The notes under the pieces: model-generated
Seen by the model: the letters and a program-made list of their open reading frames with translations, nothing else
Database searches by the model: none
Told to the model about the DNA's origin: nothing
In this document: in pieces, positions 1 through 64,000 of the stretch
Numbering within the stretch: position 1 is the first letter of the stretch
How the letters are laid out: each line of letters starts with the position of its first letter
Position numbers and translations under genes: made by a program
Assembly: GCA_033442325.1 (NCBI GenBank)
Contig: JAWQFM010000007.1
Span: 1,334,351-1,398,350, forward strand
Length of the DNA: 64,000 nucleotides
Direction of reading: 5' to 3'
Source: Salpingoeca rosetta
Taxonomy: Eukaryota; Protista; Choanoflagellata

Positions 1-121
1 CCTAGCCACGTGCTGCTGCTTTGTTGTGTGGTGTGTGTGTGTGTGTACTGTTTGCCATCTTGCTCACCACGTGCTTCACCAATTGCTGCCGTTGCCGTGA
101 TGGCTCGTGTGGCCGCTGCAG

Positions 122-250
122 ACGTGATCGCATCACCATCACCCACGACACCGAGGTATGTCCAAAGGAGCTGGCCTTGAGAAGCCCATGGTCTGCATGT
201 GTCTTGGACACCCAGCGCTGTCCTCGTAACCATGTCACATGTTGAGTGTT

Positions 251-302
<52 letters not shown>

Positions 303-840
303 ACAATCCATACAATCTTCGAAGTGGGAGACGGTGCGACAGGCTCTGGGACATGTGCTGACCAAGGAAGTGGTGTACAACCAGCCACTCACGCCCAACT
401 CATCAAATCCTTTCGGGCCAACGACACTTTGGGGGATCGAAGGCGCAATATTCGAGGTGCGTTTGCACACGGCTTCTTGCTTTGCTTGCAACACATGAGC
501 TGCGGTTTCACGGCAATGTGGCATCTATTTCACTTCATGCGTGTTGTGTTACATGACTGTTGCACCATCACACGATACAACTCAGCGCCATGCCACCTCA
601 CAGCTCCTCTTCCCCTCCTCCTGTTCCCCACAGGTGATTCAAACGGGCCACATTGCTACCATCACTCTCTTCTGCCCCGACTTGCCTTGCTACCATCACT
701 CTCTTCTGCCCCGACTTGCCCTGCTCCACACCTGTGTCTTGACATTGTTACTTTGTTCGTGTGTCTGCGTGTCTGTGAGTATGTTCACGTGTTGGTTTTG
801 CATGCGGTGTCATGCCTTCTTGATCGACCCTCTTGCGTAA
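122..840 (+). CDS. PHAF1: 3' exons of PHAF1/C16orf70 (UPF0183) homologue; gene starts upstream of the window
   Basis: GT-AG exons 122-155, 325-456 and 634-840 join as RDRITITHDTE|WETVRQALGHVLTKEVVYNQPLTPNSSNPFGPTTLWGIEGAIFE|VIQTGHIATITLF. This matches the UPF0183 C-terminal signature (NPFGST..G...IFEVM.N.HIASVTL). Confidence 0.8.
653..720 (+). repeat. Perfect 34-bp tandem duplication in the last PHAF1 exon
   Basis: TTGCTACCATCACTCTCTTCTGCCCCGACTTGCC at 653-686 and 687-720. Confidence 0.95.
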
Positions 841-1377
841 GGAGACGGCTGTGACGCTGCTCTCATACGTGACGTCACATGTGGGCGTGCTGTGTGAACT
901 TGTACCCTTCAATAAACGACTACAAGTCCTGGTGCACGTTCGCTCAACGACAAACCCCGTGTGACCATATGCTGTGGGATCGATGTAATGTAACATAACA
1001 CAACCCGCACACAAACACAAGCCAGGCTCATGTCAATGTGTTCTCCAGCAACCCTTCGTGATGGCGATCACACCAAGTTCACGTTCCCCACCACTGCCGT
1101 CGCATCAACAACTCGCAACAGACGTGAACCGCTCCTCATGACGTCATCAGTGCAACAATCTTTTTGACCTTGCCATGATGTGACGTGAACTCGCACATTT
1201 GAGCGTTCAAGACGAAAACAAAGGCGAGATTGCAAAGGGAAACAACACACGCCTGACGTGAACTGGTACTCGTGTCTTGTGTCGCCTTCTTTTCGAGCTG
1301 CTGCCTCGCATCTCATGTTGGAACTGATGCATTTTCTTATCGCCCTTGCACCACTCCATTATCAAGCCATCGTGACC

Positions 1378-2880
1378 ATGACGCCAGCTCCCACAGGCTC
1401 GCATCAACGCACCGTGTACATTGCGCACAACAAGGTGGAGACAGGCCCAGAGGCACTCGCATTGCAGCACCAGCTATGTACCTTATTCAATCACAAGGTG
1501 ATCGCCAGTCCCGCACGACGAAACGATCCGGAGGCGGCCACGGCAGCGTGCGCGGGCATTCAGGCTGCAGATGTGATTGTGCTGCTCGGATCGAAGCTCT
1601 TGGGCCAGCGAACCTCCGACATCTTCAGCAGTCACGACGAGCTGCGCTACATTCTGCAAGCCAGCATACCGATCGTGCTCGTGCACATGTGCCACCGCTT
1701 CAAGTACCGCACCAGCCAACACGTTCTCTCCATCTCTCGCTCGCACTCGTGCGCCTGGCTGCCGCACACTCTATCGGCGTCGCTGGACGCTCGGAAAACG
1801 CCGCCACAACAGGTCCTGCATACCATCAAGTCGGCGCTCACAAGAAGAAGAGCAGTCAGTACCCGTGGCATCCTCCCTCTCCCTCCCAGGGTTCCTACGC
1901 CGCAACAACAGGAAACCCTCACCGCCTTCTCCACGACGACCACACTGTCAACATTGTACGAAGATGCCGAGACCAGCAGCGTGGACACCGGCGACGACGG
2001 CGAAAGGGGCATTGCAAAGCCTTGCACGGGTGAGGTGGACAGCGACTCGCAGGCCTGCGTCCATCGCCTCCTGAGTGATATCCAAAAGCACATGTCTCGG
2101 CCAGAAGAAGCGACGGCCGCGCTAGCCGCCCTTGTTGCCTGCAGCATCGAGAGCCCCACCAGCATTGTGCGCTGTGTTGCGCGGGATCAACTTGCCGTGA
2201 ACACCGTTCTTGGTGCCATGCGTGCCCATCCGCGCGTTCGCGAGTTGCAGCGGCTCGGCTGCCGCATCCTCGACTCTGTCGTATCGTTTCTCTTCACCGC
2301 ACGCAAGCAGCGCCAACATCATCAGCAGCGGCAGCTGGACACCGACACCCACGATGTGCGCCGCCTGCTGCGGGAACGCGCCTCTGAGCCTGTGCTCGCG
2401 GCAATGTGGCACCACCAAGGAGACGAGGCCATCCAAGCTTACGGCTGCGGGGTCCTCCGACGGCTCGTCCGAGACCCTGACGTGCAACACGGGCCATTGC
2501 TGCGCGTCGGCATGCTCGCCGCCGTCGCCACCGCCATGCATACGCATACGCGTGTGTCTTACATCCAGCGAGCAGCCTGCAAGGTCCTGACCAAGCTTAC
2601 ACTGACCAGCGACAAGGGCGACGCGCTCGTGCGCGAGATTGTTGACCTTGGCATTCTGGAAGCCTTGGCTGAGGCGCTGCAGTGCCACCCGACGGACGCC
2701 GCCGTCGTGCGGGCCGCATGTCAGTTCTCTCAAGTGCTGCTGCAGGCCCTCTGTACGCCCTCAGACAGGACAGTTCTGCCGGACGTGAGCGATGCGTCCA
2801 AACTCGTACAAGCAGCTGCAAGGTTGGCTTTGGTTGTTGACCTCTGCGACGCAGACGCGCTTAAGCTCCCGACAGCCTGA
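1378..2880 (+). CDS. Intronless protein with N-terminal TIR-like domain and C-terminal armadillo-type repeats
   Basis: TIR-like pattern VYIAH..ETGPEALALQHQL...IQAADVIVLLGSKLLG...SHDELRYILQASIPIVLVHM (~1410-1835). Four ARM-like units follow (VLGAMRAHPRVRELQRLGCRIL; VLAAMWHHQGDEAIQAYGCGVL; VATAMHTH..VSYIQRAACKVL; LAEALQCHPTDAAVVRAAC). ATG at 1378 chosen as start. Confidence 0.75.
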   Translation: MTPAPTGSHQRTVYIAHNKVETGPEALALQHQLCTLFNHKVIASPARRNDPEAATAACAGIQAADVIVLLGSKLLGQRTSDIFSSHDELRYILQASIPIVLVHMCHRFKYRTSQHVLSISRSHSCAWLPHTLSASLDARKTPPQQVLHTIKSALTRRRAVSTRGILPLPPRVPTPQQQETLTAFSTTTTLSTLYEDAETSSVDTGDDGERGIAKPCTGEVDSDSQACVHRLLSDIQKHMSRPEEATAALAALVACSIESPTSIVRCVARDQLAVNTVLGAMRAHPRVRELQRLGCRILDSVVSFLFTARKQRQHHQQRQLDTDTHDVRRLLRERASEPVLAAMWHHQGDEAIQAYGCGVLRRLVRDPDVQHGPLLRVGMLAAVATAMHTHTRVSYIQRAACKVLTKLTLTSDKGDALVREIVDLGILEALAEALQCHPTDAAVVRAACQFSQVLLQALCTPSDRTVLPDVSDASKLVQAAARLALVVDLCDADALKLPTA

Positions 2881-4133
2881 TGGCAGCGGCAGCAGAGTTG
2901 ACCTCGCTCGTCCAGCCGGAACGCCCGCCACGTGTGTTCATTGCACGAATGGCAATGTTGTGTCTTTGAGTGCTTTTGAGTGCTCCACAGACGAGCACAG
3001 GAGCACGTATGTGAGACTGCTTCCGCGTCCTTTCTGTTGTTTTGCCCCTTCCTTCTCTGCGACAGCCGGCTGTCAGCCACGTTATGTAACATTTTACTCC
3101 TTCACGCCACGCAATGTGTCCTCGTCTAATTGATCAAACCCCCCTTCACGCTTCCATGCGTAAACGAATAAATGCACCCGGTCCTGAACAGCAAGAGAGC
3201 AAGTGCACAAGCGAACAAGTGCACAAGCGAACAAGCAAGCAAGCGAGCACCACATGCAGCGACACCTCAGCCCAACGCCCCACCACCACCACCTCTTGTT
3301 CGTCCCAACATCATAAAATCTCATCACACCAACAGACAGTCTGTTCGTACAACCCGTGGTTGCTGTTTTTTGCTCCTTAATCACATCGAACCCGCCTCTT
3401 GTTCATCATAATTTCACACCTCTTATTCACCCACACATCAACAGCAACCGAGCACGCCATGCAAGTGTTATTGCAAGAGGCACCAGCCTAGATACTATCA
3501 TTGTATGGCAACGTCACACGTCAGCAACAGTGATATGGGTGAAGAGAACAGGGGAACATGAGAACATGAGAACAAACAACCCACCCTCATACCCTGTCAG
3601 CCTACTGTCATTACTGATTGGTGGACATTACACGCACACACATAGACACACACACACACACATAGACACACCCACACACCAGAATTCGGCGCACCACTTC
3701 AACGCCTCGTATCACGCCACACAGCATTCATCACATCACTGTGATCACCAACTCATGCGATGGCGTTGCCCGTGTGGCCATGTACACGCGCTCACACACG
3801 AACAGACCTACATGTGAGGCAACTGATTGCATGTCTTCCAGACAAGCAGTTCGAGATGAGAACAGAGGCAGAAAGGCGCAACAACACACTGTGCACGGAC
3901 ACACCGGTGATCACCTGCTCGTCGACGATCTTCTTCATCGCGATGGCCTGCTGCGTCGACGTTCCTCATTCTCTATCACTCTTTGCCATCCTCCTGTCTA
4001 CAACAGCGATCAAGCCCGCTGCAACAGCACTGATCAATACCTGTAGCACCACGAGCACGACCGCCACAGCCACTCAATTGCAAACAAAACCACCCAACAC
4101 CGAGATCCGCTCTGCACCCTCGCACAGAGCACA

Positions 4134-6378
4134 ATGAGCTCAAGCGCAGCAAGGGATGGCGCAGACAGCGTTGATGGCAGCAGTGGTGATGTGCCACACT
4201 CAGGTGTTTTGGCACTCAGCGGTGACCCAGGCAACGAGGACGTCAGCAAGGACGCGTGGGGCGAGTACATTGAGACTGTTGACATGAGCGAAGTACATCT
4301 TTGCCTCACAAGCTCAGACGAGGTCAATGGATACGTCGAGGTGCTGGAAGAAGAAGACCAGTTGGTTGTGGCTGAACTCTTCCCGCACACGCATCTTGGT
4401 TGCGAAGGCAACGGTGACAACGACCGCGAAGATGAAGACACGCCGAGCAAACAACGGCACCAGCGGTCCCCATCACCACCTCCTGCATACGCACCAGCTT
4501 GTGCATGCATCGAGCCACAGCACAACCCCGCCGCTGGCGCATGTACGGACCTTGAAGCTGGGGATCCAACATACACGTCGTTTCCAACTGGATTTGCCAG
4601 GACACAGCTCCCCGATGACACCAGGCTGCCGGCGGGGAAGGGGTGTGTGAGCGCTACCAACAGTTCTACAGCGTTGCTGGCTGGGTCGCATGAATCCCAT
4701 TATGTCCACCACAGCCACAGCCACAGCCACAGCCACAGCCACAGCCACAGCCACAGCCACAGCCACAGCCACAGCCACCTCCATCACCACCACCACCATC
4801 TTCAGGACGGGCAGCGGCAGGGAAGCCATGGCCGCCACCAGCGTGCACGTCACCACTGGTATATTTCGCGGAAGGTGTGCGCGTTGGCGACGGTCATTGT
4901 GGCAGGGTTCGCAATTGGCGTCACCGCTTCGCTCTTGCTGACGGGTGGTGGTGGTGGGCAGGGTGAGCGTGCGGCCTTCTCCACCAACACCCACGGGCAC
5001 AGTCAACTTTCCACGGACTCGAACGGTGAGCTTGTGAGCTGTGAGCTGTGAGCTGTGGGTTGTGAGATGTGGGTTGTGAGCTTTGAGCGATGTGGTTTGT
5101 TTGCTTTGGCCTTGTGGAAGATGCCATCGAAACGGCCGATCATTGCACTTGCTCACTCACACTGTCATTCTGTGTCGTTGCATGTGTGCCTGAATGCATG
5201 CGTGACTGATCACAGATACGACGGTTGCTTGGTCTAGTTCTGCTGGAACAACCACAGGGAGTCCGACACCAACGAGAGGAGGGGCACCGACAATACCCAC
5301 AACCACGACAGCATCGACCACAACGACGACCACAACCACAACTACCACCACAACGACCACCACCACCACTGCGACAACTACAACCACAACGACAACTACA
5401 ACAACAACGACGACAACTACAACAACAACCACAACCACAACCACAACAGCAACGACCACGGCAAGGTCAATGCCCTGGCAAGGCTCTGAGCTCTTCAATG
5501 CCTCGACCAACGCCCTCTGCAAGTGTGATGCCAAGGATGGAGTCATTGAGTGCGCATGCTTCCTTGATGATGGCGCGCTCACGACAGCTCGCTTCCCAAC
5601 TCGCCTCCACGGCAAGAGCCGAGTCCTGCTCGACCCTCTGCATCTGTTTGCTGCAGTGACGCTAGACGAGGACGGTTCCACATTCCTGTGGTCACTCCGT
5701 GACAGCACTGTCCTATGTCAGCTGCCCGTTGCGAGCACACGGCTTCTGTCGCTGCAAGGGGAGCTGCTGTTTGGGCTTGAAGTACAGGTGTCAGGGTCGT
5801 CTGAGTGGGTTGTGGTGGATGGCAGCTCGTGCGGTGTGCGGCCAGCATCGCAACGCGGCGTCAGTGTTGGTGATCACGAAGTCATACTGGAACTCGACGC
5901 AGCAGTTACCAGCATCATGTACAGGGTACCAAAAAGCAGGGGCACGCGGCTGATGCTCACGGTCGACGCAATGATGCGCCACCACGCGTTCTTGCGTGTG
6001 AGCTCGGGTGACACGTTCCTTGTCCTCGCAACAGAGGCTGGCGCTCCCTCTGCGGCAACAGCAACAGCAACAGCAACACCAACACCAACACCAACGGCAG
6101 GAGAAACAGGAGCAACAGGAGCAACAGCAACAGTCGGAGACACAGGAGCAACAGCAAATACAGCGGCGACGACAATTCAGCTTGTGTGGGTGAACGTGAC
6201 GGACGCAACAGCGGCAGTGATGACGGCGCAATCTCAGCAAGTCACTGTTTCAACTACAGCATCCAAGCTCGTATGTTGGTCACCTGTGAGTGAATGTTGG
6301 ATGCTGTCGAACGAAGACACGTTTGTCTTCAGACCCGATGGCACTCTTCACCCTGAGACCCACACACGAAGAAAGTGA
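4134..6378 (+). CDS. Type II single-pass membrane protein: acidic N-terminus, (HS)n/poly-His, TM, Thr-rich stalk, C-terminal beta-rich domain; function unknown
   Basis: Exon 1 4134-5025 (G|GTGAG) joins exon 2 5216-6378 (CACAG|AT) in frame, both phase 1. TM is VCALATVIVAGFAIGVTASLLL; poly-Thr at 5290-5460. Confidence 0.65.
4708..4800 (+). repeat. Coding (CACAGC)n hexamer repeat, giving (His-Ser)~12 plus poly-His
   Basis: Direct reading of the sequence. Confidence 0.9.
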
Positions 6379-6753
6379 TAAAAGTGATATTTGCGTGTTG
6401 TTGGCGCGGGGGGGGGGGGGGCTGAGACGATGCGCATGCGAGCAGGCGACCAATCAAGACAGTGCAAGGGTGCCTGGTTCTTGATGGGGCTTCTACACAC
6501 GCATGCTTGTCGTTCATTTGGTATCGTGTATTTAGTTGACAGCTGCGAGGAAGGTGATCCCATGTCACATAAACAAGCTGATTCCGAAGAGAGGCTCCAA
6601 CTCGCCAAACAAAGTTGGGACACGTGAAACGTCGGCATGCAGAGCGGAGAAGTGGAGGAAAGACACGCCGGATCCAGTCACAGAGAGGCAGGGACATAGG
6701 GACAGAGCGTGCTAGAAGGACCAAAGGGAGAGAAAAAGAGACAAAATGTAAAT

Positions 6754-6803
<50 letters not shown>

Positions 6804-6828
6804 ACGCAGTATAGTCACGGCACATCCC

Positions 6829-7524
6829 CTAGGCGGCCGTGAGAGTGCTGTTCACTTGGTCCAAGACGTGGCGCGTGTGCTGCGAGAGTGGCTTTGAGAA
6901 ACACGCAGCCGCCTGCTGAACGTTGCTGACGAGGGTGGCGTGGTACTCAGAAGCGCCGTTGCTTTCAAGTCGGCTGTCGTGTGACGCCGCCTGCACGATG
7001 CCAGAGAGGAGATGGCAAAACGCCGGCTCAAGGCAATCCTCGCGGGCAACGCGGCTGATGGGCGCAAACAGGCGCAACAAACGCTACAGCAGAGCAAGCA
7101 CAGGAGGGGGCACGGGTGTGAACACATGCAGAAAGATGACCTGAAGGCAGAAAGATATCAACAACGCTTCGAAAACCAAACTGCACACCCATCATGTGCA
7201 ATTTCTCTCACAACCACACACGAGCAAGCAGATAGGCGCGTACTGTGTAATAAGAAGCGTAATCTGCGGCCTGAACAAGCCCGACAGCAAGCTGAATCCA
7301 CGCCACAATGCCATATCTACAACAGGACAATGTTGAGGATGAATGAGGATCAACAAGCACAGGCGATGTGAGTTGCAGCAGTTAACCAAACAGGATGGCA
7401 TCATCGTGACCATCAAGACGATGACTCAGAGAACGTTAGGCCCCCATACGCTCACACATACGCTCACACAGACAGACAGAGAGACACTCACACACTCACA
7501 CACGTAACACACATACACAGACAC

Positions 7525-7597
<73 letters not shown>

Positions 7598-8795
7598 CTC
7601 TCTTGCACGCACCTGTTGAGCATGGAGGCGCCCGTATCCACCTGAGCAACCGCTGCCAGGAAGTCCAACACAGCAAGACGGGCAACGTGGTCGGACATCG
7701 GGGAGAGGTAGAAGGACATGGCGAGATCCACGGCGTGGCGGCGGCTGCACACGGACAAATGAGCAAACGAACAAGGCCAAAGCAAGTGAACACACGTACA
7801 GGAGAAGTCAAATGGGTCAAAGCACGACGGAACACACACACACACATGTGCGGCAAAACCGAGGGGTCATTTCGCCTACCCAACACCTCGCACACACAAG
7901 CCTTACAAGCATGTATGGCACAACAAACCACATACTTGAGCAAGGCCAGGTCGAGAGGGTTGCGGCAGCCTTGTGCCAGCAGTCGGAGCATCCTAGTGGT
8001 GTCATTGCATGTGTGCCCGCTCGCGTTAAATCACACAGCACAGGAATAAAACAAGAAACAACACGCACATAAGTGCGGGTGCAGGCCGAAGAACACAACC
8101 AAGCAGTACAGGCACACGCTTAAACGCTTGCACACATGCAGACAAGACGCGTGCATCTCCACTCAAACAAAACGCGCACCAGATGCGCTCCTTGCGATGT
8201 GTGAGGCTGGAGGAGTTGAACAGCGACAGAAACAGCGGCAAATCCTTCAAGTCCAGCGTGGGGCGTGATGCCACAAACTGATGGGTGTGTATGTGTGTGT
8301 GGGGGGGGGGGCGCGTGAATGTTCACGTTCGTGCGAGTGCAGTTTGGGCGTGCATGTGTGTGCATGTGTGTGCATGTGTGTGCATGTGTGCATGTGCGTG
8401 TAATGGGCCTGACGAGCGCGTTGCGGTTGCCGATGTCTATGTCGGTGTCATGAACATTGACAACGAGTAGCGGGACACCCCTGTCGAGAAGAATCAGTCA
8501 GTACCTTCATGGTGATGGTGAACATGGGGAGGTCGGTGGCATGGAGGGAGAGCTGACAGCACTCGGCAGCAAATGCGCCAATGATTCCTGGAAGCAGCTG
8601 TCCGGGCTCCGTGATACTGTCGCGGAAAAGGGCAACCGTCGTTTGTAACTGCAGACGTGGCATGACACAGGAACAAGCAGCAGAAGAATGTGGCATTAAC
8701 GGCAAAGTTGAGTGAGCAGAAAAACATATCAATCAACACAAAGGGGATTGTAGATGCACAGTCACATACATAGACAGACAACGCCAGCCAGACAG

Positions 8796-8831
<36 letters not shown>

Positions 8832-10030
8832 CCAGACAGGTACTCACACCCAACCCTTCTCATGGTTCAAGCATGCAGCAGCTGCACACCTGACGAAGCT
8901 CCTTCCTGCGGGTTTTGGCAACGGCAGCGGCAAATGCGGCGAGCGTGGCCGATCCGAGCAGACGAATGCGGCGGGAGGGGGAGCTGAGCGCTGCAAAGCA
9001 GAAGCGCGCACACTGCTTCTCCACAAACTCAATGAGCGACTCCTCACCACCGTATGTGACGATGGAGCGAAGAAGTGGCAGCATGTACATTGGGTCGTAC
9101 ACCGTGGACACATCCACTGCACTGCCGCTGATGGCTGACGGTGGTGTGGGAGGCTCACTGCTTCCGTCAGACCGCGCTACGTCGGGCAGCACGTGCATGT
9201 GCTTTGCCGTGTAGCTGAGGCGCGTTGCATCCAGCCGTGCGAGGCCCTCCACAGCCATGGGGTCCTTGGTCACCGTTGACAGCTTTCCCTACAGCAAGAC
9301 GAGAATTACCAGTCATGATGTAGCGTGCGTGCGTGCATGTGCGTGTAAGTATGAGCGCGTGTGATAGAGTGTGATAGATGGTGCGTGTGGTAGAGTGGCA
9401 CATGGATGGGCGAGAGACAATGTGCATGTACATGCGTTGTGTGCGTGTGTGCATGTGTTATTGAGCGAGCGCGTGTGTTTGTCTGATGCACAGGCACACG
9501 GCAAGCGTATCTGCAAGGGCAAACCACAGAGAAGGCAATGCACACCCAATGTATACCCACCAGGTATGTTCTGCGCACGGATGACGTGCCCGGGCCCGTG
9601 ATGAGCAGCATGCGAGACAGCTTCAGCCCCTCGCTCTCCGCAAACAGCAGCAACTAATGCACGACAAAAATGCGCGCAGTAGGGGTATCACAGGGTGAGG
9701 GCGCGACGTTGGGTTGACGAAACACTGAAGCACGCATGGAGTTATACAAAGATGGGCACACTGCATGTTGATTGAGCCTGGGACCTCGCAATGAAAATTC
9801 ACACCACACACATTCATACACACATACACACACAACACAGCAGGTACCTTGAGACAGATGGTGTCCGCTGTGGACAGGCTTCCTGTGTATGCGTCGAGAA
9901 CAAGGTGCCCAATGTCACCGGCCATCAACTGCAAGATTGGGGAGGACGAGCGCAAACAAAGGTACAATTCCCATATCACACAGGGTGAGCGATGCAGCTT
10001 GAATTGGAAAATCCAAACATAACATATCAA

Positions 10031-10067
<37 letters not shown>

Positions 10068-10069
10068 TG

Positions 10070-10109
<40 letters not shown>

Positions 10110-12141
10110 AGCAACCCCCCCCAAAACCAATGCACACCTGTGGCTGTCGTTCAATGACTTCACGCACAAAGAGCAGGCACTCTATCTTCGCACGAGCCAG
10201 CCGCTGCGGCGACATGGACGTGAGTGTTGACTCCTGTGCACCAAGCAGGGCAGTGAGCACACGGCGGAAGGACGAGCTGCGAAGGAACAGCGCTGCCGTT
10301 CGCGGGGGATCCAAGATGATGTTGCAGCCACTCGCCACCTCAACGTCATTGCCCAGTGCCAGGACAAGCCGGCACGCGCGTGCGAGATCGGGCTCAAAGT
10401 CGTAGAGCACATCGCCAAACACCGTCTGGAGAAACGCGTTGACGGCCTCGAGGAACGACGCAGCCGCCTTGCGCTTGTTGATCACGGTGCGCAGCGCAGT
10501 GTCGGATGGGGGCGCATCAAGCAGAAGCGCAATGGACTGCGTGGCCAGCGCCGTGGCGAGGGGACACGGGAAGGACTGTGACACGAGCTCAAGCGAGAGG
10601 TCGATGGATCTGATGCCCTCAGTGGCGCATCCGAGCAGGCGCCCCAGCGTCGACAGCAGCGCCACTGCATGACGAACAACGCATATGCATGGGTACGGTG
10701 GGTTGAACAGTCGCGTGTGTGCAGGAGTGAGTGAGGACATGAGCAAGCGTGCGTGCTCGTTTGGATTGAAGAGCATCAACCAGGACAAAGTGTTGGATGA
10801 GCGCGTCATCCACGAAGGAATGCATGCCGACGAAGACAAGAGCAAAAGGACAAGAGCAAGAATAAGAACAAGAACAAGAACAAGAACAAGAACAAGAACA
10901 AGGACAAGAGCAAGAACAACACGACTTACCGGTGGAGGCACTGTTGTCACCGCCATCAGCGCCAGCGATAAAATGGCGAAGAAGAAGCGAGAACACGCGC
11001 TGCTGTGGTGGAACAGAGCTGGGTGGTTTTGGCGGCAGGTCATGAGGACCAGCCCCGTTGCGAGTGCCGGCGACAGAGAGGGCAACCACGACCTCGGCCC
11101 ACGTCAGCTCGCTCGCATCGTCATGAATAAGCGCAGCAACCTTGGCGCCAATGGCTGCAGCAACCGGCGCGCTGGCGTCTGGGATGGGTGTTGCCCGCGC
11201 CTCTCTCACAGCGTCCAGCCACCACCATAGCCCGTCGTCGTGCTCGCGGTCAAACACGCGCGTGGACAGCACATTCACATCTGTGACGGCTGCCAAGTTC
11301 ATTTCTCGCAGAATGCTCTCCGCCACCAAACACCGCGACAGCGGAGCGTCCAGCACAGATGGCAGAGCCCTGTACATGCGCAAGCATGTGTGTGTGTCAT
11401 GTATGTATGTGCGTGTGTGGTTGTGTTTGTTGTTGTATTCGTGGAGTGTTGGGGATTGGTGACGTGTGTGTGTATGTGCGTGCGTGCGTGGGTGCGTGCG
11501 TGTGTGTGTGAGTGAGTGAGTGAGAGAGAGTGTGTGCATGTGTCATGTGTGTGTGTGTGTGCCAGTGGGGCGGGAAAGTGTCCAAGTGGTAGCGGGCATT
11601 TGGTTTGGGGGATACGATTTGGGTGTGGGTTGTGGTCGAGTCACCAACCTTGCCGCGGCCACAATTTCGGTACTGTTGTCTGGCGTTGTGTCGATGGCTT
11701 GGCGCAGCACAATAATGCGCGGCTCAGAGGCGTCGGCAATGTACGCGCGTAGCAGCGAGGCGGACAGGCGGCTGACGGCGGCCACTGTACACGTTGCATG
11801 CAGGCACGCATAGCGGGCAGGAGAGGACTGTTAGTATTCGGGACGAACAACGAAACAGCCGCAATAGCCGCAGCAGCAACACATTGTGGTGCCTGTAGCC
11901 TGTGAGTGGCTGTGGTGTTCTCACCCACAGCACTCAGAACCGAAACCTGCGTTGGGTCACAAGTTGTACCTGAGCACTTGCACTTTCATTCACACAAGCA
12001 ACACACACACACCGACATACACCTACACATACACACACCGACACATACACACACCGACACATACACACACCGACACATACACACCCACCCACACCCACCC
12101 ACCCACACACACACCCACACACACACACACACACCCACACA

Positions 12142-12199
<58 letters not shown>

Positions 12200-14319
12200 G
12201 ACACACAGGGGTCGCGTACCAAAGACGTCTGGTTCGGCAATGTCGGCAAATTCGAGCAAGGCGTCGATGGCGAGGGCGGTTGTCGCGTCCGCGGTTTCGC
12301 AAAGCGAGTAGAGGAGGTTGAGTGCAGCCTGGCTCAGCACCTGCAGTCCACGCGCTTTGGTAGAATGCAGGACAGCGCGCAGGAAGAGGACATCAGACAG
12401 GGACGGTGCCTTGTTCTTGCCGTCGGCGTCGAGCCAGAGCAGCCAGCTGTGCACCAGCTGCTGCACATGCTCACTCTCCGCGGCAACGTGCAGCACAAGC
12501 ACGGTGTGCAAATCGCGCACGCCGACCGTGATGGTCGTGTCGGCATCCAGGGCCATCGCTGTCAGCAGCGGACGATGTGATGACGACGAAGCACTTGTGT
12601 GTTTTGTTGTTGTAGTTGTAGTTGTTGCTGGTGCTGGTGCTGGTGCTGCGCTGTTGTCTGCGGTCCACTGGCGCGAGACGGCTGCAGAGAGCAGCGTCTT
12701 CTGTAAAACACTCGCGCACGTGGGTGACATGTCAGCGGCAGCACGAACGAGGCGGGTGAGGTTCCCCACGATGCACGCAAGGCCGTAGCGAAGCATGTCT
12801 GGCGTGGACGCGCTCAGACACAGCGGGTAGAGCAGCCGCAGTGCGTGTGCAGCGCCAACGCTTGCGCCCCGGTTGGACAGGTGCGAGGCCACAAACAGCT
12901 GCACCTGCGCGTTGATGTCCTCAACACGCGATCGCAGCCACATAATTGCGGGCGACACAGCAGGCGCAGTACCGTTGCTGCCGGCACCAGCGCTGCAGCG
13001 CTGCACGGCCATGGTCAGGCCACGCAGCGCCCACAGAAGATCAAGCGTGCACGTGAATTGTGGGAGTGGCGAAACAGTGAAGACGTCGCTGTGCGCCATC
13101 GCTGTTGGTGCTGGCAGCAAGCACGCCAGCAGCACCTGCATGTGATTTGCGCTGCGTGGTGCAAGCTGGGCATTCACGGCTGCACCTGTGTGGCTGAGCG
13201 CCGGCGTTGGTGTGCCTGCAAGCACGAGGTTGCACCCAATGCGCGTTGCAGCTGCGCCACGGGCGTACAGGTGGCCGCTCTTCGTGTCCGTTGCCGCAGC
13301 AGCCATGGCAACAGCCGCATCAGCATCACTGGCGGCATCACCACCCAAAGCGGTGTTGCCGCTTGCTGCGGTGCGAACAAGCCGCTGGACAATGTGCTCA
13401 ATGAGCGCATTTGTGGGCAGCGTTCGCAATTGAGCGGCAGCCGCTGCCTTGGCGTGTGGGACAACCGGCACCACCGCGTCACTATCGATACTCGGAAGAG
13501 GCAGCATGTGCTGCTCACCGTCGACGTGCCCGTCCACTACTGCTGCTGTTGCTGCTGCTGTGTCCTTGGCGGCTGCGCTGTTGATGGCGGTGATGGCGCG
13601 CTGGAGCAAGGCGAGTACGGGCTCAAGGGCGGGATTGGAGCGAAGCGGCTCAAAGAAATGGTGGCGCACAATGTAGGCGAGGAGCGGCGAGGCGTGGGCA
13701 CCCATCACGCGCACAACGACATCAGCAACGTACGCAGCAACAACCACAGCAGCGTCATTCGCACCGTGTTGTGTGCAGAAGGCAGCGGCGTGTTTCAACA
13801 GCATGAACAGCACGGCGCTCACATCAACAACAGGCTCGTCCTTCCCTGTCCTCATCGTCGTCGTTGTACCATCATCACCACCATCATCATCACCATCAGC
13901 AGTTGCAGCGGCAGCGGTCGCCGTGTGCAGGAGGTCCTCGGCAATGCGCATGGGGTTAGTGAGCACGGCCGTGTATGTGTCCACGAGCAGGTCAATCACC
14001 GCTGTGTGTGCCGGCACGTCGCCCCACCACGCCGACAGCTCAGCCAGCAGCGGCCCAGAGAAGGCGCCCGTTTCGCTAAAGATGCCTTGCAGCAAGCTGG
14101 CCGTGAACCGGGCATAGGACGGCGGCGCACGTGCGTGGATGTGAAGAATGTGGTGAAGACGCGTCTCAACCTTGCTGTCAGCACCATGGTTGGACGCACC
14201 CTCACCTTCCTCCTTCTCCTCCTGCTGTTGCTGCTGTTCCTTCTTTGCGCGTTTCGCAGGCTGCTCGCTGCCATCACTTCCTCCCTTACCACTGCCATCA
14301 CCACCATCACCATCATCAC

Positions 14320-14354
<35 letters not shown>

Positions 14355-16866
14355 CCGGGCTTGAGCCAGTCTGTGACGGCTGCACCCTCGCGCAGCACGC
14401 CAAACAGGCGCTTGAGTGTGAGCGGCGACATCTGCACTGCAACGCGCGGGCGCGGCAGCAGACGGCCAAGGTCGAAGCGGGACAGCGCGTCCGGGAAGAA
14501 GCGCTGGTAGTACGCGAGCGCATGCAGGAACAGGCCCAGCGTGCTGTCGGCAAAGCGTGTTGGTTCTGCGTTGGTATCGATGGCAGCGGTGTCACCTGCC
14601 CCCGCACCGGCAGCGGTAGCAGCAGCACTACCATTGTTCTTGCCCTTCTTGCCCTTCTTGTTTTTCTTGTCGCGCTTGCGCTGCTGTTGTTGTTGCTGCT
14701 TCAGCTGTCTCGCGGAGAGGCGTGTTGTGTGCCCTGTGGTGTACAGCGACACCAGCACCTGTGCGTCCGGCAGCCGCTTGCGCACGGCAGCCCTGAGCGC
14801 CTGCTGGAACTCGGCTTGCTCGCTGGCTTGCAGGTCACGCTGGGCCACCACCTCAATGTCGTCAGCAAGGCGGGCGAGGCAGGCCACGAGCGTCACCGCA
14901 GCCGTGTGCACGACAACGGCGCTCTGGGATCGCAGGGCGCGCGTGAGCGGGGAGCGGGCCATGTTGGGCGGCACAATCATGGCTGCACGGTAGTCCACGC
15001 ACGCGTACATCTGGTGCCGGATTGGCGGCGACGGGTGGCGCAGCACGCTGAAGGTGAGGCGCATGTTGGCCAGGTTGGTCAGCGAGAGCGTGTCGTCACA
15101 CGGCACCAGCGTGGGCGTGAGCACAAGCGGCACCACATCCGGTGCAGCGTAGCACGCGGCAACAAACAGCTCAAATGCCATGCCCAGCGTGCTCGGTGTG
15201 CGCAGGGTGGCAAGCAGGTGCTGGATGGTGCTGTTGGCGCACGTGTCCGACACCCACGGCTGGCGCCAGTCCACAGCGCCGGCGTGTGTTGCCGGCGGCA
15301 CAAAGCACAGGCCTGCAGCCTGGTTTGTGCACAGGAGCAACAGCAGCTCGTGCACGGCCTCTGGAACGTTTCGATCGTCCTCTTTGAAATGGGGGGTGAA
15401 CTGCCGCTGCTGTTGTTGTTGTTGTTGCCCGTCCTGGTGTCCGTTACTGTTGCCGTCACCACGTGCACCCTCATCATCGTCGTCTTGGTTGTGCTGCTCG
15501 TCCTGTTGCTGCTGTTTCTGCTCTTGCTTCCTCTGCTTGCGCTGCTGTGCCTTGATCTCCTTCTTGATGCGGGCAGCGACGGGATCGGAAAAGTGGTACA
15601 GGTTGCCCAGGATCATGAGGTGGTGTGGCGTGAAGAGCGCGAGCTTGTGCTTGCGCTTGATGTCTTCGCGTGAGGCCACCAGGTGCAGGCCCGCCAGCAG
15701 CGTCATGACCGTGTGCTTGGGGTCTTTCTCTGCTTCCTTGAAGAGGCCCTGCACGACAGGCTTCTGCTGCAGGATCCAGGCAACAATGTCCGGGTTCTCC
15801 ACGTGGAAGAAGGAGGTGACGTACGAGACAAAGAGGGCGCGCACGCTCCAGCGGTCAAATGCGGACCGCTTCTTGGCCAGGGCAGCAAGGCCCGCCTGGG
15901 AGATGTCGAGGCTGCGGTACATGGCACGTGCGGCCGTCTCCCCGAGCCGCACCATGGCGATGAGCAGGTTGAGGGCGGCCTTGTTCACGCTCACGCGCTG
16001 GATGTTGATGTTGTAGTTGAGTGTCTTCTGGTGCTTGTTGAGGATACGGTGCACAAGGGTCATGCCTTCGTCCTCGGTATGACGGCGCTTGATGTAACGC
16101 AGGATGGCGCTCAAAGAATCCTGTTGTTGAATCGAAAACACACGCGCAAGCGCGGACGCGCGAAGACGCACACGCACACACACACACATACACGCACAAC
16201 AGCACCATGGCAACGTATGAAATCAAGCTTGCGCGATCAACCAAGATCGGGACGAGGAGCGAGGAGAGAGAGGAGCGAGCAAAGCAGAGCACACAACAGA
16301 GGCGTTCACAAACCAGGATGATGGGGGCATCCTCGCTCTGATTCCTGGTGCGATCGTGTTCCCACAGCTTGAAGATGATGTCACACTCTGCGATGTTGAC
16401 GACATGTGTGTATGTGAGGGGAGGGGAAGAGAGAGTGTGTGCTTGAGCATGTGTGTTTGAGCATGAGTGTGTGCATGTTTTGTTGTTTGTCACGAGGAGG
16501 GGATCACGTGCAAGGAAAGCAGCACGTGCAGCCGCAGTCACAAGCGCGCGGCCACACGGAGATACTCAGAGAGAGCGCGAGACAGAGCGCGAGACAGAGC
16601 GCGAGAGAGACGACACACACACACATACACACAGCACACACAAGTACACGTGCATGCGCATACACACACACACACACAGCACACACAAGTACACGTGCAT
16701 GCACACATGTACACATACGTGGGTCGTGTTGCAGCAGGGCGGCCACGAGCACGCCAAAGTCATCCTGGGTAGTTGGACGCTTCCCAAGTTTGCTGAACGT
16801 GGACAGGGCAGGGCGGATGGCTGTGCCAGACTGCTGCAGCAGCTCCAAGAACATGGACGGCTCCAT
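6829..16866 (-). CDS. URB1: Nucleolar pre-ribosomal-associated protein 1 (URB1/Npa1), multi-exon
   Basis: Large exon ~12215-16120 carries the Npa1 N-terminal region (AALNLLIAMV...VRALFVSYVTSF...LFKEAEKDPKHTVMTLL...KRKHKLALFT..LGNLY). Exon ~8890-9290 carries the NopRA1 region YDPMYMLPLL...FVEKQCARFCFAALSSPSRRIR. Further exons read RPTLDLKDLPLFLSLFNSSSLTHRKERIW and LRLLAQGCRNPLDL. Last exon stops at 6829. Exact exon edges are not all resolved. Confidence 0.85.
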
Positions 16867-16997
16867 CCTGCAGAACTACACCTTCGCTTGCACCTTTGCA
16901 CAAACAAAGCAACTGAGTGTGGGCTGATGATGCTTGTCTTGCTTGTCGCACACTGCTGCTGCTTTGTGTCGTTGTACACGTGTGTGCAATTGGCAAA

Positions 16998-19900
16998 ATG
17001 GTCCTGAGTAAAAGCAATTTGCAAATCCACCGTTTGGCTGCGAGGTGCGAGTGGTTGTTCTTGTTGTTGTGGTGTTTGTTTGGTGTGGTGTGTTGTGCAT
17101 CCTGGCTGGCTCGCTCGCTGACTGGCTTGCTCGCCACCTGCACAGCTGTGCGTTGCAAACCAGTGAGGCATCGCGTTTCTCACCATCGCGCTGTTTAATT
17201 TGATTGATGTGGTTGGGTACAAGCAGCTCTCGGGGTTGCACGACTAGCAGGCAGGCAAGGGCCGTTGTTTACACGCCACAGACGTGACAGCGATGGCGTT
17301 TGCAGATCGCGTCTGCTTAAGGTAAGCAAAGGAGTGAGAATGTGTCCCCAGAAGCACACACACACAGACACAGACACAGACACAGACACAGACACAGACA
17401 CAGACACAGACACACACGCACACACACAGACACAGACACAGACACACAGACACACACACACACACAGACACACACACACATACATACACACACACACACA
17501 CGCACACACACACAGACACAGACACACACACACACACATGGGGCTGCTGTGTAGGCTGGGCCCCCTGCACAGTTGATGTGTGTGTGTGGAATGAACGTCT
17601 CGTGGTGCTGCAGTTTGATGGAAGCGCGCATTTATGGTGGAGTGCAGTGTGTGTTGCTCACAAGAACTTCCACTGTCATGTTGGTGATGATTGTGTTGCA
17701 TCGGCAGCCTACGCTGTCAGGTATTCACGCTGCAACGGGGTGCTCCAACGGATGCCACATGGACTCCACTCGCACAAGGCAACTTAATTCCTGTACACAT
17801 CATCCAACGAAAGGTTCGCCCACCTGTAGGGGCGCGACCTGTGCGTGCGTGCGTTTTGGGTGCGTGTGTGTGTGGTTTGTGGGTGCGCGTGTGTGCGTTG
17901 TGGGTGCTTGTCAATCCCGATTGCAGGAAGCTGCGTGTGTTGTAGCGGTTCAATGTTGGTAGCCAGTGTTGTTCTCACGCTTACGGTCGGCTTTGCAGTT
18001 CCCTGAGAGGCAGCAAACGATTGGCAAGCACACGTTCAAGGTGGCACAGGCGTTTGTCCTGCAAATACAAGTAACGGAAGCCACCGTTCGAGAGCACCCA
18101 TTTGCAGAGCCAGGTGTGCCTGCTTGTTTGTGTGAGGTTGGTTGTGACTCGGTTTTCGTGGTGCTTACAACTGTGTTCAGCCTGGTTGCCGCTGCGCCCA
18201 TGTCTCTCCGTGAAGCTGGTGCGCACTACCCAACAACGACCACTGATCACGACACACATGTGCTCACCACACGCTGACACTTCCTGCAGGGATCAATGTG
18301 CAACGCAAGGCGTCGTGCTTTGTGCTCTGGTCTGATCGCCGTCTCGGCAAAGCCATCGGCCTCAACTTTGTGTCCGAGTATGATGCTGCTGAGGTATGCC
18401 CGTTGTACGTGTGTGATTGTGTTTGTATGTGTGTTTGTATGTGTGTTTGTATGTATATGTATGTATGTGTATGTATGTGTGGTTGTGTACAGGTGCGTGT
18501 GTGAATATGTGTGTGCGTGTGTGCGTGCGCGTGTGTTTTCCTGCCCAATTGCAGCGAGTGTGTGTGTGTACACCGACGACACCACGAGCTGTTGCTTCAG
18601 TTGAGCTGAAATGACACGTGAAAACGCTGCCACCACATACCCGTAACACCACCACCCGCCCACCACTGCCACGACCCCTGCTGCTTGTTCATGCATCAGT
18701 TCATGCTGGCCGCTGGGGTGACGTTCCACGAGCAGCGGGAACACGTGGCGTCACTCAACCAGCACGACCGCGCTGCCGCCAACGGCCCCGTGGACCAGGC
18801 GCCAGATGTGCAGTTGCCTGTCGAGGCACTGAACGTATCGTCCTCGGTGCGCGTCAAACACACGCTCGTCCGCTCTAAACAGTCAAAGGTGCGTGGTGTC
18901 TGGTGCGTGCATTTTTTTTTGATCGTGGAAGCGACTCATGTGGTGTACGTGTACGTACGTGCGTGGATCTGTGTGTCTGTAACTATGTAAACTACGTGTA
19001 ACTGTGCGTGTGCACATGTATGTGCGTATTACTGCGTGTGTGACTGAGTAAGTGTATCGTGGTTTTCAAACACGACCTCGGGCGCTTCTGCCAGCAGCAC
19101 CTGCAATGATAGTAGCACGCTCGTACTTGCACTCACGTACCCTGGTCGAAACATGGCCTGCAGGTGACGCTGCTATCGAAACGCACGTGGCACAAGATGA
19201 TCGCCACCTTGCAGGGGTCCATGCTTGTGCTCGCAGAGAGCGAAAAGGCGCAGCCAACCTACTTGTGTACGTCATGGTGTCGTGTCCCGTGTTTTGTGCT
19301 TCATACCCCTCGTAGCTGCCCCACACCCTCCCCACATGGTCAATACGCTTTCACTCATAAGAATCCAATCACACTACCGTCGCCCAACGCGCGCACACAT
19401 TGATATCCACACATCCACACTTACACACACACTTGCACACACACACACTTGCACACACACACACCTTTACACACACGCTTACACACACCTTTACACACAT
19501 GCACAGCTGTGGAGGATTGTCTGGTGCAAGCGTCGTTCAAGTCGTCATCCAAGCAACACCAGTTTGTGCTGGCGCTGGAGGGTGGTGATTGCTTCCACCT
19601 CGCCGTGAGTCAGCACATGCACGCGCCCATGAAACCTCTGCGTCTGCTTTGTGTGTGTGCATGTGTACGTGTGTGCGCGTGTGCATTTATGCATGTGCGC
19701 AGACATTATTATCCACCACGCCCATCTCAATCCGCGTCTCTTCCCGTTCTCCCTCTCTCTCTTCGTGCCTCTCCCTCTCTCCATCACTCTGCCCGTCACT
19801 GCGTGCTCCAACGGGACGACCAGACGACGACCAAGGAGGAGCTGCACAAATGGGGGCGGCGCTTTCTCCTGGCAGCGATTGTCGCCGAGACGAAAACCAC

Positions 19901-20384
19901 AAGCATACGCGACTGCCAGGCCATCATCGACACCAGGATAGCAGAGGTGCTCCATGCTTGCACTGCAGTGGTGGCGAGGACAAGAAGAAGAAGGAGGAGG
20001 AGGAGGAGGAGGAGGAGGAGGAGGAGGAGGAGGAGGAGGTGATGGTATGCGATGCTGGTGGTTGTGATTGTGATGGGAGGAGCAAGAGACCTCGTGAATG
20101 ATCAACCGCTCAAGCTCACTTTGTACTACTTCCATGAACGCACATGTGCACGCCTTTGCAGGTAACGGAGCAAATCACCATTGAGACGAATCACATGCGC
20201 GCAACGGAGCTGCGGGTGAGTCACGCCGCCACGTGCATGACATCATCACAACACAGGCGTCACATGATCATGACATGGCATGCACGTATGCGCGGAATGC
20301 CAATTCCGTCACATCAACGGGTGTTGTCATCATATACGCTCTCACTCACTGATATGCACACACACATACACATGTGCCCATCCA

Positions 20385-20454
<70 letters not shown>

Positions 20455-23400
20455 GCGGCATGAGTTCAGCTTGCATCTGGTGGCGATACAACAAGCAAAG
20501 ATACGCTGTCTGCGCAAGTCGCGCACTGGCAGGTGCACTTGGAGCAGCTGCACATCACCCTCTTCCGTTATGAGTGCTACCGCACCGTCCTGATCCACTT
20601 CCACGACTGGACACCCCAGCACCTCCCCTCTGCCCAGCGCCTGCTGACGTGCCTCAGTCGCCAGACGCGCGACAAGCTCAACAAGCTTGGGTACCTCAAC
20701 GCCATTGGGCTGTACGCTGTCGTTGGCGCACGCAGCGAACGCGAAACCATGCAGCAGGTGTGCACCGAAACCTGCTCACTCGCGTGTTGGATGCGTTTGC
20801 TTGTGTTGTGTTTTGGAGTCAGGTGTGGGAGTGGGTGCAGTGCAGCCGTGTTTGCTTCGTCTGGTTGATGCGCCGGCTGATTGTTGTTTTCACGGCACAC
20901 ACACGCACACACACATGTACGGTGCTTAACGTATCGGGTGTATTGTGCACACATGCATGTTCCTTACGCTGCCAGAGCAATTGCTCATGAACCGCATGCT
21001 CACACACACACATTCACACACGCACATCCACACACGCACACACATATCCACACACACACACTCTCTCTCACACTCTCATGACACACACACACACACGCAC
21101 GCACATCGCTCGTATGCACGCCTTGTGGCGACAGCTTACACATGCGAGGAAGCTTCTTATGGAAGACAAGCAAGCCCAGAAGGGAAAGAAGAAGGGCAAG
21201 GTACGATTAACGAAACCAGCAAGGCGTGCATCACGCCTTTGCACCTCGTCTCCAGAGGGCACACACACATACACACACACACAGACGCACAGACACAAAC
21301 ACAGACAGACACACACGCTCACACGCAGACATACATGTACACTCAAACAACTTCTCCAACCACACCCCATGCGTGCATGTCGCGTGCTGTAGGATTCGGC
21401 TAAGCAGCCTGCGGGGGCGTTAACGCCAGACACACAAGCAATGCATCGGCTGAGCCTTCTGGGGCAGTTTGTACGCGTGTATGTGGAAGGACAGGGGCAC
21501 ACGGTCCTGAAATGGCGCAACGACATGACAGCCCAAGACGTTTTGGTGGACACATGCTCCAACCGAAACGTTTCATTTCGCGACTACTACCTGGTGGCCT
21601 CTGTGCGGGATGCGCAGCAGGGCGGCGGAGCGCTGTGCACACGCCGCCTCCTCCCCGAAGCCGTCGTGGACGAACACATGAGCAACTTTCGCCTCATGCG
21701 CAAGGCGCAACGCCACATCACGCTCACGCGCACGCTGGGCGAGAGCTTTGGGCTGGTGCTGGATCAACTGCAGGTGCAGGCGGGGGACATGGCTGCGGAT
21801 GAGGTGGTGGTTGAGGATGTCCTGTCTGCGTCGCCAGCAAGCGCGGCAGGGCTGCAGGTTGGAGACTGCTTGCTGGAGCTGTCGGGCCAGCCCCTGTCCG
21901 GGTCAAACGTCGGATATGTGGAGCAGCTTATGCTGAAGGCGGTGCAACTGAACCTGCTGGTGCGACACGAGGGCACGCGGGCGTCGCAGCTGCCCGAGAA
22001 CGCATACGGGGAGCTGGCGGCGTATGTGTCACAGCACATGCTGGCACCACCGCCACGGCTGTCACGGCGCAGGCGACGGCGGCGACCACCACGCAGCGGT
22101 GTCACTGGGGGAGGGTATGGTAGCGATGATGACGATGATGATGATGATGACGCTGGTGCAAAGGAGATCGAGCCACCCCCATGTGTATGCGAGCTGTGGG
22201 CAGCGGATGCGCTCGGCAGCAAGTATGGCCACTTTGTCAATGGTGTGTGCCCACTCTGTCGGCGCGCAGTGCGCAGCCCTGACAGCAAAGTGACAACAGC
22301 AACAGCAGCACAGATGAATGGACGGGGTGCCGGCGGCGTTGACCGCGGTGAACAAAGGCAAGCAGTGTCAAGCGATGATGACAGTGAGGAAGAGGATGAG
22401 GAGGAGGATGAAGCAGGGGCAGGTGGTGGTGGTGGTGGTGGACGCAGCAACAGCAGCAAGAAGAAGAGAAAGCAGCAAAAGAGCCCGAATAAGCGCGTGC
22501 TTGTGGATCACCCGAGCAAGCAGGTCAAGTCACGATCGTTCAAGTTTGCTGCAAACGAGCCGCTCGATGACAGCGATCCTCACCAGTTTGCACGGCAGGT
22601 GTCGTACTTTATTCGTGACACGGACGCCGTGACACGGTACATGCAGCAGCTGGTGAAGCAGGCTGCACACGACGACGTTTTGGAGGAGGAGGAGGAGGAG
22701 GAGGAGGAGGAGGAGGAGGAGGACCAAGACGAAGCGCAAAAGGAAGACGAAGAAGGTGAACAAGGGGGGAAAATTGATGGAGATGAAGACGAGGATGAGG
22801 AAGAAGACGAGGATGAGGATGAGAAGTGGGATGAGGAAGAAGGGCCGGGCGGCGTGGGGGCTGATGGCGATGTTGCTGGTGCTGCCTCATCGCATCGAAG
22901 ACAGGGGAGTAGCGCCGCGAGCACGCAAATGGCAGCGGTAACAGCACCTACAGGTGATGCCGAGAGCGACAGCACTGCAGACAATGAAAGCGTGACCAGT
23001 GGCGTTTCGTCTGCTCTGGCATCATCTTCGGCTGCGTCCACGCCGCTGCCGCTCGCTGTCTCCTCTGATGCCCGCGTCACCCACCACCAGCAGCAACAGC
23101 AGCAACAGCAGCAACAGCAGCAAACACCGCGGCGACACATGTCCATGTCTGCTGTTGAGCGCGGTGGACAGCACACGAGGGCGCTGCTGTTGGCTGCGTC
23201 TGACGCCATGAGCCCGCTCGCTGCGAAGAAGACCAAGGAGTTGATTCGGCTGCGCGCCACCATCCTTGAGCTGGTTGAAACGGAACGCAGCTTTGTCGAC
23301 AGTCTCGACATGATGCAAGAGCGGTTTATCCGCCCGTTGATTGCAGAGCGCATGCTGTCGTCGTCGGCCCAGGCGACTGTGGTGTCCAACTTGCCTGAGC

Positions 23401-24605
23401 TGGTTGCGTTTCAGCATGGCTTTCTGCAGCAGCTTGAGTCGAGCTGCCGCGTGGTGTTGGCGTCCTCCAGCACACGCATGTCGCCCTCGGATGCGCGCGC
23501 GCTCACGCGTGCTGCCGACGCGCTTGCCCAGCTCTTCCTGGCCAAGGCCAAGCCGTTCCGCATGTACGCGCGATACTGTGCCACGCACGCCGCTGCCGTG
23601 AAGGTGGTGAGCAATGAGGCGGACCCAGCGCTGCAGGCGTGGCTTGATGCGCGCAACCCGCGCCAGGAGCAGTCGGCAAAGCTCTCCTCACTGCTCATCA
23701 AGCCCGTGCAACGCGTGCTCAAGTACCCGCTGCTGATGCGAGAGCTCGCCTCACACATCCCTGGCGCAGGCCCTGTCAAGGCGAGCGTGCAGCGCGCACT
23801 GGACTCCCTTGCGGCATTGGCGACACACATCAACGACATGACGCGGCTGTGCGAGACGTTTGCAGAGCCGCTGGCACAGAGCCTGCCCTCGTTTGACCTG
23901 AGCCAGCACCTGGAATCGCTGGAGACCTCGGAGGAAGTAATGTGGGTGAATGCGCTTGACGACCGCGGGCGCCCGCGCCGGCACGTGCCCTGCCACTTGC
24001 TCATCTTCTCGCACGCTATTCTCGTGTTTGAGAAGCTGCCGTCAACGGAGAAGCCCAGCAAGCGCAAGGGCCCCTCCTCCATCACGCCGCTGCCGCGCTA
24101 CGTGTTTGTGGCGCACGTGCCGCTCGCCAACGCCATGGTTGCGCCGCGGTTGGACAAGCGCGTGCAGGCTGTAGGCCCCAATGCAAACGCCGTGTCGTGG
24201 ACGCTGTACCACGTGCAGTCAGAGCACGTCGGCCACGACGACAGCCAGCGCCACCTTCAAGATGGCCGCGACCAGCAACACCAGCAGCGGCAGCAGCCGC
24301 CAGACGAGGCGGCGGCGGCACACCTGCAGCGAAGAGACAGCCAGGGGCAGCAGCAGCAGGCAGTGGTGCAGCAGGGTCGCGATGATGATGCTGCAGTGAG
24401 TCGCTCGCCACGGCTGCTGCGCCGACCTTCGCTCTCTGGGGTGAAGCGGGCAAAGCGGCCGCTGCTGGCGTCGTCGTGCATGACGGTTGTGGACGAGGCG
24501 ACGGGCCGCACCCAGCATGTGTACTGCTTTGGGATGGAGTATGATGCTGCCAAGACAGCCATTGTCAAGCGCATCACAGACCTCATCGTGCGCAGGGCGC
24601 ACTGA
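16998..24605 (+). CDS. TIAM1: Tiam1/Still-life-family Rac/Rho GEF: EVH1-PH-CC-Ex-RBD-PDZ-DH-PH
   Basis: EVH1 exons [11 protein letters not shown]|VFTLQRG..WTPL..LIPVHII...[22 protein letters not shown] (17614-18700). PH pieces at ~19165-19600. CC-Ex [45 protein letters not shown] (20533-20757). In ORF 21441-24605: RBD, PDZ ([20 protein letters not shown]), DH ([31 protein letters not shown]) and PH. The start exon [15 protein letters not shown] (16998) is inferred from phase-compatible splice sites. Confidence 0.88.
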
Positions 24606-25217
24606 GGGCCGTGGTGTGTGTAAGTGTGTGCAAGTGAGTGTGTGTGTGTAAGTGTGTTTAAGTTGTTGTTTGTGTGTGTAAGTGTGTTTAAGCTGTTGTT
24701 TGTGGTGTTCATGCTGGCAGCGGCGGCGGCAGTGGTGTGTATGTGCGTGAGTGCTGCGAGTTGTTGCTGCTGGATACGCTTTCGAGAGAAGTTAGCTGAA
24801 ACACTGATGAGATGCGGTGTTTGTTTCTTGGTTTGAATGTCGATCGAACGCATGCTGTTCATCTTCAGGCAGTTTCCTTTCCTTTCCTTCCTCCCTCTCG
24901 GTGTATATTACTCTTTTGATGATGATGGCATGGTGGTTGTTGAACTCGTGCCTTCTTCTTCATGCCTCTCTCTTGTCCATTACTAGGTACATAGCTGATT
25001 GCAGTCCAGCTGCGTTCGTATCAGGTGTCAAGCCATTGCAGACACACAAGACAGACACGCAGACACACACAGACAAAGTAGACACACACGCACAAACAGA
25101 CAGACGCACACACAGACACACAAACAGACAGACAGACAGACAGACACACACACACACACACAAGGTGTGGACGAATGGTGGGTGTCTTTGGCAGAATTTC
25201 TGCAGAAACGGACGGCG

Positions 25218-26485
25218 ATGGCGGACGAGGTTGAGGTGTTGGCGCGTGTGGGGTGCTTCTTCGCGGTGGTGTGGGGCTGTGGGCGGCTGTTCTCGCTCAT
25301 CCACGCCCAGTTGGTGGGGGAGATCCTGGCGGGGATCCTGCTCAGCCAAGATGTGATTGGATGGCTGCCACCCATGGATTTGATCGTCATCCTGGGGCAG
25401 GTCGGGCTCATCTTCCTGGTGCTGGAGGGCGGCATGTCGATCAACGTGCACTTGCTGCCGCGCATCGGCCTGCGTGCGGTGCTTGTCGCCGTGACGGGCA
25501 CCCTGCTGCCCGTGCTGCTCGGCTGGGCGTTCATGACCATCACTGGCAAAGGCCGCATCGAGTCCATAGCCGCTGGCGCCGCCCTCTCAAGCACATCCAT
25601 TGGCATGGCCAGCAAAATGTTGCAGAGCATGGGGCAGCTGAACACGACGCTGGGCAACTTGATTGCCGTTGCAGCCATGATCGACGATGTGTTGTCACTG
25701 GTCATCCTGGCTGTGCTGCAACGCCTCGGATCTGACAACGGCGGCGACGCTGGCAGTGACAACGGTGTCGACACCCCCAGCAACGTGACCTCAACCATTG
25801 CTGCAAGCACAACCAGCACGACCAGCATCGCGGGGGTCTCGACAAGCAACGGCGACAGCGCATGGGTTTACCTCGAACCCGTTGTGGTATCGTGTGCGTT
25901 TGTGCTGATTGGCGCCATCTTGGTGCAAGCTGTTCCGCGGATCGAGCGTGCCGTTCCTTGGCGCCAGGAAGAGCACCGCAAGCAAGGCCTGCTCCTCGCC
26001 GTGCTTCTCATCACGCTGGGCCTGGTGACCGCAGCTGGATACACAGGCACCTCGTACCTCCTTGGTGCTTTTACGGCAGGAATGGCGTTTGCAGACGTGC
26101 CTGGTGTACTTGACTACTGGCTGGAGCTGTCCCCGGTATCCGACATGCTCTCGTCCATCTTCTTTGCCAGCATCGGCCTCATCGTCCCCGTCAACACCCT
26201 CTTCAAGCCCATCCCGCTTGGGTACGGGGTCCTCTACACCATCCCCGCCATCCTGGGCAAGCTTGTCACGGGCGTGTTCGCGGGCGCGCTGCCCAAGGCG
26301 CAGGTTGTCGGATGGGCCATGGTTGGACGCGGCGAACTCGGGTGCGTACATGTGTTGTGTTAACAACGGTCGTGGTTTCTTATTCGCTTGGTGTTGTTGT
26401 GCTGCCGTGCGCTCCCATTCGTGACGCCTTTCTCACCACCATGTGCCGCTCTGCCGTGCTCTCGACACCGTGTACCGCTTTCCAA

Positions 26486-26543
<58 letters not shown>

Positions 26544-27416
26544 TCACATGGCCCGGGGAGCAGGTTCTTGATGGCGCAGGAGGCGTTGGAGGAGGATCTT
26601 GTTGGCAGCGATACATTTATCGCATCCGTGTGGGCGCTGCTGCTGTGCACACTATTGTCGCCACTCGCAATGCGCCGTGCCCTTGACAAGCTGGAACGCA
26701 CTGCAGATGCGTACACGGTCGAGGACGAGGTGAGCCAGCACGGCGAGTTTGATGACAGCTTTGAGGCCGGCAGGGGTGGCGCTGTGGTTGTTGTCGAGAG
26801 CACAGCAGGCAACATCAAGAGGCGCCACACTCGCAGGGATGGTGGCGTTCACCATGACGGTGTCCGTGATGACAGCACCAATGGCAATGACACTGGCGAT
26901 GGCGATGGTGGCGGTGGTGTTGTGCTCGACAGCGGGGAGAAGGCGCTGCTGTCGTCAACAGATGTCAGTGGCATTGGAGCGACCGACTTGTCTGAGCCCG
27001 GCGCTCAATGCGAAGTAAAGCGGTGGCGGCGCCGTGACAGTGGTGATGATCAAAGTGGCGGTGGTGGTGATGTGCATGGGAGGCAACACCAGCAGCACAT
27101 TTACCACGTTGGCAGCAGCAATGACTCCAGCGTCGCACCGCAGGCGCCAGCAGCACAGCCGCACGGCCGCACGAACAGCGACGACCAAGACACACGACAA
27201 GAAAGCGATGGCGGTGACGGTGAAGACGGCACGGGCGTTGGCGGCGGTGGAGACAACAGCGGGTCTGAGGAGGCGATGCGTGTCCTGCTGCAGCAGGCAG
27301 ATGCTGCGTTTGCCGTGCAGACAGGGAGTGGGCAGCAGCAGCAGCAGCGGCTGCGGCGGAGAGAGATTGACTTTCCAACACATGCGACGTTGGCGGGAAG
27401 ACAAGTGCGCATCTGA
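25218..27416 (+). CDS. CPA2-family cation/H+ antiporter (NapA/Kef-like Na_H_Exchanger domain) with disordered C-terminal tail
   Basis: Motifs LVGEILAGILL, LGQVGLIFLVLEGG, ALSSTSIG, AAMIDDVLSLVILAV, LLGAFTAG, IFFASIGL, GRGELG|FLMA. Exon 1 25218-26341, exon 2 26564-27416. Confidence 0.9.
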
Positions 27417-27444
27417 AGTGGTTGTTGACTCTCACTAGCTTTCA

Positions 27445-27476
<32 letters not shown>

Positions 27477-28028
27477 CGTGTGTGTGTGCGTGCGTGCGTG
27501 CGTGTGTGTTCATGTGTGGTTGAACATTAAGAATTGAATTCACCAAAGGCTGGTGGTGTCTGTATCGACGGCGTGCGGTGTGTTTGGTCTCACTGCACGT
27601 GTATTTGTACATTTCGAACATGAGTATTTGCTTACCGCTCTCATGTTATGATATTTATTGGTGCTACACCAATGAATTAACTTGATAAACAGAACGTGTA
27701 AGTGCATGAATATGTGTGTGTGTGTGTGTGTGTGTGAACAGAAAGGTGCGGAGGAGTTATCGACACCAAGTCATGAAAAGGGTCGTGTAACATAACAACG
27801 GAACATTAAGTGGCGTACGCCGAATATGTGGGAGGAGTGAAGCACAGAAGTACGAAAACGACAAAAGCAAAGAAAGAGGCAGGCAACACAGTGGCGAAAA
27901 GTTGGTGCGCACAAGTCCATGGCTGTTTGGTGAATGAGATGGAAAGGAAGTGCATGAAATAAGACGAATTATGTGTGTGTGTGTGTGTGCGTGTGTGCGT
28001 GTGTAAGTGTGTGTATGTGCGTGTGCAT

Positions 28029-30648
28029 TCATTTGGCGTCCTTCTCCGCGGTCTTTCGCTGAGACTGCGTTTCGAGGCGCCTGCAACGCAATGCAAACAG
28101 AAGCAAGGCGGGGTGAGGAAGAGCGAAGTGATGAGAGACCAGGAGCCAAAGCGTCGACAACACCCCGAAGCAACCGTTCACCAAACAAATCACAACAGCA
28201 CCAACAAAATTAGAACACCACCACCACCAGCAGCAGCGCCAGACAACGTGAGTGACTGACTTGAGACGACCCAGCGTGCGCTCTTTGTCTTCTTTCGCCG
28301 GCGGTTCAGACTCGATCGACAGCTTGAACAGCTCTGGTGTGGGGAAAAGGTGGGATAGATGCGATGATGTGCGGTGAATGAGTACGTGTATATGTGTGTC
28401 CACGCGCGCGTGCGAAAATGATGCACAAGAAGCCGGCAGGCAAGACAGCAGCAAGCAAACAAGGAAGAAACCAGCATACACACTCCACCACGACGGACCG
28501 TATTCGGAGCAGACGGGAACAGTCTTGAGGTAGCGCACAACGTCATCGTTGCGCGGCTGCTTGCACTTTGCGTTCTTCAGCACCATAAAGTCGGCTAATC
28601 TGTTTCCCAGCCGCCACATGGTGTCAAAGTCAATATCGCCGTTCGCAAGCCGCTTCTTGCTGCTCTCCTCCGTAAAGTACATGTCCTGCACAGCGGGAAG
28701 CGTGGGTTGTGCGTGGGTGAGTGAGTGAGTGAGTGTGCGAGTGAGTGAGTGAGTGAGTGAGTGATGGGATGTGAGTGAGCGAGTGTGTGTGTGTGTGAGT
28801 GTGTGTGTGTGTGAGTGAGTGTGTGTGAGTGAGTGAGTGAGTGAGTGAGTGAGTGAGTGAGTGAGTGAGTGAGTGAGTGAGTGAGCGAGTGTGTGTGTGT
28901 GTGAGTGTGTGTGCGTATCTGTGTGCGCGTATCTGTGTGGCGCGTGAATTCCGTGTTCATGAGTGACACGCAAAGGCAAAGGTTCATCTCACATGTCGAC
29001 ACAAACCACGCCATGGCGCACCTTGACCATGAGGCTGAAGATTGGGATGACACACGTGTCTTGCTGCAGCATCAGCGACGCAACTTCCTCTCGGTAGTTC
29101 TTGAAGTTTGATCGTGGCTCCAACACCCACTGCTCGCAGAGGCAACGGCATTCGTGCGCGCGTGCGTGTGCGTGGTTCACGTATGAGGTGTGCGTCATCA
29201 TGCAAGAGGTGACCCGACAAGCGCTCACCACACAAAGCTGTCAACTCCCAACAGCGGCAACGACGACAGCAGCAATCACTACAAACATCATTCACACGCG
29301 TGCACATGCGCAGCGCACCTCCAGCTCTTCATAGAGGGACAGAATCTTCCCAGGTACTTTCGACCACGCCTTCTTCAGCCTGACAGCGCAGCAAAGCAGC
29401 ACTTAGATGAGTCACATGGTGTGTGCAAGTGTGTGTGTGTGTGCGTGTGTGCGCATGCGTGTGCGTGCGTGCGTGTGCGCATGCGTGTGCGGTTATGTAC
29501 GTGTATGTGCGTGCGTGCAAGCGTGTGCGGAAGTGCGTTTCTCACCGTGAGACGGATGCAAAGTTGATAGCGGAGACAATGGCCATCACGCTGTTGAAGT
29601 TGTGCATTTTGTAGCAGTGGTGGCCAACCTATCCCGGCACATACAAAAACCCGTGATGTCAATTCAACCAGAAAGAATCAAAAGGGGTGCATAACGTGCA
29701 TGTGTGCATGTCTGCAGGCGTGTTCGTGGATGGAGTAAAGAAAAGTGCCTATGGCATGATGACAGCCAGTGTTTCCACTGCAACTGCCATCACACACCCG
29801 CACAGAGCACGTGATGACCTCTCACCTGCACGAAGAACTCGATGGCCTTGACCTGATGCTTCTTCTTCTCCGTTCGCAGAATCTCCGTCGCCACAATGTA
29901 ACTGCAATGCATAAAGCGGCGATGATGAGCGCGCGATACCAAAAGGACATTCGCGAACTCACACACACAAGTATGCAGCCACCTCCACGCAATTCCAACC
30001 ACGGAAGACATACCACAACAGCATCATGTGAAACCGCAAACACACGCACCCCCCCTCCCCCCATAACGCACACAGAGAACACAAGTGAGCAATGCACCTG
30101 AGTCTGTTGAACCACTCGACGTAGGTCTCGACGTTGTGCGCCTCCCGCATGTCGGTATACTCGTCCTTCTGGTCCCCGCGCACGAATGTCTGCACAAACT
30201 CCTCGGGCCCAATGGCGCTCAGGCGCTCAAACTCAATCACCTTCAGCTGCGCGGCTACCTCCTGCGGTGACTGCGACAGGTCAAACAGGTTGCGGTCCGG
30301 CTGGTTGGGGGGGGGGGATGGTGTCGGTGTCGGTGTCGGTGGTGATTTTTGTTTGAGGGGGGGATGGTCTTGGTGTGAGCGTATGCGTATGTGCGAGTAC
30401 ATGTACATGTACTGAGAACAAGGGGTGTGGCACAGACTGTGTCCGGCAAGGTTCGGAGCAATGGAGTGCGTCCACACCTTTGATTTGCCGGCGGACATGG
30501 TTTCGTTCTTCGTCTTGATCTGCAACTCCAGTTCCCGCTTCAGCTTCGCCTCATACTGCTCCAGCGCATTCAGCTGACGGATGTGGCAACGGCGGTCGTT
30601 GATGCGTGAAATGAATCGAGTGAGAACCAAGCTGTCCCCGGTAAGGTT

Positions 30649-30697
<49 letters not shown>

Positions 30698-30930
30698 ACA
30701 CCTTCTTGAAGAGGACGCGTTGGATGTCGAGTACAGCGGCTTTGACATCGTCCATGTACGATGCGCAAGCTTGCGTAATGTCCTTGAACGGAAGCATCAT
30801 CCGCTCGTCCCGGAAGTCGTAGCTGTACGTTTCAGTCCACTCCCTGCGCAAGACCGTACACGTGTGTATGTGTGTATGTGTGTGTATGTGTGTGTATGTG
30901 TGTGTGAGCGAGTGAGCGAGTGAGCGAGGA

Positions 30931-31009
<79 letters not shown>

Positions 31010-31703
31010 CGATGATGATGCTGATGATGACGATGATGACGACGATGATGACGATGATGACGACGATGATGAAGAACAAGAGCAAGCAACAACAACACAG
31101 AGAAGCAGCCCATGCACATGCTAGCAAGGAAACAGCGGAAACCCATCCATTCAAACGATCCCACTCATCGCCTGCCCCACACCCAACCTGAGCAGCTTTG
31201 CAACGCGCATGGGAACAGAGTCGGGGTGGGACTCNNNNNNNNNNNNNNNNNNNNNNNNNNNNNNNNNNNNNNNNNNNNNNNNNNNNNNNNNNNNNNNNNN
31301 NNNNNNNNNNNNNNNNNNNNNNNNNNNNNNNNNNNNNNNNNNNNNNNNNNNNNNNNNNNNNNNNNNNNNNNNNNNNNNNNNNNNNNNNNNNNNNNNNNNN
31401 NNNNNNNNNNNNNNNNNNNNNNNNNNNNNNNNNNNNNNNNNNNNNNNNNNNNNNNNNNNNNNNNNNNNNNNNNNNNNNNNNNNNNNNNNNNNNNNNNNNN
31501 NNNNNNNNNNNNNNNNNNNNNNNNNNNNNNNNNNNNNNNNNNNNNNNNNNNNNNNNNNNNNNNNNNNNNNNNNNNNNNNNNNNNNNNNNNNNNNNNNNNN
31601 NNNNNNNNNNNNNNNNNNNNNNNNNNNNNNNNNNNNNNNNNNNNNNNNTTTTTCGGTGGTTTCACACCAATGTTTCTCTCACCATAGTATAGAAGCGCAC
31701 ATG

Positions 31704-31736
<33 letters not shown>

Positions 31737-32021
31737 ACACACACACACACACACACACGCACACACACACGCACACACACACACAAAACATCATCCATCA
31801 CAGCATTGCGACTGTTGTTGTTGCCGTGTGTCACACGCACCAGGGATCCTGACTGCACGCGGCCGCGAGCAAACGTGAGGCCGTCGTGTGTGTCCTCAGC
31901 ACCAACGGCGCCTGCAGCGGCGGTGGCAAGTGACAGCGTGAGGAGAGGGGATGAGGGGGAGGAGCAGGAGCAAGACACGAAGGGGACACACGAGGCAAGG
32001 GGAAGCAACCCCCGCCCCAGC

Positions 32022-32098
<77 letters not shown>

Positions 32099-32310
32099 CA
32101 TGCACACACATGCACACACATGCACGTACACACATCACATTGCATCACACAAGAGGCATCAGCGGTGGCAGCCGACCAATCTCTGTGACGTTTTCCTCAA
32201 GCTGCTTCGTCGCTGCGGCGTCGGGCTGATCGCCGTCCTTGACGGGGCCAGCCTGGATGTTCATCGCATGGAACAGCGACGACTGCACAGGTGGTGTGCG
32301 TGTGCGTGCG

Positions 32311-32367
<57 letters not shown>

Positions 32368-32880
32368 CGGGGGGAGTGTTGTGTGAGAGGGTGGCATTGT
32401 GCTTGCGTGTCACAAAGTCGTGTGCGCAATGGGGTCAGCGACAGGGCACGTTTGGCCTACCCTCTGTTTGTGGACGCCCTTCAGTCCCATGGAGGGCAAG
32501 GATCGCACGCGCTGCGAAAGATACAAAGGCGGACGAAAAAAAAAAAGCGACGTAGGTGCACGTCGGTGCATGCATGTGTACGTGAGTCTATGTAAGCGTG
32601 TGCGCGAGAATATGCGCGTGTGCGTCGGCTTCAGTGATGACTTTGAGGTTCAGACACAGCGAAAGCAGATGCACACGGATACACAGGCGCATGCGCAAGC
32701 TCACCGCGAGCGTGTTGCCGCGAAGCAGGCCTGTCACCGCATCCTCGTACTCCTTGTTGAGCTGATCATACTGCATCCGCAGGCGTCTAGCGTGTCGTGC
32801 ACCATCCACAACAACGGCAAGTAATGAGCAAAGCAATAGGCAGCATATAGACAAAGCAGGGTAAGGAGTTGCTGTTTAAG

Positions 32881-32913
<33 letters not shown>

Positions 32914-33113
32914 GTTGTTGTTGTTTGCTGTTGCTGCTGCTGTTGTTGTTGTCTAAGTTGTTGTTGTCTAAGTTGTTGTTGACTAAGTTGTTGTTGTTTG
33001 CTGTTGTTGTTGTCTAAGTTGTTGTTGACTAAGTTGTTGTTGTTTGCTGTTGTTGTTGTCTAAGTTGTTGTTGTCTAAGTTGTTTGCTGTTGTTGTTGTT
33101 GTTGTTGTTGGAG

Positions 33114-33159
<46 letters not shown>

Positions 33160-33821
33160 CGTTGTTGTTTGTGCTTGTGCTTGTGCTTGTGCTTGGTGTC
33201 CCTGATGCTGTTGCTGCTGTTGCTGCTGTTGTTGAAGTTGTTGTTTGCTGTTGCTGCTGCGGCTGCTGCTGTTGTTGTTGTCGTCGTCGTAGCCATTGTT
33301 GTTGTTATGTTTGAGCAGCGCAGGTAATCGCCGATGCAGAAGCAGAAGGCTGCCCTTGGCGACAGCATAAACGTACGAGTTGGCGAGGCGCCTGAGACCA
33401 GAAAGGGTGCCATGTTGGCCGCTGAGCTCATGGTGCATGACCTCCAGCTTGCGGTCTTCAGCTGCCAGCAGCTTTTGCGTCACCTGCAAGGGCAGCGTGT
33501 GAGTACTCATGTGCATGTGTGTGCATGTGTGTGCGTGTGTGTATGTATGTGTGTGCGTGTGTGTATGTGCGTGTGTGTTGTTGTTGTCCTCAGTCGATAC
33601 ACCCATTCTCAGGCTCTGTCTCTGTCTCTGTCTCTGCGTCCCTTTCTCCCCCAGCCCCCACCTCCATTCTCTCTCTCTCTCTCTGACTGTCTCTCCTATC
33701 TCTCCCAGTGTGCTTTTGTGGCTGTGCTGTTGGCAACCAGAGCAGCCCAACAATTGAAACGAACCTCAAGCTGAACGCCAAACCATAGTTTGGCATTCTC
33801 GTCCATGTTTGGCGTACTCAT
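28029..33821 (-). CDS. RASGEF1: RasGEF1-family Ras/Rap guanine nucleotide exchange factor (REM + CDC25), multi-exon, interrupted by an assembly gap
   Basis: Exons read [14 protein letters not shown] (REM start), [94 protein letters not shown]|[13 protein letters not shown] and [12 protein letters not shown], ending [16 protein letters not shown] at 28029. Start codon (33821) is tentative. Confidence 0.85.
30931..31072. repeat. (ATG/ACG)n trinucleotide microsatellite in a RasGEF1 intron
   Basis: Direct reading of the sequence. Confidence 0.9.
31235..31648. other. Assembly gap (N run), probably hiding REM-domain exon(s) of RasGEF1
   Basis: 414 N; the REM core expected between ..QSGSL and EWTET is not visible. 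Confidence 0.95.
32875..33310. repeat. (TTG)n-derived low-complexity region with a ~45-bp minisatellite (CTAAGTTGTTGTTG units), intronic
   Basis: Repeated GTCTAAGTTGTTGTTGACTAAGTTGTTGTTGTTTGCTG units at 32950-33080, flanked by phase-compatible RasGEF1 exons. Confidence 0.8.
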
Positions 33822-33999
33822 AGCTGTTGGATCCTTGCGCTTCTCGGTCAGTCTGCACAGAGAAGCAAAGGAGAGATGAGCTCATCAACGACAACCCTAA
33901 AGCCTTTCCTTCCACCTCCTCTCTTCCCTCTCTCTTTCTCTCTTTCTCTCTGTCTCTTTTCTCCGTGGCTCTTCAAGCCACAGCAGCAGCGTCGAGGCA

Positions 34000-34083
34000 C
34001 AACACAACACAACACAACACAACACGACACAACACAACACAACACAACACACCACAACACAACACAACACAACACAACACAAC
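34000..34083. repeat. (CACAA)n pentanucleotide microsatellite
   Basis: Direct reading of the sequence. Confidence 0.9.
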
Positions 34084-34510
34084 AAGCACGGCAGAGGCAG
34101 GCATCCCTCTCAACAACCACCCAGCCAACCGCTTGCAGCCAGCACTCACTTCCTTCTTCTTCTTGGTGGTTGTGTTGTTTGTGTTGTGGGCCAACAAGAT
34201 TGCTCAAATTGCACAAAGTCGGCACACCAACATCTGAGTCAGCAATTTTTGTGCCGTGCAGAATCAGCACGCCCCACAAACAACAACAGCGACGACGAAG
34301 CAACTACCACGCCGCATCATCTCTGCCAGGTGATGATGATGTGGTTGCATGGTGTGGTTGGCTGTATGGGGGGAGGCGAAGGGGGGAGCGGAGAAGTCGA
34401 AGGCAAGTGAAGGGGGAAGGGATGATCGTGTCGGCTCACATCGTACGTTGCCATTAATTCAACACCACCAACCCTCACATCACCACAACGCTAACCCATC
34501 AATCAACCAA

Positions 34511-34627
<117 letters not shown>

Positions 34628-34676
34628 TTGAATAGATTATCGCATCGCTGCAAACACAAAAGGGAGAGGAGCCACA

Positions 34677-34997
34677 ATGGTGAGGCGAGACGCATCAGCA
34701 AGCTCGGCCAAGTCTGTGCCATGGAGGTTATCCCGGTGTCTGGCAATTGCATTGGCAGTGGCTGTGTGCCTGCTCGCAGCCAGTGCAAGTGCAGCGGACA
34801 ACACAACCACCACCACCACAACAACAACCACCACAACTACAACGCTTCCAGTTCAAGCAGGGAATGACACCACCACAACCACTACCACAACCACGACGAC
34901 AGCGCCAGCAGCTACAACAACCACCACCACAACAACCACAACCACAACCACCACCACCACAACCACCACAACAACCACAACCACAACCACCACCACC

Positions 34998-35028
<31 letters not shown>

Positions 35029-36032
35029 CCACAACCACAACCACAACAACCACAACAACTACCACAACAACTACCACAACTACCACAACAACCACCACAA
35101 CGGTTTTCACCACGACTACAACCACGACAACACTTCCTCCAACAACAACAGCTTCGACATCCTCTGTCGCAGCTGAGTCCACCACAACAGCGACAAGCAC
35201 GGCCGGCAGCCCCATGTCGACCTCAACCGTGAGTACCAGCACCAGCACGAGCAGCACGAGCAGCGGGCAGACTGGGTCGTCCACGCTGTCGTCCTCCAAA
35301 ATTGCCCGCGCTGCCGTGGGCGGCCTGTTTTTCTTCGGCGCCATTGCTGCGTGCATTGTGTGCGGCGGCTATGCTGGGTACAAGTGGCGCGAGGAGGAAG
35401 CGCGGGAGCACCGGGAGAATGCGCCCAAGGAGTACGTGTTCGCCGTCAACCCTGCTGGCCCACAGCACGCGGGCGACGATGACAATGGTGATGGCGACGA
35501 TGGTGCGGAGACGACAGGCGAAGGCACTGGCGAACCGTTCGCTGAATTGGACGGGGAGGTGCTTGGCCCCGGCGACGAGGAAGCAGCGCGTGCCATGACC
35601 GGCGACGAGGCGGATGCCGATTTCGACGTCAACGCCATTGAGGAGCTGGCAATGAAGCAGCTCAAGAGCTCGCGGGAGAAGGGGGCGGCCGGTGTCAGCG
35701 GCGATGGCGGCGATGAAGGCGACGACGACGACAGACAGTCATTCCACAGCAGCCATAGCGGCAGCCGGCACAGTAGCCGCTCTGTTTCAAGGAGGTCGAG
35801 CACATCATCACACAGCAGCAGTGACGGTGGTGATGGTGGCGATGGCGGCAACGCGGGCGATGGTGCAACGCACAAAGGCAGTGTTGGCAATGGCACAGCA
35901 ACCACAGTGCCGAAGGAGCAGGGCGGGCAGCGTGCACAAGGCGAAGTAGGAGAGGATATGCCCTTGCCTGGCTCGAGCGAGACCAGCACCCAGGAGACGG
36001 GGTTCCGTGCACGGACAGAGTCCATGGCGTGA
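34677..36032 (+). CDS. Mucin-like type I single-pass membrane protein
   Basis: Intronless 451-aa ORF: signal peptide (CLAIALAVAVCLLAASASA), ~150-aa Thr/Ser ectodomain, TM AAVGGLFFFGAIAACIVCGGYAGY, acidic/Ser-rich cytoplasmic tail. Confidence 0.8.
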
Positions 36033-36748
36033 TGTGATATCCTCACCTTTGCACATACCGTAGGCCGTGTGTGTTTGTGTAGTTTTGTGTGTGTGTGTGT
36101 GTGTGTACGTGATAATTTTTTTTTTGTGTTTGTGAACGCGTGTTTATGTGATGTGAATATATGGCCTGTGGCTTCGGTGTTGTTGTGTCATGTTGCTTTC
36201 TCTGGAGGGATGATGATCCTCCAGTTGTCCGCACGTGCATGCATTGCCCTCGTTGTTTCGCATGTTGAATTGTTTGCCCTTGTTCTTTGCCCTTGGTTTG
36301 ATCACCGCACCACTGTTTGCACCATGTCTTTTTGTTTTGTCTCATTCGCGCTTGCATATGCATGCATGTGTACATGTGTGTGTACATGTATGTATCAGAG
36401 TGTATCAGCGTGTGAACGTTGAAGAGAGAGTGTGTGCGTGTGTGTGCGTGTAAGAGAGAGAGTGTGTATCAGTGCGTGTTTCATTCTGCCTTGTTCTTGT
36501 CAAATCATGACGACATTCAGCCATGGAATGTGGAGAGTTGTTGTACTGTATTCGAGTGTATTCAGTGTGCGTGGCTGTGGCTGCATGCGCACGCATCTTC
36601 TCTCTCCCCCTCCCCCCATGTGACCTCGCTTCGCACCACCTTGTTCTTGTTCCAGCTGCTCAAACAAACAACAAACAACCCCACCAAGCGAAGCAAACAA
36701 GCAAGCGAGCATATCAATCAAGCAAGCAAGTCCGCAAGAGAAGGAAGC

Positions 36749-36779
<31 letters not shown>

Positions 36780-36888
36780 GCACACACACGCTGTCGATAA
36801 GCCATGAATGATATAGCCAATTTTCGTACCAGTCCTGTGTGTGGTTTGGCGGGAACGCGTTTGAGCGGATGGATATGAGCGGAGGAGG

Positions 36889-38065
36889 ATGCAGCGCGAG
36901 TTGGAGGAGCATGTGTTGCAGTTGATCTGCAAGGAGGTGGCGGTCGGCCATGAGCCACGCCAGCAGCAACAACAACAGCAACCGCAGCAGTCACAGCAAC
37001 ACCAGTCACAGCAACACCAGTCACAGCAGCAGCGAGAGTTGTCCTCAGAAATGCTGGCAGCGTTGCACAGCGTCTTTCCTCAAGTGCGCGTGGTTTTGAC
37101 GTTGCAGTTGCCAGCTTCCTTGCTTGCTGCCACGCGCTTGAGTTGTGTGACTGGCTTTGAGTTTCCTGCTCTTGAACACAAATCACTCTGGGTCCTTCGT
37201 CACACATGACTCACGTCTTGCCTCACATGCGTGTCTCACATCGTTCCCCCTGTGTGTCTGTGCAACATGAGTGTAGAACGCTCTGGCTGCGCTGGACATT
37301 CTCGATCGCAGAGCCGTTACGGAGATCACTTGCCCTGCTGGCCGGGTCGCCCATCAAGTGTGTTGGATGAAAGTGCTGCAGTGTGTGTGTGTGTGTGTGT
37401 CTGTGTGTGTGTGTGTGTGTGCTTGCGTGTGTGTATGCATACGCACATGTGTGCACCGCAACCAATCGAGCACGTCTCCATTTGTGTGGGTGCTGTAGGT
37501 GGCTGGCAAAGGAGGTCGAGTGTACTTCACGCTTGTGGATCAAGGCTTTTGCGAATGTGCAGCATACGAATACACTGGTACAGTTTGGTTGTGCTTGCAC
37601 ATTTGTGCTTGTTGACTGTGGCGTGGTGGCTGCTGTTTGTTTGTTTGACTTGACCTGCTGACCCGTTTCTCCATCGCCCATCTAACTGCATGCTGGCTTC
37701 TGTTTGCATGCATGGATGGTTGTGTGCATCCCATTGCACTGTTCAGTCCTCAGGAACGAAGTGAGCATGGTAAGAAACGAGTGTGCGAAGTACACGTGTG
37801 TGTGTGTGTGATTGCGTGAGAGAGAGAGAGAGAGTGTGTGTGTGTGTGTACCTCAGAGCCATACCAGTTGCCCCCCCTCTCTCCTTTCCATCTCCTTCCC
37901 ATCCCCCGCTCTCATTCCCCTCATCCCTGCACCCTTCCCCCCTCTTTTTCTTAGTGCAAGCATGTGCTTGCTGTGAGGCTGGCAAGAGCGACCAACCTCC
38001 TGCAGCACGAGAGGATATCCGACGCAGCCTTTGCTGCCCGCATGAACCCCAGCGCGCCGCCATAA
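36889..38065 (+). CDS. ZSWIM7: SWIM zinc-finger protein ZSWIM7/SWS1 (Shu complex, homologous recombination)
   Basis: Spliced exons ..EMLAALHSVFPQ|NALAALDILDRRAVTEITCPAGRVAHQ|VAGKGGRVYFTLVDQGFCECAAYEYT|VLRNEVSM|CKHVLAVRLA..* give the SWIM CxC..CxH motif and the ZSWIM7 ALDLVD..SGR..YQV pattern. Confidence 0.85.
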
Positions 38066-38216
38066 CAGTGGCTTCTTGCTCCTGACCTCGTCTCTGCTTT
38101 CTCAACAAACGTTTGATTCACTCTTCTCTTTCTGATCGATTGTCTTCCCGCCGCCATAAACGACCATCGCCGTCGTCACGACACAAATCCGCACCAAAAC
38201 CAAACGAACAACGGCG

Positions 38217-39657
38217 ATGATGCAGCACGTGTTGAGGAGGGCTGTGAGCGTGCGGCATGCTGGGGCCGTTGCGCGAGTGTGGCCGGGGCAAGGGATGGTC
38301 GATGCCAGGCTGTTGCGCACGAGTGCTGGGCTGCAGCGAAGGCGGCGAGCACCACGCCCTGCCATCCCTGAGGAGCTGATGAAGGAGGCCAGCGAGGAAG
38401 ACGCGCACATGCGCCAGCTGCAGCAACTGCAGCAACTGCAGCAACTGCGCCAGGAGGACGACGGTAGCGCAGACCAACTGCTGCAAGGCCTGCAGAGCAT
38501 GGGAAGCATGAGCGAGGAGGAGAGGCAAGAGGTGGCCGCAGAACTGCAGCGCATGTCCCCGGAGGAACGCGCATACCTGCAGCTGTCCATGGAGCAGATG
38601 GAGCACTACTTCAAGGTCGCGGAGCAAGTAAACCAGTCGCGCGATGCAGAGCGGGAGCAACAGCTCAGAGCAAAACAGAGCCGGGGGAGGAGGCGCCATG
38701 CACAGCCCGACAGCGATCGGGGCGCTGATGAGCATGGCGCCGCTAGTGACAGGGTTGCAAGCAGCGCTGGTGTTGGCGACAGCGGCGACACTGCCAACGA
38801 TGTGACAGGCAGATGGAACCCCACGGGGGCAAACGCAGCATCTGCGCCTGCGCCTGCGCCTGTGCCTTCCAAGCACGTGACCGTGCTCGACCCTCCAGGC
38901 ATGCACGACTCTGTGAGGTTAGAGGTGCCCGACATGGTGCCCAACGGCGTTGTGCCTCCACCAATGGACATTGACTCGGCAGATGAGCTGGGTCATTCTG
39001 CCAAGCACGCGCGCAAGAGGAGACGCTCAGCACACATGGACGATGATGATGAGGACGAGGACGAGGATGACGATGACGAAGGCGAAGGTGGACACGATAT
39101 GGAGGATTTGCTGCAGTCGGATGGGCGCCGTGGTGGCAGTGGCACAGACGAGGTGCCTGTGACAGAGGTGGTCTTCTCACTGGGAAAGCCACGCCACCAG
39201 CGGCGCACAAAGGATGAGCGGTGGGAAGGCAGTGCGAGGTACAGGCGTGTCACCGATGCCATCGGCACTGCCATTGAGGCAGCCATCTACCGGCATCACC
39301 TGGACCCACTCCTTGTCAAGGCCAACATCACCATCTACGATGTACGTCGCGTTGTGTGTTTGTGTGTGTGTGTGTATGGGTGTGTGTGCGTGTGTGCTGC
39401 ATGTGTGCGTGTGTTGGAATATGTGTGTATGTGTGTGCGCGTGTGTGCTGCCCTTTCATCCCCCTCTCTCCTCCTTTTCATCATCATCGTCGACCCCGTG
39501 TGTCTCATGATGCACTGTCGTTGCTTTGCTGTCCCTCGATTGCTGTCAGGTTCACGTGAAGCGAAGCTTCCGCAAGGCCACTGTGTATTGGACAGCCACC
39601 TTTTCAGAAGACCCAGAGCTGCAAGCCGAGCAGGTGCGTTTGTTCACTTGTGTTTGA

Positions 39658-39709
<52 letters not shown>

Positions 39710-39722
39710 GTGTGTGCGTGTG

Positions 39723-39812
<90 letters not shown>

Positions 39813-39869
39813 CGTGGAATAGTGTTTGGATGGCTCCAGCTGTGCTTTTATCATCAATACACACAAATA

Positions 39870-39908
<39 letters not shown>

Positions 39909-40175
39909 GCACAACCACAACATGTGTGAACGCAGGAGGCTGCGATTGCGGAGGTGTTTGTGGCGCGCACGCGCGAGTTGCGGCGCATGATTGCGGGGTC
40001 ACTGCCGTTGAAGCACACGCCTGCGCTTGAGTTCAAACGCAGCATGGTAGACGAGGAGGAGGCACGCCTGGAGGCACTGCTGCGGGAAGGTCTGGGCCGC
40101 CCGCCAAAGCCCGTGCACATTGCCTTGCAAGAGGCGCAGCAGCACGCAGCCAACTTGCGCACGCCAACGTCGTGA
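38217..40175 (+). CDS. RBFA: Mitochondrial ribosome-binding factor A
   Basis: Arg-rich presequence. Exons 38217-39341, 39550-39633 and 39936-40175 give RYRRVTDAIGTAIEAAI..ITIYD|VHVKRSFRKATVYWT..|..ELRRMIAGSLPLKHTPALEFKR (RbfA signature). Confidence 0.82.
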
Positions 40176-40519
40176 GGAGATCACACGCACTGTGCGTTAG
40201 TGTTGTACATACCTTGCGCGTGCTTGTGCTTGGGAGTTCATTAGCACCACAGCTCCTCAATCTGTCTCTCTCTCTCTCTCGCTCTCTCACTCACTCTCTC
40301 TCACTCTCTCTCTCTCGCTCTCTCTCTTTGTCTCTCTCTACCTCTGTCACATTACTCGTTGGCCCGCGATGAGCCGGCAGCGCGTCATACACAACAGCCA
40401 ATGTCAGTCAGCATGTCAGCGCACCAATGACGAGCACACGCAACCAGCCAGCAAACAATGGTGGCGCCATTCATTCAAGCACTCCACTGAACTTTTGCAC
40501 ACACGCGCTTTCAACAACG

Positions 40520-41644
40520 ATGATGACGAGGGCGACTGTTTTGTTGGTGGCCGTGGTTGTGGTCGTTGGGTGGATGGGGGATGTGGTTGAGGCGGCCTCC
40601 CAGACGGACCTCGCTGGCGCGCAGGGCAACGCATGGACGGCGTGCACGCACCTGCGCGTGTATGGGCTCAACTTTGACCAAGGCCTGGCACGGTTCCTGG
40701 CATACTCCAATCCCCAGGTCAAGTCTGTGCTTGAGTTTGGCTGTGGGTTGGGCTTGTACCTGGACTACGTCTGCCGTCGGAGCAACGCCACAAAGGTCAT
40801 TGGCATCGAGCCGGAGGCCATGACCTTTGAGAACTCTGTGTTCTCGCGCGTCAACGACACGTCCTTGTGCCCGGCGCAGGCGGCCGTGAATGTGCTCCAC
40901 GCGTCCGAAGCTGAGCTGGCTGCGCTTGGGCTCATGAGCAAGTTTGACCTCGTGTACTCCATCGAAGTGCTGGAGCACATCCCGCGAGAGTTTCACGACA
41001 AGATGGCAGACTTCCTCGTTTCCAGGTAGGTGTGTGTGTGTTGTGTGTGTTGTGTGTAAGCGTGCGTTGTGTGTGTGTGTGTGTGTTGTGTGTGTGTGTG
41101 TGTGTTGTGTGTGTGTGTGTGTGTGCGTGCGTGTGTGTGTGTGTGTGTGTGCGTGTCTGCGTGTCACTGTATGCGTGTGCGCGGCCGATCAACACCAAAG
41201 CACGCTTGCCCTTGTATGCACGCTTGCCCTTATATGCACGTCTGGTTTGCACTTATGATGCTCGCGCATGATGCTCACAAACAAAACGATGCTTGCATGC
41301 GCAGGGTGGACAAGCTGTTGGTGTTCTCCGCTGCCCGACCAAACCAGGAAGGCTGGGGCCACATTGCCGAGCGCCCGACAGAGGAGTGGATCGAGGAGTT
41401 CACGTCGAGGGGGCTCGTGTACCTGTGGCGCGTGACGGAGCTTGTGCGCCGCGTGTGCGACAAGCGCAACGTCAACCACAAGCGCAACATCCTGGTGTTT
41501 GCGCGACCGGGCACGTTCTTCGCCGACGACAACAGCAGCGTCTTCTCCCGCCAAATCCTGCTCTCAAACCCAGATGATCAGCCAGCTGTCATGTGGCCCG
41601 AGCTCCAGGCCATGAGCACAAAGGTCTGCGGTGCCCCCGCATGA
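40520..41644 (+). CDS. Class I SAM-dependent methyltransferase with N-terminal signal peptide/anchor
   Basis: Motif I VLEFGCGLG, VIGIEP, FDLVYSIEVLEHIP, then VFSAARPNQEGWGHIAERPTEEWIEEF. Exon 1 40520-41025, exon 2 41305-41644. Hydrophobic N-terminus ATVLLVAVVVVVGWMGDVVEA. Confidence 0.85.
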
Positions 41645-41763
41645 GGTGGCTGTGTGCGTGTTGTCAACGCTTTGCTTCTTGGTATTGTTACATGACGTCG
41701 TATCACATACATGCATGACCTTCGTATCTCCACTTCCTGTACCCAAGGCCTCTTCAGCCCACT

Positions 41764-41808
<45 letters not shown>

Positions 41809-42249
41809 CTTATTCCTCTCGCCCTTTGTGTACACACGACCATCTTTGGGTAAGTGTTGCTGGTACCGTAAATGGTGGTGCACAACACAGAGCAAGAGCC
41901 AATCCCCCAGGGCATTGGAACCACATTAGCCACAGCGTGGGGGAGGGCGAGACAAACAGCAAGGAGCGGAGGGGAAGAGGAGACAAGACAAGTACCAAAG
42001 ACCAACAGCAAACGCATGCACACACAGACACGCACATGCTCATGCGAACGAGCTGCGCCTGACCGTGTCACTCACGCCACATTCACGCACGTTTACACCA
42101 CACAAAACAACTAGCCGTTTGAGCGGCACTAATCATATCACACAACATTGAGACAACAGACGTGGGACGAGAGGTTTTGGGTGGACGTGCAGCGTACAGC
42201 ATCACGAAAAGGAACAAAGACTGCGAAGCGTATGAGGGACAGAGTGAGT

Positions 42250-42344
42250 CTAGTCCCACTTGCCGGCCTCAATCTCGTCCTGGAAGCGGCGCTTCCATTC
42301 GGGCTTGGTGGCAAGAACCTCATCAACCTACCATGTGTGCGTAT

Positions 42345-42395
<51 letters not shown>

Positions 42396-43928
42396 GTTGT
42401 TGTTTGGGGAGGGGCAGCATGGTGGGTGAGCATTGTGGCGGATCTGATGTTGTGGTCGCACGTCATAACGCGAGGTACATGCAAAGATGACATCATCAAC
42501 ACCGGCACTGCCGCTGTCTCTGCGCACACACGCACGGCCACACACGGACACATAACACACAAACACACACACACACATAACACACGCAAACACACATAAC
42601 ACGCACCGTGACTTGGTCGAGGGGCTTCTCGGCCTTGAGGGCAGCCAGCTGCTGCTCAAGCTCAGCAATCTTCTGCTCGGCAGCCTTGGCAACCTCCTTG
42701 GAACGAGCAATCTGTATTCATTCGTAGACCGTGGGTGGAAGTTGGCTGGGGTGAGCATGACGGCCGCCCAGCACCACCCATATGTGTTGTTCCAATGACA
42801 CACACGCACACGCACACACACACACGCACACACGCACACACACACACACCAGCAAACGTCCGCCTCACTGACTCAACGCAACCCCCCGCACCCCAGGTTA
42901 ACGCACGCACCGCAGCCTTCTCGTCAGCGGCAATGGTGGCACTCGACGAGTCTTCCGGGTATGTGAACTTCAGGGACTCATACTGTCAATGGTGGAGGTG
43001 TTGTGTCCCAAAGTGAATCAGCAGAGCAAAAGGGACAAGGGCGGCGCTGATGGGTGGGTGGATATGGATGGATGCACAAGGCATAATTGAAGAGGCAGCC
43101 CGTAATGCATGCGTGCGTGATGTGATGTTGTGGGTGAGCGAGCCCACCTGCTTGCGGAGGTCCTTGACGTAGTTGGGGTATGTGATGAGGTTGTTGTACT
43201 TCTCCCAGTCGACGGCTGGAGGCTGCTCAGGCACACGCGCCAGACTGTGTTCAGCCAGCAAGTCGGCAAGAGCGAGCGCATGCACGCGTGAAGGGGCAGT
43301 GCGTTGGGGAACACGAAGCCAGGTCAAATACAAAAGCCGAGAGACAGTGTGTATGTGTGTGTGCATGTGTGTGTGTGCATGTGCATGTATGTGTGTGCAT
43401 GTGCGTGCGTGCGTGTGTGTGCGTGTCATTCCTCTTCAACGGGTGTCATTCCTCTTCACATCCACTCACAATGACCCGCACTCATACGCTTACCCGGCCT
43501 TGACGTTGGTGTACTTCTCCTGGATGAGGTTGACCTCGGGAGCGTTGAAGGCAGGCAGTCGCGCCGCAATCTGCGACCACTGGATGACCTTCTTGCCAAC
43601 TTGCCTGCACCGACAACCAACAGCGCAAGCGTTGCAACGCCAAAGAAAGACATAAGAGACAGTGCACTGGAAACGCACGCAACCAACGCGGGGAGGGAGC
43701 ACCACACAGCCACAGACACACACAACGATACACACACAGCCAGACACAGACACAGACACAGACACAGACACAGACAACACACAGACACACACAGACACAC
43801 ACACACAGACACAGACACAGACACACGCACACAGACACACACACACACAGCCACACACACACGGATACGAGGTGCTTCCCAGCGCATCATCATCTCATCG
43901 CTTCTTGCTTGTCTTGCCTGTTTGCCAT
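42250..43928 (-). CDS. ATP5PD: Mitochondrial ATP synthase subunit d
   Basis: Exons MANR|QVGKKVIQWSQIAARLP..KYTNVKAG|LARVPEQPPAVDWEKYNNLI..VKDLRKQ|YESLKFTYPED..|IARSKE..IAELEQQLAALKAEKPLDQVT|VDEVLATKPEWKRRFQDEIEAGKWD*. Confidence 0.9.
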
Positions 43929-44290
43929 CTTGAGCAGGTGTTGTTGCACTGAGGAGACAAAAAGCAAAATTGTAGGTTTCGTGCTATCCACCACACCACA
44001 CCACCGTTTTTTGTCCTGTCGTGAAACCACTGCACTGCCGCCACTCGATTTGTTTGCTTTTTCCCTTCTTCCACCTTTGCCCCTTCTTCCCCGCTCTCTT
44101 GTTGTGCCGCGAATGACAATGGTGACGTGTGATGTTGTGATAGTCGTTACAGGGAGCGAGGCAGACAGCCCAAGCAGGCTACGCGAGAGCACAAGCGAAG
44201 AAGAAAGGGGAAAAATGGCTGGCGAGAGGAGAAGAGAGACGGGGGACAACAGGCAAGCCAAGGAAACGGCCCCAACAATGGTTTGGTTGC

Positions 44291-46813
<2,523 letters not shown>

Positions 46814-47135
46814 CTTGTCGCTCTGCTCGTGGTTTGGCTATCTACGACTATCTGACACGCGCGAACACATGTGAGAGAATGCGAGTGAATGCTGTGGTGA
46901 TGTGAGAGAGCTTCATCACAGACAGCACATCACAGATCGCAAAAGCCAGCACAAGCACACGCTCCGCTCCACCTCATGCCACCAGCCGCTCGCACCTTTT
47001 GTGTGGGAAGATTGCAACACAGCACTACTGGCTGCTGGGACGAAAAAGGCACAAGCGGCGGCACTTTTTTGACGCAAGCCGTTTGTTGGAACGCAATTTT
47101 GACTTTGGGAAGAGAGGCGAAAGGCAAAGTTGACG

Positions 47136-48984
47136 ATGGCAGTCCTGTCTTGGCTGGTGTTGTTTGGTTGCGGCTATGTGACGGCGGCAGTGCTGTACCT
47201 CCTGCACATGGAGCACAGCGTGCTCATCATCCGGCCAACCATCTCCACAAAGTGTGTATGTGAGTGTGTGTATATGTGAGTGAGTGTGTATGTGAGTGTG
47301 TGTGTATGTGTGTGTGTGTGTGTATGTGTGTGTGTATGTGAGAGTGTGTGTGAGTAAGCGTGTGAGTGTGTGTGAGCGTGTGGGTGTGTATGTGAGTGAA
47401 AGTGTATGTGAGTGTGAGTGAAATGATGTGATTGCATGAAAATGCAATCATGGTCACATTGCGTTGCTGCTCACTTGCCCACTTGCTCACTTGCTCACTT
47501 GCTCACTTGCTCACTTGCTTGCTTCCTTGATCACTTGCTCACTTTCTCGCTCGTTGTTGCTTGATGGTGTGTGAAAGTGCACTGTTTGTTGCAGCTGGAC
47601 TGACCACGTTGTTCATCGGACTTCTCTTCCCTGCTGTCGACAAGTTCTTCAACAACAAGCCCCGGCCACAAGTACGCACACACGCACACACACACGCACA
47701 CACACGCACACACGCGCACACACACGCGCACGCACACACACACACACACACACAGAACGTTCGCGCGCCTCACTGTCATGCCGTTGCGTCAGCAACCCAA
47801 CTCAACCAAACTTGGTGTTCCCCCTCACACACACACACATACACGCAGGCATGGTCGCTGGTGTTGCGGTCCATTCTCGCCTTGATTGGCGTGGCAATCG
47901 CGGCAGTGGTGAGTTGTTCAGTGGCTTTTGTCTTCTCCCACCTCACGAAGCACATCACAGCCGTGCGGCAAACCATAAGCCGCGTCCCCCTCTTGACCGT
48001 TTCCTCGTCCCTCACATGCCGTCTTGGTGCCTGTGCGCCTCTCACGCGTGTTTGTCCCACAACACGTTCTCGTACCACCCGTTCAGCGGTTCCCATCGCA
48101 GCGCAGCCACGAGCTCAACATCTCTCTCCTCATCATGGCGGTACGTGCATGTGAACGAGGGATGGGACGCCGTACACGTGCGACTTTATTGTGATGTTGC
48201 AGAGTGTTGAAGTTTCTCCTTTCGTTTCAGCCGCCGACTGCATCTGTGCGTGTTCTGCCTGTCGCCTTTCCTCCACTCATCACCTTGTGTTTGTCATATT
48301 CTTCTCTTCACTCTCCCCTCCCCCATGTCCACCTACCCCCTTTGTTTCCCCTTTTACTCCTTGCTTCTCCCTCTCACAACGGTTTCCAGTCATCCATGTG
48401 GTGGCTTGTCGACGGCACGGCCGTTGGCCTGGGCACTGCCGTGGCTGTCACCAGCTTCGGCATCACTGCGTCCCAGTACCTCAGCTACCTAGGCGTACTG
48501 GAGTGAGTCGTGTTGTGCACATGTTGTGCATGTGTTGAGCACGTGTATGCTTGTATTCATGTGTGTGTGTGGTGTACGAGCGCGTGTATGTGTTGCGCTG
48601 CTGCTGTTGCTGCTGTTGTTGTACGGTGTGCTGTGCACCTCAAAGGGCATCGTCTCTGTCTCTCTACATCCCTCTCCCTGTATCTGATCTTTCTGTGATT
48701 TCTGACCGTGTTGCTTCATGTCTTTCGTGTCCCTCACCCATGGAAACACACACACACTCTCTCTCACTCACACACACACACACTCACACTCACACACACT
48801 CACTCACACACATACACTCACTCACACACACACACACACACACATACAAATACTCAATCACTCACCAACACAAACCAGGTGGGCACAGCCGGACTTCTTC
48901 TACGTGCAAGCCACCCTGATCCCCATCTTGTTCCTAGCCACCATGTCCTTTGGCCTCCTTGGTCGACAGCTCGCACGAAGATGA
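47136..48984 (+). CDS. INSIG: Insulin-induced gene (INSIG) homologue
   Basis: Exons MAVLSWLVLFGCGYVTAAVLYLLH..|..GLTTLFIGLLFPAVD..|AWSLVLRSILALIGVAIAAV|..|MWWLVDGTAVGLGTAVAV..SQYLSYLGV..|WAQPDFFYVQATLIPILFLATMSFGLLGRQLARR* match the INSIG pattern (GLLYP.ID; W.SV.R; WW.FD....GLG; PDFLY..; G.IGRQLA). Confidence 0.88.
47470..47525. repeat. (ACTTGCTC)n octamer tandem repeat in INSIG intron 1
   Basis: Direct reading of the sequence. Confidence 0.85.
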
Positions 48985-49041
48985 CGCAGCAAGGGTCCCT
49001 GCACAGCACAACACCCCTAAGCAAGACACACACACACACAA

Positions 49042-49096
<55 letters not shown>

Positions 49097-49499
49097 ATCA
49101 CACACACCCGCGCCAGCTGTTGTAGATAATTAAGCAATATCATCACTAAACATTCTACAAAGCAATCCAACAACAGCCAGGAAGACGAAGCACCCCTTCT
49201 TGCTGCTCGTTCTTCTTCTTTGCGTGGCTGGAGGCAACAACTACAAACACTTTTGTTGGGGTGAACATCACATCTCACATCACCGCGTGTGAGCAGGGCT
49301 GGCTCACAGACACTGACTTGGCTTGACTTTGCAAACCAATATCAGTGCAGCACCTTTGAGAAAGAACGCTCAGCACAAAACAACGACGACGACGCCACCA
49401 TCATCGACACCATCACCTCTCCCTGTAGCAACTGATTCAGGGCACGGGCTGCGTGTTGTTCAGTCCCGACCCACAATACAGCGCACACACAAAGCACAG

Positions 49500-52400
49500 T
49501 GGCGGCCGTTGGCCGCTACTGACGGCCTGTGGTGCTTGCTGCTCGCTGCTGCCCTCGTCCTCGCTGCCTGCGCTCCAGGTGACACACCCTACTCAGCATA
49601 CCTGCTTGCCTTTGATTCCTGCACGTGTGTTGGGGTGGGGGCTTCGTGCACACCTACCTTCGCGCACACGCACATCCACACACACACACACACACACACA
49701 CATCCACACAAACGCACACACATACACACGCAAACACACACACAACCACACACACACACACACATACACACACATCCACACAAACGCACACACATCCACA
49801 CGCAAACACACACACAACCACACACACACACACAAACGCACACACATACACACGCAAACACACACACATCCACACACACACACACACATCCACACACACA
49901 CACACATCCACACACACACACTCTCTCTCTCTGCCTCTGTCTCATTTCCACGCACAACCTCACTCATAAACACACTCACTCTACCCTCCTGCTTCCCCTC
50001 TTCATTCTTCTTGCACGTGGTTCTGCGCGACATTCACTTGCTCGCAGCGTCACTGGCAGCAGGACCACTGGCACCATGTACTGAATGCACAGCCGTGGCT
50101 GTGTTCGACTCCGCCGGCGTTACAGGCACCGTCGAGTTCCAACCATGTTGTGGCAACAAGTTTCTCGTGGATGCGCGTCTGTCCGGCCTCCCCGCCAACG
50201 ACTCGTACACTCTGATGCTCCACGCGCGCCCTGCCATTCACACGTGCGACATCATCCGCCTCGGGCTCCCGTATGGCGCTGCCCCAAACAAGCAGCAGAC
50301 ATCCGTCCACGACTGGATGCAGTATGAAGCAGCCTGTGCCCGTGACGAGAACCTCTGTGCGGTGGGAGACCTGACTGGCAGCGCGGGCGGCGCATTTGAT
50401 GCGTCGCAGTGCACGTCCGGTTCGTGCTTCTCAACCTTGGTGGACCAGGCTGACCTGCCCCTCCAAGGACCCGCAGCCATCGTGCACCTCGCCCTAACGG
50501 TGCGCTCCACATCTCTCCAGGCAGACGGCATCACGCCCAGCACCATCGCATGCGCCCATGTGCAGGCTGTCGCCGGCCAGCCCCCAAGGCTCGCCACGCA
50601 CGACGTGCTGGAGGCTCGTTTCCGCGACTCGCCGTTCATCCTCGGATACATGCGCATGTGGCAGCCATCCAACCACTCCAACCAGGCCACCGCCGTGTTT
50701 CTGGAATACAGGTACCTCAACTCGCTGCAAGGCAGAAGCGAGGGCCACTCGTTCACATCCACGCCAACCCAACAGGCGCAGACGCCGCAAGCGAAACGAC
50801 GGTTTTCGGATCATGGACAACAGCACACATCCACACAAACGCACACACATACACACGCAAACACACACACACACATCCACACACACACTCTCTCTGCCTC
50901 TGTCTCATTTCCACGCACAACCTCACTCATAAACACACTCACTCCACCCTCCTGCTTCCCCTGTTCATTCTTCTTGCACGTGGTTCTGCGCGACATCCAC
51001 TTGCTCGCAGCGTCACTGGCAGCAGGACCACCGGCACCATGCACTGAATGCACAGCCGTGGCTGTGTTCGACTCCGTCGGCGTTACAGGCACCGTCGAGT
51101 TCCAACCATGTTGTGGCAACAAGTTTCTCGTGGATGCGCGTCTGTCCGGCCTCCCCGCCAACGACTCGTACACTCTGATGCTCCACGCGCGCCCTGCCAT
51201 TCACACGTGCGACATCATCCGCCTCGGGCTCCCGTATGGCGCTGCCCCAAACAAGCAGCAGACATCCGTCCACGACTGGATGCAGTATGAAGCAGCCTGT
51301 GCCCGTGACGAGAACCTCTGTGCGGTGGGAGACCTGACTGGCAGCGCGGGCGGCGCATTTGATGCGTCGCAGTGCACGTCCGGTTCGTGCTTCTCAACCT
51401 TGGTGGACCAGGCTGACCTGCCCCTCCAAGGACCCGCAGCCATCGTGCACCTCGCCCTAACGGTGCGCTCCACATCTCTCCAGGCAGACGGCATCACGCC
51501 CAGCACCATCGCATGCGCCCATGTGCAGGCTGTCGCCGGCCAGCCCCCAAGGCTCGCCACGCACGACGTGCTGGAGGCTCGTTTCCGCGACTCGCCGTTC
51601 ATCCTCGGATACATGCGCATGTGGCAGCCATCCAACCACTCCAACCAGGCCACCGCCGTGTTTCTGGAATACAGGTACCTCAACTCGCTGCAAGGCAGAA
51701 GCGAGGGCCACTCGTTCACCATCCACGCCAACCCAACAGGCGCAGACGCCGCAAGCGAAACGCGCCGCTGTCGCTCTGCGGGCTCCCTCTTCGACCCTTT
51801 CAACATCATCAACACAGCAGTGTGCACGGCAGAGTCCACCACCGCGCAGTGCCCCGTCGGTGCGCTGTCTGCGCGCCACGCCCCCCTCAACATTGCCAGC
51901 AACTGGTCAAGCGTGTTTGTCGTGGACGCCGCCCTGCCGCTCACAGGCGCAGCCAGCGTGCAGCAGCGCTCTCTCGTCATCAACGAGCTCGCTGACGTTG
52001 GCCGCCTCGCATGTGCGACGCTGGTGGCGCCAGAAGTGCGCACCGTCACGGCACACTTCTACGGCGACGTTGCTGGCTCGATCGCATTTTCCCAGGCCAG
52101 CACAGACATGCACGCCACCATCACCGTCAGCCTGCACACCGCCACCAACGACACGCATCTGTTTGTGCGCGTGCACGAGCTGCCACTGTTACAGGGCGTG
52201 AGCAGCAGCGATGAGGGCGTGTGCAACACGACGGGACGCGTGTACAACCCCGACAGCTTGCCTGCATGCACGGCTGCCACAGCCAGTGCGGACGGGTGTG
52301 CCCCTGGCGACATTGGCGGCCGGTGGGGTGTGGTGAACGTGACAGCGACAGGCACCAGCAGCAGCAGCAGCAGCAGCAATGATGGCGGAGTGCTTGTTGA

Positions 52401-55400
52401 TGGCGGGGTGACGCTGTTTGGGCCTCGAAGCATTGCTGGGCGGTCTGTTGTGCTGAGCAGGGCTGACGGGCGCGTTGTTGGGTGTGGGAACATTGGGTTT
52501 AGTGGGGGTGTGAAGACGCTTGTGTCGCGGTTTGTTGGGCCGCGCGTGTTTGGGAGCGTGACGTTTCGGCAGCTTGTTGGGCGTGCTGAGACGGAGACGA
52601 GTGTGCTTGTTGATCTTGTTGACGCTGACGGGAGTGGTGCTGGGAGCGATGCTGGGGTTGTGTGGATGATCAGCGGGGAAGCACCTGAGGACGGGGTGAA
52701 CTGTGAGGGGGCGTTGAGCGGGAGCGTGTTCAACCCGTTTGGGGTTGTGTGCGATGGCAGTGGTGACTGCGGTGAGCTGTGTGGTGGAGCCGATGAGCAG
52801 GCGCAGCTTGGGTGCCGTGTTGGGGACCTGAGCAGCAAGCATGGTGCAGCTGCTGTTGGGAGACGGTACATGGTGACTGACGTGCAGCTTCCACTGTCTG
52901 GCGCCAACAGCATCGAGGACCACGTCTTGACCCTGGGCAGCTCACAGGACAGTTCACAGGACAGCACGGGCTCGTGTGCACGTGTGATGCCATTGAGGCC
53001 ATCGCTCGCATCTCCGCTGGCTACCTGCACGGCGAAATTCGCCTCTCCCAGCTGTCCCCCTTCTCCCCTGTCGTCATCCAATCCAGCGTCTCTGGCGCCG
53101 ACATTGCCCAGACGCAGTACACGGTGTCAGCTTACGACCAGCAGTCACCTTACTTCCTCTCGGAACGCGCCCCTTGTGCTGTCGATGCCACGGCTCCAGT
53201 CCTCCAGGTGCGCGTGCTTCTGTACACGCTTGTATATGATTGTTTGTGCTGCTTCTTTGTGCTTCTGTGTGCTTCTGTATGCTTGTGTGCGTTGGCGGGG
53301 GAATCCTCGCCTCCTTATCACAATGCAACTGTTGGTGGTTTTCCCGCTTCTCTCTCTCACTCACTCACACACACACACTCTCTCTCTCACTCTCTCTCAC
53401 TGACACACACACACACACACTCTCTCTTTCCCCACCTCTCACGCACACACAACCACCACACCATGGTGCACACGCTCTTGCATGCGCACGCATCCACGCA
53501 GGCGCTGCTTGATCTTGGGCCGTTTCCAGTGTCATTGTCTTCCCAGGGCGACCCCACCATTGCGCACACAGACACGTCAGTGAATGCCACGCTGTATGGA
53601 CGCACATCGCTCCTCGGTCAGGCCCTCGGGCTGGCGGCTGGTGGCCACGGCGCGTGTGGTCGCATCACATACGCCAGCAGCGACGTGATCACCGCAGCGG
53701 CGTCCTTTGCTGAAAACTCAACCGTCACAGGCATTGTGCTCTTTGAGCAGGACCCGAGCGTGCTGCAGACAACTGTGACGGTCACCCTTGCGCTTGCCAA
53801 CACATCTGCACACATGCCGGTAGACACGGCGCATGTGCGACTGTATGTTGTGGAAGGCGGTGGCGACGGCAGTGGCGTTGGTGATGCGGGCGCGCTGGAG
53901 GCGTGCCGCCGCGGTGACTGGCGGCTGTTCAACCCAACAGCAGCCGAGGTTGACAGCAGCAGCTACGCCGATGACTGTCGCAGTGACGCTGCCTCATGCG
54001 CTCTCGGTCAGTTGCTGGACACTGCGGAATTACTGTCTTGTTTACTGAGATGAAAGCGGTCATTTATTGCTTCTGTGTGTGCGAGCATGTGTGCGCATGC
54101 GCGTACGTTGCGGGGATTGATCTACACAGCAAGCTCCAAGCTTCACCTACCCACCGATTTATTGGTCCATTCAACGCACACGCGTGCATACACGCGCATA
54201 TGTGTGCGTCTGCACTCACACAACGATATGCGCTCACTCATACACGCAACCACACGCACAAACACACACTATCACACGCACATACAGGAGATGTTGCGGG
54301 GCGACAAGGGTACGTGACACTGGACACAACAACGCATTCGTCTTACGTGTTCAGCGATGGAGCACTTGTGCTAAGCGACAGCGAGGGCGAGAGCACCAGC
54401 ATCGTCGGCCAGCTGCTGGCGGTTGTCGCTGAGGAGGACAGCGCCTTGCTGGGCTGCGCACCGATTGGCCAGCTTGAGGAGCGCGTTGTGTCTGCCACAG
54501 CCGGCTCCTCCACCGTCACTGTTCGCCAGTCGTCGCCGCTGCTACCCGCCACCGTCACCACGGACTTTACACAGGCTGCCCAGACGCTGGCCCAGTTTCA
54601 GGTGTCCTCGCGCCCGCTCGACGCCCGTCTGCCAGAGGAGCAGCCGTGTGGGCCTGCGTTTGTGGGCAGCACGTTTGCCCCGTACGCACCACGCGATTGC
54701 ACGGTTGTTGCTGGCCGCCCCTGCGCGCAAGATGCGTTTGCTGCCGGAGATCTCAGCGGCAAGTTTGGGTTTGTGCAGGCGTTACGTCGCGCAAGGCACA
54801 CGTTTGTTGACCACACGGTCACGCTGTTTGGGCCGCGGTCCCTCGCCTATCGCACGCTTGTGCTGATGCAGCTGGGCAATCTCCCTGCGGCGTGCGCGCA
54901 GCTGCTGCCCGTGGTTCCCGTCAACGCCAGTAGCAGCAGTGGTGCGGGAACAGAGGCCGTGTTCACCACCCCCAACGCGCCGTCTACGCTGTATCGTGGC
55001 AGCGTTGGCCTGCGCGCTGCATGGACAGACGCCCTCGCCAGCGTCGCTGTGCTTTCATCGCTGACCCGGAACGATGCGCACGTGTCGGCCCTTTCAGCAG
55101 CGATTGCTGTTGGAGAGGATGTGAGCGGCGCGACGTGGTCACAGCCGCCGCTGCCGCCTGCGCACGTGTGCGAGGCCTTCGTGAGCGACGCTGCCGCTGC
55201 TTTGACGCGGCCGCCGCCGCCACCCATGTGCAGCGAGAGCACGCTGCTTGGGCAGCTGGCGTGCGTGACTGCCAGTGCCATGGCGGAGCAGAGAAGCGCG
55301 CACGCGCTTGCATCGGACGTGCCGGTGCCCGCGTTGGAAGTGTTTGTGCTGCTATCAGTCCAGGAGGGTGACATTGGCATTGGCTCGTCGTTCACGCTGG

Positions 55401-58400
55401 ACGACGCTGACGCTTCACCGTTCCCCACACTGGGCACTGTGGTCAGCCTTGTGCCAACAGCCACTGTTCCCCACAGCGAGGCGGCCGGCACGGAAGCGCC
55501 GACGCTCACGGCTCTCCGCGCCATGCTGAGCGCTGATGCCCCGTCCATCGTCGACTTGTCAGCACAGCAGCTCGCTTTCTCCAATGGCGCTCGCGCGGTG
55601 GTGCTGCGTGCTGTGGCCTCGGCGCCTCGCCTTCATTACCTGCAGTTTATGCATGTGTCGTCCCTGCCGCCAGCTGCCACGACTGCAGTCGCCAACACAA
55701 CAGCTATTGGTGCTGGTGCTGGTGCGTCCTACGCACTTGTGGGCGTGCTGCTGCCATTGCAGCCTGAACCGCCAGCAGGTGCTGGTCGCGCGTGTGCTGC
55801 TCTGACGGCGGTAGGTGAGCAGCAGGCGTGCAGTCTCCTCTGCAGCGGCGGCTGCACGGGACCAGCGCCCTCGGAGTGTGTGGGTGGGTGCCGTAGCCTT
55901 GAGTTTGCCGGCCAGTGTCTGGAGACATGCGAGCAGCTCAGCAACAGCTCCTTCACCCAGGGCGCAACGTGCAAGGCGTGCCACTTTGAATGCGCAGGTG
56001 GCGGGTGCACAGGTCCCACCCCACGCGACTGCGTTGGCGGCTGCCGTCACGCGTATGATCCCGCGGCTGAGGCCTGCGTGCGCGCTTGTCCGCTCGGCAC
56101 GCTCGCTGGCGATGACGGCGTGTGTGCGGAGGACACACGCACTGGTCGCGTGGCGCAGGCAGTACTTCCCAGTGACGGTGAGCAGGAGCGCGTGGTGGAG
56201 TTCTGGCAGGTGTCGGGCAGCAGCGACACGACCATCAGCCAGCGCGGCCTCGACGCGTACGTGTCGTCGTCTGCGTATGTGTGGGAGGTCCGTGAGCTGC
56301 GCACGTCGTTGCCGGTGTTTGGCGATGACGCGTGCAGGGACGACGTCGTTGGGGGCGTGTTCAACCCTGCGCAGTCCACTCGCGACTGCACCACCGCGGA
56401 TCCCTTTGGCTGCCCCGTGGGCCAGCTCAGCCGCAGACATGCCAGCATGCCGCTGCAAGGCAGCACCATCACGGACGTCGCCAGCCCCTTGTTTGGCCAA
56501 GATCTCATCTCAGGCCGCACGCTCGTCATCACCAGCGCAGACGGCACGGAGCGCCTGTGCGCCGTCATCTCGGTGCCGCTTCACCACAGCACGCATGTCG
56601 TGCGGGCCGCCTTTACGTCGCCGTTGCAAGGCAGCGTGGTGGCGCGACAGGCAGTGCGCTTTGACGGCGTGGCGGCGGAGACGCTGCTTGCCGTTGACAT
56701 GCGAGTGGTTGGTGCTGCGCTGGCGGCTCGCGGCCAGGTCACGCACGACTGGGAGGTGCGGGATGGCTCTGTGTTTCCACACGAGACGCTGCAGGCGGAG
56801 TGCGCTGCAACGGGCGCTCTGTTTGATCCATTCAACCAAGGCAGCAACGCCCGCTGTGGCCCAAGCACGATCCCTTCCTCCGTTAGCGGCTACCAGCAGA
56901 ACTGCCGCGTCGGCGACTTGACGAGCAAGCACGGCGCCCTCGCCCTGAGCAGCGAAGTTGCGCTTCGGTTCCAGCGCGTGGACATCCAGCTGCCGCTCCT
57001 TGATGACGGAAGCGTCCTCAACCGCACACTGACTGTGTTGGATGGGGCGACGATGGATGGCGGTGGTGGTGAAGGTGGTGATGCTGGCGGTGTGCTGGCA
57101 TGCGCTGGACTGATCACAGCCGAGCCGCGCCATCTCCTCGCCAACATCACGCTTGCGAGCAGCGGGCTGCTCACGGGTGCGGTGTCGTTCTTCCAGCGCA
57201 CGCCTGATGACACACCCCTCGTTCGCATCGACGTCGAGGGCCTTGGCGGCGCCTTCGCTGACTTTGGCGTGGTGGACGCTCCCCCTGCCGTTGCGTGTGC
57301 CCAGCACGGCGCGCCTGCGTGGTTCAGCCCGTTCACCTCCACCCACGACCCATCGCCCGTGGGCCTCCTGTCTGCCAAGGTTGGCTCGTTCGCTGGCGTG
57401 TTTGTCGGTGTGAGCGGCGCCGTGCTGCCAGACGCGGAACTGCCGCTCTCTGGCCCGCACAGCATCGCTGGCCGAACACTCGTCGTGACAAACGCGACAA
57501 CGGGCGCGGCAGCCGTGTGCGCGCGCATTGTGGACACTGAGTGGCGCAGGCGCGCCGTCGCCGATGTGCGTGGGAGCGTCGAGGGCAAGGTTGTGTTTGA
57601 GCAGCAGCACGACGTGTCGCAGGAGACGATGATCACGGTTTCGCTCGCTGCGAGTGCACAGGCGCCAGCGGGCCCCTTTGTGTGGCAGCTGCAGAGCGAT
57701 GCGTACAACTGCACCGTGGGCACTCCCCTCAACTCGTACAACGTGTGTGTGGCTGAGAGCTGCGATTACGAGGCGCAGTGCGGGCTAGCCGCGCAGCAGC
57801 GCGGGTGCACTGTTGGTGATTTGACAAGCAAGCATGGTGTGCTTTCTGTTTCGCCAGCGGGCGTGTCTGGCGTGTTTTCCGACCTTCTCCTGCCTGTCAG
57901 CGAGGATGTGTCTGGGAGCGTGCTTGTTGTGTACACGGAGGACACGAGCGAAGTGGTTGGCTGTGGGAGTGTTCGTGTCGTGCAAGCTCCAGCAGACCGC
58001 ACGACCACGACCACCACAACCACAACCACGACTACCACAACCACCACGACTACCACCACAACCACGACTACCACCACGACTACCACCACAGCCTCGACGA
58101 CCCAAGCCCGACCAACCACCACGACTGCCACACAGCGTATGTGTTGCCACCACCGCCTCTGTGTTGTTTGCACATAATGGTTACGTGCTGCATCATTTCT
58201 CGCTGGCAGCCTGCGTATGTTGTCTTACCTGCGAACTCGTTGCATTTTCAGCTCATGCACGGTTGCAAACGCACATTCGCAAACTCACAAACGACACCCT
58301 GCACACACACTACACACACACAATGCACGCACATCGCCCACACATGGATTTGCACACACATACACGCACACTCCACGCACGCACACTCCACACAAACACA

Positions 58401-60379
58401 CACACACACTCCACACACCCCATACACACATACACACTCCACACACGCACACTCCACACAAACACACACACACTCCACACTCCACACACGCACACTCCAC
58501 ACAAACACACACACACTCCACACTCCACACTCCACACTCCACACTCCACACAAATACACACACACACTCCACACTCCCCGCAGGTGTGACACGATATGCG
58601 CTGCTAGAGCTTGTTGGGCTTGGCTCCGTCACTAACAGCATGGTGGATACGCTTGCAAACACATTGCATGGCGAGATTGCATCAGCGTGCGCGTGCAGCG
58701 TGCAGGTGACGATTGTGGATATCATCAACACACGCGACAGCAGCAGCAGCAGCGGCAGCGGCAACCGTCGTCGTCGTGCCACAACGTCAATTCAGGTGTT
58801 GTATTCAGCGAGCAGTAGTGTTGTGTCTGGTGCGCTGCTGGCGGGCGCCATGGATGCTGCCGTGTCATCTGGTGGTGTGCTGACACGGCTACGCACAAGC
58901 AGCGGTGGTGGTACGTTTGCCGACGTGAGCGGCGTGTTTCAAGGGGATGTTTCTGCCACGGAGGCTGCGGCGCGGTCATCGGAGACGGGTGCTGACAGCG
59001 GCGCGAGCTCGGGTGGCGGATCTGGCAGTGTTCCCATCCCCATCATTGCTGGCGCTGCCGGCGGGTTTGTTGTGCTGTGTGCGCTGATCGCGTGCGTGGT
59101 TGTTCGGGGCCGCCGCCGCCGTCATCGTGGCGATGCGCTTCGCGACATCAAGTCGTGGAGCAGCGGTGGGCGGCACGGCACGGCGACCAGCACGGCGTCG
59201 GCGGCAACAACAGTGGGACACGGGGCGAGACCGTCACACTCGTCCTCCATTTACCTGCTGGGCAGCCAGAGCACCGACGCGCCGTCGCCACCCATGCGCG
59301 GCCGCACATACACCAACGGCGGCACAAGCAAGCTGCCGTGTCCAGACACCACGGACAGCGAAGGGTATGCCATCCCCTCTGTCATCTTTAGTCAGGGGCA
59401 CAAGGCCGGCACGTCCGGCGAGGAAGGCGGGCTGGGGCTGGCAGACAACAACGCGGCCGAGCCTGCGACGGCATACATCAAGGCCATGCCACTCAAGCCG
59501 CTTCGGGGCGATGGCAGCGCTGGCGGCGTGGTGGACAAGAATGCGACATCGGCGTCGGCGTCACTGCCAGGCGGGGATGCGCGTCGCTCCATGCTGCTGC
59601 CACGCCCCAGCAGCTGCGTGGTTGCGCGTGCCCTGCACGACTATGATTCGGCCGAGGACACGGTTCTTGCCCTCAAGGCCGGCGACATGGTGGAGGTGAC
59701 GGAGAAGGCGGACAATGGGTGGTGGTGCGGGAAGATTGGTGCGCGCTCCGGCTGGTTCCCATCGTCGTTTGTGCAGGTGGAGACGGTGGAGGAGACGGTG
59801 GTGGATGATCTGCCATCGCGCCTGCCCTCCGTTGTAGAGCGTGCAGAGCTTGAATCTGGCGACCGCACTGCCGGTCGTGACAGCAGCGGCGGCGGCAGCA
59901 GCAGCAGCAGCAGGGACAACAAGCGCACATCTCTTCTCCCTCCTCCTCCCCCGCGGCTCGCTGCAGCAACGGTAGCAGCTGGGGCGTCGAAGGCAGGTGA
60001 GGAGGAAAAGGCAACGAAAGACGGGCGCAAGCGGCCAACACCACCACAGCGCAATTCGTCCACAGCTGCCAGCCTGAACACGAGCAATACAGCACCACCT
60101 GCAACCTCAACAGCCGCGCGGGCACAAGGGCTGATGGGCGCCTTGAACAAACAGCTGGCAGCTCAGCTGGGGCAGCAGCAACAGCAACAACAGCAACGGC
60201 AAACGCGCGCTAAGCCTGTCAAGCCTGAAAGGAAGCAAAGCAAGTCTTCACCATCGTCATCATCGCAGCCAGTCAGTGCCCCGACCAACACGACACAACA
60301 AGCATCCACACCAGCGGAGTCTGCTGTCGACAAGACTCGCGACAACAACAGCAGCAATAACAGCACCAGCCATACCACC

Positions 60380-60452
<73 letters not shown>

Positions 60453-63184
60453 CAGCGAGCAGAGCGGAGAAGCCCTCGGGCCAGGAAGGGGCCAGCGAAA
60501 CCACCACGACCGCCGCCGCCGCCGCAGCAGCAGCAGCAGTCACCGTGATGGTTGCGCAGTATGCTTATGACCCTTCAGAAGGGGACGGATTGAAGCTGAC
60601 ATCTGGAGCAGAGGTGGAAGTGTCCCTTGTGCGTGATGATGGCTGGGCGTACGGCAGCTGCGAGGGCGCCGTGGGCTGGTTCCCTGCATCATATGTTGTG
60701 CCCAAGGACAGCGAACAAAATGCAGGTGGGCCCGGAAACCAGGGCAAGGGTACGCGGGCAAGCGACCTGTACGACAACGTGGGGGACGATGAGGAACTTG
60801 AGGACATGTATGAGCAGCTGTATGCGTTCCCGGTTGAGGCGGAGCCTGCTCCTTCTGGGCCGGATGCGTGCTACACTGCATTGTATGCGTACAGGCCAGT
60901 TGGGGAGGCGGATCTGGAGCTGCATGAGGACGACGTGTTGACGGTCATCGACAAGACAGGGGACTGGTGGCTGGGCAGGATTGGGGTGCGTGAGGGCTGG
61001 TTCCCGGGGACATATGTGAAACACACGCCTGAAAAGTACCGTCAACTCGCTGCGCAATCTGTCTTGCCGCCCCCGCCGTTGCCGCCTCCGAATCGCGGGA
61101 AGCAGCAGCAGCAGCAGCACAAGGAGGAAGGTGTACAGGGCGCGGGTCGTGCTAGCACGGAGGCAGCACCTGCAGCAGCAGCGGTGGCGAAGGACACGCC
61201 CTCCACCGCGCAGTTCCCAGCCTCTTCAGCACCGGCACCACCGCCAGCGCCGCCACCACCAGGGGCACCTTCGTCAGGAGCAGCGACCTCAACCGCCGTG
61301 TCAAAGAGCGTGAAGATGAAGGCAAAGCCACCACCTCCAAACAAGAGCAAGGCCAAGCAGCAACAGCAACAGCAACAGCAACAAGGAGGTACGCAATCGC
61401 CCGCCACCAACCCAATGGCCATACAGAGTGAGCTGGCGGCTGCTCTTGGGAAGCGGGGTGGTGCTGCCAATGAGTCCAACGGGGAGACTCACGACAGCAG
61501 CAGCAGCGGCAGCAGTAGCAAGGCTGGGAAACCGCTGCCAGCTGCGCTCCGCACTGCGCCATCAGAGCCCAGTGGCAAGGGGGCACGTCGACTGCCGCCC
61601 CCCACGTCTGCGCCGCCGTCGCGCAAGCCACCGCCTCCAGTTGGGCAGGGCCGCAGCAGCAGCGGCGGGAAGCGCCAACAGCAACGGGGTGTGTCACGCC
61701 GTTCCCATGTGCGCAACCTGCGTCCACAGAGAGCCGTGCCTGCACCACCACCGCCGCCACCAACCGCCGCACCTGCACAAGCGCCAAAGGCGGCGCCCAC
61801 TGCAGCAAGTATGAAAAAGAAGCCGCCGCCGCCACAAGCGAGAGGAGCGGGGAAGCAGGAGGAGCAGCAAGATGCAGCGAAGATGCAGCTTGCCCCGCTG
61901 CCTGCAGCGCCTGCAGCGCCTGCAGCACAAAGTCCACATCAGCAGCCGTCAACGGGGGCAAAGACAGCACAGCAGCAGCAGCTCCGGGAACTGGCGCAGG
62001 TGGCAGCACAGCGGCATCCATCCTCCAGTGACGTGACTGCCAACAACAAAGCAACTGCTTTGACGTCTTCGTCGGCTGCTGCATTTTCTTCTTCGTCAAC
62101 ACAGGCGGCGTCGGTTGTCGTGCACGCGAAACCGCGTCCTCCACCGCCATCCAAGCAGGCGCCAACACGAAGCAGCGAAGCGCCTGCACCTGCTGCACGC
62201 GCTGCACCTGAACCAACCAAGCCTGCGTTGGCAGGCAGCGCGGTGAAGAAGGACGGCGCACGTGTGAGCACCGCAGCAGCGGTGACGACTGCAAAGACGG
62301 ATGGTGCGGATAACTCAGGTGCCGGGCGGCCGAAACCGCCACCGCCGAAGAAGCCAGGTCAACTTGCCGGCCACAAGGTCGCGCCCGCCGCCACCAAACC
62401 AGCACCTGCAGCCAGGGAGGGCGGCGTTGGTGGTGGTGATGGTACGAATGGCTATGGCAACAATGGCAACAATTTGGTAAAGGAGCTGGGGAAATCCCTC
62501 AAGCAGCAAGCACCCGCGACATCAGGGGCAGCAGCTCCCCATGCTGACAAGGGCGCGAAGCACAAGCTGCCACCACCGCGAGCGACAGCAGCCGTCACGC
62601 AGGCGCCGCCGTCGAGTGCGCTGCCGCCCCCACGTCAAGCGCGCCCAGCCAAACAGCAGCAGCAACAGTCAGCACAGCCTGTACAGTCTGTACCGCCAGC
62701 TCAGCAGCAACAGCCACAGCGTGAGCAGCAGCCAGCGCAACGACCACAGCGCAAGCCGAGTGTGAGACCCACAACCAGGCCGGTAGGGAGCCCTGGGGTG
62801 AAGAAGCCCGCAACAGCGCCTGCGTCGGGCGCATCAACAGCGGCACCACGTGCAAGCGTGAAAGCGACACCAGCGCGTACAGCGCCTGCCCTGACCAAAC
62901 CACAGGCGGCAGTGTCACCGTCAGCACCAGCTAAGCCGCGCGCCCCTGCACGGGCATCAACAGCACGCAAGCCACCCGCTCACGCTTTGAGCCGAGACGG
63001 CGGAGACACCAAGACGAGCAGTTCCCGCACACCACCCGCACCCTCGTCGTCAACGCCGGCATCAGCAGCATCTGCAACGACAACGGCAGCAACGTCAGGA
63101 CCATCGCGGCCCTCGGCACCATCTGTGCGCAAGTCGGCACCAACAGCGACGCCACCCGCCTCCCGCAAGCACCCGAACCACCAC

Positions 63185-63236
<52 letters not shown>

Positions 63237-63439
63237 CACAGCGACGACCAGCACCGCGGGCGACTCGTGTGCCTGCGAGCTCGAGTTCTTCTTCGTCGTC
63301 GCCTTCGACTGCGGGGCCTTCACGCCCAGCTGCACGCGCAAGCACGCGCACAGGTGGCGCTTCGCAGGGTGCGCCGAGCCGACCACCAGCACGCCCATCT
63401 GCTGGGCCGCGCGCACGAACCAGCAACCAGGCCTCGTCA

Positions 63440-63470
<31 letters not shown>

Positions 63471-63727
63471 CTGTGGCGGCTGCACGGAAGCGTACAAACC
63501 CGGGCGAAGCGAGCACGGCGAAGAAAAACAAGGGGGGTGGCGACGGAGGTGGATCGAGCGTGTGCAAGGCGATTGTGACGTATGTGGCACGAACGGCGGA
63601 GGAGCTGTCGTTTGAGGAAGGCGAGGTGATTGTTCAGCTTTCACCCGCCGTGAATGGGATCTGCAAAGGCATGAAACAGGATGGCACAGTCGGCACCTAT
63701 CGTGCTGCTCACGTCGATTCCTTCTAA
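49500..63727 (+). CDS. Giant single-pass receptor-like protein: signal peptide, ~11-12 Cu/Zn-SOD-fold repeats, furin-like Cys repeats, Thr stalk, SEA-like module, TM, four SH3 domains and Pro-rich tail
   Basis: Signal exon LWCLLLAAALVLAACAP|gt ends at 49578. Further exons 50048 (or 51011) to ~53207 (frame break at ~52990), 53502-54006, 54288-58136 and 58584-63727. Repeats share G.V.F.Q..C..G..FNP..C.VGDLS.KHG..D..LPL.G..SI.GR.LV..C. Furin repeats 55826-56126; TM 59029-59104; SH3 at ~59620-59780, 60548-60706, 60872-61026 and 63562-63724. The 5' end is unresolved. Confidence 0.8.
49920..51762 (+). repeat. 963-bp-period tandem duplication of an intron 3' end plus the first 1.5 SOD-like repeats
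   Basis: Copy 1 ~49920-50798, copy 2 ~50883-51762. Six substitutions (49982, 50000, 50034, 50069, 50079, 50114) and a 1-bp deletion near 50757 in copy 1. Confidence 0.93.
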
Positions 63728-64000
63728 TGTGCTACGTGTGTATTGTTATTGTTATTGTGGTTGTGTGTGTGTGTCGTGGGTTTGTGTGTATTGTGGCTGT
63801 GTGTGTGTGTGTGTGGAGGTGTGCGCCCTGCATTGCAGCACCCTTGCACTGCAACGCCCTGCATTGCAACGCCCTGCATCTCTGTTGGCGCTCCTTTACG
63901 TGTGCATTTCTTTTTCAGGTGTTTTGTCATTTTGGTGTTCTTGATCTTGTTTTTGTGAGTGGAGTCGAGTTTCCTTCGCTGCCACTCTTGTGCAGGCACA

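What the first reader, a model, noticed from the sequence alone, without database searches (positions are those of the whole stretch)
49500..63727. Giant SOD-repeat transmembrane receptor with an SH3/proline-rich signalling tail (top candidate novel system)
Seen: about 4,000 codons forming signal peptide, 7 SOD-fold repeats, a degenerate repeat/linker, furin-like Cys repeats, 4 more SOD-fold repeats, Thr stalk, SEA-like module, TM, and a ~1,540-aa cytoplasmic region with four SH3 domains. Splice phases join ectodomain and tail into one gene (intron 58137-58583). Known: animals have extracellular Cu-only SOD repeat proteins (CSRP) made of a few tandem SOD domains with the same GDLS.KHG and L.G..SI.GRS motifs, typically GPI/surface-anchored with no cytoplasmic signalling domains; choanoflagellates are known for unusual receptor domain shuffles. 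I know of no described protein coupling SOD repeats to intracellular SH3s. Inference: the Greek-key SOD barrel has been co-opted as an Ig/cadherin-like repeat in a non-catalytic adhesion, prey-capture or redox-sensing receptor linked to tyrosine-kinase and actin machinery.
Basis: partly seen in the sequence, partly recalled or inferred. Interest (0 to 1): 0.88.

Follow-up and report, generated by a model that had tools for sequence, protein, structure and literature searches.

The report
Copper-dead SOD-repeat receptor with SH3 tail
A choanoflagellate gene encodes a ~4,000-residue single-pass membrane protein whose outside is a chain of superoxide-dismutase-shaped domains without copper sites and whose inside carries four SH3 domains; relatives, including Capsaspora's known "CSRP", share the layout, which the CSRP papers I could read do not mention.

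Summary
On the + strand, 49.5-63.7 kb carries one multi-exon gene. It encodes a signal-like segment, at least 11 Cu-only-SOD-fold repeats, and an unassigned 296-residue stretch. Then come a furin-like/EGFR-domain-IV Cys module, a Thr stalk, a juxtamembrane alpha/beta module, one TM helix and a 1,540-residue tail with four SH3 domains.

Stranded RNA-seq covers the exons and not the introns. Two introns are confirmed by spliced contigs. The intron joining ectodomain and tail (58137-58583) has the same position and phase in an environmental orthologue. A Choanoeca flexa transcript and the Capsaspora gene model carry SOD repeats, TM and SH3 in one ORF.

No repeat keeps more than one of the four copper ligands, so this is a pseudo-enzyme array.

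The window's assembly is faulty here. Reads show sequence missing at 52989/52990, probably an extra repeat pair. There is an untested 963-bp tandem duplication, and no ATG was found for exon 1.

The gene belongs to the known CSRP/SOD4 lineage, but the SH3 tail is absent from the CSRP papers I could read. I rate it a new variant of a known kind. Function is inferred: an adhesion or sensing scaffold.

The scan has also noted other SOD-fold membrane proteins elsewhere in this genome.

The parts
49503..49578 (+). Exon 1 end: hydrophobic signal-peptide-like segment (RPLAATDGLWCLLLAAALVLAACAP). The donor GT is at 49579, phase 1. No ATG in frame or nearby.
   Evidence: The orthologue L001 has ATG plus a signal peptide in the equivalent exon, and the intron sits at the same place.
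49579..51010 (+). Intron 1 with (CA)n-rich sequence. It has two possible acceptors, 50047 (copy 1) and 51010 (copy 2). It contains copy 1 of a 963-bp near-identical tandem duplication (~49925-50795; copy 2 is ~50888-51760). Copy 1 holds R1 plus half of R2 and a 1-bp deletion near 50757.
   Evidence: Which acceptor is used, and whether copy 1 is real or an assembly artefact, was not tested.
51011..52985 (+). Exon with SOD-fold repeats R1 (51040-51534), R2 (51556-52032), R3 (52033-52503) and R4 (52504-52983).
52986..52990 (+). Assembly break, seen as an apparent frame 0 to frame 2 shift. Reads and contigs leave the window at 52989/52990, and at least 292 nt are missing. The loose letters read in frame as MAEPARTVVAA... 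and ...TVTPPSAARP|IEAIARIS. This matches the orthologue, which has an extra R3'-R4' pair at this spot.
   Evidence: loose ends in X15, X1 and X4. (the letters occur nowhere in the assembly). (L001 sequence).
52986..54006 (+). R5, a degenerate repeat split by intron 53208-53501, and the first part of R6. Donor at 54007, phase 1.
   Evidence: spliced contig of X4 with GT..AG.
54007..54287 (+). Intron, phase 1, inside the C.xGD motif of R6.
   Evidence: (X4 spliced contig and 2 reads of X14).
54288..58136 (+). Large exon: end of R6, R7 (54473-54910), an unassigned 296-residue region (54911-55798), the furin-like module, R8 (56141-56578), R9 (56579-57121), R10 (57122-57541), R11 (57542-57988) and the Thr stalk.
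   Evidence: RNA depth over the whole exon.
55829..56122 (+). Cys-rich furin-like / EGFR domain IV-like module.
   Evidence: GF_recep_IV 43.4 bits and Furin-like 37.7 bits, both over their cut-offs.
57998..58135 (+). Mucin-like Thr stalk (30 consecutive Thr, then ASTTQARPTTTTATQ).
58137..58583 (+). Intron joining ectodomain and tail: GTATGT...CAG, phase 1, with an in-frame stop inside.
   Evidence: RNA depth is 0 in 58200-58399, and an X4 contig starts to fit the window exactly at 58584 with 136 unplaced letters before it. The orthologue L001 has an intron at the same codon and phase.
58584..59032 (+). Extracellular juxtamembrane alpha/beta module with strand-helix order b-a-b-b-a-b. It has a conserved CxC and a conserved RRRR (58766-58777) in the b2-b3 loop.
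   Evidence: conserved in L001 and C. flexa. (pLDDT 60). (Z 9.3 to PCDH15 MAD12, Z 8.3 to MUC16 SEA). No Pfam SEA hit.
59033..59104 (+). Transmembrane helix PIPIIAGAAGGFVVLCALIACVVV, followed by RGRRRRHRG.
   Evidence: The same motif occurs in L001 and L006.
59303..59494 (+). Conserved cytoplasmic Tyr-containing motifs: RTYTNGGTSKLPCPD..DSEGYAIP and EPATAYIKAMPL.
   Evidence: (nearly identical in the 52%-identical orthologue).
59618..59788 (+). SH3 domain 1.
60545..60712 (+). SH3 domain 2.
60869..61033 (+). SH3 domain 3, followed by the conserved LPPPPLPPPN (61064-61093).
61034..63559 (+). Low-complexity, proline-rich region with many SH3-ligand-type motifs.
   Evidence: 40 PxxP against 21.6 +/- 4.1 in shuffles; 9 class I and 10 class II motifs against 2.6 +/- 1.6.
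63560..63727 (+). SH3 domain 4 at the very C-terminus (...HVDSF) and the stop codon.
   Evidence: Conserved in L001.

Best explanation
SHOWN
- One gene on the + strand encodes a type I membrane glycoprotein of about 4,000 residues. It is probably longer, because the assembly has lost sequence at 52989/52990.
- It is a divergent member of the CSRP/SOD4 lineage, the tandem Cu-only-SOD-fold proteins of holozoans.
- Its ectodomain holds at least 11 SOD barrels. They keep the fold and the conserved disulfide (9 of 9 aligned repeats; a second Cys pair in 7 of 9) but have lost the copper ligands, so they cannot dismutate superoxide.
- The barrels are interrupted by an EGFR-domain-IV-like Cys module and are raised on a Thr-rich stalk.
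- A ferredoxin-like juxtamembrane module carries a conserved RRRR in the loop where SEA domains cut themselves.
- Behind one TM helix lies a 1,540-residue tail with conserved Tyr motifs, four SH3 domains and about 40 PxxP motifs.

INFERRED
- The barrels serve as rigid, Ig- or cadherin-like spacer and binding modules of a surface adhesion or sensing receptor.
- The RRRR may be a proprotein-convertase site that turns the receptor into a two-chain form.
- The tail acts as a multivalent SH3/PxxP scaffold. It could bind its own proline motifs and those of partners, and so tie ligand-driven clustering to cortical actin or endocytic machinery, perhaps gated by tyrosine phosphorylation.
- Capsaspora's copper-competent CSRP has the same TM + SH3 layout. 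The SH3-tailed form may therefore be old in Holozoa, with animal CSRPs keeping only the anchor.
For: Architecture
- Pfam, profile and fold results.
- TM segment.

Expression and splicing
- Stranded RNA reads lie on the exons only, with first mates all on the - strand, so the RNA is +.
- Spliced contigs cross two introns, and one contig starts to fit the window exactly at the acceptor 58584.

One gene
- The intron between stalk and juxtamembrane module has the same position and phase in the orthologous TARA scaffold L001. That scaffold has the same order of parts and four SH3 domains.
- A second environmental locus, L006/L007, has SOD ORFs followed by an SH3 ORF with the same TM motif.
- The C. 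flexa transcript P0047 has three SOD repeats, the same juxtamembrane module, a TM segment and three SH3 domains in one ORF.
- Capsaspora P0154 has 11 Pfam Sod_Cu stretches, a TM segment and an SH3 domain.
- The exon after the intron begins with an extracellular module and has no signal peptide of its own.

Not a pseudogene
- The loose read ends at the frame break continue in frame and match the orthologue.
- The protein is 52% identical to P0001 over 1,024 residues.

Copper loss
- At the four ligand columns the nine aligned repeats carry 0 or 1 His, whereas 27 of the 44 homologous domains aligned with them carry all four.
- The orthologues' equivalent repeats also lack them.

Tail
- PxxP and class I/II motifs are enriched over shuffles.
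- The motifs and SH3 domains are conserved in L001.
Against: - No read was listed that spans 58136 to 58584 in this organism. RNA depth there is below 1x, and the Thr-stalk repeat was masked.
- Exon 1 has no ATG, so the true 5' end is unknown.
- The locus is misassembled at one place at least, and the 963-bp duplication was not tested.
- The function is pure inference: no ligand, localisation or partner is known.
- The juxtamembrane model is of low confidence (pLDDT 60), and its fold matches (Z 8-9.5) are near the level common for unmatched models.
- SH3 tails in Capsaspora and in choanoflagellates could be independent fusions. Their SH3 domains are only weakly alike (E 3e-7).
Confidence: 0.62

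Rival explanations
1. Two separate genes lie side by side. One encodes a secreted, mucin-tipped SOD-repeat protein ending near 58177. The other encodes an independent TM-SH3 adaptor starting after 58217. The in-phase join would then be a coincidence.
For: There is an in-frame stop at 58175-58177 and an ATG-initiated ORF from 58217. No junction read was listed.
Against: - The ORF's first 120 codons are a translated CA-repeat, and RNA depth there is zero.
- The contig that covers 58584 onward fits from exactly the acceptor.
- The intron position and phase are conserved in L001.
- A C. flexa transcript and the Capsaspora model hold both halves in one ORF.
- The second half starts with an extracellular module that has no signal peptide.
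Confidence: 0.07
2. It is a working extracellular superoxide dismutase like oyster CSRP or fungal SOD5: a catalytic ecto-enzyme that happens to have a long tail.
For: It is homologous to CSRPs and SODs. Oyster CSRP dismutates superoxide (PMC12217663, as cited in PMC13017621). The genome has a p22phox-like gene, so surface superoxide production is plausible.
Against: None of the nine aligned repeats has more than one of the four copper ligands. R5 and R6 lack them by eye. The loss is shared with orthologues that are 42-52% identical. The unassembled repeats were not seen; their orthologous counterparts in L001 repeat R3/R4, which lack the site.
Confidence: 0.05
3. It is a decaying or chimeric locus: a pseudogene or an assembly artefact whose apparent 4,000-codon frame is not translated as such.
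For: There is a frame break at 52985/6, no start ATG, and a near-identical duplication with a 1-bp deletion.
Against: - Reads show that the frame break is missing sequence which continues in frame.
- The exons are transcribed and spliced.
- Long open frames persist, with conserved Cys, Gly and Pro positions.
- An orthologue has the same parts, and 52% amino-acid identity argues for constraint.
Confidence: 0.06
4. It is a redox-linked receptor. The copper-less barrels still bind copper weakly, or bind superoxide or peroxide-modified ligands. The SH3 tail would recruit the NADPH-oxidase complex through the proline-rich tail of p22phox, as p47phox does.
For: SH3-1's best solved match is p47phox SH3A. 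A p22phox-like gene is present. The Capsaspora relative keeps its copper sites.
Against: The p47phox rank comes from summing two domains. The single-domain score is 46.9 bits, about the same as for Asef at 45.4 bits, so the SH3 is generic. There are no ligand residues in the barrels.
Confidence: 0.1

Closest known systems
CSRP / SOD4 family (Cu-only SOD repeat proteins of animals, choanoflagellates and Capsaspora; PMC13017621, PMC10416458)
   Same: Both have tandem SOD beta-barrels with short linkers. Both keep the conserved disulfide and have lost the Zn site and the electrostatic loop (gap in the alignments). Both have a signal-like N-terminus and a membrane anchor after the last repeat. The motifs C..G..FNP, C.VGDLS.KHG and LPL.G..SI.GR are shared.
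   Different: - Animal CSRPs have 4-6 repeats, most with intact copper sites, and are described as GPI-anchored or secreted. Among the hits, the median tail after the hydrophobic segment is 23 residues.
- Here there are at least 11 repeats, none with a copper site.
- Here there are also an inserted furin-like module, a Thr stalk, a juxtamembrane module and a 1,540-residue SH3/PxxP tail.
Capsaspora owczarzaki CAOG_08503 / KJE90024.1 / A0A0D2X116 (listed as the Capsaspora CSRP with 12 repeats)
   Same: An SOD-repeat ectodomain, one TM helix followed by an Arg run, then a proline-rich tail with an SH3 domain.
   Different: The Capsaspora repeats mostly keep HxH...H...H. It has no furin-like module, Thr stalk or juxtamembrane module. 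Its tail is only 229 residues with one SH3 domain.
Candida albicans SOD5 (Cu-only SOD; PDB 5cu9, 4n3t)
   Same: It is the best structural match of the modelled repeat R9 (Foldseek E 2.4e-7, TM 0.70 by target). It has the same loss of the Zn site and the electrostatic loop.
   Different: SOD5 is a single-domain, GPI-anchored, copper-loaded enzyme.
SEA domains (MUC16, Gpr126) and the MAD12 domain of protocadherin-15
   Same: All are membrane-adjacent extracellular ferredoxin-like b-a-b-b-a-b modules below a long repeat array. VIA Z is 9.3 (MAD12), 8.3 (MUC16 SEA) and 7.2 (Gpr126).
   Different: There is no sequence match to Pfam SEA and no GSVVV self-cleavage motif; a conserved RRRR sits in that loop instead. 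The model confidence is low.
Multi-SH3 adaptor proteins (CIN85/CD2AP, intersectin, Grb2, p47phox)
   Same: Several canonical SH3 domains are interspersed with PxxP-rich disordered stretches. The single SH3 domains score E 1e-9 to 1e-11 against these proteins.
   Different: Those proteins are soluble cytosolic adaptors. Here the SH3 array is the covalently attached tail of a surface protein.

Membership tests
CSRP / SOD4 | [quoted passage not shown] | tested here: met
   The profile of 9 repeats hits PDB SODs at E 5e-18 over the full length. The R9 model has pLDDT 85.6, and its top fold hits are SOD5 and SOD1. At least 10 repeat matches lie in the window.
CSRP / SOD4 | Conserved intradomain disulfide (SOD1 C57-C146 equivalents) | tested here: met
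   Both Cys columns are invariant in all 53 aligned domains, including all 9 window repeats.
CSRP / SOD4 | Loss of the Zn site and of the electrostatic loop VII | tested here: met
   The HMMER alignments to SOD1 show a 16-residue gap in the repeats at the electrostatic loop. No His is present at the Zn-ligand positions.
CSRP / SOD4 | Intact copper site (four His) in most repeats | tested here: not met
   At the ligand columns 63, 65, 96 and 190 of A3, the window repeats have 0 or 1 His. Of the 44 homologous domains aligned with them, 27 have all four.
CSRP / SOD4 | N-terminal secretion signal | tested here: inconclusive
   A hydrophobic segment ends exon 1, but there is no ATG in 48982-49578. 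The orthologue L001 has ATG plus a signal peptide.
CSRP / SOD4 | C-terminal membrane anchor (GPI or TM) with essentially no cytoplasmic domain | tested here: not met
   A TM segment is present (59033-59104), but it is followed by 1,540 residues with four SH3 domains. Typical hits have a median tail of 23 residues.
CSRP / SOD4 | Superoxide dismutase activity | not testable with these tools
   This needs recombinant protein, metal analysis and an activity assay. The sequence predicts no activity.
SEA domain | Sequence match to the SEA family | tested here: not met
   No Pfam SEA hit for 58586-59380, even at E up to 10.
SEA domain | Ferredoxin-like b-a-b-b-a-b fold next to the membrane | tested here: inconclusive
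   The model has that order of elements but pLDDT 60. Foldseek found nothing at E up to 0.001. VIA gave Z 8.3 to MUC16 SEA and 9.3 to PCDH15 MAD12, close to the background level for unmatched models.
SEA domain | G/SVVV autoproteolysis motif between b2 and b3 | tested here: not met
   The loop holds SSSSSGSGNRRRRATT instead. The RRRR is conserved in L001, and C. flexa has RRRS.
SH3 domain | Match to the SH3 family models over the cut-off | tested here: met
   SH3_1 scores 116.6 bits in four stretches. The individual domains hit solved SH3 domains at E 1e-9 to 1e-11.
Furin-like / EGFR domain IV Cys-rich repeats | Match over Pfam's gathering score | tested here: met
   GF_recep_IV 43.4 bits (cut-off 29.5); Furin-like 37.7 bits (cut-off 26.8).

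The most novel reading that the evidence does not exclude
The ancestral holozoan CSRP was not a free ecto-enzyme. It was a transmembrane receptor whose SOD array was wired through one helix to an SH3/PxxP signalling scaffold. On this reading Capsaspora keeps the copper-active form, choanoflagellates turned it into a copper-dead giant adhesion or sensing receptor with a convertase-cut juxtamembrane module, and animals kept only the anchored enzyme. Extracellular redox chemistry would then have been coupled directly to cortical signalling before animals arose.
Probability: 0.25. Interest if true: 0.8.

Novelty: new variant of a known kind. Interest (0 to 1): 0.6.

Why it matters
CSRP/SOD4 proteins are treated in the literature as extracellular enzymes that are GPI-anchored, TM-anchored or secreted. 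Their function is called enigmatic outside oysters and frog tail regeneration.

[quoted passage not shown] There the same domain array is the ectodomain of a true receptor-like protein with a large SH3/proline-rich cytoplasmic scaffold. In choanoflagellates the array has lost every copper site while keeping the fold.

That gives three things:
- A clean natural example of an enzyme fold recruited as a structural repeat.
- A new class of candidate adhesion or sensing receptors for choanoflagellate biology (collar, prey capture, colony formation).
- A testable hypothesis about what CSRPs did before animals.

It also flags that the public assembly is wrong at this locus, with a collapsed repeat pair, so existing gene models here are probably truncated or split.

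Tried and rejected
- Word-indexed protein search with the tail and with the juxtamembrane-to-SH3-1 piece. Nothing scored. Low-complexity words probably flooded the candidate list, so these blanks carry no information.
- Search for the loose-end 30-mers in the window's own assembly. They are absent, which supports missing sequence rather than a misplaced contig.
- ESM Atlas look-ups for the 296-residue unassigned region and for the juxtamembrane/SH3-1 piece. There were no usable hits; weak GPS/GAIN rows at 0.76-0.85 are below reliability.
- Profile-profile test of whether the unassigned region 54911-55798 is a degenerate SOD repeat. Probability was 0.1%, so it is not supported, and the region stays unassigned.
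- Foldseek of the juxtamembrane model against the PDB. Nothing at E up to 0.001.
- The p47phox lead for SH3-1. Rejected as a specific signature after looking at single-domain scores.
- My first guess for the acceptor of the second intron (53546) was wrong. The spliced contig puts it at 53501.
- The Robinett 2018 JBC review could not be read because it is not held. 'Not described' therefore rests on the 2025-2026 CSRP papers, the SOD4 paper and full-text searches.
- I could not determine whether this gene is the PTSG_08625 entry listed for Salpingoeca rosetta. Records of the window's own genome seem to be withheld from the protein searches.
- No complex prediction was run.
Full report
WHAT IS THERE

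The window is G000:C7:1334351-1398350 of a 55.4-Mb, 68-contig eukaryotic assembly. Three things point to a choanoflagellate, most likely Salpingoeca rosetta, though I could not prove the species: the genome size, the (CA)n-rich introns, and nearest relatives from Choanoeca flexa, Salpingoeca infusionum and marine metagenomes.

From about 49.3 to 63.7 kb the + strand holds four very long open frames. They join by GT..AG introns in matching phases:

| Part | Coordinates | Note |
|---|---|---|
| Exon 1 | ends 49578 | phase 1 |
| Exon 2 | 51011-52985 | or from 50048 |
| Frame break | 52985/6 | assembly hole, see below |
| Exon | 52986-53207 | |
| Intron | 53208-53501 | |
| Exon | 53502-54006 | |
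| Intron | 54007-54287 | |
| Exon | 54288-58136 | |
| Intron | 58137-58583 | phase 1 on both sides |
| Last exon | 58584-63727 | |

The joined model has 3,985 codons.

DOMAINS

- Pfam gives Sod_Cu (47 bits summed in the 53996-58174 ORF, weaker single hits elsewhere), GF_recep_IV/Furin-like above cut-off at 55829-56122, and four SH3 domains.
- I delimited eleven SOD-like repeats, R1-R11.
- An alignment of the nine repeats that lie within single exons (A2) gives a profile that hits solved Cu/Zn SODs end to end at E 5e-18 to 1e-8, and Cu-only SOD5 at 5e-8. The alignments show a gap exactly at the electrostatic loop.
- With a 53-row alignment of homologous domains, R9 folds at pLDDT 85.6 and pTM 0.84. 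Its best PDB fold matches are C. albicans SOD5, then Cu/Zn SODs.
- The SOD-barrel claim is therefore confirmed by sequence and by model.

THE COPPER SITE IS GONE

In the 53-row alignment the family consensus reads WHVH...GGHFNP...V.H, which holds the four copper ligands. 27 of the 44 homologous domains carry all four.

The nine window repeats carry 0 or 1 of the four. The two disulfide Cys are invariant, and a second Cys pair is kept in seven of nine. R5 and R6 are split by introns and lack the ligands by eye. The equivalent repeats of the 42-52%-identical orthologues lack them too. The loss is therefore old and the fold is still under constraint. This agrees with the scan's other note on this stretch (s1-443382).

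TRANSCRIPTION AND SPLICING

Two 2026 stranded RNA-seq runs of the same species cover the exons at 1-7x, with all first mates on the - strand, so the RNA is +. They give zero depth in 53200-53599 and 58200-58399.

An RNA-derived contig of run X4 (4,565 nt) is spliced at 53207/53502 and 54006/54288. Another X4 contig (1,462 nt) begins to fit the window exactly at 58584, the predicted acceptor, at its letter 137. Its first 136 letters should lie on the Thr-stalk repeat, but the tool masked that repeat.

No read spanning 58136/58584 was listed, and depth there is below 1x. Direct proof of this one junction in this organism is therefore still missing.

COMPARATIVE EVIDENCE FOR ONE GENE

A search of 1.84 billion representatives with the large exon found 239 relatives.

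- The best hit (P0001, 52% identity over 1,024 residues) lies on a 16-kb TARA Oceans scaffold, L001. L001 repeats the whole gene: an ATG/signal exon, an intron at the same place, R1-R4, an extra near-identical R3'-R4' pair, R5 onward, a Thr stalk, a 130-nt intron, and then the juxtamembrane module, TM and four SH3 domains. That intron sits at exactly the same codon and phase as 58137-58583.
- A JGI metagenome locus (L006/L007) has SOD ORFs followed by an SH3-rich ORF with the same LPIIAGAAGG TM motif.
- A Choanoeca flexa transcript (P0047) has three SOD repeats, the same CxC/RRR juxtamembrane module, a TM segment and three SH3 domains in one ORF.
- Capsaspora KJE90024.1 (A0A0D2X116) has 11 Pfam Sod_Cu stretches (13 by my own profile), a TM segment and one SH3 domain.

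I put the single-gene reading at about 0.9.

THE ASSEMBLY IS WRONG AT THIS LOCUS

- RNA reads of X15 (4 and 7 reads) and contigs of X1 and X4 leave the window at 52989 and re-enter at 52990. That is exactly where the frame jumps from 0 to 2.
- The loose letters occur nowhere in the assembly. By my own reading they translate in frame as ...GSCARVM-AEPARTVVAA and TVTPPSAARP-IEAIARIS. These line up with L001's ...GCGRAM-EEPTREVRAAV and TATLPSAAKP-ISAVV, which flank the extra R3'-R4' pair.
- So the 'frameshift' is a collapsed repeat, not decay. The real protein probably has 13 or more repeats.
- Separately, 49925-50795 and 50888-51760 are a 963-bp near-identical tandem duplication. It covers part of the intron, R1 and half of R2, and copy 1 has a 1-bp deletion. 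L001 has no such duplication.
- No ATG exists between 48982 and 49578, so the start codon is unresolved.

THE JUXTAMEMBRANE MODULE

The 150 residues before the TM helix are conserved in L001 (51% identity) and in C. flexa (25%), including a CxC and a basic run, RRRR or RRRS.

- The model is weak (pLDDT 60) but has the b-a-b-b-a-b order, and the RRRR lies in the disordered b2-b3 loop.
- Foldseek finds nothing significant.
- The exhaustive aligner ranks HMG-CoA reductase subdomains, PCDH15 MAD12 (Z 9.3) and MUC16 SEA (Z 8.3) on top. That is near the usual background for unmatched models.
- 'SEA-like' is thus a fair description of position and probable fold class. It is not a membership.
- The idea that RRRR is a convertase site at the place where SEA domains self-cleave is my inference.

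THE TAIL

- It has 1,540 residues and is rich in Ala, Pro, Ser and Gln.
- PxxP occurs 40 times against 21.6 +/- 4.1 in shuffles. Class I and class II SH3 ligands occur 9 and 10 times against 2.6 +/- 1.6.
- Conserved with the orthologue are two Tyr-containing motifs just inside the membrane (RTYTNGGT.KLPCPD..DSEGYAIP and EPAT.YIKA.PL), all four SH3 domains, VEETVVDDLPSRLPS, LPPPPLPPPN, and the C-terminal SH3 ending in HVDSF.
- SH3-1 ranks p47phox first. Its single-domain score (46.9 bits) is no better than the score for Asef (45.4 bits), so I dismiss a specific NADPH-oxidase signature.

WHAT IS KNOWN

- The 2026 review of the family (PMC13017621) defines CSRPs as 4-12 tandem Cu-only SOD domains that are GPI-anchored or secreted.
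- Its Table S1 lists Capsaspora CAOG_08503/A0A0D2X116, M. brevicollis 37745 and S. rosetta PTSG_08625.
- The review never mentions SH3, transmembrane segments or choanoflagellates in its text.
- The SOD4 paper (PMC10416458) defines the same family by a signal peptide, several SOD domains and a C-terminal TM domain. It notes members in choanoflagellates and Filasterea.
- Full-text searches for SOD together with SH3 in this context found nothing.
- Among 153 SOD-repeat proteins in my hit set, the median tail after the post-SOD hydrophobic segment is 23 residues. Only the Capsaspora, C. flexa and S. infusionum proteins have tails of 200 or more residues; the S. infusionum tail carries an SH2 domain.

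VERDICT

It is one gene with high probability.

It belongs to the CSRP/SOD4 lineage by descent. It fails two of that family's working definitions, namely copper sites and a bare anchor. It shares its receptor-like layout with relatives in at least four other unicellular holozoan sources.

The new elements are these:
- a copper-dead array of 11 or more repeats,
- the inserted Cys-rich module,
- the stalk and the juxtamembrane module,
- the four-SH3 scaffold tail,
- the recognition that Capsaspora's 'CSRP' has an SH3 tail too.

Function is inferred, not shown: an adhesion or sensing receptor acting through a multivalent SH3/PxxP scaffold.

The scan has also noted other SOD-fold membrane proteins elsewhere in this genome. 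I saw one of them on contig 14.

Noticed in passing
G000:C14:756487-771888 (loci L003-L005), not in the window: A second giant gene: a 5,134-codon open frame with a signal-like start and at least 4 SOD-like repeats (762517-766002). It has a TM segment at residue ~4019 and cytoplasmic repeats ending ...TEELYEVQGKASTLRKKPPAP. It looks orthologous to S. infusionum P0046, which has SOD x2, Ig-like domains, a TM segment and a C-terminal SH2. Part of it reads N (withheld).
   Followed up: partly
window 52989-52990: The public assembly lacks sequence here, at least 292 nt and probably about 1 kb. DNA-like contigs (X1) and RNA both show it. Any gene model built on this assembly will be frameshifted or split at this point.
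   Followed up: yes
window 49925-50795 and 50888-51760: A 963-bp near-identical tandem duplication covers part of intron 1, R1 and half of R2. Copy 1 carries a 1-bp deletion. It is absent from the orthologous scaffold L001. Whether it is a real recent duplication or an assembly artefact is unknown.
   Followed up: partly
window 48982-49578: There is no ATG in any frame over about 600 nt that include the signal-peptide-like exon 1. The start codon of the gene is not found.
   Followed up: partly
G000:C11:1368918-1369781 (L010, L011): A p22phox-like (Cytochrom_B558a, 48 bits) gene is present in two exons, so a Nox2-type oxidase partner probably exists in this organism.
   Followed up: no
window 44300-46813, - strand: The upstream neighbour is a cytochrome-b5 / front-end desaturase-like gene (HPGG and HHLFP motifs) on the opposite strand, interrupted by a run of N near 45400-45500. 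The two genes would share a divergent intergenic region.
   Followed up: no
window 58362: A contig of run X1 has a 15-nt insertion (CACGCACACTCCACG) inside the CA-rich intron. This is a length polymorphism of the intronic repeat.
   Followed up: no
L001:14085-15659: On the TARA scaffold the gene downstream of the orthologue encodes a bZIP_Maf transcription factor (E 7e-10).
   Followed up: no
window 54911-55798: A 296-residue ectodomain stretch between R7 and the furin-like module has no detectable family. It is not SOD-like by profile comparison, and the Atlas hints at GPS/GAIN are below reliability. It is conserved in P0001 and P0002.
   Followed up: partly
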